Positions 1 through 64,000 of a stretch of 64,000 nucleotides of DNA are shown here, piece by piece. The position numbers and the translations under genes were made by a program. The DNA is taken from assembly GCF_035084215.1 (NCBI RefSeq), contig NW_027139559.1, positions 2,480,001-2,544,000 on the forward strand, given 5' to 3'. The stretch's first letter is position 1; each line of letters opens with the position of its first letter. This DNA comes from Heptranchias perlo (taxonomy: Eukaryota). The notes beneath the pieces were generated by a model. That model was not told where the DNA came from, searched no databases, and worked only from the letters and a program-made list of their open reading frames with translations.

Positions 1-699
1 TCACAATGAATTTACACAGAAGTATAAATAAATCTTACGGTAAACCTACTTTAGTTAATGTTTCACTAGTTCTAACCGACAGTTTTCAATCGTGTACATA
101 ACCCCCCGTGGTTCAATAGCTGTTTTCTATAGAAGTGTTAGACCTGTTATGTTCGGGCATCTGAGTCAGCCTCCAGATCAGCTAACGATTGTTTAGATAT
201 TTCGCAAATCTATGAGACTATATCAGTGAATGAAGGATAATTACGGTTATAATCCGATAATGGTGAATAACCTTAATACCGCTTGATACAAGTTGCAATA
301 TTTTTGAAGATTCTTTGAAGGGTTCAGTGACGTTATTGGATAAACAGGAAATGATGCTTTAGACTGTATGTGGCTCCGCAAATCGCAATAAATGCAGAAT
401 GAAAACCTCCTGACTTCCCGATTCGTTGTTTGTGTGCGTTTTATCTTGGTGATGATGGTTTAAACCTTGATCCAGAAATCTATGGTGTCCATTGTCTGAT
501 ATTCCACCTGTGCAACACGTTTCAATTCCCCAATTTTTTACAAACACTCGTGATGCTTTTAATCTGGTTACATTCATTCTCTGGTTTAAATTGACCCATA
601 AGTTATCGACCTGTGAACGGAATTAATAATGGTCGACTAACATCCGGTCACCCTTTCGAATGACAATTATTGACCAAGGCTGTTGATTGCCTGGTTCGA

Positions 700-1780
700 T
701 TCTTATCCATCCAGTCGTTGCTTGGGCATCTCCCGCAATGACTTCTTTTCCCGCTCCCACACCGTTACCTCTGGAGTCCCCCCACCGATCTATATTTGGA
801 TCCTCCTATTTCTCATCTTCGTGCTGCCCGTTGGCTACGTCATCTGAAAACAAAATGTCAGATTCTGCATGTATGCTGCCGACACCCAATTGTAACCCAC
901 TAGCACCACTCTCGATCCCTCCACTCTCTCTGATTTGTCACACTGCTTATCCGACATCCAGTATTAGATGAGCAGACATTTCCTCAAATTAAATATTGCG
1001 AAGACCAAAGCCATTATCTTTGGTCCCCACCACCAACTCTGTTCCCTCGTCACCGACTCCATCTCTCCACCTGCCCACTGTCTGAGGCTGAATCCCACTG
1101 TTCGCAGCCTCGAGTTCCTTATTGACCCTGAGCTGAGTTTCTGACCCCAGATACTCTCCATCACCATGACCGTCTACTTCCACCTCCAGAACGTCGCCCG
1201 TCTCTGCGGCTGCCTCAACCCATCTGCTGCTGAAACTCTCATCCATGCATTTGTTACCTCCAGACTTGACTATTCCAATGGTATCCTGGCCAGCCTCCCA
1301 GCTTCTATCCTCCGTAAACTTGACTCTGCTGTCCGTATTCTAACTCACAACAATTTCAGTTCATCCATCACCCCTGTGTTCGGTGAGCTAAATTGGCTCC
1401 CGGTCTGGCAATTCCTCATTTTTAAAATTCTCATCCTCTTGTCCAAATCCCTCCATAGCCCTCGTCCCCTCTCTATCTCTGTAACCTCCTCCAGCCCTAC
1501 AACGCTCCGAGATCTCTGCGTTCCTCCAGTTCTGGCCTCTTGTCCATCCCTGGTTTTCATCTCTCCACTTCTGGCGGCCGTGCCTTCAACTGCCTTGGCT
1601 CTAACCTCTGAAATTCTCTCCATCAACATCATGCTACTCTCCAACCTCTTTACCAAAGCATTTGGTCATCTGTCCTAATATCTCCTTATGTGGCTCGGTA
1701 TCAAATATTGTCTGTGAAGCGCCTTGGGACGTTTTACTACGTTAAAGGCGCTGTGTAAATGAAAGTATTATTGTTCTTAT
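700..1780 (+). mobile_element. L2-type LINE 3' fragment (decayed RT C-terminal region and tail)
   Basis: ORF 1166-1678 contains 'ETLIHAFVTSRLDYSNG..L' and 'ITPV..LNWLPV..FKIL', typical of L2/Rex-type ORF2 ends. The tail reads tgtgaagcgccttgggacg...aaaggcgctgtgtaaat near 1713-1760. Confidence 0.8.
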
Positions 1781-1848
1781 GTTGAGCTATCAATCCATGC
1801 CATTGTAAAAGGTTTCATTGAGTTTGGAACTATCCTCTTATCAGTTTC

Positions 1849-2310
1849 GTGTCATCTTGGCTCATTGACAGCTCTCTCGGTTCTGAATTCGAAGATTCTG
1901 GGTTCAAGCTCCTCTCCAGGACTTCGGCCCATAATCTAGGCTAACACTCCAGCACAATAATCATGGGGGTGCTGCTTTGTCGAAGGTGTGGCGTTTCAGA
2001 TGAGACGCTTCTCCTGGGCCCCGTCGGACTTTTCACCTGGGTGTTAAAGATCCCATGGGAGATTAAAGGAGCAGCGAACTCTCCCGGAATCTGGGACCTA
2101 TATTCCGTCCTGAACCTACACTATATAAAAAAACAGACTAAGCGTCCCATTAACGACAGTGATGCTCTTAGTCCTTTGTTATGGGCTTATTGGCTGCAGC
2201 GTTGTTCATAAAAGTAACAGCGATTACACTTTAAAAAGTAATTATTTGGTTGTGAATCTTTTGGGACCTCCTGTGGGGGTGAAAGGCGATCTATGAAGTG
2301 GAACCATTGT
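1849..2310 (+). mobile_element. tRNA-derived DeuSINE (SacSINE1/AmnSINE1-like)
   Basis: tRNA-like head (tggctca...gggttcaagc), Deu-like core (gggtgctgc...tttcagatgagacg...aaagatcccatgg) and an L2-like tail (ttgggacc...gtgaaaggcg). Family recognised from memory. Confidence 0.7.
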
Positions 2311-2894
2311 TTCTTATCATCGTCGTCATTCTGGCTGATATCACTTCAGTTAAAACACAGGTCAGGGAGAAGCATAGATTCGGCCAATGGAAAGCTGAGC
2401 GACAGAGATGAAGAATATTCTTTGAGAATCCCAGCCGACAGCGAGTCCTTGCCGCCAACGGTGGCGCTGCATTTTCTTCCCAAGAGAAAAACAGGACGTT
2501 ATTTCGAGTGTCCCGTTCAAACTTGATAAGCGCAGACGCTCCGCCTGAACAAATTGTCCAGGTTGGAGAACTGGTGGGCAGGGCGACATCCAGGCCCATC
2601 CATAAAGACTCACCACCTTCTGAAAGGCGGGAAAAAACTAGTCTTGCAAAAAACAGAACAGCACGAAGCCATTACACCAATCACATTAAACGCAGTTCAT
2701 TCTGTTAAGTTTCTGTTACAATTGGTATCCTGTGTGAGTCACAAGGCAGGAGACCAAACAATTGTTTTGTGATCTGCCAGATCAGGGAAGGCTGCACCTG
2801 GTGGTCAGGTATGGGAAAATACGCTCACGTATCCAACTTTGGGCAACTATCATGACTGGCTGGCGGAGAGCCAAGCAGATGTTGCTGAATCTTG

Positions 2895-3235
2895 GTACCT
2901 CCATCTGGAGGAGCTGCCGTTCCATCACATATGGTATCTGTCCATGCTGGAGGATATCTCGGTGACTGGGTGGAGCTGCCATTCGAAGGGGTAAGTTATT
3001 GATCCATTCCGGTGGATATCTCGATGAACTAGTGGAGCCTCATTTCTATTGGATAAGGTAAGTATCCATTCCGGTGGATATCTCAGTGAGTTGGTGGAGC
3101 CGCAGTTATATGGGGTGTGGTATGCCTCCATGCTGGAGGATATCTCTCCATGCTGGAGGATATCTCTGCGAGTGGATGGAGCCGCTGTTCGATGGGCTAT
3201 GGTATCTCTCCATGCTGGAGGATATCTCGCTGTGC
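2895..3235. repeat. Degenerate ~60-bp minisatellite with core tccatgctggaggatatctc
   Basis: The core tccat(gctgga/tccggt)ggatatctc recurs near 2941, 3003, 3064, 3127, 3147 and 3208. Confidence 0.8.
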
Positions 3236-4683
3236 TGCTTATCTCACACTGCAAATAACACATCCTTCAGTTCGTGGCTCGAAGTATGCCCAGCTGCACC
3301 GAGTTTGTGAGAAAATTTATGTGCTGTCCTTCTCACGGTGCCAATCTGTGAATCCCACAATATGTAATCAGATAATGCTAAAGAAGTGCATTCGAACTCG
3401 GATAGCTCACCGTAGTTTTAATTAGACAGGACTTGCTTTGGGGTCGGTTTTGCGGCCCAGCTTGGTGCTATTTAGATCACGCAGCATGTCAGTTCAATGT
3501 AGAATAACACTCGTAGAGTGAAGCTTATGATTTGTAAATGACCATACGTATTTGTAACAATATGAAAACGTTTACTCTGCGCCAGGTCAGTCACTACTGC
3601 GATTATGATGCTTTGAGTTTCAGAATCCAATCGCCCACACTCAATGCAAATACAAAGCCCTACCCTCACCCCACCTCCCGAAATATCGGCCAGGATTATC
3701 ATAACCTGAGAGTCTACATGATCCGAGATTTGTCAGTGGTGACACATTCCGAAGTTTAAATGAATTATTAACTTCATTTTCAATTCTGATTCTCATGGCC
3801 AAAACGTACGGGGTAAACGTACATATCGTGTTTATATCACGGAATATTAGTGGCACCATCCAGGAATATACGCTGCGGTGTGTTATAGATTCCACGAGAT
3901 CATAATAATAGAAAAAACAAAAAATTACTGAAGAAATATATCACGTCAGGAATACGAAACCGAACAGTATGTCAGCGTCATCACCGTAAATCACAACTAA
4001 ATCTAATGACAATGATGCAGGTCTAACGCCACTGTATAGATGACAATGTAAAATAGTTTATATATAGTCCTATTTCAGAATGTGTCTGTATCTGCAAGGA
4101 ACATTTGATATCAAATGTCAAAAGGTTTCGACAGTCGAACATAAAGTGCGCTGATCAGTCAAAGTTGAATCTTTAGCCCGCAGTGTTTCCCTGCCCCCGC
4201 TTTACTGCCGATCTCTTATGTCATTCTATGTGAGCCGCAAGAGATTTGGTCCGATAATCAGATCACCTTCTGTTCAGAATGGCATCGAGTTTCATTCTTT
4301 TAGATATAATTTCGTTCATTTTGTTGTTATCAGCTTTCAAATGCGAAATTAATTTTAATGGAAAGCACTTATCAGCATCGTAAAGCTTTTTATTCGCTGA
4401 AACGTAAAATGGACGGATATATTTGCCGTGTAAAATCAATCCTCCGTTTATATACAATATCTGAACTCTACTATCACTATAAGCGAACCCCCAATATTCT
4501 GAAAATCACCGTAATCGATATCGGGCTGGTTAATGTGTTAACTATATTTTTATGTCCCGTTAGTTCAAATTCGAATACGCCGTTTCCCTCACGATTGCCG
4601 GTTTCATTCTATTGCAGCGCCTTTGTATCTATTCTGTTCTCAACATGACCACCTTTCTAACAATATCAATCTATTGGTTCTAG

Positions 4684-4841
4684 AAACCCCTCAATTAAAG
4701 GACGATCCAGAAGACCCCGAGGTAGAGGAAGAAGGATTAGAAAACTTATATGAGGATGGCAGCACGGCATCAACAGTGATCGCTTTCGTGATTCTGTTTA
4801 TTCTCAGTATGCTGTACAGTACATTTGTAACCGTACTTAAG
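4684..4841 (+). CDS. Immunoglobulin heavy-chain membrane exon TM1 (probably IgNAR; IgW not excluded)
   Basis: Acceptor ttctag|AAACC and donor CTTAAG|gtaata. The exon is 158 nt with phase-1 entry and encodes (E)TPQLKDDPEDPEVEEEGLENLYEDGSTASTVIAFVILFILSMLYSTFVTVLK: an acidic spacer plus the conserved antigen-receptor TM motif F..LF.LS..YS..VT..K. Confidence 0.92.
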
Positions 4842-5029
4842 GTAATATCAACTTTCAATAGCACAGTGACATTGTGTAAATTCAGTAGAAAGCTGAGTTC
4901 ATACCTTAGACATAACCTGGGTACAAATGATGAACAAAATATTCTAATACAAGCACAATGAACATAACAGTATTAGATTGGACTTCATTACTCGTTCCCA
5001 AGTGATTAACTAGCACATTTATAAATCCT

Positions 5030-8000
5030 CCTGAATATGATAACAACAGAGGAACGCAAGTGTACGACAATTATTGAGACATTTCAGCAGAAGAAAATAC
5101 CAATAATGGGAAGTATTACTTTATATCTAGATTGGGGAAGGTTAGAAGCACACTAAAAAGGAAAGAGATTTATCGAATGTTTCTGAGTGATAATCCAAAA
5201 ATAGTTAGCAATATCTTGATAAGGAAGCATCCTGGGACGACTTAGCGTTACGTGCTTGAAGTCACCATCAAATTTGCGAGGGAGAAAGGAGATCAGCAAA
5301 CAGTGATTTAGCACTTAAACCTGCCTCACTATGAAGATATAAGGAAAGTATTGACGGCGGAAGGATGGGATAAATTTCAGTCGGTAAATCGATGGACAAT
5401 TAGTGCAATTGATTCAAGAAGGTGATCAGCGAGCAAAAGAAAATACAATCCCAGAAATGGAAATTGTAAATGGAGGATGTAATTATGGTGAAATTAAATA
5501 GTTAGAGCCAGAATTAAACAAAAGGGGAAAGGTTATGTCAAGGCGAAGACAATGGAAAGTTTGACAGCCAGAACTATTATCAAAAATAAAAGGATATCAT
5601 GAAATTATGAAATGCACCATCAGATAGACAACAATTCCAAGGGATATTAAGGAGAATATCAAATATTTTTATCGTTGCATCAAAAGAAATAGAATGATAG
5701 AAGTGCAGATGGGGTTCTTACATAGGAACAGAGGAACAGGAGTCGGCAATTCAGCCCCTCCAGCCAGTTCCACCATTCACTGAGATCATGGACGAACTGT
5801 ATCTCAACTCAATTTACCCGCCTTGGTTCCATATCCCTTAATACCCTTACCTAACAACAATCTATCAATCTCAGTTTTGATATTTTCAATTTTGTTAGCC
5901 TCAGTACCTTTTTGGGGGAGAGTGTTCCAGATTTCCACTGCCCTTTGTGTGAAGAAGTGCTTCCTGACATCACCTATATACGGATTAGCTCAAATTTGAA
6001 GACCATGCCCCCTTGTTCTGGACTCCCCCATCAGAGGAAGTAGTTTCTCTCTATCTACGCTTTCCAATCCTTTAATCATCTTAAACACTAAAACGCTAGA
6101 GGTACGAAAGGAATACTTCGCATCCGTCTTCATTAGAGAAGAGGATGCTGCCATTGCAGCGTTAAAGGAGGAGGTAGTAGCGATATTGGATAGGATAAAA
6201 ATAGATAAAGAGGAGGTACTTAAAAGATTGGCAGTCCTCAAAGTAGAACAGTCACCCGAACAAGATGGGATCCATCCAAGATTAGTGAGGGAAGTAAGAG
6301 TGGAAATTGCGGAGGTTCTGACCACAATCTTCCAATCCTCCCAAGATATGGAGACGGTGCCAGAGGGCTCAAGGATTACAAATGTTAACCCCTGTACAAA
6401 AAAATGGAAAAAGAAAAACCCGGCGATTACACGCTGGTCAGACAAACGTCGGTCGTGCGGATAATTTCAGAGACAATAACCATGGCATTTGGAAAAGTTT
6501 GGGCTAATAAATGAAAGTCAGCAGGCGTTTATTAAAGGCAAATCGTGTTTGACTAATTTGATTGAGTTCTTTCCTGAAGTAGCGGAGAGGGTTGATGAGG
6601 TTCGTGAGGTTGACGTTGTGTATATGGACTTTCAAATGCCATTTGATAAAGTACCGCACAATAGGACGTGTTGGCAAAATTAAATCCCGTGGGTTTGAAG
6701 GGGCAGTGGCAGCGTGGACGTAAAAATTGGCTCAAGGACAGAAAACAGAGAGTAGTGGTAAATGGTCGTTTTTCAGACAGAGTGGTGTTCCCCAGGGGTC
6801 AGTATTAGGACCACTGCTCTTTTCGATATATATTAATGACCTGGAACTGGGTATACAGGGTACAATTTCAAAGATTGCAGATGACACGAAACTCGGAAAT
6901 GTAGTGCTAAAGTAAAGACATTATGCTAAACGTTCATAAAACGCATGTTAGGCTTCAGCTGGAGTATTGTGTGGAATTCTGGACATCACACCTTAGGATC
7001 ACGTCGAGGCTTTAGAGGCGGTGCAGAAGAGATTTACTAGAATGGTACCAGGGATGATGGACTTCAGTTATTTGGAGCAAATGGAAAAGATGGGTTTGTT
7101 CCCTTTAGAACAAAGAAGGTTTAGGGGAGATTTGATAGAGGTGTTCAAAATCATGATCGGTTTTGGTAGGGTAAATAAAGGTAACTTTTACCAGAATTGT
7201 TGGGAACCAGAGGACACAGATTTACGATGATCAGCAAAGGAGCCACACGTGACATGAAGAAACACTTTTTGATGCAGCGAGTTTTAATGATCTGGAATGC
7301 ACTGATGGAAGGGTGGTGGAAACAGATTCAGTGGTAACTTTCAAAGGGAATTGGATAAATACTTGAAGGAAAAAAAATGTACCGGGCTATGGGCAAAGAG
7401 CAGGTAGGTGGGTCTATTTGTATAGCGCCTGAGGAACGACGGGCCGAAAGGCCTCCTCCCCTGCTGTACTGTGATATGATACTTCGATACCATGAATTCG
7501 ATGCCCCCTTAATCTTCTATACAAGTCTAGTAAATGTAAGCTGTCCTAATGAATTGCCCCCTTTTGCCCCCGATATAATTTTGGTGAATCTGCGCTGCAC
7601 CGTTTCCAGGGCCAAAATAGCCTTCCTGAGATGCGGTGCCCAGAACTGAATGCCATTGAATTAGATCATGGACGATGTGTATCTCAACTCCATTGGATAA
7701 ATACTTGAATGGAAAAATTATACAGGACTATGAGGAAAGAGCAGGGAAATGGGACCTATTGGATCGGTCTTTAAAAGAGCCGGCATAGTCACGATGGGCC
7801 TAATGCCCTACTTCCGTGCTGTACTATACTACGATGCTATCATACCATGAATTAAATGTCCCTTGAATCTTCTGTACGAGCTTTGTCCATGCACCCTGCC
7901 ATCATGAATTGTCCATTTTAGCCCCGGATTCATTCTGGTGAATCTGCGCTGCACCACCTCCAAGGCCAATATATCCATCCTGAATTGCGGTGCCTTGAAC

Positions 8001-10720
8001 TGAACGCAATACTCCAAGTGCGGTCTAACCAGAGCTTTATATTACTGTAGCATAACTTACATCCCATTGTATTCCAGCTCCTTTGAGATAAAAGTTAACA
8101 TTCCAAAAGCCTTTTTAATTATACTGTGTACCAATCCACCAGCTTGTAGTGATTTCTGTACTTGGATCTCTCAATCTCCCTGCTCCTCCTCGGCTCCTAG
8201 CTTCTTACCATTTAGAAATTATTCTGATCTATCTTCCTTTGGTCCAAAGTGGATAACCTCTCACTTCCCCATGTTGAACTCCATCGGCCACAGTTTAGCA
8301 CATGAAGGTCACTTTGCAACGTTCTGCTCCTTAATTCATTATTTACTCTGTCACTTAACGGGGTCGTCAACAAACTTGGACATGCGCCTCTTTATTCCTT
8401 CATCTAAGTCATTTATAAAAGTAGTGAAAAGCTGAGAACCTGGAACACATCTCCGGGGGACTCGACGAGTCATATCCTGTGATGTGTCTCCTGCCTCCTA
8501 ACCAGTTCCTTATCCGTGTCAATAGGTTCTCTCCAATTCCACGAGCTCTCATTTCCTTTCAAAAGAGATTGAGGGGTGATAACAGTGGAGGATAAGGAAA
8601 ACGAAAAAACAACAAATAAATTAATATTTTGAAGCAATCTTCGCAATTTAAATGGACCAAACGATATCTAAAGCTACCTAGAACACTATAGGTTGGAAAG
8701 GATGGTATTCAAAGAAATTGGTTTTCAATGTCAAAAAAACATAACAAAGGACAAACTACTGGAATTGAAACTATTCAAAATTTCCAGACAAGTCGGATTT
8801 CATCTGAAAGGATTTATAAAATAGATAAGTCAACCAGCTATACATTCATTACAACCTGCAAAGGCTCGCTGGATTCAGATGTCATGACATGGAAGAGAGA
8901 GACAGTAAACTTTACACAATGAGTAAAAGGGGTAATGGAACGTAACGAAGGGCCTGTTAGCTTAACTGCAGCAGTGCAAAATTTCATATCATAGTATTAT
9001 AATAGGTACAGCATAGCAGCAGGCCATTTGGCCCATCGTGACTAAAGGATCTATCCAATAAGTCCCATTCGCCTGTTCTTTCCCCATAGCCCTGCATTTT
9101 TCCCTTCAAGTATTTAACTAATTCCCTTCATAAAGTTACCATTGAATCTGCTTCCATCACCCTTTCAGGCAGTGCATTTCAGATCATATCAACTTGCTGA
9201 GTAAAAAAAATGTTCCCTAATTTTGCCTCTGGCATTTTTGCCAATCACCTTAAATCTGTGTCCTCTGGTTGCCGACCCTCCTCCCACTGGAAACAGTTTC
9301 TCCTTATTTACTCTATCAAAACCGTTCATGATTTTGAACAGCTCCATCAAATCTCCACTTAACTGTCTCTGTTCTAACGAGAAATACCGCGGTTCCTCCA
9401 ATTTCCCCACATAACTGAAGTCCCTCATCCCTGGAACCATTCTCGTAAATCTCTCCTGCACCCTCTCTAAGGCCTTGACATCCTTCCTAAAGTGTGGCGC
9501 CCAGAATTGAACACACCATCCAGCTGAGGCCCAACCAGTGTTTTATAAAGGTTTAGTATAACTTCCTTGTTTTTGTACTCTCTGCCTCGATTAAGAAAGC
9601 CAAGGATCCCACATGATTTTTTAATAGCCTTCTCAACTTGTACTGCCACCTTCAAAGATTTGTGTCTGTGCACATTTAGTTTATTTTGCCTCTCCTCGTT
9701 TTTCCTACCAAAATGTATCCATTCACACTTTTCTCCGTTAAATTCCATCTGTTTTGTGTCTCCCCATTTCACCAGTCTGTCCATATCCTTCTGAAGTCTG
9801 TTACTATCCTCCACATTGTTTACTACATTTTTTTCAGTTTCGTTTCTGCTGCAAATTTAGTAATTATACCCTCTATACTCAAGTCCAGGTCATTAATATA
9901 TATATCAAAAAAAGCCGTGGCTCTAATACTGACCCCTGGGGAACACAAGTGTATACTTCCCTCCTGTCTGAAAAACAACCGTTCACCGCTACTCTCTACC
10001 ATTTGTTACTTTGCAAATATCATATCCACACTACCACTGTCCCTTTAATCACATGGGCTTGAATTTTAATCACACGTCTATTATATGGTACTTTATCAAA
10101 TGCCCTTTGAAAGTCCACAAAGACAACGTCAAACGCACTTCCCTCATCAACATTTCACGTTTCTTCATCAATTAACTCAGTCAAGTTAGTCAAACACGAT
10201 TTTCCTTTAACAGATCAGAGTTGACTTTCATTTATTAGCCTTTATTTTTCCAAGTCCAACTTAATTTTATCCCGGATTATTGCCTCTAAAAGTTTCCCCA
10301 TCACCGACGTTAGGCTGACTGGCCGACAGTTGCCGGGATTATCCCTCTTACCTTTGATTTTTTTTTATTAAGGGATTTGAACACTTGGAAAGAATAAACT
10401 GATTAAGGAATCACTAATGTTTGATATAACCAACCTTACAGAGTTTGATTTTGTAGCCACTCCTGTAGCCGATAGAGTCAGCTTGGTAAATGTCCTAAAT
10501 ATGGATTTTCACTGGAAAATAATTTATATTTCATACAGAGATTACTGAAAAGGTTAAGGCAAGTGAAACCGAAAAGAACCTCATGTGATGGATAGGAAAA
10601 TGGTTTTATTTGTTGGAGTTCGTAATCTGTGATAAATAAGGACATTTCTTATTCCCACAAATCAAACCAATTTCCAGATTGGTGGAATGTGACGAGTGCC
10701 ATCTCCGGGGAATCTGCTGC
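5030..10720. mobile_element. Nested CR1 LINE cluster in the TM1-TM2 intron: old + element (5030-5720, 8560-8985, 10370-10720) interrupted by younger copies (- 5720-6090/7495-7655, + 6090-7485, - 7850-8560, - 8990-10350)
   Basis: RT motifs [42 protein letters not shown] and LEYCVQFW, plus CR1 3' tails. The interrupted elements resume in register after each insert. Confidence 0.85.
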
Positions 10721-11989
10721 AATCCGACCACCAGCACTCCAGTGTGGGCAGACGGTTTTTACTGTTTATATTTAATATATTGAAACCTTTTGATTGTAAG
10801 CAGTTCCTGTGTGAACTATTTTAAAAATATAAATATCTATGCCCACATGAATAATTGCAACAGCATATGTAAACTTGATACGCTATAATGACATCCTCCA
10901 GTTATCGTTGGATCGAAAGCAGCTCAGCATTGCCTCTCCCGGATACTCAGCCTGTACTGCAGATAAACTCCAACCAACGCTAGGTCTCTGCTTCCTAAAT
11001 TGTTTATTTTATTTTCGATTGAACTATTAACAGTAACATAAAATCAAAGTATTATATAAATACAAGGGCCGACTACATGACTTTAAAATGGAAAAAAATA
11101 TATATTTGTGCGCTTTTCCCCATTATCCCCGTCCTCATGAATAAAGGCTTAACCCGTAGATTACATTTGGTTTTAGCTTCCTTTATGCAATGTCATCGCA
11201 GAGCGATTACTGTATACCGAGAGATAGAGGCATCGAATGTGTCTGAAATTAAAAAGCTGCTAGCCATCAAATTGTAAACAATTACGCCTTGAAAGTGATT
11301 GAAACCTTGCAGTTTCTCTCGCTCTCCATTCCTGTCTGTCTGTCTTTCTGTCTGTCTGTCGGCCTATCAAGAAATCTATCCATCTCGCTATCTATCTAAG
11401 TCTATTGCTCTCATGCACACACATGGAATTCCCTTGGCATTGCAGTGGGACGGTCGAGAGCAAGTTCTGCCTCAGTGATAGAGAGCTGAGGATAATTGAA
11501 CAGGTGTGCAGGTTTAATTCACTTCACATTCCAAAGTCATACATCCTACCTTATTTTTCTAATTACATTATAAATTCCGATCACCACATTTGCAAGTATT
11601 TGTCAACCGACACTTATCACACTTCAATTACACATCCCAACCAGTAATAGCGCTGAAGTGCTATCTCGCGTATCCCATCTCTTCTGATTGAATTACAGCG
11701 AAAGTTCTATACTCCAACCTACTGCACTTTTCTGCTTCTGACAGTGATGTAAATTTTGCTATTTAGCTTTAAGAGAAACAACGTAAAATCAGCGTATTAT
11801 CTGGAACCTGGGACACGTTGCATTACATTAAAATGGGGAATGAATACAGTTCCTAACCATGTCAGATTTATACCTCAAACACTTCACCAATGGCTCAGGA
11901 GCAGAGCGGAGTATATACAAGATTACTGCTAATACTAATCAACGAAGTACAATGAACTGTGAACGGACCAGAAAATTACAAAAGAAGAT

Positions 11990-12330
11990 AGCTGCATTAA
12001 GCGTGTGGGCAGATGGTTGACAGGTCCAGTTCACTGAAACAACAAATGACGTTGTCCATTTCACGTATAAGAATGGTAGATGGGAATAATATGGAAATGG
12101 CGAAGTTCTGAGGAGATGTACACGAACACGAAATGCCGTTGTTCATATCCGTATGTCACTGAAATCTAGCGGGCGTACAAAAGTACTAATGGGATGCTGG
12201 GTTTCAGCTCAAGCAGTCGAGAATATAACAGCGAGCTAAAGAAACCGTCAATCATTTGGAATATCATGTTCAGTTCTTTAGAAATTTTCAGGAGGCTATA
12301 CTCGGTTTGCTGGAGCCGAGCGACAATTCA
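11990..12330 (+). mobile_element. Highly decayed CR1 RT fragment
   Basis: Residual similarity to the 'LSEWADRWQM.FN' and 'LEY.VQF' coding regions. Confidence 0.45.
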
Positions 12331-12636
12331 CATGGATCGTCACATTTTTCCAGAAATGATATAATTATTGCCGTATAAATAACATTGGATAACAAATGAT
12401 TCTCTTATCATTGATCGACTCACGGAGACACGCGACTCGGGGTGTTGCCGAGAGTTAGGGTTATGGACATTCATTTGTGGACAATAACACTCGAATCCCA
12501 GAAACCCCCTCGCATTCCATGACAATTAGTCAATAATTCTGCTTTTTGTCCGACGCTTTTGACTATTCAGTGTGGTCACACGTCACTTCCTCACTCTGTT
12601 ATTCACTGGGTTTCATACTATTTCTTTTCACTGCAG

Positions 12637-12645
12637 GTGAACTAA
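12637..12645 (+). CDS. Immunoglobulin heavy-chain TM2 exon (V-N-stop), followed by 3' UTR
   Basis: Strong acceptor tatttcttttcactgcag|GTG AAC TAA in unique sequence. It is phase 0, matching TM1, and gives the tail K-V-N-stop, analogous to IgM K-V-K. Confidence 0.75.
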   Translation: MN

Positions 12646-14809
12646 CGGCCAGTTGGCCAGAAGGTACTTCCGGTTTATATTCCAGGCTTGTGTGGGAACG
12701 TCCATCGGTTGCTGACCACAGACGGGACTGGATTGCCTCACTCCCTCACAGTTATCGACTGGTGCACTGCACCACTTGATCTCGTATTCAGAGATAGACT
12801 CACCCAAACCATAATAACTATTTGCCTCAATTTCTTTCGTAAGCTCATTTTTTATTTCTCTTTTATTAAAGTGCCAGCGTTCAATAGAATTCCGCATAAC
12901 TGTAGTTAGCCAGTGAACTGGGAAAATTGCGCAGAATCAATTACAATAAGCTGAGGAGAAATAATTGAATATCCAGGAGGGACAGGTTGGAATTTACTGC
13001 AACTGAATGAATATTGCATGAATCAATGTAATATTGCATTCAAATGCTGCACCTTGAATAAAGGCTCAATTTTTATGACATTAATGAGTGGCGCCCTCGC
13101 CTAATTTTGAATAGCACAGAACCAGGTGACCTTCAGACATAGGTGCTCCTTTCTTTACCAATATACTGCGGTTAAGGCACGAATTGATATATGACCCAAT
13201 CTGAGGGCTTCACACCTTGAAGAAATCCACTGGAAATTAATGATTGCTGATTATCGACACTTATATCCAGAAAACTGTTGGAAATCAGACGCCTTGTCTC
13301 AACCCACGGGTAAGAATTCCCCTAAAAATTCGTTGCAGTGAGATCATGGGTGGCTTCAAATCAATTTCTCTGAGGCCCTATTTCTGGCAAATTCGTGAAC
13401 ATATTTTCAAAGGGCCCGTTAACCATTTGCCAAGAAATACTGAGGAGAAATAACTTACATCAGAGCCTGTACAGCGTCACTTCCTGTAGCTGGACGATGG
13501 ATTCCCCCTTGTATAGAATTGCAGCAACAAACCGTGGATATTGACGTTATCATCAATTAAATTCTAAAATGAGTGACACTGTGATATGAGGATCGATTTT
13601 GTTTTAAATATGATAAATGGATATTATGATCAGGAATAGGCCATGCAGCCCCTCGCGCCTGCTCCGAAAATCATGGTTGACCTGTACCTCAACTCCATAT
13701 TCCCCTCTTTGCTCCATATCCCTAATACCCTTTACCTGACATGACTGTGTTTGCAGTGATTTGCCTAAATAAAGTCTCAGAAAAAAACAGGGAATTCGGT
13801 CCAACTCCTAATCGTCTGGAAATGAAATGTTCTCATCAACAGATTTTATGCTCAGCTTTGTTTGAAATGTGATTGCTGTTTAATTACTTTCAGGATGTTA
13901 CTTTCAGATTCTGTCAAAACAAAGGTTTGGAATAAAATAAATACCATCTGCTCCATGCTGTTATTGAAGGTATTTTTTTTACTGAAAGTTGTGGGTTTAA
14001 ATCTAACACTTATTTCTTGTATACATTTATACACATTTTTATTCACCTTTCAGTTTGTTCCAATGAGTGAGTTAGTAAAATTCATCCATAAGCATCATAA
14101 AAGCGATATCTTGAACAACTGAAATAATCTCGGGATTAAATTAATTCGAGCGACGGGTGTTTCCGATTCCATTAATTTACGACAGATATTTAATGGATCG
14201 AAGCAACTGGAGGGTGTGTTACTGAAACATGGGAAATAACCCGGACAGTCAGTCCAATCCAATTATTAAGCGGTATAATAATTGTTACAATAAGATTCAT
14301 ATATTCTAAGGAAAGAGTGTTCAGTCTCAGCACCAAGTTCTAGTAATTATGTTTATAAATTGATTCATTCTTTCATAGCACAGAAATCCAACAATGAATT
14401 AACTGAAGTGACGCTTTCAATTCATGCAGCTAAATTGACCGAATCTGTTCTGTGGCAAACTGTGGGGAACTGAAGGCTGGAAATTGCTGTTAGCGATATG
14501 CCACGAGCCAGATTCCGCCTTTCTGTTGCTCTCTTCTTTTATTAATTGAAACTCTAAGCTGTGTAATTTACACCGGTTATACCTCCATTGAAACAATATT
14601 CAAAGGATGTCTCACCAAAGTAAAACTGCACGAATATCACAATCGGCTATTTCCACTTACACTTCGTTAAAATGACAAGAAAGACTGAACATCTAAAACA
14701 TTACTCGGTATTCATGGACTGATGCTTCTTACCTTCCCATTATGCTCCTTTTCCCCTCTTTGAAGGCAGGCGTGAACACATTTATTGAAACAAAATGTTC
14801 CTTTTTTCG

Positions 14810-15103
14810 GATATACTGTACAGTAGATTCATTTAAATATATTATGCATTTTAGATATACTGTAGAGTAGATTCATTTGAATATATTAATCATTTTTAGG
14901 CTATTCTGTACAGTATATTTATTTGAAAACGTTATGCATTTTTATGATATTCTGTACAGTAGATTTAATTAAATATATAATGCATTTTTAGGATATACTG
15001 TACCATAGATTTGTTTACAAATATTATGCATTTTTAGGATACACTGTACAGTAGATTTATTTAAACATATTATCCATTTTTAGGATATACTGTACAGTAG
15101 ATT
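14810..15103. repeat. ~46-bp AT-rich minisatellite, about 6.5 copies
   Basis: Unit gatatactgtacagtagatttatttaaatatattatgcatttttag starts at 14810, 14854, 14900, 14946 and onward. Confidence 0.95.
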
Positions 15104-15874
15104 GTGGCTAAAATTTCATTCATTACCTCACCGAAATTGGAATTTCCTCAGAGTTTCTCCCGCTTCACCAGCGTAACTTTGGCGGAACCTCGGAAATTTC
15201 CTGCGCAGTGTCTTCACCATTTTGGATGAGATATGCGTGGGCGCTCTGTTGACGGAGGCACTGCCCTGTTAAAAATAAATAGGTTAACGCGTTACCTAAA
15301 ATTGGAATTTCAAGCGCACTGAGAAATCGCCGGGAAGTTATTGTCCTGCAGAATAAATCAAGGCACAGGAAACTAAACAAACGTGTAAAATTAAGTCTGA
15401 TAGCGTGAAGGGAATGTCGTTCAATTCAAGGAACAGGAAAATAGAATCCACTGAAACATGCTGCCGATTGATATTATCATCGGAACACATTGACCTGTGC
15501 CCGGTTTCACCATCCTGGGCCTTCGCTAATCTGAAATAACGCACTGGCAATTCACATTGCGCCATTTTGAATGGGTTTAAAGTACCTGTATCGAATGAAA
15601 GGATTAACACAACGATAAATTAATGCGGAAAGGGAATTCAGGCGAACGTCTTAAGCTGTTAACCGACAACACAATTTTAACACAAGCATTTTTAAAAAAG
15701 TTACGAACTTAAAGCAAACGAACTGAATGCCCAGTGGAAATGGAGGTGTTGTTCTGTCACCTGAACTCAATTTGTGCATTCTTGGTTATTGATGTGTTCG
15801 TGTCAAGAAACTTCATTATGTGTGATGGAATTACACACCACCTAGTGACTAATTTCTGCTATTAAAGCTTTATC

Positions 15875-16770
15875 TGAACATAAGAGGAGTGGGCCATTCA
15901 GCCCCAAGAGCCTGTTTCGATATTCAATCAGTATATGGTTGATCTGTACCGCAACTCCATTTACCCGCTTTAGCTTCACATATCCTGACACTCTTACCTA
16001 ACAAAGATCCATCAATCACAGTCTTGAAAATTTCAATTGAACCCCAGCATCCACAGACTTTTTTTTTGGGGGGGGAGAGTTTCAGATTTCCACTACCCTT
16101 CGTGTGGGAAAGAGCTTCCTGATTTCACCCCTTAATGACCTAATTCTAATTTTATGATTGGACCGTCTTGTTCTGGAATCCACCAGAGCAAACAATTTCT
16201 CTGTATCTACCCTATCGAATCCCTTCATCATTTTAACCACCTCGATCAGATCACACCTCAAGTGTCTAAACTCATGGGAATACAATCCATGCCTTTGCAA
16301 ACCGTCCTTGTAATTTAGCCATTTAAGCTCTGGTATAATTGTGGTAAATCTGCACGGTATATATCCTTCCTGAGGTGCGGTGCCCAAAACTGAGTGCAGT
16401 ACTCCAGATGGGGTCTGACCAGAGCTCTGTATAACGGAAGCATTTCTTCCTCCCCTTTCTATTTCAGCCTCATTTGGATAAAGGGCATCATTCATATAGC
16501 CTTTTATATTACTTGTTTTTACCTGTCCTATAGCTATTATTGATTTGTCTACATGGACACCTACATCTTTTTGATGTTCTACAGTTCCAAGACACTCGGT
16601 TTTAGGAAAGTTAACGGATTTGCCTTTCTCCAATCCACAATTGATGACCTCACGCTTGCTCACATTGCACTACATGTGCCATAGTATTTTTCCCCACTCA
16701 CTTAATCTGTTTTTGTCCCTTTGTAAGTTCCTGCTGCCATCTACAATACTTACTGTGCCTCCTAACTAGG
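15875..16770 (-). mobile_element. CR1 LINE 3' fragment
   Basis: ORF 16082-16663 carries decayed CR1 C-terminal motifs (LR.DLIEV.K..KGFDRVD.EKLF), with the 3' tail near 15875. Confidence 0.85.
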
Positions 16771-17619
16771 GCATGAATTAGTTAATAAAATAATGAAGCC
16801 GCAACATATATTGTTATCCCAGGCCTGGCCACGCGATGGCGCGCCAGCGCTTACCCCTGCCGCGTGTATTCCTTCCTCTTTCAACAATAAAAATAGTTCT
16901 TACCTTGGTCTTTCCATGTTTTTCTATATTTGGGTGTTTCCGGGTCTTCTTAAAAGTCCTGTCTCTGTCTCTCCCGCGCTCTATCGTTCTCTCTTTCACT
17001 TTGATTGCAGTTTTCCTTTTTCGTCCTTCTTCACCTTCATTGGGATTTCGAAAATGATTGGTCAGTATGTTCAATATATGCCCATAAAATTCCCAACATT
17101 ATATCACATATTCTTGATCCCTGCTCCCCCGACTATGGCCCAACTTCCCGTAAACATAAATGACTGAACCTGGTAACAGAACATGGCATTGGATACTTTA
17201 CATACTCCACAGAATAGCCCATGGACTTCTCTGTGAAGGCAGCTTTAAGGACTGATATAAAGTGACATTGCTGCACTGCCAAGCAAAACAATAGTGCAAT
17301 AAATGACAGGATTCTCCAGCTTCGAGCTTCCTACCTTATATTTAATCTAAGAAATCTTACTCACCAGCTCGTAGAGCTAGCTTCCTCAGCACACTCGGTA
17401 TGCGAATGTAGGGGCGTGCATGTACTGTGTACGAGCTTACGTTTGTATCCGTTTCCTGATTGCTTCTCTTGTTTAAAGAGGCAGGTCACCACGGAGCTAT
17501 TTCTGCAGACGCGGCTCTTTCCCGCGCTACCCCTTTTGCTTTATGCAAGAACAAGGACGTCAAGAGCAACCAAAGGTCATTCGGCCCTTCACAGCTCCTG
17601 GCTGTTGAATATATGGCAC

Positions 17620-19165
17620 TAAAGAGTGACAAATCCCCATCACAAGGTTTTAAAGGATGTAACTGAGAACATTGCAGAAGCCCTAACTATAATCTTCCAA
17701 AGTTCACTCGATTCTGAAACCGTCCCTTTAGATTGGAAATTGCACATGTCACTCCGCTGTTTAAGAAAGGTGAGAGAGGAAACCAGGGGATTATAGACCA
17801 GTTAGCCAAACATCTGTTTTCGGGAAATTGCTAGACCGTATAATTCAGGATAGAGTATTGAACACCTTGAAAATTTTCAGCTGATCAGAGAGAGGCAGCA
17901 AGGATTAGTAAAGGGAAGGACATGCCTTACCAACCAGATTGAATTTTTTGAGGAGTTGACTAAAGTAGTGGAACAGGGAATGTCTACGGCTGTTATTTCT
18001 ATCGACTTCCAGAAGGCATTCGATAAAGTCACTCATAAGAGACTGTTAGCTCAAGTTGAAGCTCATGGAATTTAGGGGATATAATTGACCTGGTTAGGAA
18101 ATTGGCTGAGGGACATGGGGGAAGTGTAGGGATATTGGACAGAAACTCAATTTGGCAGGATGGAACGAGCGGCGTCGTACAAGGACCTGTGTTGGGGCGT
18201 GAACCATTCACTGTATTTATTAACATCTTAGGTGATGGAATAGGGAGCCACATATCCAAGTTTTCCGGAGATACGAAGATACGCAGTATTGTAATCAGTA
18301 TAGAAGCATTACATTCCAGAGCGATATTAATAAATTAAGGGAATGGGCAAAGCTGTGGCAAATGAATTTCGATGCAGGTAAGTGTGAGGTCATCAACTTT
18401 GGAACTAAAAATGATCGATCAGAATACTTTCTAAATGGTGAAACGTTAGAAACAGTGGAGGTACAAAGAAACTTAAGTGTCCATGTACATAGATCATTAA
18501 AATGTCACGGACAGGTGCAGAAAATGATCAAAAACGCTAATGGAACGTTGGCCTTTATATCTGGAGGACTAGAATACATGGGGGTGGAAGTTATGCTACA
18601 GCTCTACAAATCACTGGTTAGATCAAACCTGGAGTACTGTGTTCAGTTCTGGGCACCACACCTTAGGGCGGATATATTGGCCCTGGATGAAGTGCAACGT
18701 GTGATGATACCGTACTCCAAGGGTTAAATTACGAGGAGTGATTACACAAACTAGGGTTGTATTCCCTGGAATTTAGAAGACTAAGGGGTGATTTGATCGA
18801 AGTGTTCACGATATTAAGGGGAACTGATAGAGGGAAACTGTTTCTGCTGGTTGGAGAGTCTAGCACTTGGCGGACTTAGCCTAAAAATTAGAGCCAGGAC
18901 TTTCAGGAATGAAGTTAGGAAACACTTCTACACGCAAAGGGTGCTAAAAGTTTTGAACTCTCGTCTGCAATTGTCAGAGGATGCGAGCACAATCGTTAAT
19001 ATTAAATCTGAGATTGATAGATTTTTGTTAACCAAAGCTATTAAAGGATATGAGGCTAAGGCTGGCATATGGAGTTTGGTCACAGGTCAACCATGATCTC
19101 ATTGAATGACAGAACAGGCCCGGGGGGGCGAAATGGCCTATTCCTGTCCCTATGTTCCTAGGTTC
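17620..19165 (+). mobile_element. CR1 LINE ORF2 fragment with 3' tail
   Basis: Motifs DFQKAFDKV, GVVQGPVLG and [13 protein letters not shown], with the tail cctatgttccta. Confidence 0.9.
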
Positions 19166-19869
19166 CTTTATTCATGTCATCCAGCATAGCCTTTGGCGAC
19201 ACTTTAAATGTCTTCAGTGTCTTTCACTCTACTACCTTGCAGACAGATTATTAAACATTTGAATCAATGAGTAGATTTCCGTCTGTACCTCCTGGGCACA
19301 AATCATCCCCTGGACATTGCGCCGAATGGAAAATTAGGCTTGGAAGATCGAACATCCATGACGGATCCCGTCCGATTTACCTTTCATTTGAATTAATGGA
19401 AGGAAAATCATGCCGGTTTTGCTCCCGCCTGATTTTCCTCCTGTGCAAACTGCCGCCTCCGCAGTACAGAATAACATATACCCCAAGGTATTTTGATAGG
19501 CCTTGCAATTATAACGTGGGATAATTGCAGATCAAGGCTTAAAGTGCCCCCGTGAAATTCCTCCGCCTGCTAACGCAGAGGACATAATTTTCAAATTACT
19601 GAAATTATTGATTTTTCCCTTCTTTGAAATATTGGAGAGAGGGACATCATTCAAGTGTGATCAGCCTTCGTCCACCATGATTGTGATCAGTAATCGATTA
19701 ATTCCTCTGAGGCAATATTGGAGGCAGCGATTTCAGACGAATTTTGCTAAACATCGATACGCAATTGTTCCACACCGTCATTTTAAGACCCGATTGCATG
19801 TTTTAGATTTACTTTACACGAAATATATTTATGATCTTTAATGTAGATCTTTAGTTACCATGAAGTCAT

Positions 19870-20370
19870 TTGATGAGAGCTTGAGAACGGAGGTTGGGAA
19901 AGACAGGGAGTGAACGTCTGACGGAGTGAAGCGCAAACAGAGTGAGGACTTTCAACTGGGAATTTGGTGAGGGTGGGAATTAGGTGCAGAGGGGGAAGAA
20001 GGTGCGAAGTTATTTTAACCAAAACACTATTGACTAAAACTGACCGAAGCATAAAAGGGAGACACACAAGGAATCAAAACAAGCCAAGCAGGAGAGCAGA
20101 GGGTAAGTCTGTAAGTATTGAATTCATTGGTTTGTGTTTTTTAGTGGTTAGTGTTTTAGTGACAGATAAACAGTAAAGTGCCTTAAATCGAAACAAACAG
20201 TTTAAGCTACTGTTAGCTAACTTGGCAGGACATCTGGGGCCCGTAACATGTACATCCTGTTCCATGTGGGAACTCCAGAAGACTTCGTGTGTCCCGGAAA
20301 ACCACATGTGCAGGAAGTGCTGCCAACTGTTCGAGCTCGAGCTCAGAGTTTCTGAGCTTGAGGGGCATCA
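19870..20370 (+). mobile_element. CR1 5' UTR and ORF1 N-terminal zinc finger fragment
   Basis: ORF from 20222 reads 'VTCTSCSMWE...HMCRKC..L.ELELRVSELE', the CxxC..CxxC plus coiled-coil start of CR1 ORF1. Confidence 0.75.
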
Positions 20371-20604
20371 ATACGTCCATGAAAGTAAATCTTTTGTGAA
20401 ACGTAGTCACCAAAAATATGTGCAAAACTATATTGTTCTGAGAAACTCATTCGAAGCCGAAGCCAATCCTCTGTATACATCTACTGCTCTTGCGATGTGT
20501 CCCAACATACCCGATGTATATATCAGCTGCTCTTGCAATGTGTTTTTTTATTCGTTCATGGGATGTGGGCGTCGCTGGCAAGGCCAGCATTTATTGCACA
20601 TCCC

Positions 20605-21654
20605 ATGAAGGTTGTTTTTGTGACTGGAAGCCTGTGGCCAGTGGGGTACCACAGGGATCGGTGCTGGGTCCCTTGCTGTTTGTGGTCTACATTAATGACT
20701 TGGATATGAATGTAAAAGGTATGATCAGGAAGTTCGCTGATGATACAAAAATTGGTAGGGTGGTAAATAGCGAGGAGGATAGCCTCAGTCTGCAGGACGA
20801 TATAGATGGGTTGGTCAGATGGGCGGAACAGTGGCAAATGGAATTTAACCCGGAAAAGTGCGAGGTGATGCACTTTGGAGGGACTAACAAGGCAAGGGAA
20901 TACACAATGAATGGGAGGACCCTAGGCAAGACAGAGGGTCAGAGGGATCTTGGTGTGCAAGTTCACAGATCCCTGAAGGCGGCGCGACAGGTCGATAAGG
21001 TGGTAAAGAAGGCATATGGGATACTTGCCTTTATTAGCCGAGGCATAGAATATAAGAGCAAGGAGGTTATGATGGAGCTGTATAAAACACTGCTTAGGCC
21101 ACAGCTGGAGTACTGTGTGCAGTTCTGGTCGCCACACTACAGGAAGGATGTGATCGCTTTGGAGAGGGTGCAGAGGAGATTCACCAGGATGTTAACAGGG
21201 CTGGAGCGCTTCAGCTATGAAGAGAGACTGGGAAGATTGGGTTTGTTTTCCTTGGAGCAGAGGAGGCTGAGGGGGGACATGATTGAGGTGTACAAAATTA
21301 TGAGGGGCACAGATAGGATGGATACTAAGGAGCTTTATCCCTTCGTTGAGGGTTGTATAACAAGGGGACATAGATTCAAGGTAAAAGGCGGGAGGTTTAG
21401 AGGGGATTTGAGAAAAAACTTTTTCACCCAGAGGGTGGTTGGAGTCTGGAACTCACTGCCTGAAAGTGTTGTGGAGGCAGGAACCCTCACAACATTCAAG
21501 AAGCATTTGGATGAGCACTTGAAATGCCACAGCATACAAGGCTACGGACCAAATGCTGGAATATGGGATTAGAGTAGACAGGGCTGATGGCCGGCGCGGA
21601 CACGATGGGCCGAAGGGCCTCTATCCGTGCTGTATAACTCTATGACTCTATGAC
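20605..21654 (+). mobile_element. Young 5'-truncated CR1 LINE with uninterrupted ORF2 C-terminus
   Basis: Stop-free frame from [11 protein letters not shown] through KFADDTK and LEYCVQFWSP to the stop at 21572, followed by the tail ctctatgactctatgac. Confidence 0.95.
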
Positions 21655-21965
21655 ACGTGTCCTAACACACCCTCTGTATACATCCACTGCTCTTACCACG
21701 TGTGCTAACACACCCTCTGTATTCATCCACTGCTCTCACCATGTGTCCTAACACACACTCTGTACACATCCACTGCTCTTGCCATGTGTCCTTACATATC
21801 CTCTATATACATCCACTGCTCTTGCCATGTGTCCTAACATATCTTCTGTATACATCCACTGCTCTTGCCATGTGTTCTAAGACACACTTTGTATTCATCC
21901 ACTGCTCTTGCGATGAAATCAACAAAACCTTTGTTCACATCCTCTGGTCTTGCGATGTGTCTGAA
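21655..21965. repeat. 43-bp minisatellite, about 7 copies (about 2 more at 20462-20545)
   Basis: Unit cctaacacaccctctgtatacatccactgctcttgccatgtgt starts at 21661, 21704, 21747 and onward. Confidence 0.9.
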
Positions 21966-22169
21966 CAACGTATTTGTTTTTTAAATCTTTCCTCACACAT
22001 TCTCAAAATGAATGGTGACGTTTCTATCCTCACTCCCGAGTCTTTGACCAAAAGTTGCCATTTTCAGTTTCTTCATTGTACACTTGTGTCCTTTGCTCTG
22101 TTAGCCCAATATGAAATAGAAATCACATTCTTTACTGTCATATATACCACGGTCTAAGAAGTAATGATG

Positions 22170-22960
22170 AATTTCACGAAGGCAATGGCTACTCAACGGT
22201 TTAACTGCCATGTGCAGTTTTAGGCGCTCCATTAAAGAAAGAATATAAATGTCACAGACCGCGTTCCAAGTAGATTCACGAGGGGATGCCAGGAATGGAA
22301 GTTAGATCATTAAAATTGATGGGATTTTTCGAGTTGATCAGAAAAGCCGAAGAAGAGATTCATTGAGCTTTTCAGAATTATGGAGGATTTTAATTGGATG
22401 GATAGGGAAATCTATTTCCTTTGATTGGGGAGTCAATGATGAAGAGTGATCAATTTAAAATTGTAATTAAGAGAGTCAGGAGACCGGCTTTGAGAAATCG
22501 TTATAATTGTAGGGTTGTTTGAGACGCAACACGGTCAATGGTTGTGGCAAAGAACAGGAGAGTGTTAGGGGGAAACTAAATAATTATAAGAAGGAGAGAA
22601 AATAACAGGGCTACAAAAAGAGAGAGCGAAAGTGGGATTCGTTTGGGATTGATACAGGGCTATGTGGAAAGAGAGGGGCATTGAGATTAGTTTTCGATTG
22701 ATACAGGGCTTTGGGCAGATAGCGAGATAGTGGGATTAGTTTGGGATTAATACAGGGCAATGGAGTGAGAGCAGGGCAGTGGGATTAATCTTGGATTGGT
22801 ACCGTGCTACGGGGAGAGAGGGTGTCAGTGCGGGTAGTATAGGCTTGAAATAGAGTTATGGGAAGATAATGTGGCTTAATTGGATAGCTCTTTCAAAGGA
22901 AGCAGCACAAGCACGATCGGTCGAATGGCCTCATACTGTGCTCCGTCATTTTTTGCTTCT
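22170..22960 (+). mobile_element. Old CR1 3' end whose UTR grades into the satellite
   Basis: Decayed ORF2 end and the tail ttggatagctctttcaaag...gaatggcctc at about 22880-22940. Confidence 0.7.
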
Positions 22961-25900
22961 ATGGTCCTGTGATTGATACAGGGTTATGGGAAGAGTGTGG
23001 TAAGTTTCAGTTTGATACAGGGCCATGGCTTGAAAGTGGGACAGTTGGATTAGTCTTGGATTGATACACATTTACCCTCAAAGAGAAGGGCAGTGGGATT
23101 ATTTGAGTTTGATACGGGGCCATATCAAAGAATAGGGCATTGGGATTAGATTGGAATTGATAAAGGACAATGGGGAGAAAGCGGAGAGTGTGATTAGTCT
23201 GGGATTGAAGCAGGACTATGAGGAGAGAGGGGTTCAGTGAGATTAGTCTGAGATTACAGCAGGACTATGAGGAGAGAGGGGGTCAGTGGGATTAGTCTAG
23301 GATTGATTCATGACTGTGAGGAGAGAGGGCGTCAGTGGGATTAGTCTAGGATTGATTCAGGACTATCAGGAGAAAGGGGGGTCATTGTGATTAATCTGGG
23401 ATTGATTCAGGACAATGAGAGAGGGGGTCATTGGGATTAGTCTCGGATTGATTCAAGACTATAAGGAGAGAGGGGGTCAGTGGGATTAGTCTGGGATTGA
23501 TTCACGACAATGATGAGAGAGGGGGTAAGTGGGATTCGTCCAGGATTGATTCAGGACTATGAGGAGAGCGGGGGTCATTGTGATTTGTCTAGGATTGATT
23601 CAGGACTATGAGGAGAGAGGGGGTCAGTTGGATTAGTTTGGGAATGACTCAGGCCCATGTGGAGAGAGAGGGTCAGTGGGATTAGTCTGGGATTGATTCA
23701 GGACTATGGGGAGAGAGTAGTTGAATGGGAATAGTCGAGGATTGTTTCAGGACGATAAGGAGAGAGGGGGTCAGTGGGATTAGTCTGGGATGTAATCAGG
23801 ATATGGGGAGAGAGCGGTTCAGTGCGTTCAGCCTCGGATTGATTCAGGACCAAGGGGCGAGAGGTGGACACCAGGATTAGTCTAGGATTGAAGCAGGACT
23901 ATGTGGAAAGAGGTGGTCAGTGGGATTAGTCTGGGATTGATTCAAGACTATGCGAAGAGAGGGGGTTAGTGGGATTAGTCTGGGATTGATGCGGGACTAT
24001 GGGGAGAGAGGGGCTCACTGGGATTAGTCTGGGATTGACTCATGACTATGAGGAGAGAGAATCAGTGCGATTAGTCTGGGATTGATTCAAGACTGTGAGG
24101 AGAGAGGGGGTCAGTTGGATTATTCTGTGATTGATGCAGGAGTATTAGGAGAGAGGGGGTCAGTGGAATTAGTCTTGGATTGAATCAGGACTATAAAAAG
24201 AGAGGGGGTTCAGTGGGATAAGTCTGGGATTGATTTAGGATATGGGGAGAGAACGGGTCAGTGAGATCAGTCAAGGATTGATTCAGGACTATGAGGAGAG
24301 AGGGGTTCAGTGGGTTTAGTCTGGGACTGATTCAGGCCTATGAGGAGAGAGGGGGTCAGTGGGATTAATCTGGAATTGTTGCAGGACAATGAGGCCAGAG
24401 GACAGAGGGGCTCAGTGGGATTAGTCTGGGATTGGTGCAGGTCTATGAGGAGAGAGGTGGTCAGTGGCATTAGTCTGGGATCGATTCAGGACTATGAGGA
24501 GAGAGGGGGTCACTGGGATTTGTCCGGGATTGAATCAGGACTATGAGGAGAGAGGCTGACAGTGTGATAAATCTTGGATTGATTCAGGACAATGAGGAGA
24601 GAGGGGGTCAGTTGTATTTGTCTGGGATTGATTTAGGATATGAGGAGAGAGGGGGTCAGTGGGATTAGTCTCGGATTGATTAAGGACAATGGGGCGAGAG
24701 GGGGTCATTGGGTTTATTCTGGGATTGAAGAGGAGTATGTGGAAATAGGGGGTCAGTGTGATTAGTCTGGGTTTGATTCAAGAATATTAGAAGAGAGCGG
24801 GTCAGTGTGATTCTTCTGGGATTGATTCAGGTCGATGAGGAGAGAGCGGGTCAGTGGGATTAGTCTGGGATTGATTCAGGACTGTGAGGCGAGAGGGGAT
24901 CAGTGGGATTAGTCTGGGATTGATTCAGGACTATGAGGAGAGAAGTGATCAGCGCGATTATTCTGTGATTGATTCAGGACTATGAGGAGAGAGGGGATCA
25001 GTGGGATTAGTCTGGGATTGATTCAGGACTATGAGGGGAGAGGGGGTCAGTTTGATTATACTGTGTTTGCAGCAGGACAAGTGGTGAGAGGTGGTCATTG
25101 CGATTAGTTTCGGATTGATTCAGGACCATGGGGAGATAAGTGGTCAGTGGGATTAGTCTGGGATTAATTCAGGAATATGCGGAGAGAGGGGGTCAGTGGG
25201 ATTATTCTAGGATTGATTCAGGACTATGAAGATATAGGGGGTCAATGGGATTAGTTTAGGATTCATTCAGGATTAGAGGGAGAGAGGAGATCAGTGGGAT
25301 TAGTCTGGGATTGATTCAGGACTATGAGGAGAGCGGGGGTCAGTGGAATTAATCTGGGATTGATTCAGAACTATGAGGAGAGCGGGGGTCAGTGGGATTA
25401 GTCTAGGATTGAATCAGGACTATAAAGAGAGAGGGGGTTCAGTGGGATTAGTCTGGGATTGATTTAGGATATGGGGAGAGAACGGGTCAGTGAGATCAGT
25501 CAAGGATTGAATCAGGACTATGAGGAGAGAGGGGCTCACTGGGATAGTATGTGTTTGATTCAGGACTATAAGGAGAGAGAGGGTCAGTGGGATAAATCTT
25601 TGATTGTTTCAGGACTATGAGGAGAGAGGGGGTCAGTTGGATTAATCTGGGATTGATTCAGGAATATGGGGAGAGAAGGGACAGTGGGATCATTCTGGGA
25701 TTGAAGAGGAGTATGTGGAAACAGGGGGTCAGTGTGATTAGTCTGGGTTTGATTCAAGAATATTAGAAGAGAGCGGGTCAGTGTGATTCGTCTTGGATTG
25801 ATTCAGGTCTATGAGGAGAGAGGTGGTCAGTGGGATTAGTCTGGGATTGATTCAGGACTATGAGGAGAGAGGGGATCAGTGGGATTAGTCTGGGATTGAT

Positions 25901-27335
25901 TCAGGACTATGAGGGGAGAGGGCATCAGTGGGATTAGACTGGGGTTGATTCAGGACTATGAGGAGAGAGGTGGTCAGTTTGATTATTCTGTTTTTGAAGC
26001 AGGACTACGAGGTGAGAGGTGGTCATTGGGACTGGTTTCGGATTGATTGAGGACTATGGGGAGAGAAGTGGTCAGTGGGATTAGTCTGGGATTGATGCAG
26101 GACTATGAGGAGAGAGGGGCTCACTGGGACAGTCTGTGATTGATTCAGGGCCATGGGGACAGAAAGTTTCAGTGGGTTTAGTCTCGGATTGAATCAGGAC
26201 TATGAAGAGATAGGGGGTCAATTGGATTAGTCTCGATTTCATTCAGGATTAGGGGAGAGAGGAGATCAGTGGGATTAATCTAGGATTGATTCAGGACTAT
26301 GAGGAGAGCGGGGTCAGTGGAATTAGTCTGGGATTGATTCAGAAGTATGAGGAAAGGGGGGGTCAGTGAGATGAGTCTGGGATTGATTCAGGACTATGAG
26401 GAGAGAGTGGGTCAGTGTGGTTATCTAGCATTGATTCAGGACGATGTGAAGAGAGGTGGTTCGTGGGATTAGTCTAGGATTGATTCAGGACTATGAGGAT
26501 AGAGGGGGTCAGTGGGATTAATCTGGGATTGATGCAGGACTTTTCGGAGAGAGGGTATCAGTGGGATTAGTCTGGGATTGATGCAGGACTATGAGGAGAG
26601 AGGAGCTCAGTGGGACAGTCTGTGATTGATGCAGGACTTTTGGGAGAGAGGGTGTCAGTGGGATTAGTCTGTGATTGATGCAGGACTATGAGGAGAGAGG
26701 GGCTCACTGGGACAGTCTGTGATTGATGCACGACTATGAGGAGAGAGGGGGGCAGTGGGATTAGTCTGGGATTGATTCAGGACGATGAGGAGAGTGGCCG
26801 TCATTCGGATTAGTCTGTGATTGATTCACGACGATGAGGAGAGAGTGGGTCAGTGGGATTAGTCTGGGATTGTTGCAGGACTATGGGCAGACAGTGGGGC
26901 ATTGGGATTAGTTTGGACTTGTTGCAGGACTATGAGGAGAGAGCGGGGCAGTTGGATTAATTTGGGTTTGATTCAGGACTATGGGGAGAGGGCGACGCAG
27001 TGGGATTAGTTTGGGATGGATGCAGGACTATGGGGTGACAGTGGGCGAATGGGATGAGTTTGGGATTGATTCAGGACTGGGGGGAGACAGCGGGCAAGTG
27101 TGTTTACTTTGGGATTGATGCAGGACTGCGGGGAGACAGCGGGCCAGTGGGGTTAGTTTGGGATTGATGCAGGAATATGGGGAGACAGTGGGCCCGTGGG
27201 ATTATTTTGGGATTGATGCAGGACTATGGGGAGACAGCGGGCAAGTGTGGCGAGTTTGGGATTGATGCAGGAATATGGGGAGACAGTGGACCAGTGGGAT
27301 TAGTTTCAGATTGTTGCAGGAATATGGGGAGAGAG
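22620..27335. repeat. ~49-bp G-rich satellite, about 95 copies
   Basis: Consensus cagtgggattagtctgggattgattcaggactatgaggagagagggggt, with units starting at 24852, 24901 and 24950. Confidence 0.97.
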
Positions 27336-27819
27336 GGGGCCGACGCAGTTTCTTTGTGTATGTCGGTAATCGAAGCAAAATTTCTGTTACCGGTCAATGA
27401 TACCGATTAAGTGAAAAAGAATTGAAAGGCAAGTCGCTTTTTAAAAAATTGAATGTATAAATGCTTTTCACTGTAGAGAATAACAGAAATAACATCTCTG
27501 GGCAGCGCCGTGTGTCGGTACACGTCGACAATAATTAATGGTTTCTCAGTAAGTTTCCTGTTTTGTTGGACTCTGTGTCGCCATGGAAATCGTTCACCAA
27601 CGTTATCATCAGCATTTCGTTTTCCTGAGCTGCTTCCGCTGCTTGATCAAGAAGTCTCAGTAACAAAAAAGGGAGCGATTAATCTTTCTCATCAAATCGC
27701 TGACATTTTACTGCCACAATGTGTACGATAACAGTGGGTCAGAAAAAAATCATCAAATCGCTTCTCAGAATTGTGGACGATGTCAATTTAACTACATATT
27801 TTTACAAAAAAGATTTGTA

Positions 27820-28180
27820 CTATATCTATCCCGCTATCCCCAATAAATTCCATTGCTGCAACCCGCACTGTCCGGATTTTCCTTTCTTGAAACATTACTC
27901 CCCTGTCGAGTTCACTGCTTTTACTCAGCCCGGGGTGTGCTCTACACTGGGGAGACCAAACGCACATCAGGTCACTGCTTTTACTCAGCCCGGGGTGTGC
28001 TCCACACTGGGGAGACCAAACGAACATCAGGCCACTGCTTTTACTCAGCCCACGGTGTGCTCCACACTGAGGAGACCAAACGCACATCAGGTCACTGCAT
28101 TGCCCAACACATTCGTTCTGTCCTCCATTGTCACAAGGACTGCTACGTTTTTCAACACATTCACCACCCTGTACCATATA
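27820..28180 (+). mobile_element. Penelope-like GIY-YIG endonuclease remnant containing a 60-bp triplication (27911-28100)
   Basis: One frame reads (HCFYSARGVLYTGETKRTSG)x3 followed by HCIAQHIRSV, resembling the PLE motif 'C..C..LYIGETKR.L..R..EH.RSV'. Confidence 0.65.
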
Positions 28181-28359
28181 TTAGTGAATACACAAAGACA
28201 GAACTGTCCAAAATTATAGTTTAAACATAATATTCAATGTAAACCAGACGGCAGGAGATCTTAACACGGCCTGAACCTGGAAGTGTATTTAATCGTTTGT
28301 GTTTTAACAATCTGGATAATTGCCTCCCATTCGGATCAATGAAACTTCTATTATATTGA

Positions 28360-28620
28360 TTATTAATTCTTATTATTGTTATTAATATTACTACTGTTAT
28401 TGTTATTATTACTGTCCTTACTATGGGGAGACAGCGGGCAAGTGTGGCGAGTGGATGACCACACATTTGTCATTATTGTTATTACTATTATTATCATTGC
28501 TGTTACTATTACTGTTATTACTAATATTATCATTATTTTTATTATTACTGTTAATACTATAATTAATATTAATGTTATTATTACTGTTATTACAATTACT
28601 TTGTTTACTATTATTGCTGC
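28360..28620. repeat. Degenerate (ATT)n low-complexity tract
   Basis: Run of att/act/gtt triplets. Confidence 0.9.
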
Positions 28621-29149
28621 ACAACACCAGGCCACAAGACGGCAAAGCCTGCAGCCAAACGGTGACCGTCGCTCCACGGGCGATGTGATGAGATTTGAAA
28701 CTTTACAGAATCACATTTCACAATTCCGTGCGGTAACGTTGTGATCACTTATTCAGCGCACGAACATGTATGAAAGTTTCTTACCGTGTTCTATATTTTC
28801 CGGGACTGTACTCACTTATCATTCACGGCTACCCGGCCTGTGCTGCCTTGGTTGGAGTGACAGTGGAACCGTTCCAATTGGCCTCTGAGCTTTTTGCCTG
28901 CGGAGCACAACCCGCTCTTTGCTTCCTGCTGTCTCCGCGACCCTGCGACTCCAGTTAATAAAAAGATTGAAGCGCCCCTGGCGGATGAAAAGGTTATTCA
29001 CCCTTATCCCTCCAATCAGGCATGAAGAATAGGCACTTCGTGATGACCTGGAACCTGTCAGTGTTTGAGGAAACGGAACCCAGCGAGGCCTGTTACCTTC
29101 AGCCGAAGGAGGATGAAAGTGAAGGCGGCGTTTGATAGGAGCAAGCGAT

Positions 29150-29590
29150 ATTACAGAGTATTACATAGGATTTACAGCACAGAAACCGGCCATTTGGCCC
29201 GATAGGCCTATGTCGTTGTTTACGTTCCACACGGGCATCCTCCCAATTATTTCATCTCATCCTATCATCATATCCTTCTATTTCTTTCTCCCTCATGTAC
29301 TTATCTAGCTTCCACTTAAATGCATCTGTACTATTCGCCTCAACCATTCCATGTGGTAGCGAGTTCCATATTCTGATCATGATCTGGCTAAAGTAGATTC
29401 TCCTGAATTCCCTGTTGGATTTATTGGTGACTATCTTTTTTATATGGCCCATAATTTGAACAGTTTTGGACTCCACCACAAGTGGAAACCTATTTTCTAC
29501 ATCTGCCCGAGAGAACCACTCCCTAATTTTAAAGACCTCTGTCAGGTCACCCTTCTCTTTTCGAGAGAAAATAGCCACAGCCTGTTTCAT
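29150..29590 (-). mobile_element. CR1 3' fragment
   Basis: ORF 29252-29590 reads GDLTEVFKI...IWNSLP...FKWKLDKYM. Confidence 0.85.
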
Positions 29591-29976
29591 TTTGATGTAA
29601 GATGGCTGTCCACAAACATAACTGAGAGTTTCAACAGATGCCTTCAGTGACAGTAGATTATAAAAGGAGGATTAATAAAACAAATAATTCAATGATTTCC
29701 AGCTTATTCAATATTAACAAATTTAGGGCACAATTCAAAGGCGATTGTTATGGCCCAGAAACCCGACTTTAATGAAAGGAAAGAAGGATGTTTGTGTCTA
29801 AATAACAATTTGCTACGCCCTCTGCGCACTTCATAACTAATGTGTATTTTTTTTGCTTTAGATACAGAATGCTGTTTGATCACACCCATCAGTGAATGGT
29901 CTGTTAATATGATCGCGGTGGCGTTAGTCGAGGGAGAATGATAGCTGGCACAGAGCTCAATCACTTTCTCTCCTTT

Positions 29977-30448
29977 AAATAGAGCAATAGGTTCTCAATG
30001 GATTGATAGGATCTCAATAGAGCAATAAGATCTCAATAAAGTGATAGGATCTCAAAAGATTGATAGGATCTCAATAGTGATAGGATCTCAGTTGATTCAT
30101 AGGATCTCAATAGAGTGATAGTATCACAATAGAGCGAAAGGATCTCAATAGAGTGACAGAATCTCAAGTGGAGCGGTAGGACCTCAATAGGGTGATCGGG
30201 TTTCAATAGACTGAAAGGATCAAAATAGAATGATACGATCTCGACAGAGAGATAGGATCTCCATAGAGTGATAGGATCTCAACGGAGTGATACGATCTCA
30301 ATAGAGAGATAGGATCTCGTTAGAGAGATAGGATCTCAATAGAGTTTTAGGATCTAAATAGAATGCTATGATCTCGACAGAGATAGGATCTCCATAGAGT
30401 GATAGGATCTCAACAGAGAGATCGGATCTCAATAGAGAGATAGGACCT
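29977..30448. repeat. 19-bp minisatellite (ataggatctcaatagagtg)n, about 24 copies
   Basis: Direct tandem repetition of the unit. Confidence 0.93.
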
Positions 30449-30504
30449 ACCCGATAACACTTTTGACCAGTTTGCTGTCGTCAGTCCCTGTCTCATTTAA
30501 TTAA

Positions 30505-30703
30505 GATGTGGAGATGCCGGTGATGGACTGGGGTGGACAAATGTAAGGAATCTTACAACACCAGGTTATAGTCCAACAAATTTATTTTAAAATCACAAGC
30601 TTTCGGAGATTATCCCCTTCATCTGACGAAGGGGATAATCTCCGAAAGCTTGTGATTTTAAAATAAATTTGTTGGACTATAACCTGGTGTTGTAAGATTC
30701 CTT
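30505..30703. mobile_element. Short Penelope-type inverted pseudo-LTR insertion with perfect 76-bp arms and a 12-bp TSD
   Basis: Arms 30545-30620 and 30628-30703 are exact reverse complements around a 7-nt loop. The sequence tcatttaattaa is duplicated at 30493-30504 and 30703-30714. Confidence 0.85.
30619..30655 (+). ncRNA. Minimal type-I hammerhead ribozyme motif
   Basis: TCAT-CTGACGA-A-GGGGA(TAA)TCTCC-GAAA-GC-TT-GTGA: stem I, the CUGANGA box, stem II, the GAAA box, a palindromic AGCT stem III and a UH site. Confidence 0.7.
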
Positions 30704-31049
30704 CATTTAATTAAAGTTACCTTACCATAATTTAAAATCTTAGTAACTGTTACGTTTCTCCGTTTCAATCCTAACATTGAATTCGATCATATTATGACCA
30801 CTGACAGAAAATGTTCACTTACTGTTGGATTTTCAAGTCTGTCTGGCGCTTTATTCATTATTAATCTAGTCTGACCTGGCCTATTGTTGGTGCGATAATA
30901 TTTGGCTATAGAAAGTTATCTTGAATGCACTCAAGAAATTCACTTCCTGTCTGACTTGATCTACTCGGCTCTTCCCAATCTAAAAGAAAATGAAAGTCTC
31001 CCAGTAAAACATCTCTGCTTTTGTTACAAGCCTCTCTAGTCGCTGAATT

Positions 31050-34000
31050 ACATGGAATTAGACAGGATTTACAGTGCAGAAACAGAACATTCGGCCCAAC
31101 ATGTCCAAACCTGTGTTTATGATCCACACGAGCTCTACCCTTCTTCATCTGACCCCATCAACATATCCTTATATTCCTTTCTCCATCGTGTGTTTATCCA
31201 GCTTCGCCTTAAATACGTATTTGCTACTCGACTCAATTGTTCCTTGTGGAAGCGAGTTCCACATTCTAACCACTCCCAGGGTAAAGATGTTTCCCCGGAA
31301 TTCCCTACTGGGCTTATTGGTGACTATCTTATGTTGATGGCCCCGATTTCAGGTCTCCCCCGCAAGGGGAAACATCTTCTGTTCGTCGACCCTACCAAGC
31401 ACTTTCATGATCATAAAGACTACTTTCGGTCACATTCAGTCTTGTCCTTTGAAGATAAGAGAGCCTCAGCCTGTTCAGTCTTTCTGAATAGGTATAAACT
31501 CTCAGTTCCGGTATCATCCAAGTAAATATTTTTTGCAACTTCACCATTGCCTCGATATCCATTTTATAATATGCAGACAAGAACTGTTCACAGTACTACA
31601 AGCGTGGTCTAACAAAGGTTTTATTCAAGTTTAAAACAACTTCCTTGATTTACAATTCTATCCTTTTAGAAATGAACACAGGAACATAGGAAGAAAGGAA
31701 TAGGATTCGGCCATTTAACCACTCGGGCCTGTTCCGCCATTCAATGAGATCATGGCTGTTCTGTGAACCATCTCGATATGCCCGCCTTAATCCCATATCC
31801 GTTATAACCTTTGGTTAAAAAAAAATCTCTCACTCTCAGATTTAAAATGAACAATCGAACAAGCATTAACTCCCGTTTGTGAAAGTTCCAAAATTTAACC
31901 ACCCTTTACGTGAGGAAGTGTTTCCGAACTTCAATCCTGAAATCCAGGCTCTATTTTTTAGGAACATAGGAACACAGGAACATAAGTAGATCATTCAGCC
32001 CCACGTGCCTGCTCCGCCATTTGATAAGATCATGGCTGATCTGTGATCGAGCTCCATATACCTGCCTTTGGCCCATATCCCTTAATACCGTTGGTTGCCA
32101 AAAAGCTATCTGTCTCACTTTTAAATTTACCAATTGAGTTGGTACCAATTGCCGTTTTGCAGAAGAGAGTTCCAAAGTTCTAGCACCCTTTGTTTGTAGA
32201 AATGTTTTGTAATCTCACTCCGAAAAGGTCTGGCTCTAATTTTTAGACTGTGCCGCCCTCCTCCGAGAATCCCCAACCAGCGGAAATAGTTTATCGACAT
32301 CCTCCATATCCGTTCCCCTTAACATCCAATAAAAGTCGATCAGATCACGCCTTAACCTTCTAAACTGTAGGGAATACATCCCCAATTTGTGTAATCTCTC
32401 CTCGTAACTTAACCCTTGAAGTCCGGGTATCATTCCAGTAAACCTACGCTGCAATCCCTCCAAGGCCAATATGTCCTTCCGAAGGTGCGGTGCCCAGAAC
32501 TGCTCACAATACTCCAGGTGCGGTCTAACCAGGGTCTTGTATCGCTGCAGCATAACTTCTGCCCCCTTGTACTCCAGTTCTCTTGATATAAAGGCCAGCA
32601 TTCTATTAGCCTTCTTGATTACTTTCTGCACCTGTTCATGTCACTTCAATGATCGATGCACCTGAACCGCTGAGTCCCCTTGGACATCCACTGTTTTAAA
32701 TTATTTTACCATTTAGAAAGTACCCTGTTCTCTCATTTTTTTGATCCAAAGTGGATGACCTCACATTTGTCGACATTGAATTTCATTTGCCACAGTTTTG
32801 CACATTCAGCAAATCTATCAATATCGCTTTGTTATGTTATGTTTTCATCTACACTGCTTGCAATGCCACCAATCTTTGTGTACTTTGGCAAACGTAGATA
32901 TGAGACGTTCTAAACCTTCATCTAAGTCGTTAATAAATATTGTGAATAATTGAGGCCCCAAGACAGATCCCTGCGGGACTCCACTAGTCACATCCTGCCA
33001 ATGTGATTACTTATCCATTATCCCTACTCTCTGTCGCCTTTCGCTCAGCCAATTTCTGAACCAAGCCCGTACTTTTCCCTCGATTCCATGGGCTTCTAAC
33101 TTAGCTAACAGTCTCTTATGTGGGACCTTATTAAATGCCTTCTGGAAGTCCATATAAATAACATCCATTGACATTCCCCGTTCCACTACTTTAGTCACCT
33201 CTTCAAAAAATTCAATCAGGTTTGTCAGGCACGACACACCTTTCATAAATCCATGCTGGCTCTCCATGATTAACTGAAATTCTCGAGGTGTTCAGTCACG
33301 CTATCATTAATTATAGACTACAGCAATTTCCCCACAACAGATGCTAGGCTAACTGGTCTATAATTCCCCGGTTTCCCTCTCTCTCCTTTCTTAAAAAGCG
33401 GAGTGATATGTACAATTTTCCAATCCAGAGGGACAGTTCCTGAATCTGGAGAACTTTGAAAGATTATAGTTAGAGCATCCGCAATGTGCTCACTTACTTC
33501 CTTTAAAACCCTGGGATGGAAACCATCTGGTCCTGGGAATTTCTCACCCTTTAGTGGTGTTATTTTCTTCATTGCTGTTGTTTTACTTATGTTAATTTTA
33601 TCGAGTCCCTGTCCCCGATTCAATATTAGTTTACTTGCGATATGCGGCATCATATCCTCTTTTTCTACTGTAAATACTGACGCAAAGTCCGCCATTTCCA
33701 CATTGTCATTGACAATATCCTCACTTTCAGTTTTTAAGGGGTCAACACTGCTCCTGTCCACCCTCTTTTTCCTAATATAACCATAAAAGTTATTTGTATT
33801 GGTTTTGATATCCCTTGCAAGTTTCTTTTCAACTCTCTTTTTGTAGCTCTTACTATCTGTTTTGTGACCCTTTGTTGATCTTTGTATCTTTCCCATTCTC
33901 CAGGAACTGTGCCATTTTTTTTGCCTATTGTATGCCCTTTCCTTACATCTTATACTGTCACGTACCTCTTTAGTTGTCCATGACTGTTTTTTTTTGGCAA

Positions 34001-34450
34001 GTAGAGTTCTTGCCCCTCAGAGGTATAGACCCGTTCTTTATCTCGTTAAATGTTTCTTTAAACATTTTTCACTGATCATCAGTCGTTTTACCCATTAGCA
34101 GATTAGCCCAGTTTACTGTGGACAGTCTCTGTTTCATCACATTGAAGTCAGCCTTACCCAAGTCTAGAATCTTATCAGCCGACTCAACTTTTTCCCTTTC
34201 AAACATTACATTGAACTCGATCATGTTATGGTCGCTGTTGGATAGATGTTCGCGTAGAGTTAAGCCGTTATTAAATCCACTTTATTATTCATTACTAAAT
34301 CTAGCATGGCTTGACCCCTTGTTGCCTTTAGGACATACTGCTGTAGAAAACTATCCAGGACACAATCAAGAAATTCACTACCTTTCCGACAGTTGCTAGT
34401 CTATTTTCCCAATCTATGTGAAGGTTAAAGTCCCCCATTAAGTCCATTAT
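31050..34450 (-). mobile_element. Stacked CR1 fragments (31050-31680, 31680-31955, and a long copy at 31960-34450)
   Basis: ORFs 32236-32631, 33007-33267 and 33318-33896 carry LEYCEQFWAP, SCLTNLIEFFE, PGPDGFHP and GNYRPVSL. Confidence 0.9.
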
Positions 34451-34479
34451 GCCATATTATCTGAGGAATGAGAGAGGCT

Positions 34480-36210
34480 AAGACTGTATTTGAAGCGATC
34501 TATAGGCCTGCAGATAGCAGCAGTGAAGTGACACAGGGATATGGGGGTACAGATACACAAATCACTAAAAGTATCGATGCAGGTTAACAACGCCATATCA
34601 AAGCATCAAAGCAATTAAATAGCTGGATGTGAGTAGGCAGTGCAGAATTTACGGATGTAAAAATGCGGATATTGGACAAGCATGTTGCAAAGACAGATTG
34701 GTTTAATTGGGGGATTTTAACTTTCATATAGATTGGGATAAGCAGACGAGCTCGTGTCAGAAAGCACCGAATGTCTTCAGTGTGTTCAAAACAGCTTTCT
34801 TTACTAATATTTCCTGGAACCAACAAGGGGACAGGACATATCAGCTGTAATAATTATTAAAGTGCCAGACTTAGTTAACAGCCGAAACGTACGTGAATAT
34901 TTATCTAATACCAATCATAATATGATCGAGTTCAACGTTGCGTTTGAAAGGGAGAAACCCGTAACAGCTGCTGAGATTCTAAGTCTAGGTCAGGCCGAAC
35001 TTAACGAGATGAGACAGACAATGTCCAAATTAAACTGAGCAAATCTGTTAATGGGTAAAGATAAAGATGATCAGTGGGAGGTGTAAAAAAAAAAGAATTT
35101 AACGTGATACTGAACCAATTTATACTCTTAAGGGGCGAGAGTTCAACTTGCCAAAAAAAACATGGGCGACAAAAGAGGTAAGGGACAACATGAAAATAAA
35201 AGAAAAAGCAGACAAAAAAGCAAAAAATAGCACGGATCCTGGCGAATGGGACAGATACAAAGAAGAGAAAAGGATGACAAAACAGATAGTAAGAGCCACA
35301 AGAAGGGTCCATGAAAAGAATCTTGCAAGGGATATCTAAATCAACAGCAAAAATGTTTACAATTATAATAGGAAAACGAGGGTGAACAAGAGCAATGTGG
35401 GCCCCTTAAAAACTGATACATTGTAATTGAAAATAAAGAAATGACGTGATGTTAAACCATTACATTGCGTCACCATTTACAGTGGAGGAAGAGGAGAGCA
35501 ACCCAAGGGAATTAATTTTGCATCAGGGACGGGGACGAGCAAATTAACAGCAATGAAGAAAATAATGACACGAAAGAGTGAAAAATCGCCAGGACCAAAA
35601 GATTTCCATCTGAGGGTTTAAATGAAGTAGGTGAGAACATTGCAGATGCCCTAACTATAATCTTCCGAAGTTCTTGATTGGAAAATCGCACATGTTATTC
35701 CGCTATTTATGGAAGGTGAGAGATGGAAACCGGGGAATTATACACCAGTTCGCCTAATGTTTCTTGTCGTGAAATTACAATACTCTATATTTAAGGATAG
35801 AGCAACTGAACACGTTAAAACATTTCAGCTGATCAGAGAGACACAGTATCGATTAGTAACGGGTAAGTCACGCCTGACAAATCTGATTTTTTTCAAGAGG
35901 TGACTAAAGTGATGGACAGTTGACTGTCTATGGATGTTGTTTATATGAACTTCCAGAAGGCATTGGATAAAGTCCATTATAAGAGACTGTTAGCTAAAGT
36001 TGGAGCTCATGAAATTTAGCGCAATTTATTGACCTGGTTACAAAATTGGGTGAGCGGCAGCAGACAGAGAGTAAGGATAATATGCAGGTGCTCAAATTGG
36101 CACGATATGGTTAATGGTGTCCCACAGGGATCATTTGTTAAGGATTTAAATGACGGGATACAGAGCCACATATCCAAATTTGCCGATGGCGAAAAGATAG
36201 GCAGCATTGT
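34480..36210 (+). mobile_element. Decayed CR1 ORF2 (endonuclease end to RT)
   Basis: Motifs GDFN, PGNYTPV.L, GVPQGS and KFAD. Confidence 0.85.
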
Positions 36211-36212
36211 AG

Positions 36213-36330
36213 GCAGTACTGCACTGAAGTATCAGCCTCGATTATCTGCTCGAATCTCTGGATTGCGGTTTGACACAATAACCGTCTGGCTCAGAATCGA
36301 GAATTCAACCGCTGAGCCAAGGCTGACAAT
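36213..36330 (-). mobile_element. DeuSINE/SacSINE1-like head fragment
   Basis: The reverse complement resembles the head of the SINE at 1849 (tgtcagccttggctcagcgg...ataatcgaggctgatacttcagtgcagtactg). Confidence 0.6.
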
Positions 36331-36387
36331 TTAATGGAATAAATGTTAAAAGGAGCGAACGGGAGAACAGGACGACAATAGACAGCG

Positions 36388-37549
36388 GACTCATTATCGT
36401 TTTATTTCTTAAATGCTCCTAACAACGCTTGCTGCGTTCCTTTAAGTTGATCACATATTTTTTCTCCAACCAAACCTTTTGAATTCTGTTCTTTTCATCA
36501 CTCGCATTTTGTTCCATTTTGTTACCCAGTAACATTGATAACGTATCCCCTTTTTAACATGTTATTAGCTCAGACCTCTCTGTTTATTCACGCATCTCTT
36601 GGTTTGCAAAACTCAATTGTTTCCTATTGGGAGAATGTTTAAGTTGTACCTCACTCATGTCTTATTGAACCTTTACCAATCTGTGTTCACATTTATCTCC
36701 TGAAAATGCCACCCCAGAGTTTATAACCATTTATTTAATCTTATTTTGTCACAACCTCCCTGATTATCCCTGGAATCTCTGTCTGTGATGTGACTCATTC
36801 AGCCTTTACCCTGTTCTTTATCAATCTGGTATTTAGCCGGCCACACAGCTGGTCCCGTTCAATTTGCTTTCATTCCAGCCGATTAAATGGGGCCCGTTCC
36901 ACTATCAAGCGGGAAACACACCGGCGGAGATTGGCTGGTTAAAGTATCCTGTAACACCCAATGATCCCATCATTCTTTAAAGAAAGGGGGTTTTGAAAAT
37001 AATGATGCTTAACAGGAAATGACCCGCTTGATAGTGGAACTGGCCCCATTTAATCGGCTGGAATGAAAGCAAATTGAACGGGTCCAGCTGTGGGTCCGGC
37101 TAAATACCAGATGGATAAAGAACAGGTTAAAGGCTGAATGGTTCACATCACTGACAGAGATTCCAGGGATAATCAGGGAGGTTGTGACAAAATAAGATTA
37201 AATAAATGGTTATAAACTCTGCGGTGGCATTTTCAGGAGATAAATTTGCACACAGATTGGTAAAGGTTCGATAAGACATAAGTGAGGTACAACTTAAACA
37301 TTCTCCCAATAGGAAACAATTGGGTTTTGCAAACCAAGAGATCCATGAATAAACAGAGAGGTCTGAGCTAATAACATGTTAAAAAGGGGATACGTTATCA
37401 ATGTTACTGGGTGACAAAATGGAACAAAATGCGAGTTATGAAAAGAACAGAATTCAAAAGGTTTGGTTGGAGACAAAAATATGTGATCAACTTAAAGGAA
37501 CGCAGCAAGCGTTGTTAGGAGCATTTAAGAAATAAAACGATAATGAGTC
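36388..37549. repeat. Large inverted repeat: arms 36388-36913 and 37023-37549 with a 109-bp spacer
   Basis: gactcattatcgttttatttc...actatcaagcggg is mirrored by cccgcttgatagt...gaaataaaacgataatgagtc, with scattered mismatches. Confidence 0.95.
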
Positions 37550-37669
37550 TAAGGGAGGTTGTGCATACAGAGTAAAGCAACATCAGAGCGTTTGTATCGG
37601 GAGGGGGAACTGTGACTCTCGCACAGGCGATATGTTGGCAGATCCTCTTTGAGCTCTCACGCAGGCGCA

Positions 37670-38050
37670 GAAGGTTAAGTGGTGATTTGATTGTTTTGTT
37701 TTCGGATTTTGAAAGGAATTGATGCAGTAGATCGAGAGAAACATTTTTCGCTGCTGTAGGAATCTATGACAAGGGGGCATAACCTTAGAATCAGAGTCAG
37801 GTCATTCAGTAGAGAATTTTGGAAAGGGGTGGTCGAAGTGTGGAAATAGCTCGCACTAAAATCAATAGTTACTCGCTTAATTAATAACTTTAAACCTGAG
37901 ATCGATAGATTTTAGCAGCAAAGGATATTAAGGGTTATAGAGCCAAGGCGGGTAAATGGAGTTCGGATACAGATCAGCCCTGATCTCATTGAATGGGGAA
38001 CAGGCTCGAGGGACTGAATGACCTGTTCCTGTTCCTATGTTCATATGTAT
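37670..38050 (+). mobile_element. CR1 3' fragment
   Basis: CR1 ORF2 end and the tail cctgttcctatgttc. Confidence 0.8.
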
Positions 38051-38179
38051 AGATCATGCTGTCTTTGTCACATATTTCCCAGTGTTGTGTTTGGGAAACG
38101 TCGGGAAGCAGAGCCCGCCTGTTGGGGCCCGCTAACCCAATCGAGGAGCACAGGATGGGATATGAGACGGAATACAGTT

Positions 38180-39111
38180 CTAATGCTGGGAATTCTGCCG
38201 CTCTTGTCCTCGTTTAACTAATTTAAATATTAATTTGAGAGGATATTTCACCCCATTCTTCAGCTCCTCTCTGAATTTAGTCTGGGTCACTCCATAAATA
38301 CACGTGTTTGTGCAGCAGCTCAAAAGCAGGAGCATGTAGCTGGTTTGATCTGCGATAAATGTCGGGTCATTGATACCTGTGGAATAATAACGGTTTGTAA
38401 TTTGAACTGATAGGAAAAGTAAAACATACGTCATCCATAGCAGTATGAAATTGGCGGATATCGCAAACAGTAAGATGATGGATTTTCTTCGGTTCTCCAT
38501 CTCCGGATCATTGTGATTCGCATCACTTTTGCTGCCTCTAAGCCTCCTGCGGGCTCTACTTGCCGCCAAAATGTTTCCTACAGTCAGAGAATTGAGCAGC
38601 AATATCAGGAATATTGGAAGCAGTGGAGTGAAACAGCGGTGAATCCATGTAAATGCTACCCATGCAGCTGAAGTATAACAGTCTGGTTTTACACGATAGC
38701 CCCAAGGTACGTTCTCCAATATAATGGACGGTTCAAATGCAAAGTACCAGGGAATGTTTTTTAAACAGAAGAGCGGACACAACGTTCCTATAATCACGGC
38801 TGCAGTTTTCTCGGTGCAATATTTAGTCCTCAGCTTCTGGCAACAAATGGTTATAAAACGATCAAAAGTGAAAGCGACTGTTAACCAGACAGAAATGTCT
38901 GAGACAGCATGGTTAATGGTAATTTGGAAAGAGCACACAGGGGTGAGGAACAGGAAGTTAGTCGGGAAATATAACTCCTTGATCCGAAACAGTACCACGT
39001 CATTGATAATGACCAATAGATCCGCCGCTGCCATGGCCACCAGGTAGCGAGTGACACATTTCGAGAGACCGCACTTTCCTCGGGACAGGATTACAATCGT
39101 CATCACGTTAG
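38180..39111 (-). CDS. GPR139/GPR142-like orphan class A GPCR, exon 2 (TM1 end to C-terminus)
   Basis: Acceptor cccttttacag|CT AAC. The open frame has YLVAMAAADLL (TM2), C...SVWLTVAFTFDRF (TM3), CT...A (TM4), P.LP..LI..LN (TM5), F..LW (TM6) and SCCTNTCIY..TQTKFREEL (TM7/H8). Confidence 0.93.
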
Positions 39112-40052
39112 CTGTAAAAGGGAAACAGAAACAGTGAATCACGCAACAGCTTACAGCAAAAGAGCCAATTTCACACGACTTTGAGTGAAACATACAGCTT
39201 ATGAGAGTATATGAGAGTGCTGAGTAAATAATGACAAATAAATATTCCGATTAAAGAGGAAGGAATGAATTTACTCGGAACTGCACCCTCTCTGACGCCG
39301 TAACTTCGCCAGAGGAGCAGTGTTAACCCGGCGCAGCACCAAGGATTTTAAATGCCATTGATGAACATTAGCCAAAATAAAGCGAGATAATATGTTATAA
39401 ATAATTACAATCAGGAGTAATTCGGAAGAGTAAATGACATAATGGAAAGAAAAGATAAGAATTTAGACTGCAAATATGTAATAAATGGTCAACTATAAAT
39501 TGGTCGATAATTAATCAGTGCGGAGCAGTGAAAATGAAGCCAGCCTGACATGCGGTCAATACAAAATGGGGACCACCAAGGGTGAGCTCAACGGGCTGGG
39601 TTTGGACCCGTGAGCAGGAGAGGGGAGTGGACCAGGTGGTAGTCGGAAATAGTTCCCAGTTGACAGATTTTATTCTCAGACTGGACAACAGATTGCAGCA
39701 AATCTCTGCTGTCAAACACCATCATACAAGGGGAGTTGTTAGGTTTGAACTCGACCAAGTTGCAGCAATTTCGTTTTACAAACCCCCAGGTGAACCGTTC
39801 ACATGGTCAACATACTTTCCCTCGCTGCAAAACCCATGTCTTGTCAGAGACACCTTCAACAGTCCAACACCATCTGGGGAAACTCCAACAATGTCCGCAA
39901 GGAGCAAAGGGTGAGAAATGAGCAGCAACAGACAACTTTATCTTGCTCTATTATGCCTAAAAACAAATATACCTTCCAAGTACAGGATGCAACAAGGGAC
40001 ACAATTCGACCTCAAAGGGAAGTGATGGCAGCGATCCGGAGATCGCAGAATA

Positions 40053-40202
40053 GACCAGTGCAAGTGACAATAGAGACTGCAGTTCAACCCGGTGCCCGGA
40101 TTACATTATGGACCAGTGCAAGTGATAATAGAGTCTGTAGTTCAGCCCTGTCCCCGGATTACAGTATGGACCAGTGCAAGTGATAATAGTGTCTGTAGTT
40201 CT
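40053..40202. repeat. 58-bp tandem repeat, about 2.6 copies
   Basis: gaccagtgcaagtga starts at 40053, 40111 and 40169. Confidence 0.9.
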
Positions 40203-40309
40203 ACCAAGGGAAACAAAGTACCTGCCGAGATGCAACTTCAGAAAGATTGTTTGGGACAGTTATACCTCTGAATTGAATCCATCTGTAATATCACTCCGAC
40301 ACAAGAGCG

Positions 40310-43300
40310 TTATGAAGAAATTGTCTCCATGGTCTGGAATGAAGTAATTGAGGAAATTGCAGCTGCGTTCGTAAATAGTCTTCAAAATCTCATTATTCGG
40401 GAATTGTCCCGTTGGATTGGAAAATTACAATGGACTCTCCAATAATTGAGCAGGGTGGGTGATAGAAACCATATAACGATAGACCTGTCGCTCCAAAGTC
40501 TGTTGTGGGAAAATTACTACAATCTGTTATTGGGGAGTGAGTGACTGAGCATTTGGACAAATTTGAGCCACGTGCTAGTGAAGAGAAACACAGGGTAATT
40601 CGGCACCAACGCGTGGTGAAGACTCTGGTTTCGGGACTCAAGTTTTCGTTTCCTCAAACAGTGGCACTCCAACGTCATAGGTAGGACTAGGAAAGAGGTT
40701 CTGCTGAGGGAGTTTGAGCAGCTAGAGACTGAATTAAAAAGCAGAACTACAAAGGTGATAATCTCCGGATTATTACATGAGCCACGAGCAAATTAGCACA
40801 GAGTGAATCAGATCAGAGAGATGAATGCGTGGCCCAAAGTTTGGTGTGGGAGAAGTGGGTTCAGGTTCATGGAGCACTGGCACTAATAATGGGGAAAGAG
40901 GAAGCTGTTTCGTTGGGACGGGCTTCACCTGAACCATGCTGGGACCAATGTTCGGGCAAACTGAATAACTAGGGCGGTAGAGAAGAGTTTAAACTAAATA
41001 GAGTGGGGGAGGGCTCATAATACTATTCAAGGAGAGTCAACATGGTTTTATGAAGGGGAAATCGTGTCTGACAAATTTATTAGCGTTCTTCGAGGAAGTA
41101 ACGGGCAGGGTGGATAAAGGGCAAGCAATGGATGCAGTGTATTTGGATTTCCAAAATGCATTCAATAAGGTGCCATATAAAAGATTACTGCACAAGATAA
41201 GAGCTCGTGGTGTTGTAGGCAATATATTGGCATGGATAGAAGATTGGCTAACGAACAGAAAACAAAGAGTCGGGAGGAAAGGTTCATTTTGCAAATGTCA
41301 ATCTATAACTAGTGGGGTGCCGCAGGGCTCAGTGCTGGGGCCTCAGCTATTTGCAAAATATATCAATGACTTGGATGAAGGAACAGAGTGTCTTGTTGCC
41401 AAATTTGCTGATGATACAACGATGGGTGGAAAAGCAAGTTGCGATGCGAACACAAAGTGTCTGCAAAGGGATATTGACAGGTTAAGCGAATGGGCAAAAT
41501 TTGGCAGATGGAATAAAACGTGGAAAAGGTGAAGTCATTAACTTTGGGAGAAAAAGTAAAAAAGCAAAATATTATTTCAAAGGAGCAATACTACAAAATG
41601 CTGCGGTGCAGAGGGATCTGGATGTCCTCGTAAATTAAACACAAAAAATCAACATGCACGTGCAGCAGGTAGTCAGGAAGGCAAACGGAATATTGGCCTT
41701 TATTTCGAGGTGGATGGAGTATAAGAGCAGGGAGATCATGCTACACCTGTACAGAGTGCTGGTGAGATGACACCTGGAGCACTGCCTACAGTTCTGGTGC
41801 CCTTATTCAAGGAAGGACACACTTTGGACCAAAAAAGGATAGAACAGGGTACTTTAAAAATGGTAAAAAGTTAAAATCTGTGGATGTCCAAAGGGACTTA
41901 GGGGTTCAGGTACATAGATCATTGAAGTGTCGTGAACAGGTGCAGTAAATAATCATGAAGCCAAATGGAATGTTGGCCTTCATATCCAGAGGACTAGAGT
42001 ACAAGAGGGCAGAAGTTATGAGGCAGCTATACAAAACCCTGGTTAGACTGCACCTGGGGTACTGTGAGCAGTTCTGGGCACCGCACCTTTGGAAGGACAT
42101 ATTGGCCTTGGAGGGAGTGCAGCGTAGGTATACGAGAATGATACCCGGACTTCAAGGGTTAAGTTACGAGGAGAGATTACACAAATTGGGGTTGTATTCT
42201 CTAGAGTTTAGAAGGTTAAGGGATGATCTGATTGAAGTTAATAAGATATTAAGGGGAACAGATAGGGTGGATAGAGAGAAACTATTTCCACTGGTTGGGG
42301 ATTTTAGGAGCATGGGGCATAGTCTAAAAATTAGAGCCAGACCTTTCAGGAGCGAGATTGGTAAACATTTCTACACACAAAGGGTTGTAGAAGTTTGGAA
42401 CTCTATTCCGCAAACGGCAATTGATACTAGCTCAATTGCTAAACTTGGATCTGAGATAGATAGCTTTTTGGCAACCAAAGGTATTAAGGGATATGGGCTA
42501 TATGGAGTTGGATCACAGATCAGCCATCATCTTATCAAATTGCGGAGCAGGCACGAACGGCTGATTGGCCTACTCCTGTTCCTATGTTCCTATGTTCCCA
42601 TACTTACATTGGAGGCAGTTCAGAGAAGGTTCACTGGGTTGATTCGGGAGATGGAAGGCTTTACTTCTGAGGAAAGATTAAACAGGTTGGGGCTAAACTC
42701 ATTGGAGTTTAGAAGAATGAGAGGAGATCTTATTGAAACATACAAGATTCTGAGGGGACTCGATAGGGTAGATGCTGAGAGGATGTTACCCCTCATCTAG
42801 GGGGGGCATAGTCTCAGAATAAGGGGTCGCCCGTTTAAAACGGAAATGAGGAGGGATCTCTTCTCCCAGAGGGTCATGAATCTTTGAATGTTTTTACCCC
42901 AAAAAGCTGTGGAGGCTGAGTCATTGAATCCATTCAAGGCTGAGTCAGACACATTTTTGATCAGCAAGGGAGTAGGATATGGAGAAAAGGCGGGAAAGTG
43001 GAGTTGAGATAAAAATCAGATCAGCCATGATCTGATTGAATGGCGGAGCAGAGTCGTGGGGCCGAATGACCTGCTTCTGCTCCTATCTCTTATGGTCTTA
43101 CGGTCTTGTGGTCTTTTGCAATAGGGGGAGCCTTTACAAACCGGATGGCCTCTATCTGCACAACGGTGGTGGGAGGTGGTTGGGGTTAGAGATGTTGGCA
43201 GGCAAGATAGCTAGAATGATGGGGCAGGGTTTAAACTGGATGTGGGGGTGTTTGTGGTAAGTGCAAGAGAACACCAGTACCGATTGGAGCAACTTTTAAG

Positions 43301-43660
43301 TATACCAGTGAAAACACAAATCAAAGCTTAATGAGGCTAATTCCAATAGAGGGGGGTCAACAAAGTAAAACTGTTGATAAAGTAAATCGGAAAGCTAAAA
43401 ATCAGAAAGCTTAAAAAGCTGCGTTTGCATTAATGGAAGAAGTCCGATAAATAAGATGGGTGATCTGGAAGGTATTGCAGCGGTTCATAGATTGGAAATT
43501 AGTTTCATCACAGAGAAATGGTGGAATGATTCCAATCAATGGGATACCTATCTGGTCGGGTATAAATTGTTTAGACTAGACCGTGTCAGGAGAGAGGGCG
43601 ATGCTGTTGCAGTGTCTGTAAACTCCAGTATTGAGGCACAAGTCAGAGAGGATATATAAA
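40310..43660 (+). mobile_element. Nested CR1 fragments, including ORF1 esterase pieces (about 40570-41015 and 43110-43250) and a CR1 inserted into a CR1 (41825-42598)
   Basis: DGLHLN (ORF1 esterase), [23 protein letters not shown] and KFADD motifs. The insert is flanked by cacactt (41818) and catactt (42599). Confidence 0.88.
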
Positions 43661-44289
43661 AGGAAAATGCTCCTCTACATTTCCGAGTTGCTCAGCATTT
43701 AGAATATCTCCCGATTTATCTTTCTTAGGTCCAAAATGGATGACCTCACATTTGCCCACATTAAACTCCACCTTCCATAAATTTGCAGCGCGTTTCCCGC
43801 CGAATATCCTTCTCTGCTCAACCGACAAGTTCTGTGAGCGGAGCGTCGATAGATTAGCGCCACCCGGTGGGAGGGTATCGAACTGATCGCCAAGCCAGTT
43901 GAATCCCAGAAAGTACGTGCCGTGGACAAGGTGAAACCCGAACTCAGGCCAGCCAAGATGGCTTTCAAACTTCCACTATTACGGAGCTGCAGTCGTCGAA
44001 CTTTCAGTTGCTTACCTCACTGTGTAACGTCGTGTAATTATATTGAAACTGGTAAGAATATTGATCAATATGAGGCGGTCGTAATGGATGGTCAGAAAGG
44101 TCGGTGGCATATTCAATGGAATGGATTGTCCGAGGTCTCAGTGCGAGCACCCCATACCAATCCATGTGTACACAAATGGCCACCTGAATTGCCTGAGATG
44201 CAAAGATTGATTGATGTAGATGAAAGATTCAGTGCACCCTAACTGAGTCCTCTCCCCTTAACAACTTGAGCAGTCTTTAATGATTTACG

Positions 44290-47200
44290 AAGCCAGGGAT
44301 AAATCCGACAACTACAGGGCAGTCAGCCTAATGTCGGTGGTTGGGAAACTTTAAGAAACAACAATTTGGGAAAAAATAAATGGCAAATGGACAAATATGG
44401 ATTAATACATGAGAGCCAGCAGGGATTTGATAAAGGGAAATCGTGTTTGGCTAACTTGGATGATTATTTGATTAAGTAACGGAGAGGCGTGACGAAGGTC
44501 GTGCAGTTGATGTTGTGTATTTGGAATTTCAAAAGCTGTTTGATAAAGTATCACATAATAAACTTCTTAACAAAATTGAAGACCACGGGGTTCAAGGGGC
44601 GGTGGTTGCGTGGATACCAAATTGGCTAAGGATCTCATAGTTCCCTGCTGGTCCAATATCCCGAATATAAACATTTTAACGTGTTTTATAACTGCCTGCA
44701 CAATGTTCAACAGTAGGCCATAACTGTGCTTGGTGCACGAATGCAGCTCTGAATATAACACATCTCCACACTGGTTTCACCAACTCCTTGAGAACCAATA
44801 GTGTTTACAACGATCTACCTACTGTAGAGTTAGAACATAAGAAATAGGAGCAGGAGTAGGCCACATGGTTCCTCGAAACTGCTCCGTCATTCAATAAGAT
44901 CATGGCTGATCTTCGAACTCAACTCCACTTTCCAGCGCGATTCCAAGATCCCTTGATTGCCCTTGATTCCAAAAATCTGTCTTTCTCAGCCTTGAATGTA
45001 CTCAACAACTCTGCATCCACAACCCTCTGGGATAGAGAATTCCAAAGATCAGCTGCCGTCTGATTGAAGAAATTCCTCCTCATCTCAGTCTTAAATGGCG
45101 GTCCCCTTATTCTGTATCTATTCCCCCGAGTTCTAGACTCTCCAGCCAGGAGAAACATCCTCTCAGCATCTACCCTGTCAAGCGCCCTCAGAATATTATA
45201 TGTTTCAATGAGATCACCACTCATTCTTCTAATCTGCGGACAGTATAGGCCCATTCAACTCAATCTCTGCTCAGAGGAAAACCTCTCATCGCAGGAATCA
45301 ATCAAGTGAAACTTTTTGACAACGCCTCCAAGAATATCCTTCCTTAGCTATGGAGACCAAAACTGTACACATTGCTCCAGGTGAGGTCTCACTAAAGCCC
45401 AGTACAACAGCAGGAAGATGTCCTTACTCTTGTAGTGCAACCCCCTTGCAATACAGACCAACATGCTAATTGTTTGCTGTACCAACATACTTATTTTCGA
45501 GTTTGTTATCCGACGACATCCACATATCTGTGAACATCAACATTGAATAAATTCTTATCATATAAAAAATAATAATCTTTTTCTATTCTTCCCACCAAAG
45601 TGAGTAACCTCACATTTCCCTACATTACACTCCTTCTAACACATTCTTGCCCACTCACTTAACCTGTTTGTATCCCTTTGCAGACTTTTTGTATTCTCCT
45701 TACAGCTTACTTTCCCAACTAGCTTTGCATCATCAGCAGACTTGGATACATTACACTCGGTCCCTTCATCGAAGTCATTAATACAGATTGTAAATAGCTG
45801 AGGCCCAAACACCGATCCATTCGGCACCCACTAGTTACAGCCTGCCAACCTGTAAATGTCCCGTTCATTTCTGCACTCTGTTTTCTATCCGTTAACCAAT
45901 CCTCTATCCATAGAAACACAAACATAGAAACATAGAAAATATGAGCAAGAGTAGGCCATTCGGCCCTTCGGGCCTTCTCCGCCGTTCAAAATAATCATGG
46001 CTGATCGTCCAACTCAGTAAACTGTTCCCGCTTTTTTCCCCATATCCCGTGATCCCTTTAGAATTAAGAAATATATCTATCTACTTCGTGAATACATCTA
46101 ATGACTTAGCCTCCACTGCCTTGTGTGGTAGAGAATTCCACAGGTTCACTTCACTCTGAGTGAAGAAATTTCTCCTCATCTCGGTTCTAAATGGCATACC
46201 CCGTATCCTGAGACTGTGACCCCTGGTTCTGGACTCCCCAGCCATTGGGAAAATCCTCCCTGCATCAAGTCTTTCAAGTCCTGTTAGAATTTTATATGTT
46301 TCGATGAGATCACCTCTCATTCTTCTAAACTCTAGTGAATATAGGCCTAGTCGACCCAATCTCTCCTCATACGTCAGTCCTGCCATCCCAGGAATCAGTC
46401 TGGTAAACTGCGTTGCACTCCCTCCATGGCAAGGACATCCTTCCTCAGATAAGGAGACCAAAACTGCACACAATACTCTCGATGTGGTTTCCCCAAGTCC
46501 CTGTATAACAGCAGTAAGACTTCCCTGCTCCTGGACTTGAATCCTCCCAACAAACTACTCCCACCAGTGTTTTCTACTCCTTGTTATAACTTTCTTCCAC
46601 CCAAACTGATTCTACTTACTGTTCTTCTGAACCAAGATCCATTCTCTTCACTGTCCTCATGTCATCGTTTATTATCAGAGCTACACCCCTTGATTTGCCA
46701 CTCTGCTTGTCTTTTCGGAACGTCAATTCCCTGGGATATTTAATTCTGAACCTTGGTCACCTTGCAACCAATTCATTTTACTCCCCCGACTTTAATGGCC
46801 TCCTTTGCTACAGTGCCGTGGTGTGTTTGCCCATCTTCTCTGCAGTCTTTGCTCTCATCCGTACAGGTAGCAAGTACCTCGTACCTGTAGGACAAGGTCA
46901 AAGGCTGTGTCTCCTCCATCACTACATCCTGGATCGCCAGAACAGCCTGAATCGTAATCACACCCTCCTGTCTTTGGCCACTGAACGAAACTAAACTACA
47001 ACCTAATCTGAGGGGTGTGAATGCCTCCTCGATGAAAGTATCCAGTTAACCCCCCCCCCCCCACGGATGCATTGCAGTGTCTGCAGCTCGGACTTCAGCT
47101 AAACAACTTTGAGCTGAATCGCCTTGAACTGCAGACACTTCACCAATGATGTGGTTGCCTGGGATCTCTCTGATCTCCACAAACTCCCACATTCTGCTGT
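44290..47200. mobile_element. CR1 fragments (+ 44290-44630; - 44830-45910, 45910-46540, 46550-47200 including ORF1 remnants)
   Basis: RMRGDLIETYKIL and WNSLP motifs, CR1 tails, and ORF1-like 'PLTLSYRYEVLATC' and 'MWE......PGNHI'. Confidence 0.85.
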
Positions 47201-47795
47201 TCCTTTCATTTAGCAGAATTACATTGTAATACAACACTCGTAAGTTACCCTCAATCAGTGTTAATGTGGGTATTCACTGTCTGTCAGCAGATACTTACTT
47301 CCGTTTCCCAGCATACCTTCCACTAAACTGAAATTGAATTCAAAACCTTTCACTTTGTATTAAACCACAGTTACTATCTGTTATCGTTAAAGTCGAGGGA
47401 AATAATTAACCAGAGAAAGTCAGCTGGAGAACATTAGCCAGAGGTCCCTGTCGCTGCCTTAGATTAACTGGAGCAACTTCATAATCTGACAACATCACAC
47501 TGGGTGAATACTGCTCACATTCTCATTTAAAACCGCATCAACTTGAAAAGTTCAATGTATAAAGTAACAGGATATTAGTTGGAGATTAAAAACACATTAT
47601 AACATCAATTAACATATCACACAAGAAAGATGGAGGAAAGGGAGGTCGTGATATTCTCTGAATTTCTGACACTCACCCAAAATCAGGAGAAGAATCACTT
47701 CAGGACAAATACAGCAAATTACTAGACCCGCAAGAGCAGCAGTGACACAGTGAGACCCGGATTTATACGAACAGGAACCGGTTTCTATGATTTAC

Positions 47796-47895
47796 CAGGA
47801 ACTCGAAGGGCTTCAAGATTAACACAGGAAGTAATTTGTACCTGTAAAGGTTTCAGTTACTCTGGAAATGGACATACGGTGAATGTAACTCTCAT
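47796..47895 (-). pseudogene. Degenerate paralogous copy of GPCR exon 1 inside intron 1
   Basis: Exactly 100 nt and colinear with exon 1: ATG AGA GTT ACA TTC ... GTT CCT G|gtaaat encodes MRVTFTVCPFPE*LKPLQVQITSCVNLEALRVP, with an in-frame TAA at codon 13. Confidence 0.85.
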
Positions 47896-47934
47896 TTCAG
47901 AAATTATGGCTCATGGTCCTAGGTACGGGATATG

Positions 47935-48640
47935 AGTACATAGGAACAGGAGGAGGTCATTCAGCCCTTCGAGCCTGTTCCTCCATTGAATTAGATCATG
48001 GCGGATTTGTAACCGAACTCCATTTACCCACCTTCGCTCCATATCCACTGATATTCTAACCCAACAATGATCGATCGATCTTAGTGCTCATTTCTAGATT
48101 TCCAGAATCCTTGCTGTGAAAAGTGTTACCTTATTTCACTCAAAAATGGCCGAGCTCTAATATTAAATTTAATCTCTTCTTCAAGACCCCACCATAGGAA
48201 ATTGTTTCTCTGCATCTACCTGATCGAATCACTTTACCATTTTAAATATCGAGATCAGATCATCCTTCAAACATCTAAACTCACGGGATTTACAACTACG
48301 CTTATGCCACCCGGCTTCACAATTGACCGCTTTAAGCCCCGCTATTATTTTGGTGAATCTGTGCTGCATCCCTTCCAAGGCCATTATATCCTTCCTGAGA
48401 TTCTGTGCCCAAATCTAAGACGAGTGCTCCTGATGGTGTCTGACCAAGGCTCTGTACAACTGAAGTATCACTTCCACACTTTTCAATGAAACCCCCTGGC
48501 GATAAAAGACAACATTCCATTAACATCGACCCCTACTCTCAGTCTCCTATCTCACAACCAATTACCGACTCATGTCACAATTTAACTCCAATTCTAGACG
48601 TTCGCATTTTGCTAATGTTCTCTTGAGCCAAAACTATCAA
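47935..48640 (-). mobile_element. CR1 3' fragment
   Basis: Tail cataggaacaggaggagg and decayed ORF2 end. Confidence 0.8.
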
Positions 48641-48699
48641 AAACACGGAAATAATTGACATTGTAGCATAACTTGAGAATATGGAGTTAGGGGTAAATA

Positions 48700-49290
48700 A
48701 CATTTCACACGGTACTGAAGATATTCTCAAATACAATTACACGTTCAACGATGGTCACAGATTGGAGATTTTGTTGGACATTACAAGTACATTATGATCC
48801 CAATGAACATATCACACAAGGAAGGTGGAGGGAAAGGCAGATTTGATAGTCAATGAAATTCTGACATTGAGAGAGAAACAGTAACACAAATGCTTCAGAA
48901 CAAACAACAATTTATCGGACACATAACAAGAACATTGATTCATTTAAACCCTGATTCATAAAGTAAGTAATTGTTCTGAATCAAACATCAAACACCACCT
49001 GGAGAACTGGAACACGGCGAACGGATATACAATCAATTAAACTTTAATGTGTCTGAGAATTGATGGTGACTCTGGGTGCGGGACATCCAGCAACAACTGA
49101 CCATGTGAGTTGATACATTCAGGGAAAGCCTCATTAATACAGGCGCGAATCTTCCAGTGGGATTATTAGGCTGCATTGACACTGAGATTGGTGACAGTCA
49201 GTGGGACAGTCGGGCAACTCACTTCACTCTGTTCTTACTGAGTAACATCTTTAAATAGACTTTGCAGAGTTTTATAATGAAACAGCTGAA
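48700..49290 (-). pseudogene. Second degenerate promoter/exon-1/intron cassette of the GPCR (exon truncated)
   Basis: Colinear matches to 50225-50830: acacggcgaa, tgagaa.tgatggtga, tccagtgggat, gcattgaca, cttcact and aatgaaacagc. The segment 48763-48920 also matches 47571-47730. Confidence 0.75.
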
Positions 49291-49968
49291 ATATTGATGG
49301 TTTATTCCGATCACAGGTGGATGGAGGAAAAGTGATGAAGGGATATGGGAACAGGGTGGGTAAATGTGATCAGAACAATCTTCTAACTCTAAGGATTTGA
49401 GTGATATTAAAGGTGAATTTGTATCGAGCAGCGTTTTGACCGGGCGGACAGACTTGCTAAGAGTGCAGCAGGTGTATCAACCTGCACGTGAGTGATCCAA
49501 CCGATAAAAGTGTCCGGTTAATATAAAGGGGCCATAACCCGGCATCTAATCGATGCTATGGGTAAAATACAGGTGGTGGAGGCTAAAACGGGTTTCTCAA
49601 ATCGGGTCAAACCCAGGACAGTTTCACGGAGCGCCGCTCCGCGGTTTCAATCGCTCTCATACTGCATTGGATTCCCAATCTCACCTGTATCGTTGCAGAA
49701 AGGGGTGTGACAGAAACCAGCTGCCTCCCACCGGCAGAGGGCAGCAATATGCCTGCCCGTTGGTTGAAGAGGTGGCTGAGAACAGGCTGAGAACCGTTCA
49801 TGGGAGAAGATCAGGGGGAAAATCAGTGTTCGACGTGGAGCACAAACCCATCCTGGAAATGGATTGTGATCACCAGGAATAATATCAACACTTTGGTGGG
49901 AAAAGACCGAAAACAGTCGGAAAGTTCTGATTAATGGGATTGAACAAATACCAATCCTGATTGTTCGG

Positions 49969-50184
49969 ATATGTCCAGGTTGAGAACGGATATTAACGAG
50001 TGTCAGATCAGCGGAAGGAGGGGAGGAAAGGGAGTCTGTTATATGTCCAGGTATTGAACGGATATTAACGAGTGTTAGATCAGGGGAAGGAGGAGATGAG
50101 AGGGAATCTGTTATACGTCCAGTTATTGAACGTATATTACCGAGTGTTAGATCAGGGGATGGAGGAGAGGAGAGGGAGTCTTTT
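49969..50184. repeat. 72-bp tandem repeat, 3 copies
   Basis: ata(t/c)gtccag starts at 49969, 50041 and 50113. Confidence 0.92.
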
Positions 50185-50491
50185 GGGACCACGGGAAATA
50201 ACTTTAAATCTAAATATATCCACTGTATCATATTCTGCACGGATTCTCAGTTAAAAATACATCAATTTGAAAGTCATTTGATGATGAAAATAAGCTACAG
50301 CTTTTGATGGAGAATAACAATATCATTATAATGTCAATAGAATGATCAGTCAAGGAACACGATAGAGCGGGATTTCTGCCTTTGATTTAACTTGGAAATA
50401 ACACAGTGAAATAAGGACAGTTACCGAGATAAGAGTCGTAATACGGTTAAATCCTGAATCATACATTTAGGAAATGAATATAATAACTTAC

Positions 50492-50591
50492 CGGGGACTC
50501 CAATGGCTGCTATAATCGGATAGTAAATCATTACTGTCTGTACAATTGGCGGTAACACGGTAAATGGATACACGGCGAATGGAACTCTCAT
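50492..50591 (-). CDS. GPR139-like GPCR exon 1 (MRVPFAVYPFTVLPPIVQTVMIYYPIIAAIGVP)
   Basis: ATG at 50591 and donor CCC G|gtaagt. The 100-nt phase-1 exon joins exon 2 in frame (G|CT = Ala), giving YYP..A.IGVPAN and 343 aa across an 11.4-kb intron. Confidence 0.88.
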
Positions 50592-50678
50592 TCTGTTTGA
50601 GAAGTGATGGTGAATCTTGACGCTGGACACACGGCTCCAACTGACTTTGTGAGATGAGAGATTAAGAGAAAATCATTA

Positions 50679-50684
50679 TTTATA
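50679..50684 (-). promoter_or_regulatory. Candidate TATA box of the GPCR gene
   Basis: TATAAA on the minus strand, about 90 bp upstream of the exon 1 ATG. Confidence 0.5.
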
Positions 50685-51064
50685 ATCGAGGGAAACCTCC
50701 AGTGGGATCAGGGAACGGCAGCAGCATTGACATTACTTCCAGTCATTTGGACAGCCCGCAATTCCCTTCACTGTAATGTGTGTGCTGCACTAATTAATTC
50801 CAAAGGATATTGCAAGTGTTTTCAAATGAAACAGCCCAACGATTGGTGTAATATTATGTTCATATTTCTATCTAACAATATACTGTAAGCCGGACTCTGA
50901 CTGCCTCACTGCAGCACGTTAAACAGAAGGAGCTTCAGTTTCCCTTCTGTTTTGTGACACGGTTCACTCCTGTCGATGCACCAACTCAATACCAAGAATT
51001 CTCAAACATGCTTCAAGGGTTTGCATTGCTCCCTGCGATCAAAACACGTGGTATCATATTGTCA

Positions 51065-53720
51065 TATTATGTTTCAGCACTGGAGGAGGCCATTCGGCCC
51101 ATTGTTCCTTTGCCGGTTCTTTGAAAAAGCTATCCATTTCGTCCCGTTCCCCTATTCTTTCCCCGTACCTTTCGATTTGTTTTCATTTCAAGTATTCATA
51201 CAATTCCCCTTTTGAAAGTTACTATTGAACCTGCTTCCACCACCCTTTCAAGCACTGCATTTAAGACCATTAAAACTCGCTGTGTAAAAAAATGTTTCCT
51301 CATGACCGTTCATGATTTTGAACACCTCTATGATATCTTCCCTACACCTTTTTTGAAAAACCCCGGCTTCTCCAATCTCTACACATAACTGAAATGCAGC
51401 ATCCCTAGTATCTATTCAATCTCTTCTGAGCCCTCTCGAAAGCATTGACATCTTTCCTAAAGTGTGGTGCCCAGAATTGAAAACAATATTCCAGTTGCGG
51501 CATTACGGGAGTTTTCTAATGGTTTGGTATAACTTCCTTAATTTTGAACTTGATGCTTCTAGTAATAAAGCTCAGGATCCCCTATGTCTTTTAATAGCCT
51601 TCTCAACTTGTCCTGCCACTTTCAAATATTTGTGTATGTGCACCTTTAGCTCTCTCTGTTCCTGCACCTCTTTGAAATTGTACCATTTAGTTTTTATTAC
51701 CTCTCCACATTCTTCCAACCCAAATATATCCACTTGCACTTCTCTGTGTTAAATTTAATCTGCCATGTGTCTGCCCATTTCACCAGTCTGTCTATGTCCT
51801 CCTGAAGTCTGCTGCTATCCTCCACATTGTTTGCTACATTTCCCTGTCATCTGCAAACTTTGAAATTATACCATCCATACCGATGTCCAGGTCATTAACA
51901 TATAGCAAAAAGAACTGTGGTCCTAATACTGACCCCTGGGGAACACCACTGTATACTTCACACCAGTCTGAAAAACAACCGTTCACCACTACTTTCTGCT
52001 TGCTGTCTCTTAGCCAATTTTGTATTCACGCTGCAATTGTCCCATTAATCCCACGGGCTTTAATTTTGGTAAAAGGTATATTAAGTGTTACTTTATCAAA
52101 TGCCCTTTGAAAGTCCATTTCCACAATATCAACTGCACCACCCTCGTCAACCCTCTCCACTACTTCATGAAATAACTTAATCAAGTTAGTCAAACACGAT
52201 TTTCCTTCAACAAATCCGTGCTGACTTTATCTTATTAAACTTTTCCAAGTGATAATTACGTTTGTCCCAGATTATTGTCCCTAAATGTTGCCCCATCGCC
52301 GACGTTAGGCTGACTGACCTGTAATTACCTTCTTTTCCCCCTTGGTGAACAGACGTGTGACAGATGCAACGTTTTCCTTTCGTTCCTCAGCCATGCTATC
52401 TGCCTCCACAAGAACATCTCCTTTTATTGTCCCTGACCACTCCCACCCTTCCTTTGACTACTCTTTTACTATTTATACAATTATAAGAGACTTTTGTCTT
52501 CCCTTTTATGTGAGCCACTAATCTATTCTCATATTCTCTTTACCCCTCTTATTCCCATTTTTAGATCTCCTCTGTACTTTCTGTATTCAGCCTAGTTCTC
52601 AACTGTTTTATGAACCGAACATTTGTCATAAGCCTTCTTTTTCTGTTTCATTTTAGTCTCAGTATCTTTAGTCATGCTAGGATCTCTCGCTTTCCATGCC
52701 CTTCCTTTCTACCTCTCAGTGATGTGTCTACTCTGTACCGGAAACCAACTCCTCCTTGACCTTTCCCATAACTATTGTAAACCTAATGATATTATGATCA
52801 GTGTTCGCCAAATTCTGCCCCACTGAAACATGCTCCACCTGCCCAATTTCATTGCCCAGAAACAGACCCAGCATTGTTTCCTTTCTCGGTGGGCAAGAAA
52901 CACATTGTCCCATAAAGTTCTCTTGTACACATTTCATGAACTCCTTCCCCACTTTGCCCTTGAAACTCTTTAATATCCCATTCTATATTGGGATAATTGA
53001 ATCCCCCATTATCACCACTCTATAGTTCTTGCAACTTTCTGTAATTTGCCCACAATTTTGCTCCTCAATCTCCTTCCCACTATTTGGTGGCCTACAGTAT
53101 ACATCCAGTTGCGTAATAGATTCTCTGTTGTATCTTAATTTGAAACAAATAGATTCTTTCTTGGACCTCTCCACTACATCATCCCTTTCCAGTGCTATAA
53201 TAGTATATTCGATCAATACTGCCCCTCTTTTCTTCCCTTCCCTATCTTTCCTGAATGCCATGTGGCGAGGAATATTAAGCACGCAATCCTCCCCTTCTTT
53301 GAGCAAGGTTTCTGTTATTACCACTAGATCATTGAACCATTTGGCGACTTGAGTCTGCAGCTCACCAACCTGGTTTGCCACGTTACGTGCATTTAGGCAT
53401 ATGCACTCCAAACTCGTCTTAGACTGCTTTGGATTTGCCCCTGTCTGATCCCTCCTATTTCTGAACTCTCTACTCTAGTGTTTTTTGACCCTCCCAGTCC
53501 TCTGTGTACTTTGTTTCTCCTCTCTATTGTTTCCTTCTGGTGCTTATCCCGCTGCCAATTTAATTTAAACGCTCCCCCGCTGCACTAGTTAGCCTCCCCG
53601 CGAGGACATTGGTCCCAGCTCTATTGAGGTGCAACCCGTCCATTTTGAACAGATCCCTCCTGCCCCAGAACTGATCCCAATGCCCCAAGAATCTGAAGCC
53701 CTCCCTCTTGCACCATTTCT
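51065..53720 (-). mobile_element. Long, internally deleted CR1 (ORF1 end, APE endonuclease, RT, tail)
   Basis: ORF 52983-53411 reads CLNARNV..ITET..RKDREG..YCRPPNS..VIMGD. RT motifs lie downstream and DGLHLN lies upstream. Confidence 0.9.
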
Positions 53721-54139
53721 CCATCTGTTTGAATGTGGGCGCTCAGGCTCGTAATTGAATTGGGGATTTATGTATTTAGGATGGGAAAACATCGGGCTTT
53801 TCCCGAACACCTCAGGTGGAGTAATGTAACCATAGACAAGGGCTTGAAATAACCTCCGTTTCACTGAGAAGAAGAATCTTTAAAGGTTTCAGATGATGAC
53901 AAAACTGACACCTTTCTGTTTGAAGAGCGCAACCCGAGGTATCGGGACCTGGACAATATTGGAATAGGTTGTGACAAGTATGAAGCAGAAGCTCGACTGA
54001 AATCCACATCCCCAGGAGTCTGTGGGCTGCGGTGGGGATTCCAGTTTCTGCTCCGTTCATTACATTCAATTATTATCCATTCCAGAGAGTTTCACTTTGA
54101 TGTTTCCTGTGGTATTATAATAGCTCACGCCTTGGACAA

Positions 54140-55250
54140 TAGAAACATTAGGAACAGGAGTAGGCCATTCAACCCGTCGGGCCTGTTGTAACATTCAGTT
54201 CGATCATGGCTGATCTGCGCCTTAAATCCATTTTACCACCTTTGCTCCCGATCCCTTGCTACCCTAAACTAACAGAAATCGATCTATCCCAGTGTTGATA
54301 ACTGCAATTGACCCCCAGTCTCCACAGCTTTTGGGAGAAAGAGTTCCAAATTTTAACTGACCTTCGTACAAAAAAATGCTTCCTGATTTCGCTCCTGAAT
54401 GGCCTCGAATTAATTTTAAGTTTATGTCCCCTTGTTCTTGATTTCCCCACCAAAGGAAATAATTTCTCCGCATCTACCCGATTGCATCGTTTTTCATTTT
54501 AAACACCTCGATCAGACCATCACTCGATCTCCTATACTCAAGTGATTACAAGCTATATTTATGCAAAAAGCTCTCAAAACTAACCGTCTCAGCCCCGGTA
54601 TCATTCTGGTGAATCTGCACTGCACCCGTTCCAAGGCCAAAATATCCTTTCTGAGGCGTTGTGCTGAACACAGTCCGCTGAATGGGCTGTGAACAAGGCT
54701 CCATATAATTGAACCATCACTGCATCACATTTGTATTCCAGCCCCCTTGAGATAAAGGCCAACATATCACAAGACTTTTTAATTGCTTTCTCTACCTGCC
54801 TTTCAATGATTTATGTGCTTGGACTCCCAAATCTCTGTGCTCCTCTACAATCCCTAGCTTCTCACCATTCAGAAAATTCGCCGATTTATGTGTCCAAAGT
54901 TGATGACCTCACACTTGCCCACTTTGAACTCTATTTACCATAGTTTTGTGCATTCTCTTCATCTGTCTATGCGCCTTTGCAACTTCCTGCTCCCTTTTTC
55001 ACTTACTGTCCGTCCTAACTTCGTCACATCTGCAAACTTGGATATCCAACCCTGTATCCCTTCATCGCAGTCATTATAAATATGGTGGAGAGTTGAAGCC
55101 CCAGAACAGAACTCTGGGGAACATCACTGTCACATCCCGCCAATCAGAATACCTAAACTTTATCCCCACTCTCTGCCTCCGACATCCCAACTAATGTTCA
55201 ACCCAAGTCAAATGGCTCGCTCCAATTCCGTGCCCTCTCATTTTGGCAAA
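54140..55250 (-). mobile_element. CR1 3' fragment
   Basis: KFADVTK and SRTRGHKLKI..RPFRSEIRKHFF motifs, plus the tail. Confidence 0.85.
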
Positions 55251-57084
55251 AATAATTCTTTCCCATTTTTTAAATTTCCCGCGAGTTGAATATTAACAAC
55301 CTCGCAAAATATTCCCTGCCGAAATTAAACACACATTACAGGGCATGTGTTAAGTGCACAGCAAGAAACCCGCGATTTTTAACAGTGAGAATACACATAT
55401 TAACACTGAGCGCCAGATCTGAATCGAACCCATTACCCCGAGGTTCCGGGACCCCCACCACACTCATACACTCTCACACATACACTGCGTTCATATTCAA
55501 TACCAAATGAAAATCAGAAAATAGTAATCACGCCCAGTGGAATGAGAGAATGTTCGTATTGGACAGAACAGGAAGAGACCATTCGGCCCGTCGGGGCCCG
55601 CAGTAAATTATGTTCGCTCTCTCTGCTCTGTGTTGCTCTCAGTATAGATTTTCAGTTCACCAATTTGTCTTTTCCTCTCTCTCTATTTTACGGACTGAGT
55701 GTGGAAGAGGTTCGTTTTGGCGGCTAATCATTTCGATCAATTATTTGAACATAGTTTATTTTGATTGTAAATTTCTCGGAGACCTAGCGGGAGTTCAGCT
55801 GTCAGTTTTCTGAAAGATTTATTTCGATTTGCGAAGCCGAAGGGCCAACTTGGTAAAAGAACAGATAATCAATTAAATGACCAACATCCACAAAGTGAAA
55901 GCAAGAGACAGAAAGAAGTAAAGGCTTTAATGAACACTGTTCCGGGTTTTAGATCATTTGGTGATCGTGGTCTAATAAAGAAGGCATCTGATTTCGCTCT
56001 TAATCGTGATGTCATCACAAGATTGCAGGTTCCAGTCCTGCTGTGGTCGGTTTGCACACTGGTTGATAAAGTGTTCAACATGGGTCGGAACTGTTTTACA
56101 TCCGACCATTTCTAACTGTCCCAGAAAAGACTTGAGGTAAATACATACATTGCTTGTCTTCCTGACTGTGGGATTTCAACATTGTCGATCTGGGTGCACG
56201 GGCAGGACATTTTGTACCGGTGACTTAATTCACACTGTTTGGATTCAGAAAGAAGGAAATAAAACGGCTTTTGGAAGCAACCGGTGCATCGAGGTGGCCG
56301 AAACCTTGAGGTGATGCTGATCTCCTGCGCTCTGACCTCTGATCTAACTCGTTCCTCGGACATTCCCCACAATTAATTCTGCTTCTGGATTAATTCGAAT
56401 ATGATGATGAGGAGGATTATTATCGTTATTTTCATTATATTCGTTACTGTTTTTCATTTTCCCCATTTCCTTGCACAATGTATTTAATTTGTGAGGATCT
56501 CTTTTGCGTTGTTATTTGCCAAAGCTGCATTTCTGCCTGTCCCTTTGTCTGCACGTGCTGTATTCCCAACAGCACATTTCAAATACAAGGGGCTGAGAAT
56601 GTCGAATGAAAACTCTTTCTCTAACATTAGGGAGTTGCTGTTTAGTATTAGAGCTGAGCGCAACAATTGTAAGGATCTGCTGCCCCTCAATTTCTCTGCC
56701 CGTCCAGTAAACCGGGTACATCGAGGAGGCGGTTTGTAGATCGAGACCAGCTTTTGTCACGGGCACTGATTTTCCATGAAATCTAGAATTCTCTCCCCGA
56801 AAAGGCTGTGGTCACTCCATGAAATGAAAATATCAGTACTGAGATCGAGAGATTTTTGTTGGTTCAGGTTATCAGAGAGTGTCGAGAACAGACGGGTAAA
56901 TGGAGCTGAGGTACAGATCAGCGAGGAACTAGTTGAATGATGGACCAGGCTCGAGCAGATGAATCGCTTCCATTTGTTCCTAAGTAGAGATCAGCCAAGA
57001 TCTAATTGAATGGCTGAACGGACTCGATGGGCTGAATGGCCTCCTCCTGTGCTGCACCGAATATGATCCTGTGATATCCCCGCG

Positions 57085-57490
57085 CTCCGGGCTCCTGCCC
57101 TGTGACTGTTCCATGGGGCAGTGTAGAGTCAGCTTTGCTCTGTAACTAACCCGTGCTGTACCTTCCCTGTGACTGTTCCATGGGGCAGTGTAGAGGGAGA
57201 TTTAGTCTGTAATCTAACCCGCGCTGTACATGCCCTGTGACTGTTCCATGGGGCAGTGTAGAGGGAGATTTAGTCTGTAATCTAACTCGTGCTGCACCTG
57301 CCCTTGGAGTGTTTGATGGGACAGTTTAGAGGCAGCATTACTTTGTATTTAATCCGGACTGTCCATGCCCTGTGAATGTTTGATGGGGCAGTGAAGAGGG
57401 AGATTTACTCTGTAATCAAACTGGTGCTGTACCTACCCTGGGTGTGTTTGAAGGGACATTGTTGAGGGAGCTTTACTCCCCATCCAACCC
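57085..57490. repeat. ~67-68-bp minisatellite, about 6 copies
   Basis: ctgtgactgttccatggggcagtgtagag starts at 57100, 57167, 57235 and onward. Confidence 0.9.
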
Positions 57491-57752
57491 CAGCTTCCCA
57501 GTTCTCACAATATACATCAAACCCAACTAAGACCTTCTCTCCATGCCTCTCAAACCCACCTTTCAAGCTTCTCACAATATCCCTCAACCCCCATCTCTCA
57601 GTCTGCTGTCGAAGCTCTGTAGCTTTTTTTCGATGTTTGGCTGATAAAAACGTGCCGTGTAAAACCCCATGGAAAATCTATGGGAAGTGAAAATCTACCG
57701 AAAGTCTTGACTGGTCGGTTCAGCACTCAGCAAAATTAATATTGCTGATTTT

Positions 57753-57844
57753 AGCTCTGTGACTCAATGGATAGCGCATTGATACGTCATTGTGAGTAAA
57801 TGAAGCGGTTTTAAAGGTTGTGGGTTCGATTCCCACTGGCGTTG
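57753..57844 (+). pseudogene. Degenerate intron-containing tRNA-Arg(TCT)-like pseudogene
   Basis: gctctgtgactcaatggatagcgcattg...aaaggttgtgggttcgattcccac matches the vertebrate tRNA-Arg(TCT) 5' and 3' halves with an intron-length middle. The anticodon and acceptor stem are disrupted. Confidence 0.65.
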
Positions 57845-57964
57845 TAATTTAGATAACGGCTCCATAGTAATGATACTGAAGGGTGGGACCTTGTAATAAA
57901 AACCCAAGCTGTTCACTGATGTCCAACATGGAAGGTAAACAGCCACCCAGACGCTTCCTGTTTT

Positions 57965-59220
57965 AAGAACATGAGAAATAGGAGCAGGAGTCGGTCAGAA
58001 GGCCCCTCGAGCCTGCTCCGTCATTCAATCAGATCATGGCTGATCTTCTACCTCAACTCCACTTTCCCGCCCGATCCCCATATCCCTTGATTCTCCTTGA
58101 GTACAAAAATATTTCTATGTCAGCCTTGAATATATTCAATGAATCAGCATCCACAGCCATCTGGGGTAAAGAATTCCAAATTTCACAACCCTCTGCGTGA
58201 ACATATTCCTCCTCATCACAGTCTTGAATGACCGACCACTTGTCCTGCGACTATGCCCGTGGTTCTATTCCATCTAACTAGGGGAAACAATCTCTCAGCA
58301 CCTAACCTGTCAAACCCCCTCATAATCTTTTATGTTTTAATGAGATCGTCTCTCATTTTTCTAAACTTCAGAGAGTATAGGCCCATTCTACTCAACCTCT
58401 CTTTTTAGGACAACCATCTCATCCCAGGAATTAATCTAGTCAACCTGCGTTGCACTGTCTCCAAGGCAAGTATATCCTTCCTTAGATAAGGAGAGCAAAA
58501 CTGTTCGCAGTACTGCAGGAGAGGTCTCACCAAAGCCCTCACAACTGCAATAACACTTCCTTACTCTTGTCCTCCAACCCCCTTGCAATGAAGGCCAACA
58601 TGCCATTTGCTTTCCTAATTGCTTGCTGTGCCCACGTAATAATTTTTTTGACCTAGGTCACCCAAGTCTCTCTGAAGACCAACGTTTAATAGATTCTCAA
58701 CATTGAAACAATATTCTGTTCTTCTATTCTGACTGCCAAAGTGAATAACTTCACATTTCTCCACGTTATACTCTATCTGCCACCTTCTTGCCCACTCAGT
58801 AAATCTTTTTATATCCCTTTGCAGATTCTTTGTCTCCTCCTCACAACTTGCTTTGCCGCCGAGCTTTGTATCGTCAGCAAAGGTGGATGCAGTCCACTCG
58901 TTCCCTTTATCTAATTCATGAATATAGATTGTAAATAACTTAGGCCCAAGCACCGATCCTTGCGACACCTCACTAATTACAGACTGCCAACCTGAGAATG
59001 ACCCGTTATCCTTGCTCTCTTCTTTCTCTCCGTTAACCAATCTTCTATCCATGCTAATATATTACCCCCAACCCCATGCGCCCTTACCGAATGGAACAAT
59101 CTTTTATGTGGCAACTTATCGAATGCCTTTTGAAAATCCATGTAAACTACAGCCACTGGTTCCCCTTGATCTACCCTGCTGGTTACATCCTCAAACAACT
59201 CCAATAAATTTGTCAAACAA
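57965..59220 (-). mobile_element. CR1 RT and 3' fragment
   Basis: Motifs CLTNLLELFE, YMDFQKAFDK, SQGSVLGP and FADDTKL. Confidence 0.9.
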
Positions 59221-59749
59221 GGGGCTCCAGTCCCACTCGACTTTCTTGATACTTCATTCCCTTTGATCTGGATTGGCGAATCGCTCTTAAAGAGGAGGCT
59301 GATCGCCAGCTCAGGGGATTCATAGAGAAGAAATGAAAACATGGCCAGATCAAAGTGAATCTGCTGTGCTCCCATTCCAATCACTGCACTCAAACCCCAT
59401 TCAGTCTCACTGCCCGTCTGGACATTATAATCTCCAGGCAGTAAAGATCACCTCACCGTATTGAAACACCTCTTGATGAAACTCTTTGAACGGGATCCAA
59501 TGTCCGCGGAAACCTCGCTTACACACTGAAATCCCCCAGGATAATGTGACACTTCAGCCAGTTTCTTTGTTTGAACACAGAGACGGATGGAGTGCGGGCG
59601 GGGTCGCAACATGTGAGGAAATCACGTTCGATACAGACAGAGGGGGAGAGAAACGGGATAAATTAGAAAATGAGAAGTCGGTGTAATTAAACTGAGTTTT
59701 CAGTCCTGAGAAGTATCGGCGGAAGGGAAGAGTGATGGAACGAGGAAAA

Positions 59750-60480
59750 GCAATATAAACTAAAGGGTCCAATTCTAATAGGGGTGCAGGAACAGAGAGA
59801 TCTGCGGGTCTATGTACACAAATCATTGAAGATGGTAGGGCAGGTTGAGAAAGCGGTTAAGAAAGCATACGGGAACCTGGGCTTTATAAATAGATGCAGA
59901 GAGTTCAAAAGCAGGGAGGTTATGTTGAACCTTTCTAAAGGAGCGGTTGAGCCACAACTAGAGTATTGTTTCTAGTTCTGGGCACCGCACATTCGGAAGG
60001 ATGTGAAGGCCTTTGAGAGGGTGCAGAAGAGATTTCCTGGAATGATTCCAGGGATGAGGGAATTCAGTTCCGTGCATAGACTGGACAAGCTGGGGTTGTT
60101 CTGCAAAGAGCCAGAAGTTTGAGAGGAGATTTGATCGAGGTATTCAACGTCATGAAGGGTATGGACAGAGTAGATAGAGAGAAACTGTTCCAATTGGCGG
60201 AGGGGTCAAGTACCAGAGGACATAGATTTAAGGTCATGTGCAAAAGAACCAAAGGCGACACGAGAAAAAAGTTTTTGACACAGCGATGGTTGTGATCTGG
60301 AATGCAGTGCCTGAGGGGGTGGTGGAGGCAGATTCACTCGTGGCTTTCAAAAGCGAATTGGATCAGTACTTGAAGGGAAAATAATGCAGAGCTTCGAGTA
60401 CAGAGGGGGGAAATGGGATCAGCTGGATTGCACTTGCAGAGAGCCGGCACGGAGTCGACGGGCCGAATGGCCTCCTTCTG
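59750..60480 (+). mobile_element. CR1 3' fragment
   Basis: EQRDL.V.VHKSLK...LEYC motif and the tail gggccgaatggcctccttctg. Confidence 0.88.
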
Positions 60481-61184
60481 CGGTTAATTCACTCCCTGCA
60501 GTTTGAAACACTCCGTTTTTCTTATATTGAGAAGAATATTGTTACTCTACCTGAAAAAAACAATTTGTAATTTCACTTCCTGTCCGGTCTCGAGAATGAG
60601 GGGATGAAACTTTTGAAATTGTCGAATGTTTTCCTATTGAAGTGAAGTGAACCGTGTAAATCCGGTTAAACCGGCGGGTCGGAAATCCCTTAGATTTAGA
60701 ATCCAGCTCTTCAACCTCGTCGCTAAAACAGCTCTGGTTTAAGAATTAAAGTCGTTGACCAGAAGCGGTCCCGCGGTGTTGGTCTGTGTTTAATCGCCAC
60801 CATGAATGATTAGCTCTACCCGAGAATCAGTTTGTCCAACGTCCTCACAGAAAGATTCGTTCCCTCCTCTCTAATTGATTGGGGAAAATACAGAATATCA
60901 GCGAACAGCTGAATTTTTATTCCGCAATTGATTTTTATTATTTAATGGAAATATAAAGGAGCAGGGGGCACTTTAACCTCACGGAGATGATTCGATGCAA
61001 TTGGAAACCCGTGGATGGGAATCTGTGGAACTAATTTAACTCGGCAGTCAACACAGAGAGGCTGGGAAGCAAAACGAAGGTCTTCTGGAGGCTGCCAATG
61101 AGGAGGAGGAAACATTGCTCTCACTGCTCTCTGAAGCACAACGGGTGGAAAAATGGGAGCAAAGAAACAAACAACATGAACTAA

Positions 61185-61257
61185 AGGCACCGCTGGGATT
61201 TGAACCCAGGATCCCCTGTTTACAAGACAGGTGCTTTAACCACTGAGCCACGGCGCC
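61185..61257 (-). tRNA. tRNA-Thr-TGT: tRNA-Thr (anticodon TGT)
   Basis: 73-nt cloverleaf GGCGCCG TG GCTC AGTGGTTA AAGC A CCTGT CTTGTAA ACAGG GGATC CTGGG TTCAAAT CCCAG CGGTGCC T, with one D-stem mismatch. Confidence 0.9.
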
Positions 61258-63374
61258 CACATTGGTGCCAACTTTTCCAAAAACGTTATGGTATTGATAC
61301 CTTTGCCAAGCGACTTTGTTGAGCCTTCCCCTTCAGTGCGTCTGCGTAACAACCTCTATCTTTTGTTCAACGGTCTCAGCCTGAGAAACCATGGATATCA
61401 GTCATGACCTTCTCTTCCTTGTCCCCTGTCAGCACATCTTATATCTCGCCCTATTCATCCTGTTTTATTCCCACACTCTCTCCACACTATCTGGTCTTAC
61501 CCAATTGCATTTATGATCTCTTCCCACGAAATGTTGGTGAGCACTGTATGTGATACACCCGGCCCTGACCTCCTCCTGTGGGTGACCTCCGACAACTACT
61601 GCACAATAGTTTAACGTGTGTTTGTTTTACATTATGAAATGTGTATTAGCGCTAGTCTACCCGGTGTAACTATTCTCACACAAACGGCAATTTTGCTTCA
61701 GATCATTTCAATTTTAGAAAGTCTTACTGGATAAGACAAGTTGGACATTCAAAATTTGGTGAAGAGACGTTGATATTGTTTACTTGAAATAATTAGTGTA
61801 CAACTCGATGATGCTGTACATCGGAATAGAAAGCGAGATTGAATGTACAGGAACCGTCTGAAAGGATGGCTGATCGGCTGTGGGTGGCAGCGAAGTTTTA
61901 CATGGCTGCATGGTCAATTGCCAGCGTTTCGTTGAACTTCGGGTCTTATTTTCACTTTGAGGTTTTCACTGATTGATAAATGAGAAGTCCGGAGATCGAA
62001 TCCCAGTTAAGTCCCACTACGCTTCCATTTTAAGTTAAAAATCTCCAATTGGCGTCTCAGATTTTTTCATAGCTGCAGACGGCAGGTACGTCTTTTTCCA
62101 AGAAAGATGGCAGTGATGGATAGAAGGAAGGAAGATGGGAGGGAGCAGAAATAAACTCGACTGAAAAGGAACAAAAGACTGAGCCTGAGAGTGAGATGGC
62201 AGGACAGAAGCTGAGAGGCTGAAGTCTGTGACTTTTCTCAGTCACTTCTTGCTGGCTCGTACTTTATTTACCTTCATTGTCCAATCGTAATTGGCTGCGA
62301 CACGATTAATGGTGCAAATACAGCGAATTGGCGATCGCCGTTGACGGCAACAGTGGGCTGATCGACGAAAACAACTTTTATCGTTTAATCGAGCCTTTCG
62401 GAGGAGCGGCGGAAATGTTCCAGAAATTCGTGGGCAAATCACAAATTCCCGTATCGCACTTTCTGCAACATTTACCTATCGATAATGGCGCACGCTGTGA
62501 ATTCATCATTGTGGCTCGAGGTCCCAGCAATTGCAGGATTAGAATGATAATGAAATAATTCTGGTCCGATAACAGTGAGACCTTGTTCAGCTCCGGGTTC
62601 CAACAGCCTTCTCTGTCCCTGCTCTGTCCACTTATCCCAGTTATCCACAAAGAAAATGTGACCGGTCCAGTATTGTAAAAAACTGGTGAAAGAGAAAATC
62701 TGTCTTCTTCACCCGGAGAGAACAAGCGTCGAACAGGGAACCAAAGCAAATAGCGGCAGGGAACAGGCCTGGAGATCTCAGTGAATCATCCGTCGGTGAT
62801 ATTAACCTCTCGATCAGGTCAATAAACACCAGACAGTTGTTTCTATCTCTCTGCCTGGTGCTGAATCCAGATATAAAAGGTGGTCCCTGGGGCAATTGGT
62901 GAAAGCAGAGGGAAACCAATCAGGGAGAAAACAGTGTCGGGGACCGAGACCAGACCGGGATCCTGAGCCACACGGGCTGGATCCAATCACTGAGCAGCTC
63001 ATCGATTCAACCACCTTCGCGCTTCCCCCTCGGATCAGTTTCACCAAAACCGCTTCCTGTTTCTTGGTGAAATTCAAACTGATCGAGCGGATCAAAAATA
63101 AAAATCGAACTCATATTTCTCCAGTGGCGCAGTCGGCAAGATCTGGTTCCAGATCCTATTCCTGATTCTTCGAACACTAATCCCTGACTCACCAGCACGG
63201 GACGCAAAGACAATTCTGATTGAACAGCAAAAACTGACGGTTTTCAATAAAGACCCGAGGACGAGATTTACTGCAGCGCTCACTGAAACCTCTGAGGGGA
63301 AACAACGTGGGATTTGAAGGATTCCTCAAAATATTAAGGTACCTGATTTCAGTGAACACTCGGGAATGTGCTCC

Positions 63375-64000
63375 CAATATTTCTGAGTGACTTGGATGAA
63401 GGAATAGGGAGTTGTATATCCAAGTTTGCAAATGACAGTAAGATCGGAGGCACAGTTACCTGTGTGGGTGGGATCAGGAAGTTACAAAGGGACAGAGACA
63501 GATTAAGTGACTCGCAAAACTGTGTTAAATGGAGGTCAATGTGGGGAAGTGTGAGGTAATTCACTTTGGATCCAATCAATCGGAAAATGTTCTCAATGTC
63601 GAGAGATTAGGAACAGTGGAGGAGCAAAGGGATTTGTGTGTCCATGTACACAAATCACTAAAAGCGATTGGACAATAAAAAAGGTCATCAAAAAGGTCAA
63701 AGGGATGTTGACCTTTATTTTAAGGGGACTGGAATATAAAGAGGAGGAAGTTATGCTTCAGTACATCTGTAGAACTGCGTTCAGTTCTGGGCACCGCCCC
63801 TCAGGAAGGATATATCGGCCTTGGAGGGGGTGCAGCGCAGATTACCAGAATCATAACTGGTCTTAAACGTTTAAATTATGAAGACATGTTGCATAAACTC
63901 GGATTCTGTCGCCTTCAGTTTGAATGGTTGATCTGATTGAGGTATTTAAAATGATAAAACGATTCGGAAGAGTAGATACAGAGAAGCTATTTCCTCTGGT
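63375..64000 (+). mobile_element. CR1 RT fragment running off the window
   Basis: Motifs IFLSDLDEG..SKFANDSKIGG and RGLEYK..VMLQ. Confidence 0.85.

Follow-up and report, generated by a model that had tools for sequence, protein, structure and literature searches.

Does a row of first-exon blocks upstream of a single seven-transmembrane (7TM) exon represent a working system for varying the N-terminus of a receptor, or are the extra blocks dead duplicates? The question is raised by a 64,000-nucleotide stretch of the Heptranchias perlo genome (the window; NCBI RefSeq assembly GCF_035084215.1, contig NW_027139559.1, positions 2,480,001 to 2,544,000 of the forward strand), in which a first-pass annotation had described two diverged copies of a promoter, exon 1 and intron-start block inside the intron of a GPR139-like gene, and had likened the layout to the variable first exons of UGT1 and the clustered protocadherins. 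The features concerned, in the order in which the gene is read, are as follows.

50592–50862, minus strand: cassette A upstream block, a putative promoter/5′ UTR, its function suggested by likeness to B and by motif position
50492–50591, minus strand: intact coding exon of cassette A (33 codons plus 1 nt), with a phase-1 GT donor
50200–50491, minus strand: cassette A intron start, homologous to the corresponding parts of B and C
49969–50181, no strand assigned: minisatellite of 72 bp in 3 copies, in the A–B spacer
48654–49313, minus strand: cassette B, decayed, upstream block kept; exon, start and donor damaged
47941–48515, minus strand: 3′ end of a LINE retrotransposon, oriented like the gene, where the C upstream block should lie
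47796–47895, minus strand: cassette C pseudo-exon, with an ATG, 100 nt, a TAA at 47859–47857 (codon 13) and a GT donor
47463–47795, minus strand: cassette C intron start, homologous to A and B
38180–39111, minus strand: 7TM exon 2, single and intact, 309 codons plus stop

The gene itself encodes a GPR139-like G-protein-coupled receptor (GPCR) of class A on the minus strand in two coding exons, both intact. Exon A (50591–50492; 100 nt) encodes the N-terminus and the first half of TM1, retains 17 of 17 conserved family residues (columns with a conservation of 90% or more in a set of 30 distinct family exons), scores 112 bits against the family profile, ends in a donor with 8 of 9 consensus matches, and shows 94% identity to the best H. 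perlo exon. Joined to exon 2 at a junction within TM1, it yields 343 codons in frame with no internal stop, in agreement with the description of cassette A as intact. Exon 2 matches Pfam 7tm_1 (E 6e-15; 55.8 bits, above the curated cut-off of 30.5) and is 88–92% identical to H. perlo proteins. The only PDB match of its product is human GPR139 (E 1.8e-8, residues 1–282; PDB 7VUG, 9M42), and at 37 bits this match is distant, so the window receptor is probably a GPR139-like relative and not a GPR139 orthologue.

Upstream of exon A, the block carries a TATA-like element, TATAAATA at 50684, which is altered in B, and a pyrimidine tract with an AG near 50645–50641 that is a possible acceptor. In the interval 50645–50592, 5′ of the exon A ATG, the frame is open, and models from Heptranchias, Pristiophorus and Heterodontus conserve this stretch. 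Among annotated isoforms of a relative in Narcine bancroftii, the sequence upstream of the ATG-bearing exon is not the same in X1 and X2, and X4 (P0175) lacks this coding exon and joins a different short N-terminus to exon 2; the ATG exon may therefore not be the first exon, and further exons may exist 5′ of exon A, which makes the label ‘promoter’ uncertain even for cassette A.

Self-comparison of the array region recovered three blocks, all on the minus strand: A (about 50862–50200), B (about 49313–48654) and C (about 47909–47463), with B and C inside the gene’s intron. Local alignment scores were 218 for A–B, 166 for A–C and 164 for B–C, compared to means of 30–33 and maxima of 48–51 in 200 shuffles per pair, and the best blastn E-values were 1e-31, 1e-14 and 8e-26, respectively. 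A profile built from A, B and C found no fourth cassette copy within the window; neither was a second exon 2 or an exon-2 remnant found there, the exon-2 region matching itself alone and tblastn agreeing. Since the alignments stand far above the shuffles, with no fourth copy and no second exon 2, the earlier description of the array, including its single exon 2, is confirmed, and the locus does show tandem homologous first-exon blocks 5′ of a common downstream exon (three blocks, one exon 2).

Cassette B retains an upstream block that is 67% identical to A over 264 aligned columns, followed by a truncated exon in which about 40 nt are missing and 60 of the 100 exon columns align. To this extent the first-pass annotation was accurate, but it understated the damage: the start site reads ATT instead of ATG at 49048, a stop follows at codon 4, and the donor position near 48987 has 4 of 9 consensus matches. 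The upstream block has also gained three upstream ATGs, and a cryptic GT at 48999 shows 6 of 9 donor matches.

Cassette C does have the ATG, the 100-nt length, the phase-1 GT donor (same phase as A, 7 of 9 consensus positions) and the TAA at codon 13 that had been ascribed to it; a single stop, however, understates its condition, as 13 of the 17 conserved residues are lost and 4 kept, and its family-profile score is −19 bits, against a leave-one-out minimum of 72 and 112 for A. The exons of C and A are 67% identical in nucleotide sequence (about 33% divergence), and their 33 differences fall 12/14/7 over the three codon positions, with no third-position excess. This split is compatible with neutral change (P 0.095), and a third-position share of 60%, an assumed value, is rejected (P 6e-6). 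C has decayed without sign of coding constraint. At the protein level it is 33% identical to A, compared to 61–64% for ray relatives, which makes it likely that C died long ago.

The place where the promoter of C should lie is taken, as had been noted, by a transposon: the 3′ end of a LINE (about 48515–47941), presumably of CR1 type, terminates 45 nt above the C ATG. It matches the C-terminal part of a reverse-transcriptase-bearing ORF at 20442–21569 (E 5e-20; RVT_1) and has up to 14 self-hits within the window. About 52% of the whole stretch consists of repeats, mostly LINE fragments, that occur again inside it.

Neither B nor C is able to supply an in-frame N-terminus. The locus comprises one intact first coding exon (A) and one 7TM exon, and we consider it very probable that B and C are non-functional relics, which had been the fallback reading of the annotation and is borne out by the lesions in both copies, by the 4 of 17 residues left in C and by its lack of third-position bias. 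Two features run counter to this: C has kept its ATG, exact length and 7-of-9 donor despite its divergence, and the upstream block of B is still 67% identical to A. Both could mean lingering constraint, and they bear on a further reading, in which B or C, though dead as a coding exon, would still act as an alternative promoter or regulatory element, giving either a non-coding RNA or, by reinitiation at the codon-3 Met of exon 2, a receptor without the first half of TM1. The cryptic GT in B would also suit such a role, as would isoform X4 of Narcine, which demonstrates that skipping of coding exon 1 is annotated in a relative. However, the identity of the B upstream block is no higher than that between the A and C exons (67%) or in the best B–C intron match (69%), and thus gives no sign of additional constraint; in addition, the TATA-like element of B is altered and three upstream ATGs precede its exon, and the upstream block of C has been replaced by the LINE. 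We therefore regard a regulatory role for B or C as unlikely.

How might dead copies have come to lie in this intron? We propose that a block of ~0.7 kb, comprising the upstream region, the exon and ~290 nt of intron, would have been tandemly copied twice, long ago; that the most upstream copy, A, would have been kept in use as the start, reading frame, donor or upstream block of B and C was lost; and that the whole unit, with its relics and transposon landmarks, would then likely have been multiplied by segmental duplication. Birth and death of whole genes, by duplication of this kind, appears to be the way in which the receptor family diversifies. For the relics themselves, we put the chance that they arose by local duplication of the 5′ block at about even. 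A competing account, differing from our preferred explanation in origin only, holds that B and C, equally dead, are the stranded 5′ ends of former complete paralogous genes whose 7TM exons were deleted. Fused or partial models are frequent in the family, an example being P0151, in which an exon-1 tail and a partial exon 2 precede a full copy; relative to A, an insertion of ~19 nt is common to B and C; and homology breaks off at nearly one and the same point of the intron whichever two blocks are compared, possibly the limit of a formerly constrained stretch. Against these points, no exon-2 remnant lies between the cassettes, 0 of 15 spacer/intron pairs exceed their own shuffle maximum, and the spacers are short, at ~0.9 and 0.75 kb. 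Deleted paralogues are a possible, though less likely, source of the relics.

The proposal of local copying followed by multiplication of the whole unit is consistent with traces of related units. Transposon pieces in H. perlo gene models match the window at 52675–52577, 51959–51846, 44232–44188 and 43867–43694, so the flanks and the intron were likely duplicated along with the gene. Similarly, contigs from DNA run X4 align at 87–88% identity to 47620–47997 (C and the LINE junction), 47276–47686 (C intron) and 49398–49854 (A–B spacer), and another is identical to the window over 301 nt; each is shorter than 420 nt, and they do not physically link A, B, C and exon 2. As the 87–88% contigs cover both the C–LINE junction and the A–B spacer, the relics were likely carried along in duplicated gene units, and these contigs would represent paralogous units with the same relics. 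In repeat-free bins, the depth of this run, which is not to be read as copy number, was 2,637 at A, 2,371 and 2,099 in the A–B spacer, 2,434 at B, and 2,467 and 2,483 in the intron next to exon 2, with lower values at C (1,183) and at 43228–43671 (1,432). Three further runs, guessed to be RNA, had a depth of 0–1.5 over the repeat-free bins of A, B and C and next to no cassette words, which has no bearing on expression; exon junctions, that of A included, were absent among the 15 joint rows listed of 1,103, in a table crowded with repeats, which has no bearing on splicing.

We then compared the locus with the family at large. Of 5,214 candidates retrieved with exon 2, 2,770 proteins reached E 1e-30 or better, and the best 120 of these all carry shark or ray names and are nearly all labelled probable or putative GPR139, with H. 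perlo at the top; the nearest relatives, proteins of sharks and rays annotated as GPR139-like, share its short first coding exon. In titles and the beginnings of abstracts, a coverage that leaves out most subscription papers, no literature describing the expansion, function or gene structure of elasmobranch GPR139-like receptors was found, and a metagenome scan with exon 2 gave 109 pattern matches, 0 of them confirmed. Cluster look-ups for 10 of the 120 listed matches identified 20 closely related H. perlo proteins; 15 appear to lie on one 12.2-Mb contig, under separate accessions, and none of these is named an isoform. Among these 15 paralogues (P0001–P0004, P0121–P0129, P0131, P0132), P0124 is the single model to include a true exon 1, and most models start with a retroelement-like peptide. 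We weighed whether such N-termini, found in 12 of the 20 H. perlo models, are genuine alternative first exons and decided against it: they are probably artefacts of gene prediction, because the TM1 half is absent and related models match LINE pieces of the window. Alternatively, they could reflect loss of exon 1 in many H. perlo copies, or many 7TM exons per first exon.

The family also bears on whether each cassette might be spliced to the constant 7TM exon, giving receptors with different N-termini and TM1 segments. The annotation had proposed counting exon 1 against exon 2 in relatives, several first exons per exon 2 being taken as support for such a system. From 183 proteins fetched, two of them unrelated short entries, a strict 33-residue exon-1 pattern selected 43 models from 6 species, which contain 36 distinct exon-2 and 29 distinct exon-1 peptides; these are protein models and not genomic counts, and the balance runs opposite to the one proposed. 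Distance matrices of the two exons are correlated in these 43 models (rho 0.82, reached in 0 of 2,000 permutations), with shared species history contributing. Correlated divergence and more exon 2s than exon 1s would be as predicted for whole-gene duplication. The B–C region matched none of the 183 proteins at E 0.01, compared to 95 matches for A. Most of these gene models are predicted, with a single model for each locus; variable exons would rarely be visible in them even where present, and the test is a weak one.

Individual models point in different directions. In Pristiophorus japonicus, P0140, 1 of the 43 models, has two intact exon-1 copies that differ by one residue and carry the same upstream piece, followed by one 7TM part. 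As a candidate for a recent duplication of the 5′ block it ranks first, and because of it some small chance remains that a true variable-exon locus exists elsewhere. P0150 and P0158 share the sole exon-2 peptide (1 of 36) that pairs with two exon-1 peptides, but a single residue of 365, in exon 1, separates the two proteins, and recent duplicates or alleles fit them as well as variable exons do. In Narcine, isoform sets X1–X3 have an identical exon 2 and one common coding exon 1. Exon-1-only searches for further two-copy proteins returned 1 and 13 known proteins and 0 new two-copy cases, a weak search because clusters are shown by one representative.

Taken together, these observations leave little room for a working variable-first-exon system at this locus. 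It would account for the same-strand tandem array 5′ of one exon 2 and for the same phase-1 donor in A and C; the double exon 1 of P0140 offers a parallel, and UGT1 clusters, too, hold pseudogene or relic variable exons (PMC1885805). Yet just 1 of the 3 cassettes is open, distinct exon 2s outnumber exon 1s, a segment like B or C occurs in 0 of 183 proteins, and the Narcine sets X1–X3 use a single common coding exon 1. We give this interpretation very little credence, and the likeness to UGT1 and the protocadherins was not upheld. A broader version, in which the locus is a fossil variable-first-exon GPCR cluster and some living shark paralogues, such as the P0140 locus, still splice alternative N-terminus/TM1 exons, seems to us only slightly less improbable.

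Elsewhere in the window, a near-perfect palindrome (36388–37549; 1.16 kb, 91% self-complementary) lies ~630 bp downstream of the GPCR stop codon, and a smaller one (30539–30708) is 97% self-complementary; both are possibly fold-back or MITE-like elements. The region 22600–27340 contains a 49-bp satellite with ~86 copies in 23141–27339 and a strong G skew. Judged by eye, no other non-transposon protein-coding gene was evident among window ORFs of at least 120 residues.

With B and C read as relics, the locus illustrates clearly how decayed copies of an exon travel with a receptor family as it expands; it matters little as it stands, beyond a warning that gene predictors mis-assign first exons in GPR139-like receptors. 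Were a relative to splice several intact first exons to one 7TM exon, it would be an unusual variation of the N-terminus and TM1 of a GPCR, and a fossil cluster, if real, would amount to UGT1-style diversification of a class A GPCR. The very large shark and ray GPR139-like group may be worth more attention than the relic exons.

The closest comparison is with the elasmobranch proteins labelled ‘probable G-protein coupled receptor 139’ in RefSeq/UniRef (H. perlo, P. japonicus, Heterodontus francisci, N. bancroftii), which share the 33-residue exon A and the TM1 junction; the window copy differs in carrying two decayed extra 5′ blocks in its intron, of which counterparts in relatives may be glimpsed in the short DNA contigs. 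Human GPR139 shares the class A 7TM likeness at a distance. Extra GPR139/GPR142-related subtypes are described in bony fish and coelacanth in PMC6504862, the main text of which does not contain ‘shark’, and the main text of PMC11979771 has no word beginning with ‘GPR’, though its supplement might list these genes.

The UGT1, GCNT2 and clustered protocadherin loci resemble this one in having tandem homologous first-exon blocks 5′ of a common downstream exon. According to PMC1885805, these clusters contain two to a dozen functional variable exons, which in UGT1 and GCNT2 have their own promoters and are spliced to conserved constant exons, with pseudogene or relic exons among them. Here, in contrast, one exon is open: B lacks the ATG and is interrupted at codon 4, whereas the frame of C is stopped at codon 13, with 4 of 17 conserved residues left. 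The constant exon does not stay single as first exons expand; the shark family multiplies the 7TM exon itself (36 versus 29 peptides in the 43 protein models; 15 paralogues on one contig). As for a promoter per variable exon, judged from sequence, A has TATAAATA, B an altered copy, and C a LINE tail in its place. With two defining features failing, the locus should not be filed as a member of the variable-first-exon clusters.

Pseudo-exons and gene relics left by partial duplication in birth-and-death families typically show stops, deletions, loss of start or donor, transposon insertion and unbiased substitutions. Nothing found in B or C sets them apart from such relics, and the feature, which is real, is most likely ordinary: a pair of ancient pseudo-exons in a birth-and-death receptor family.
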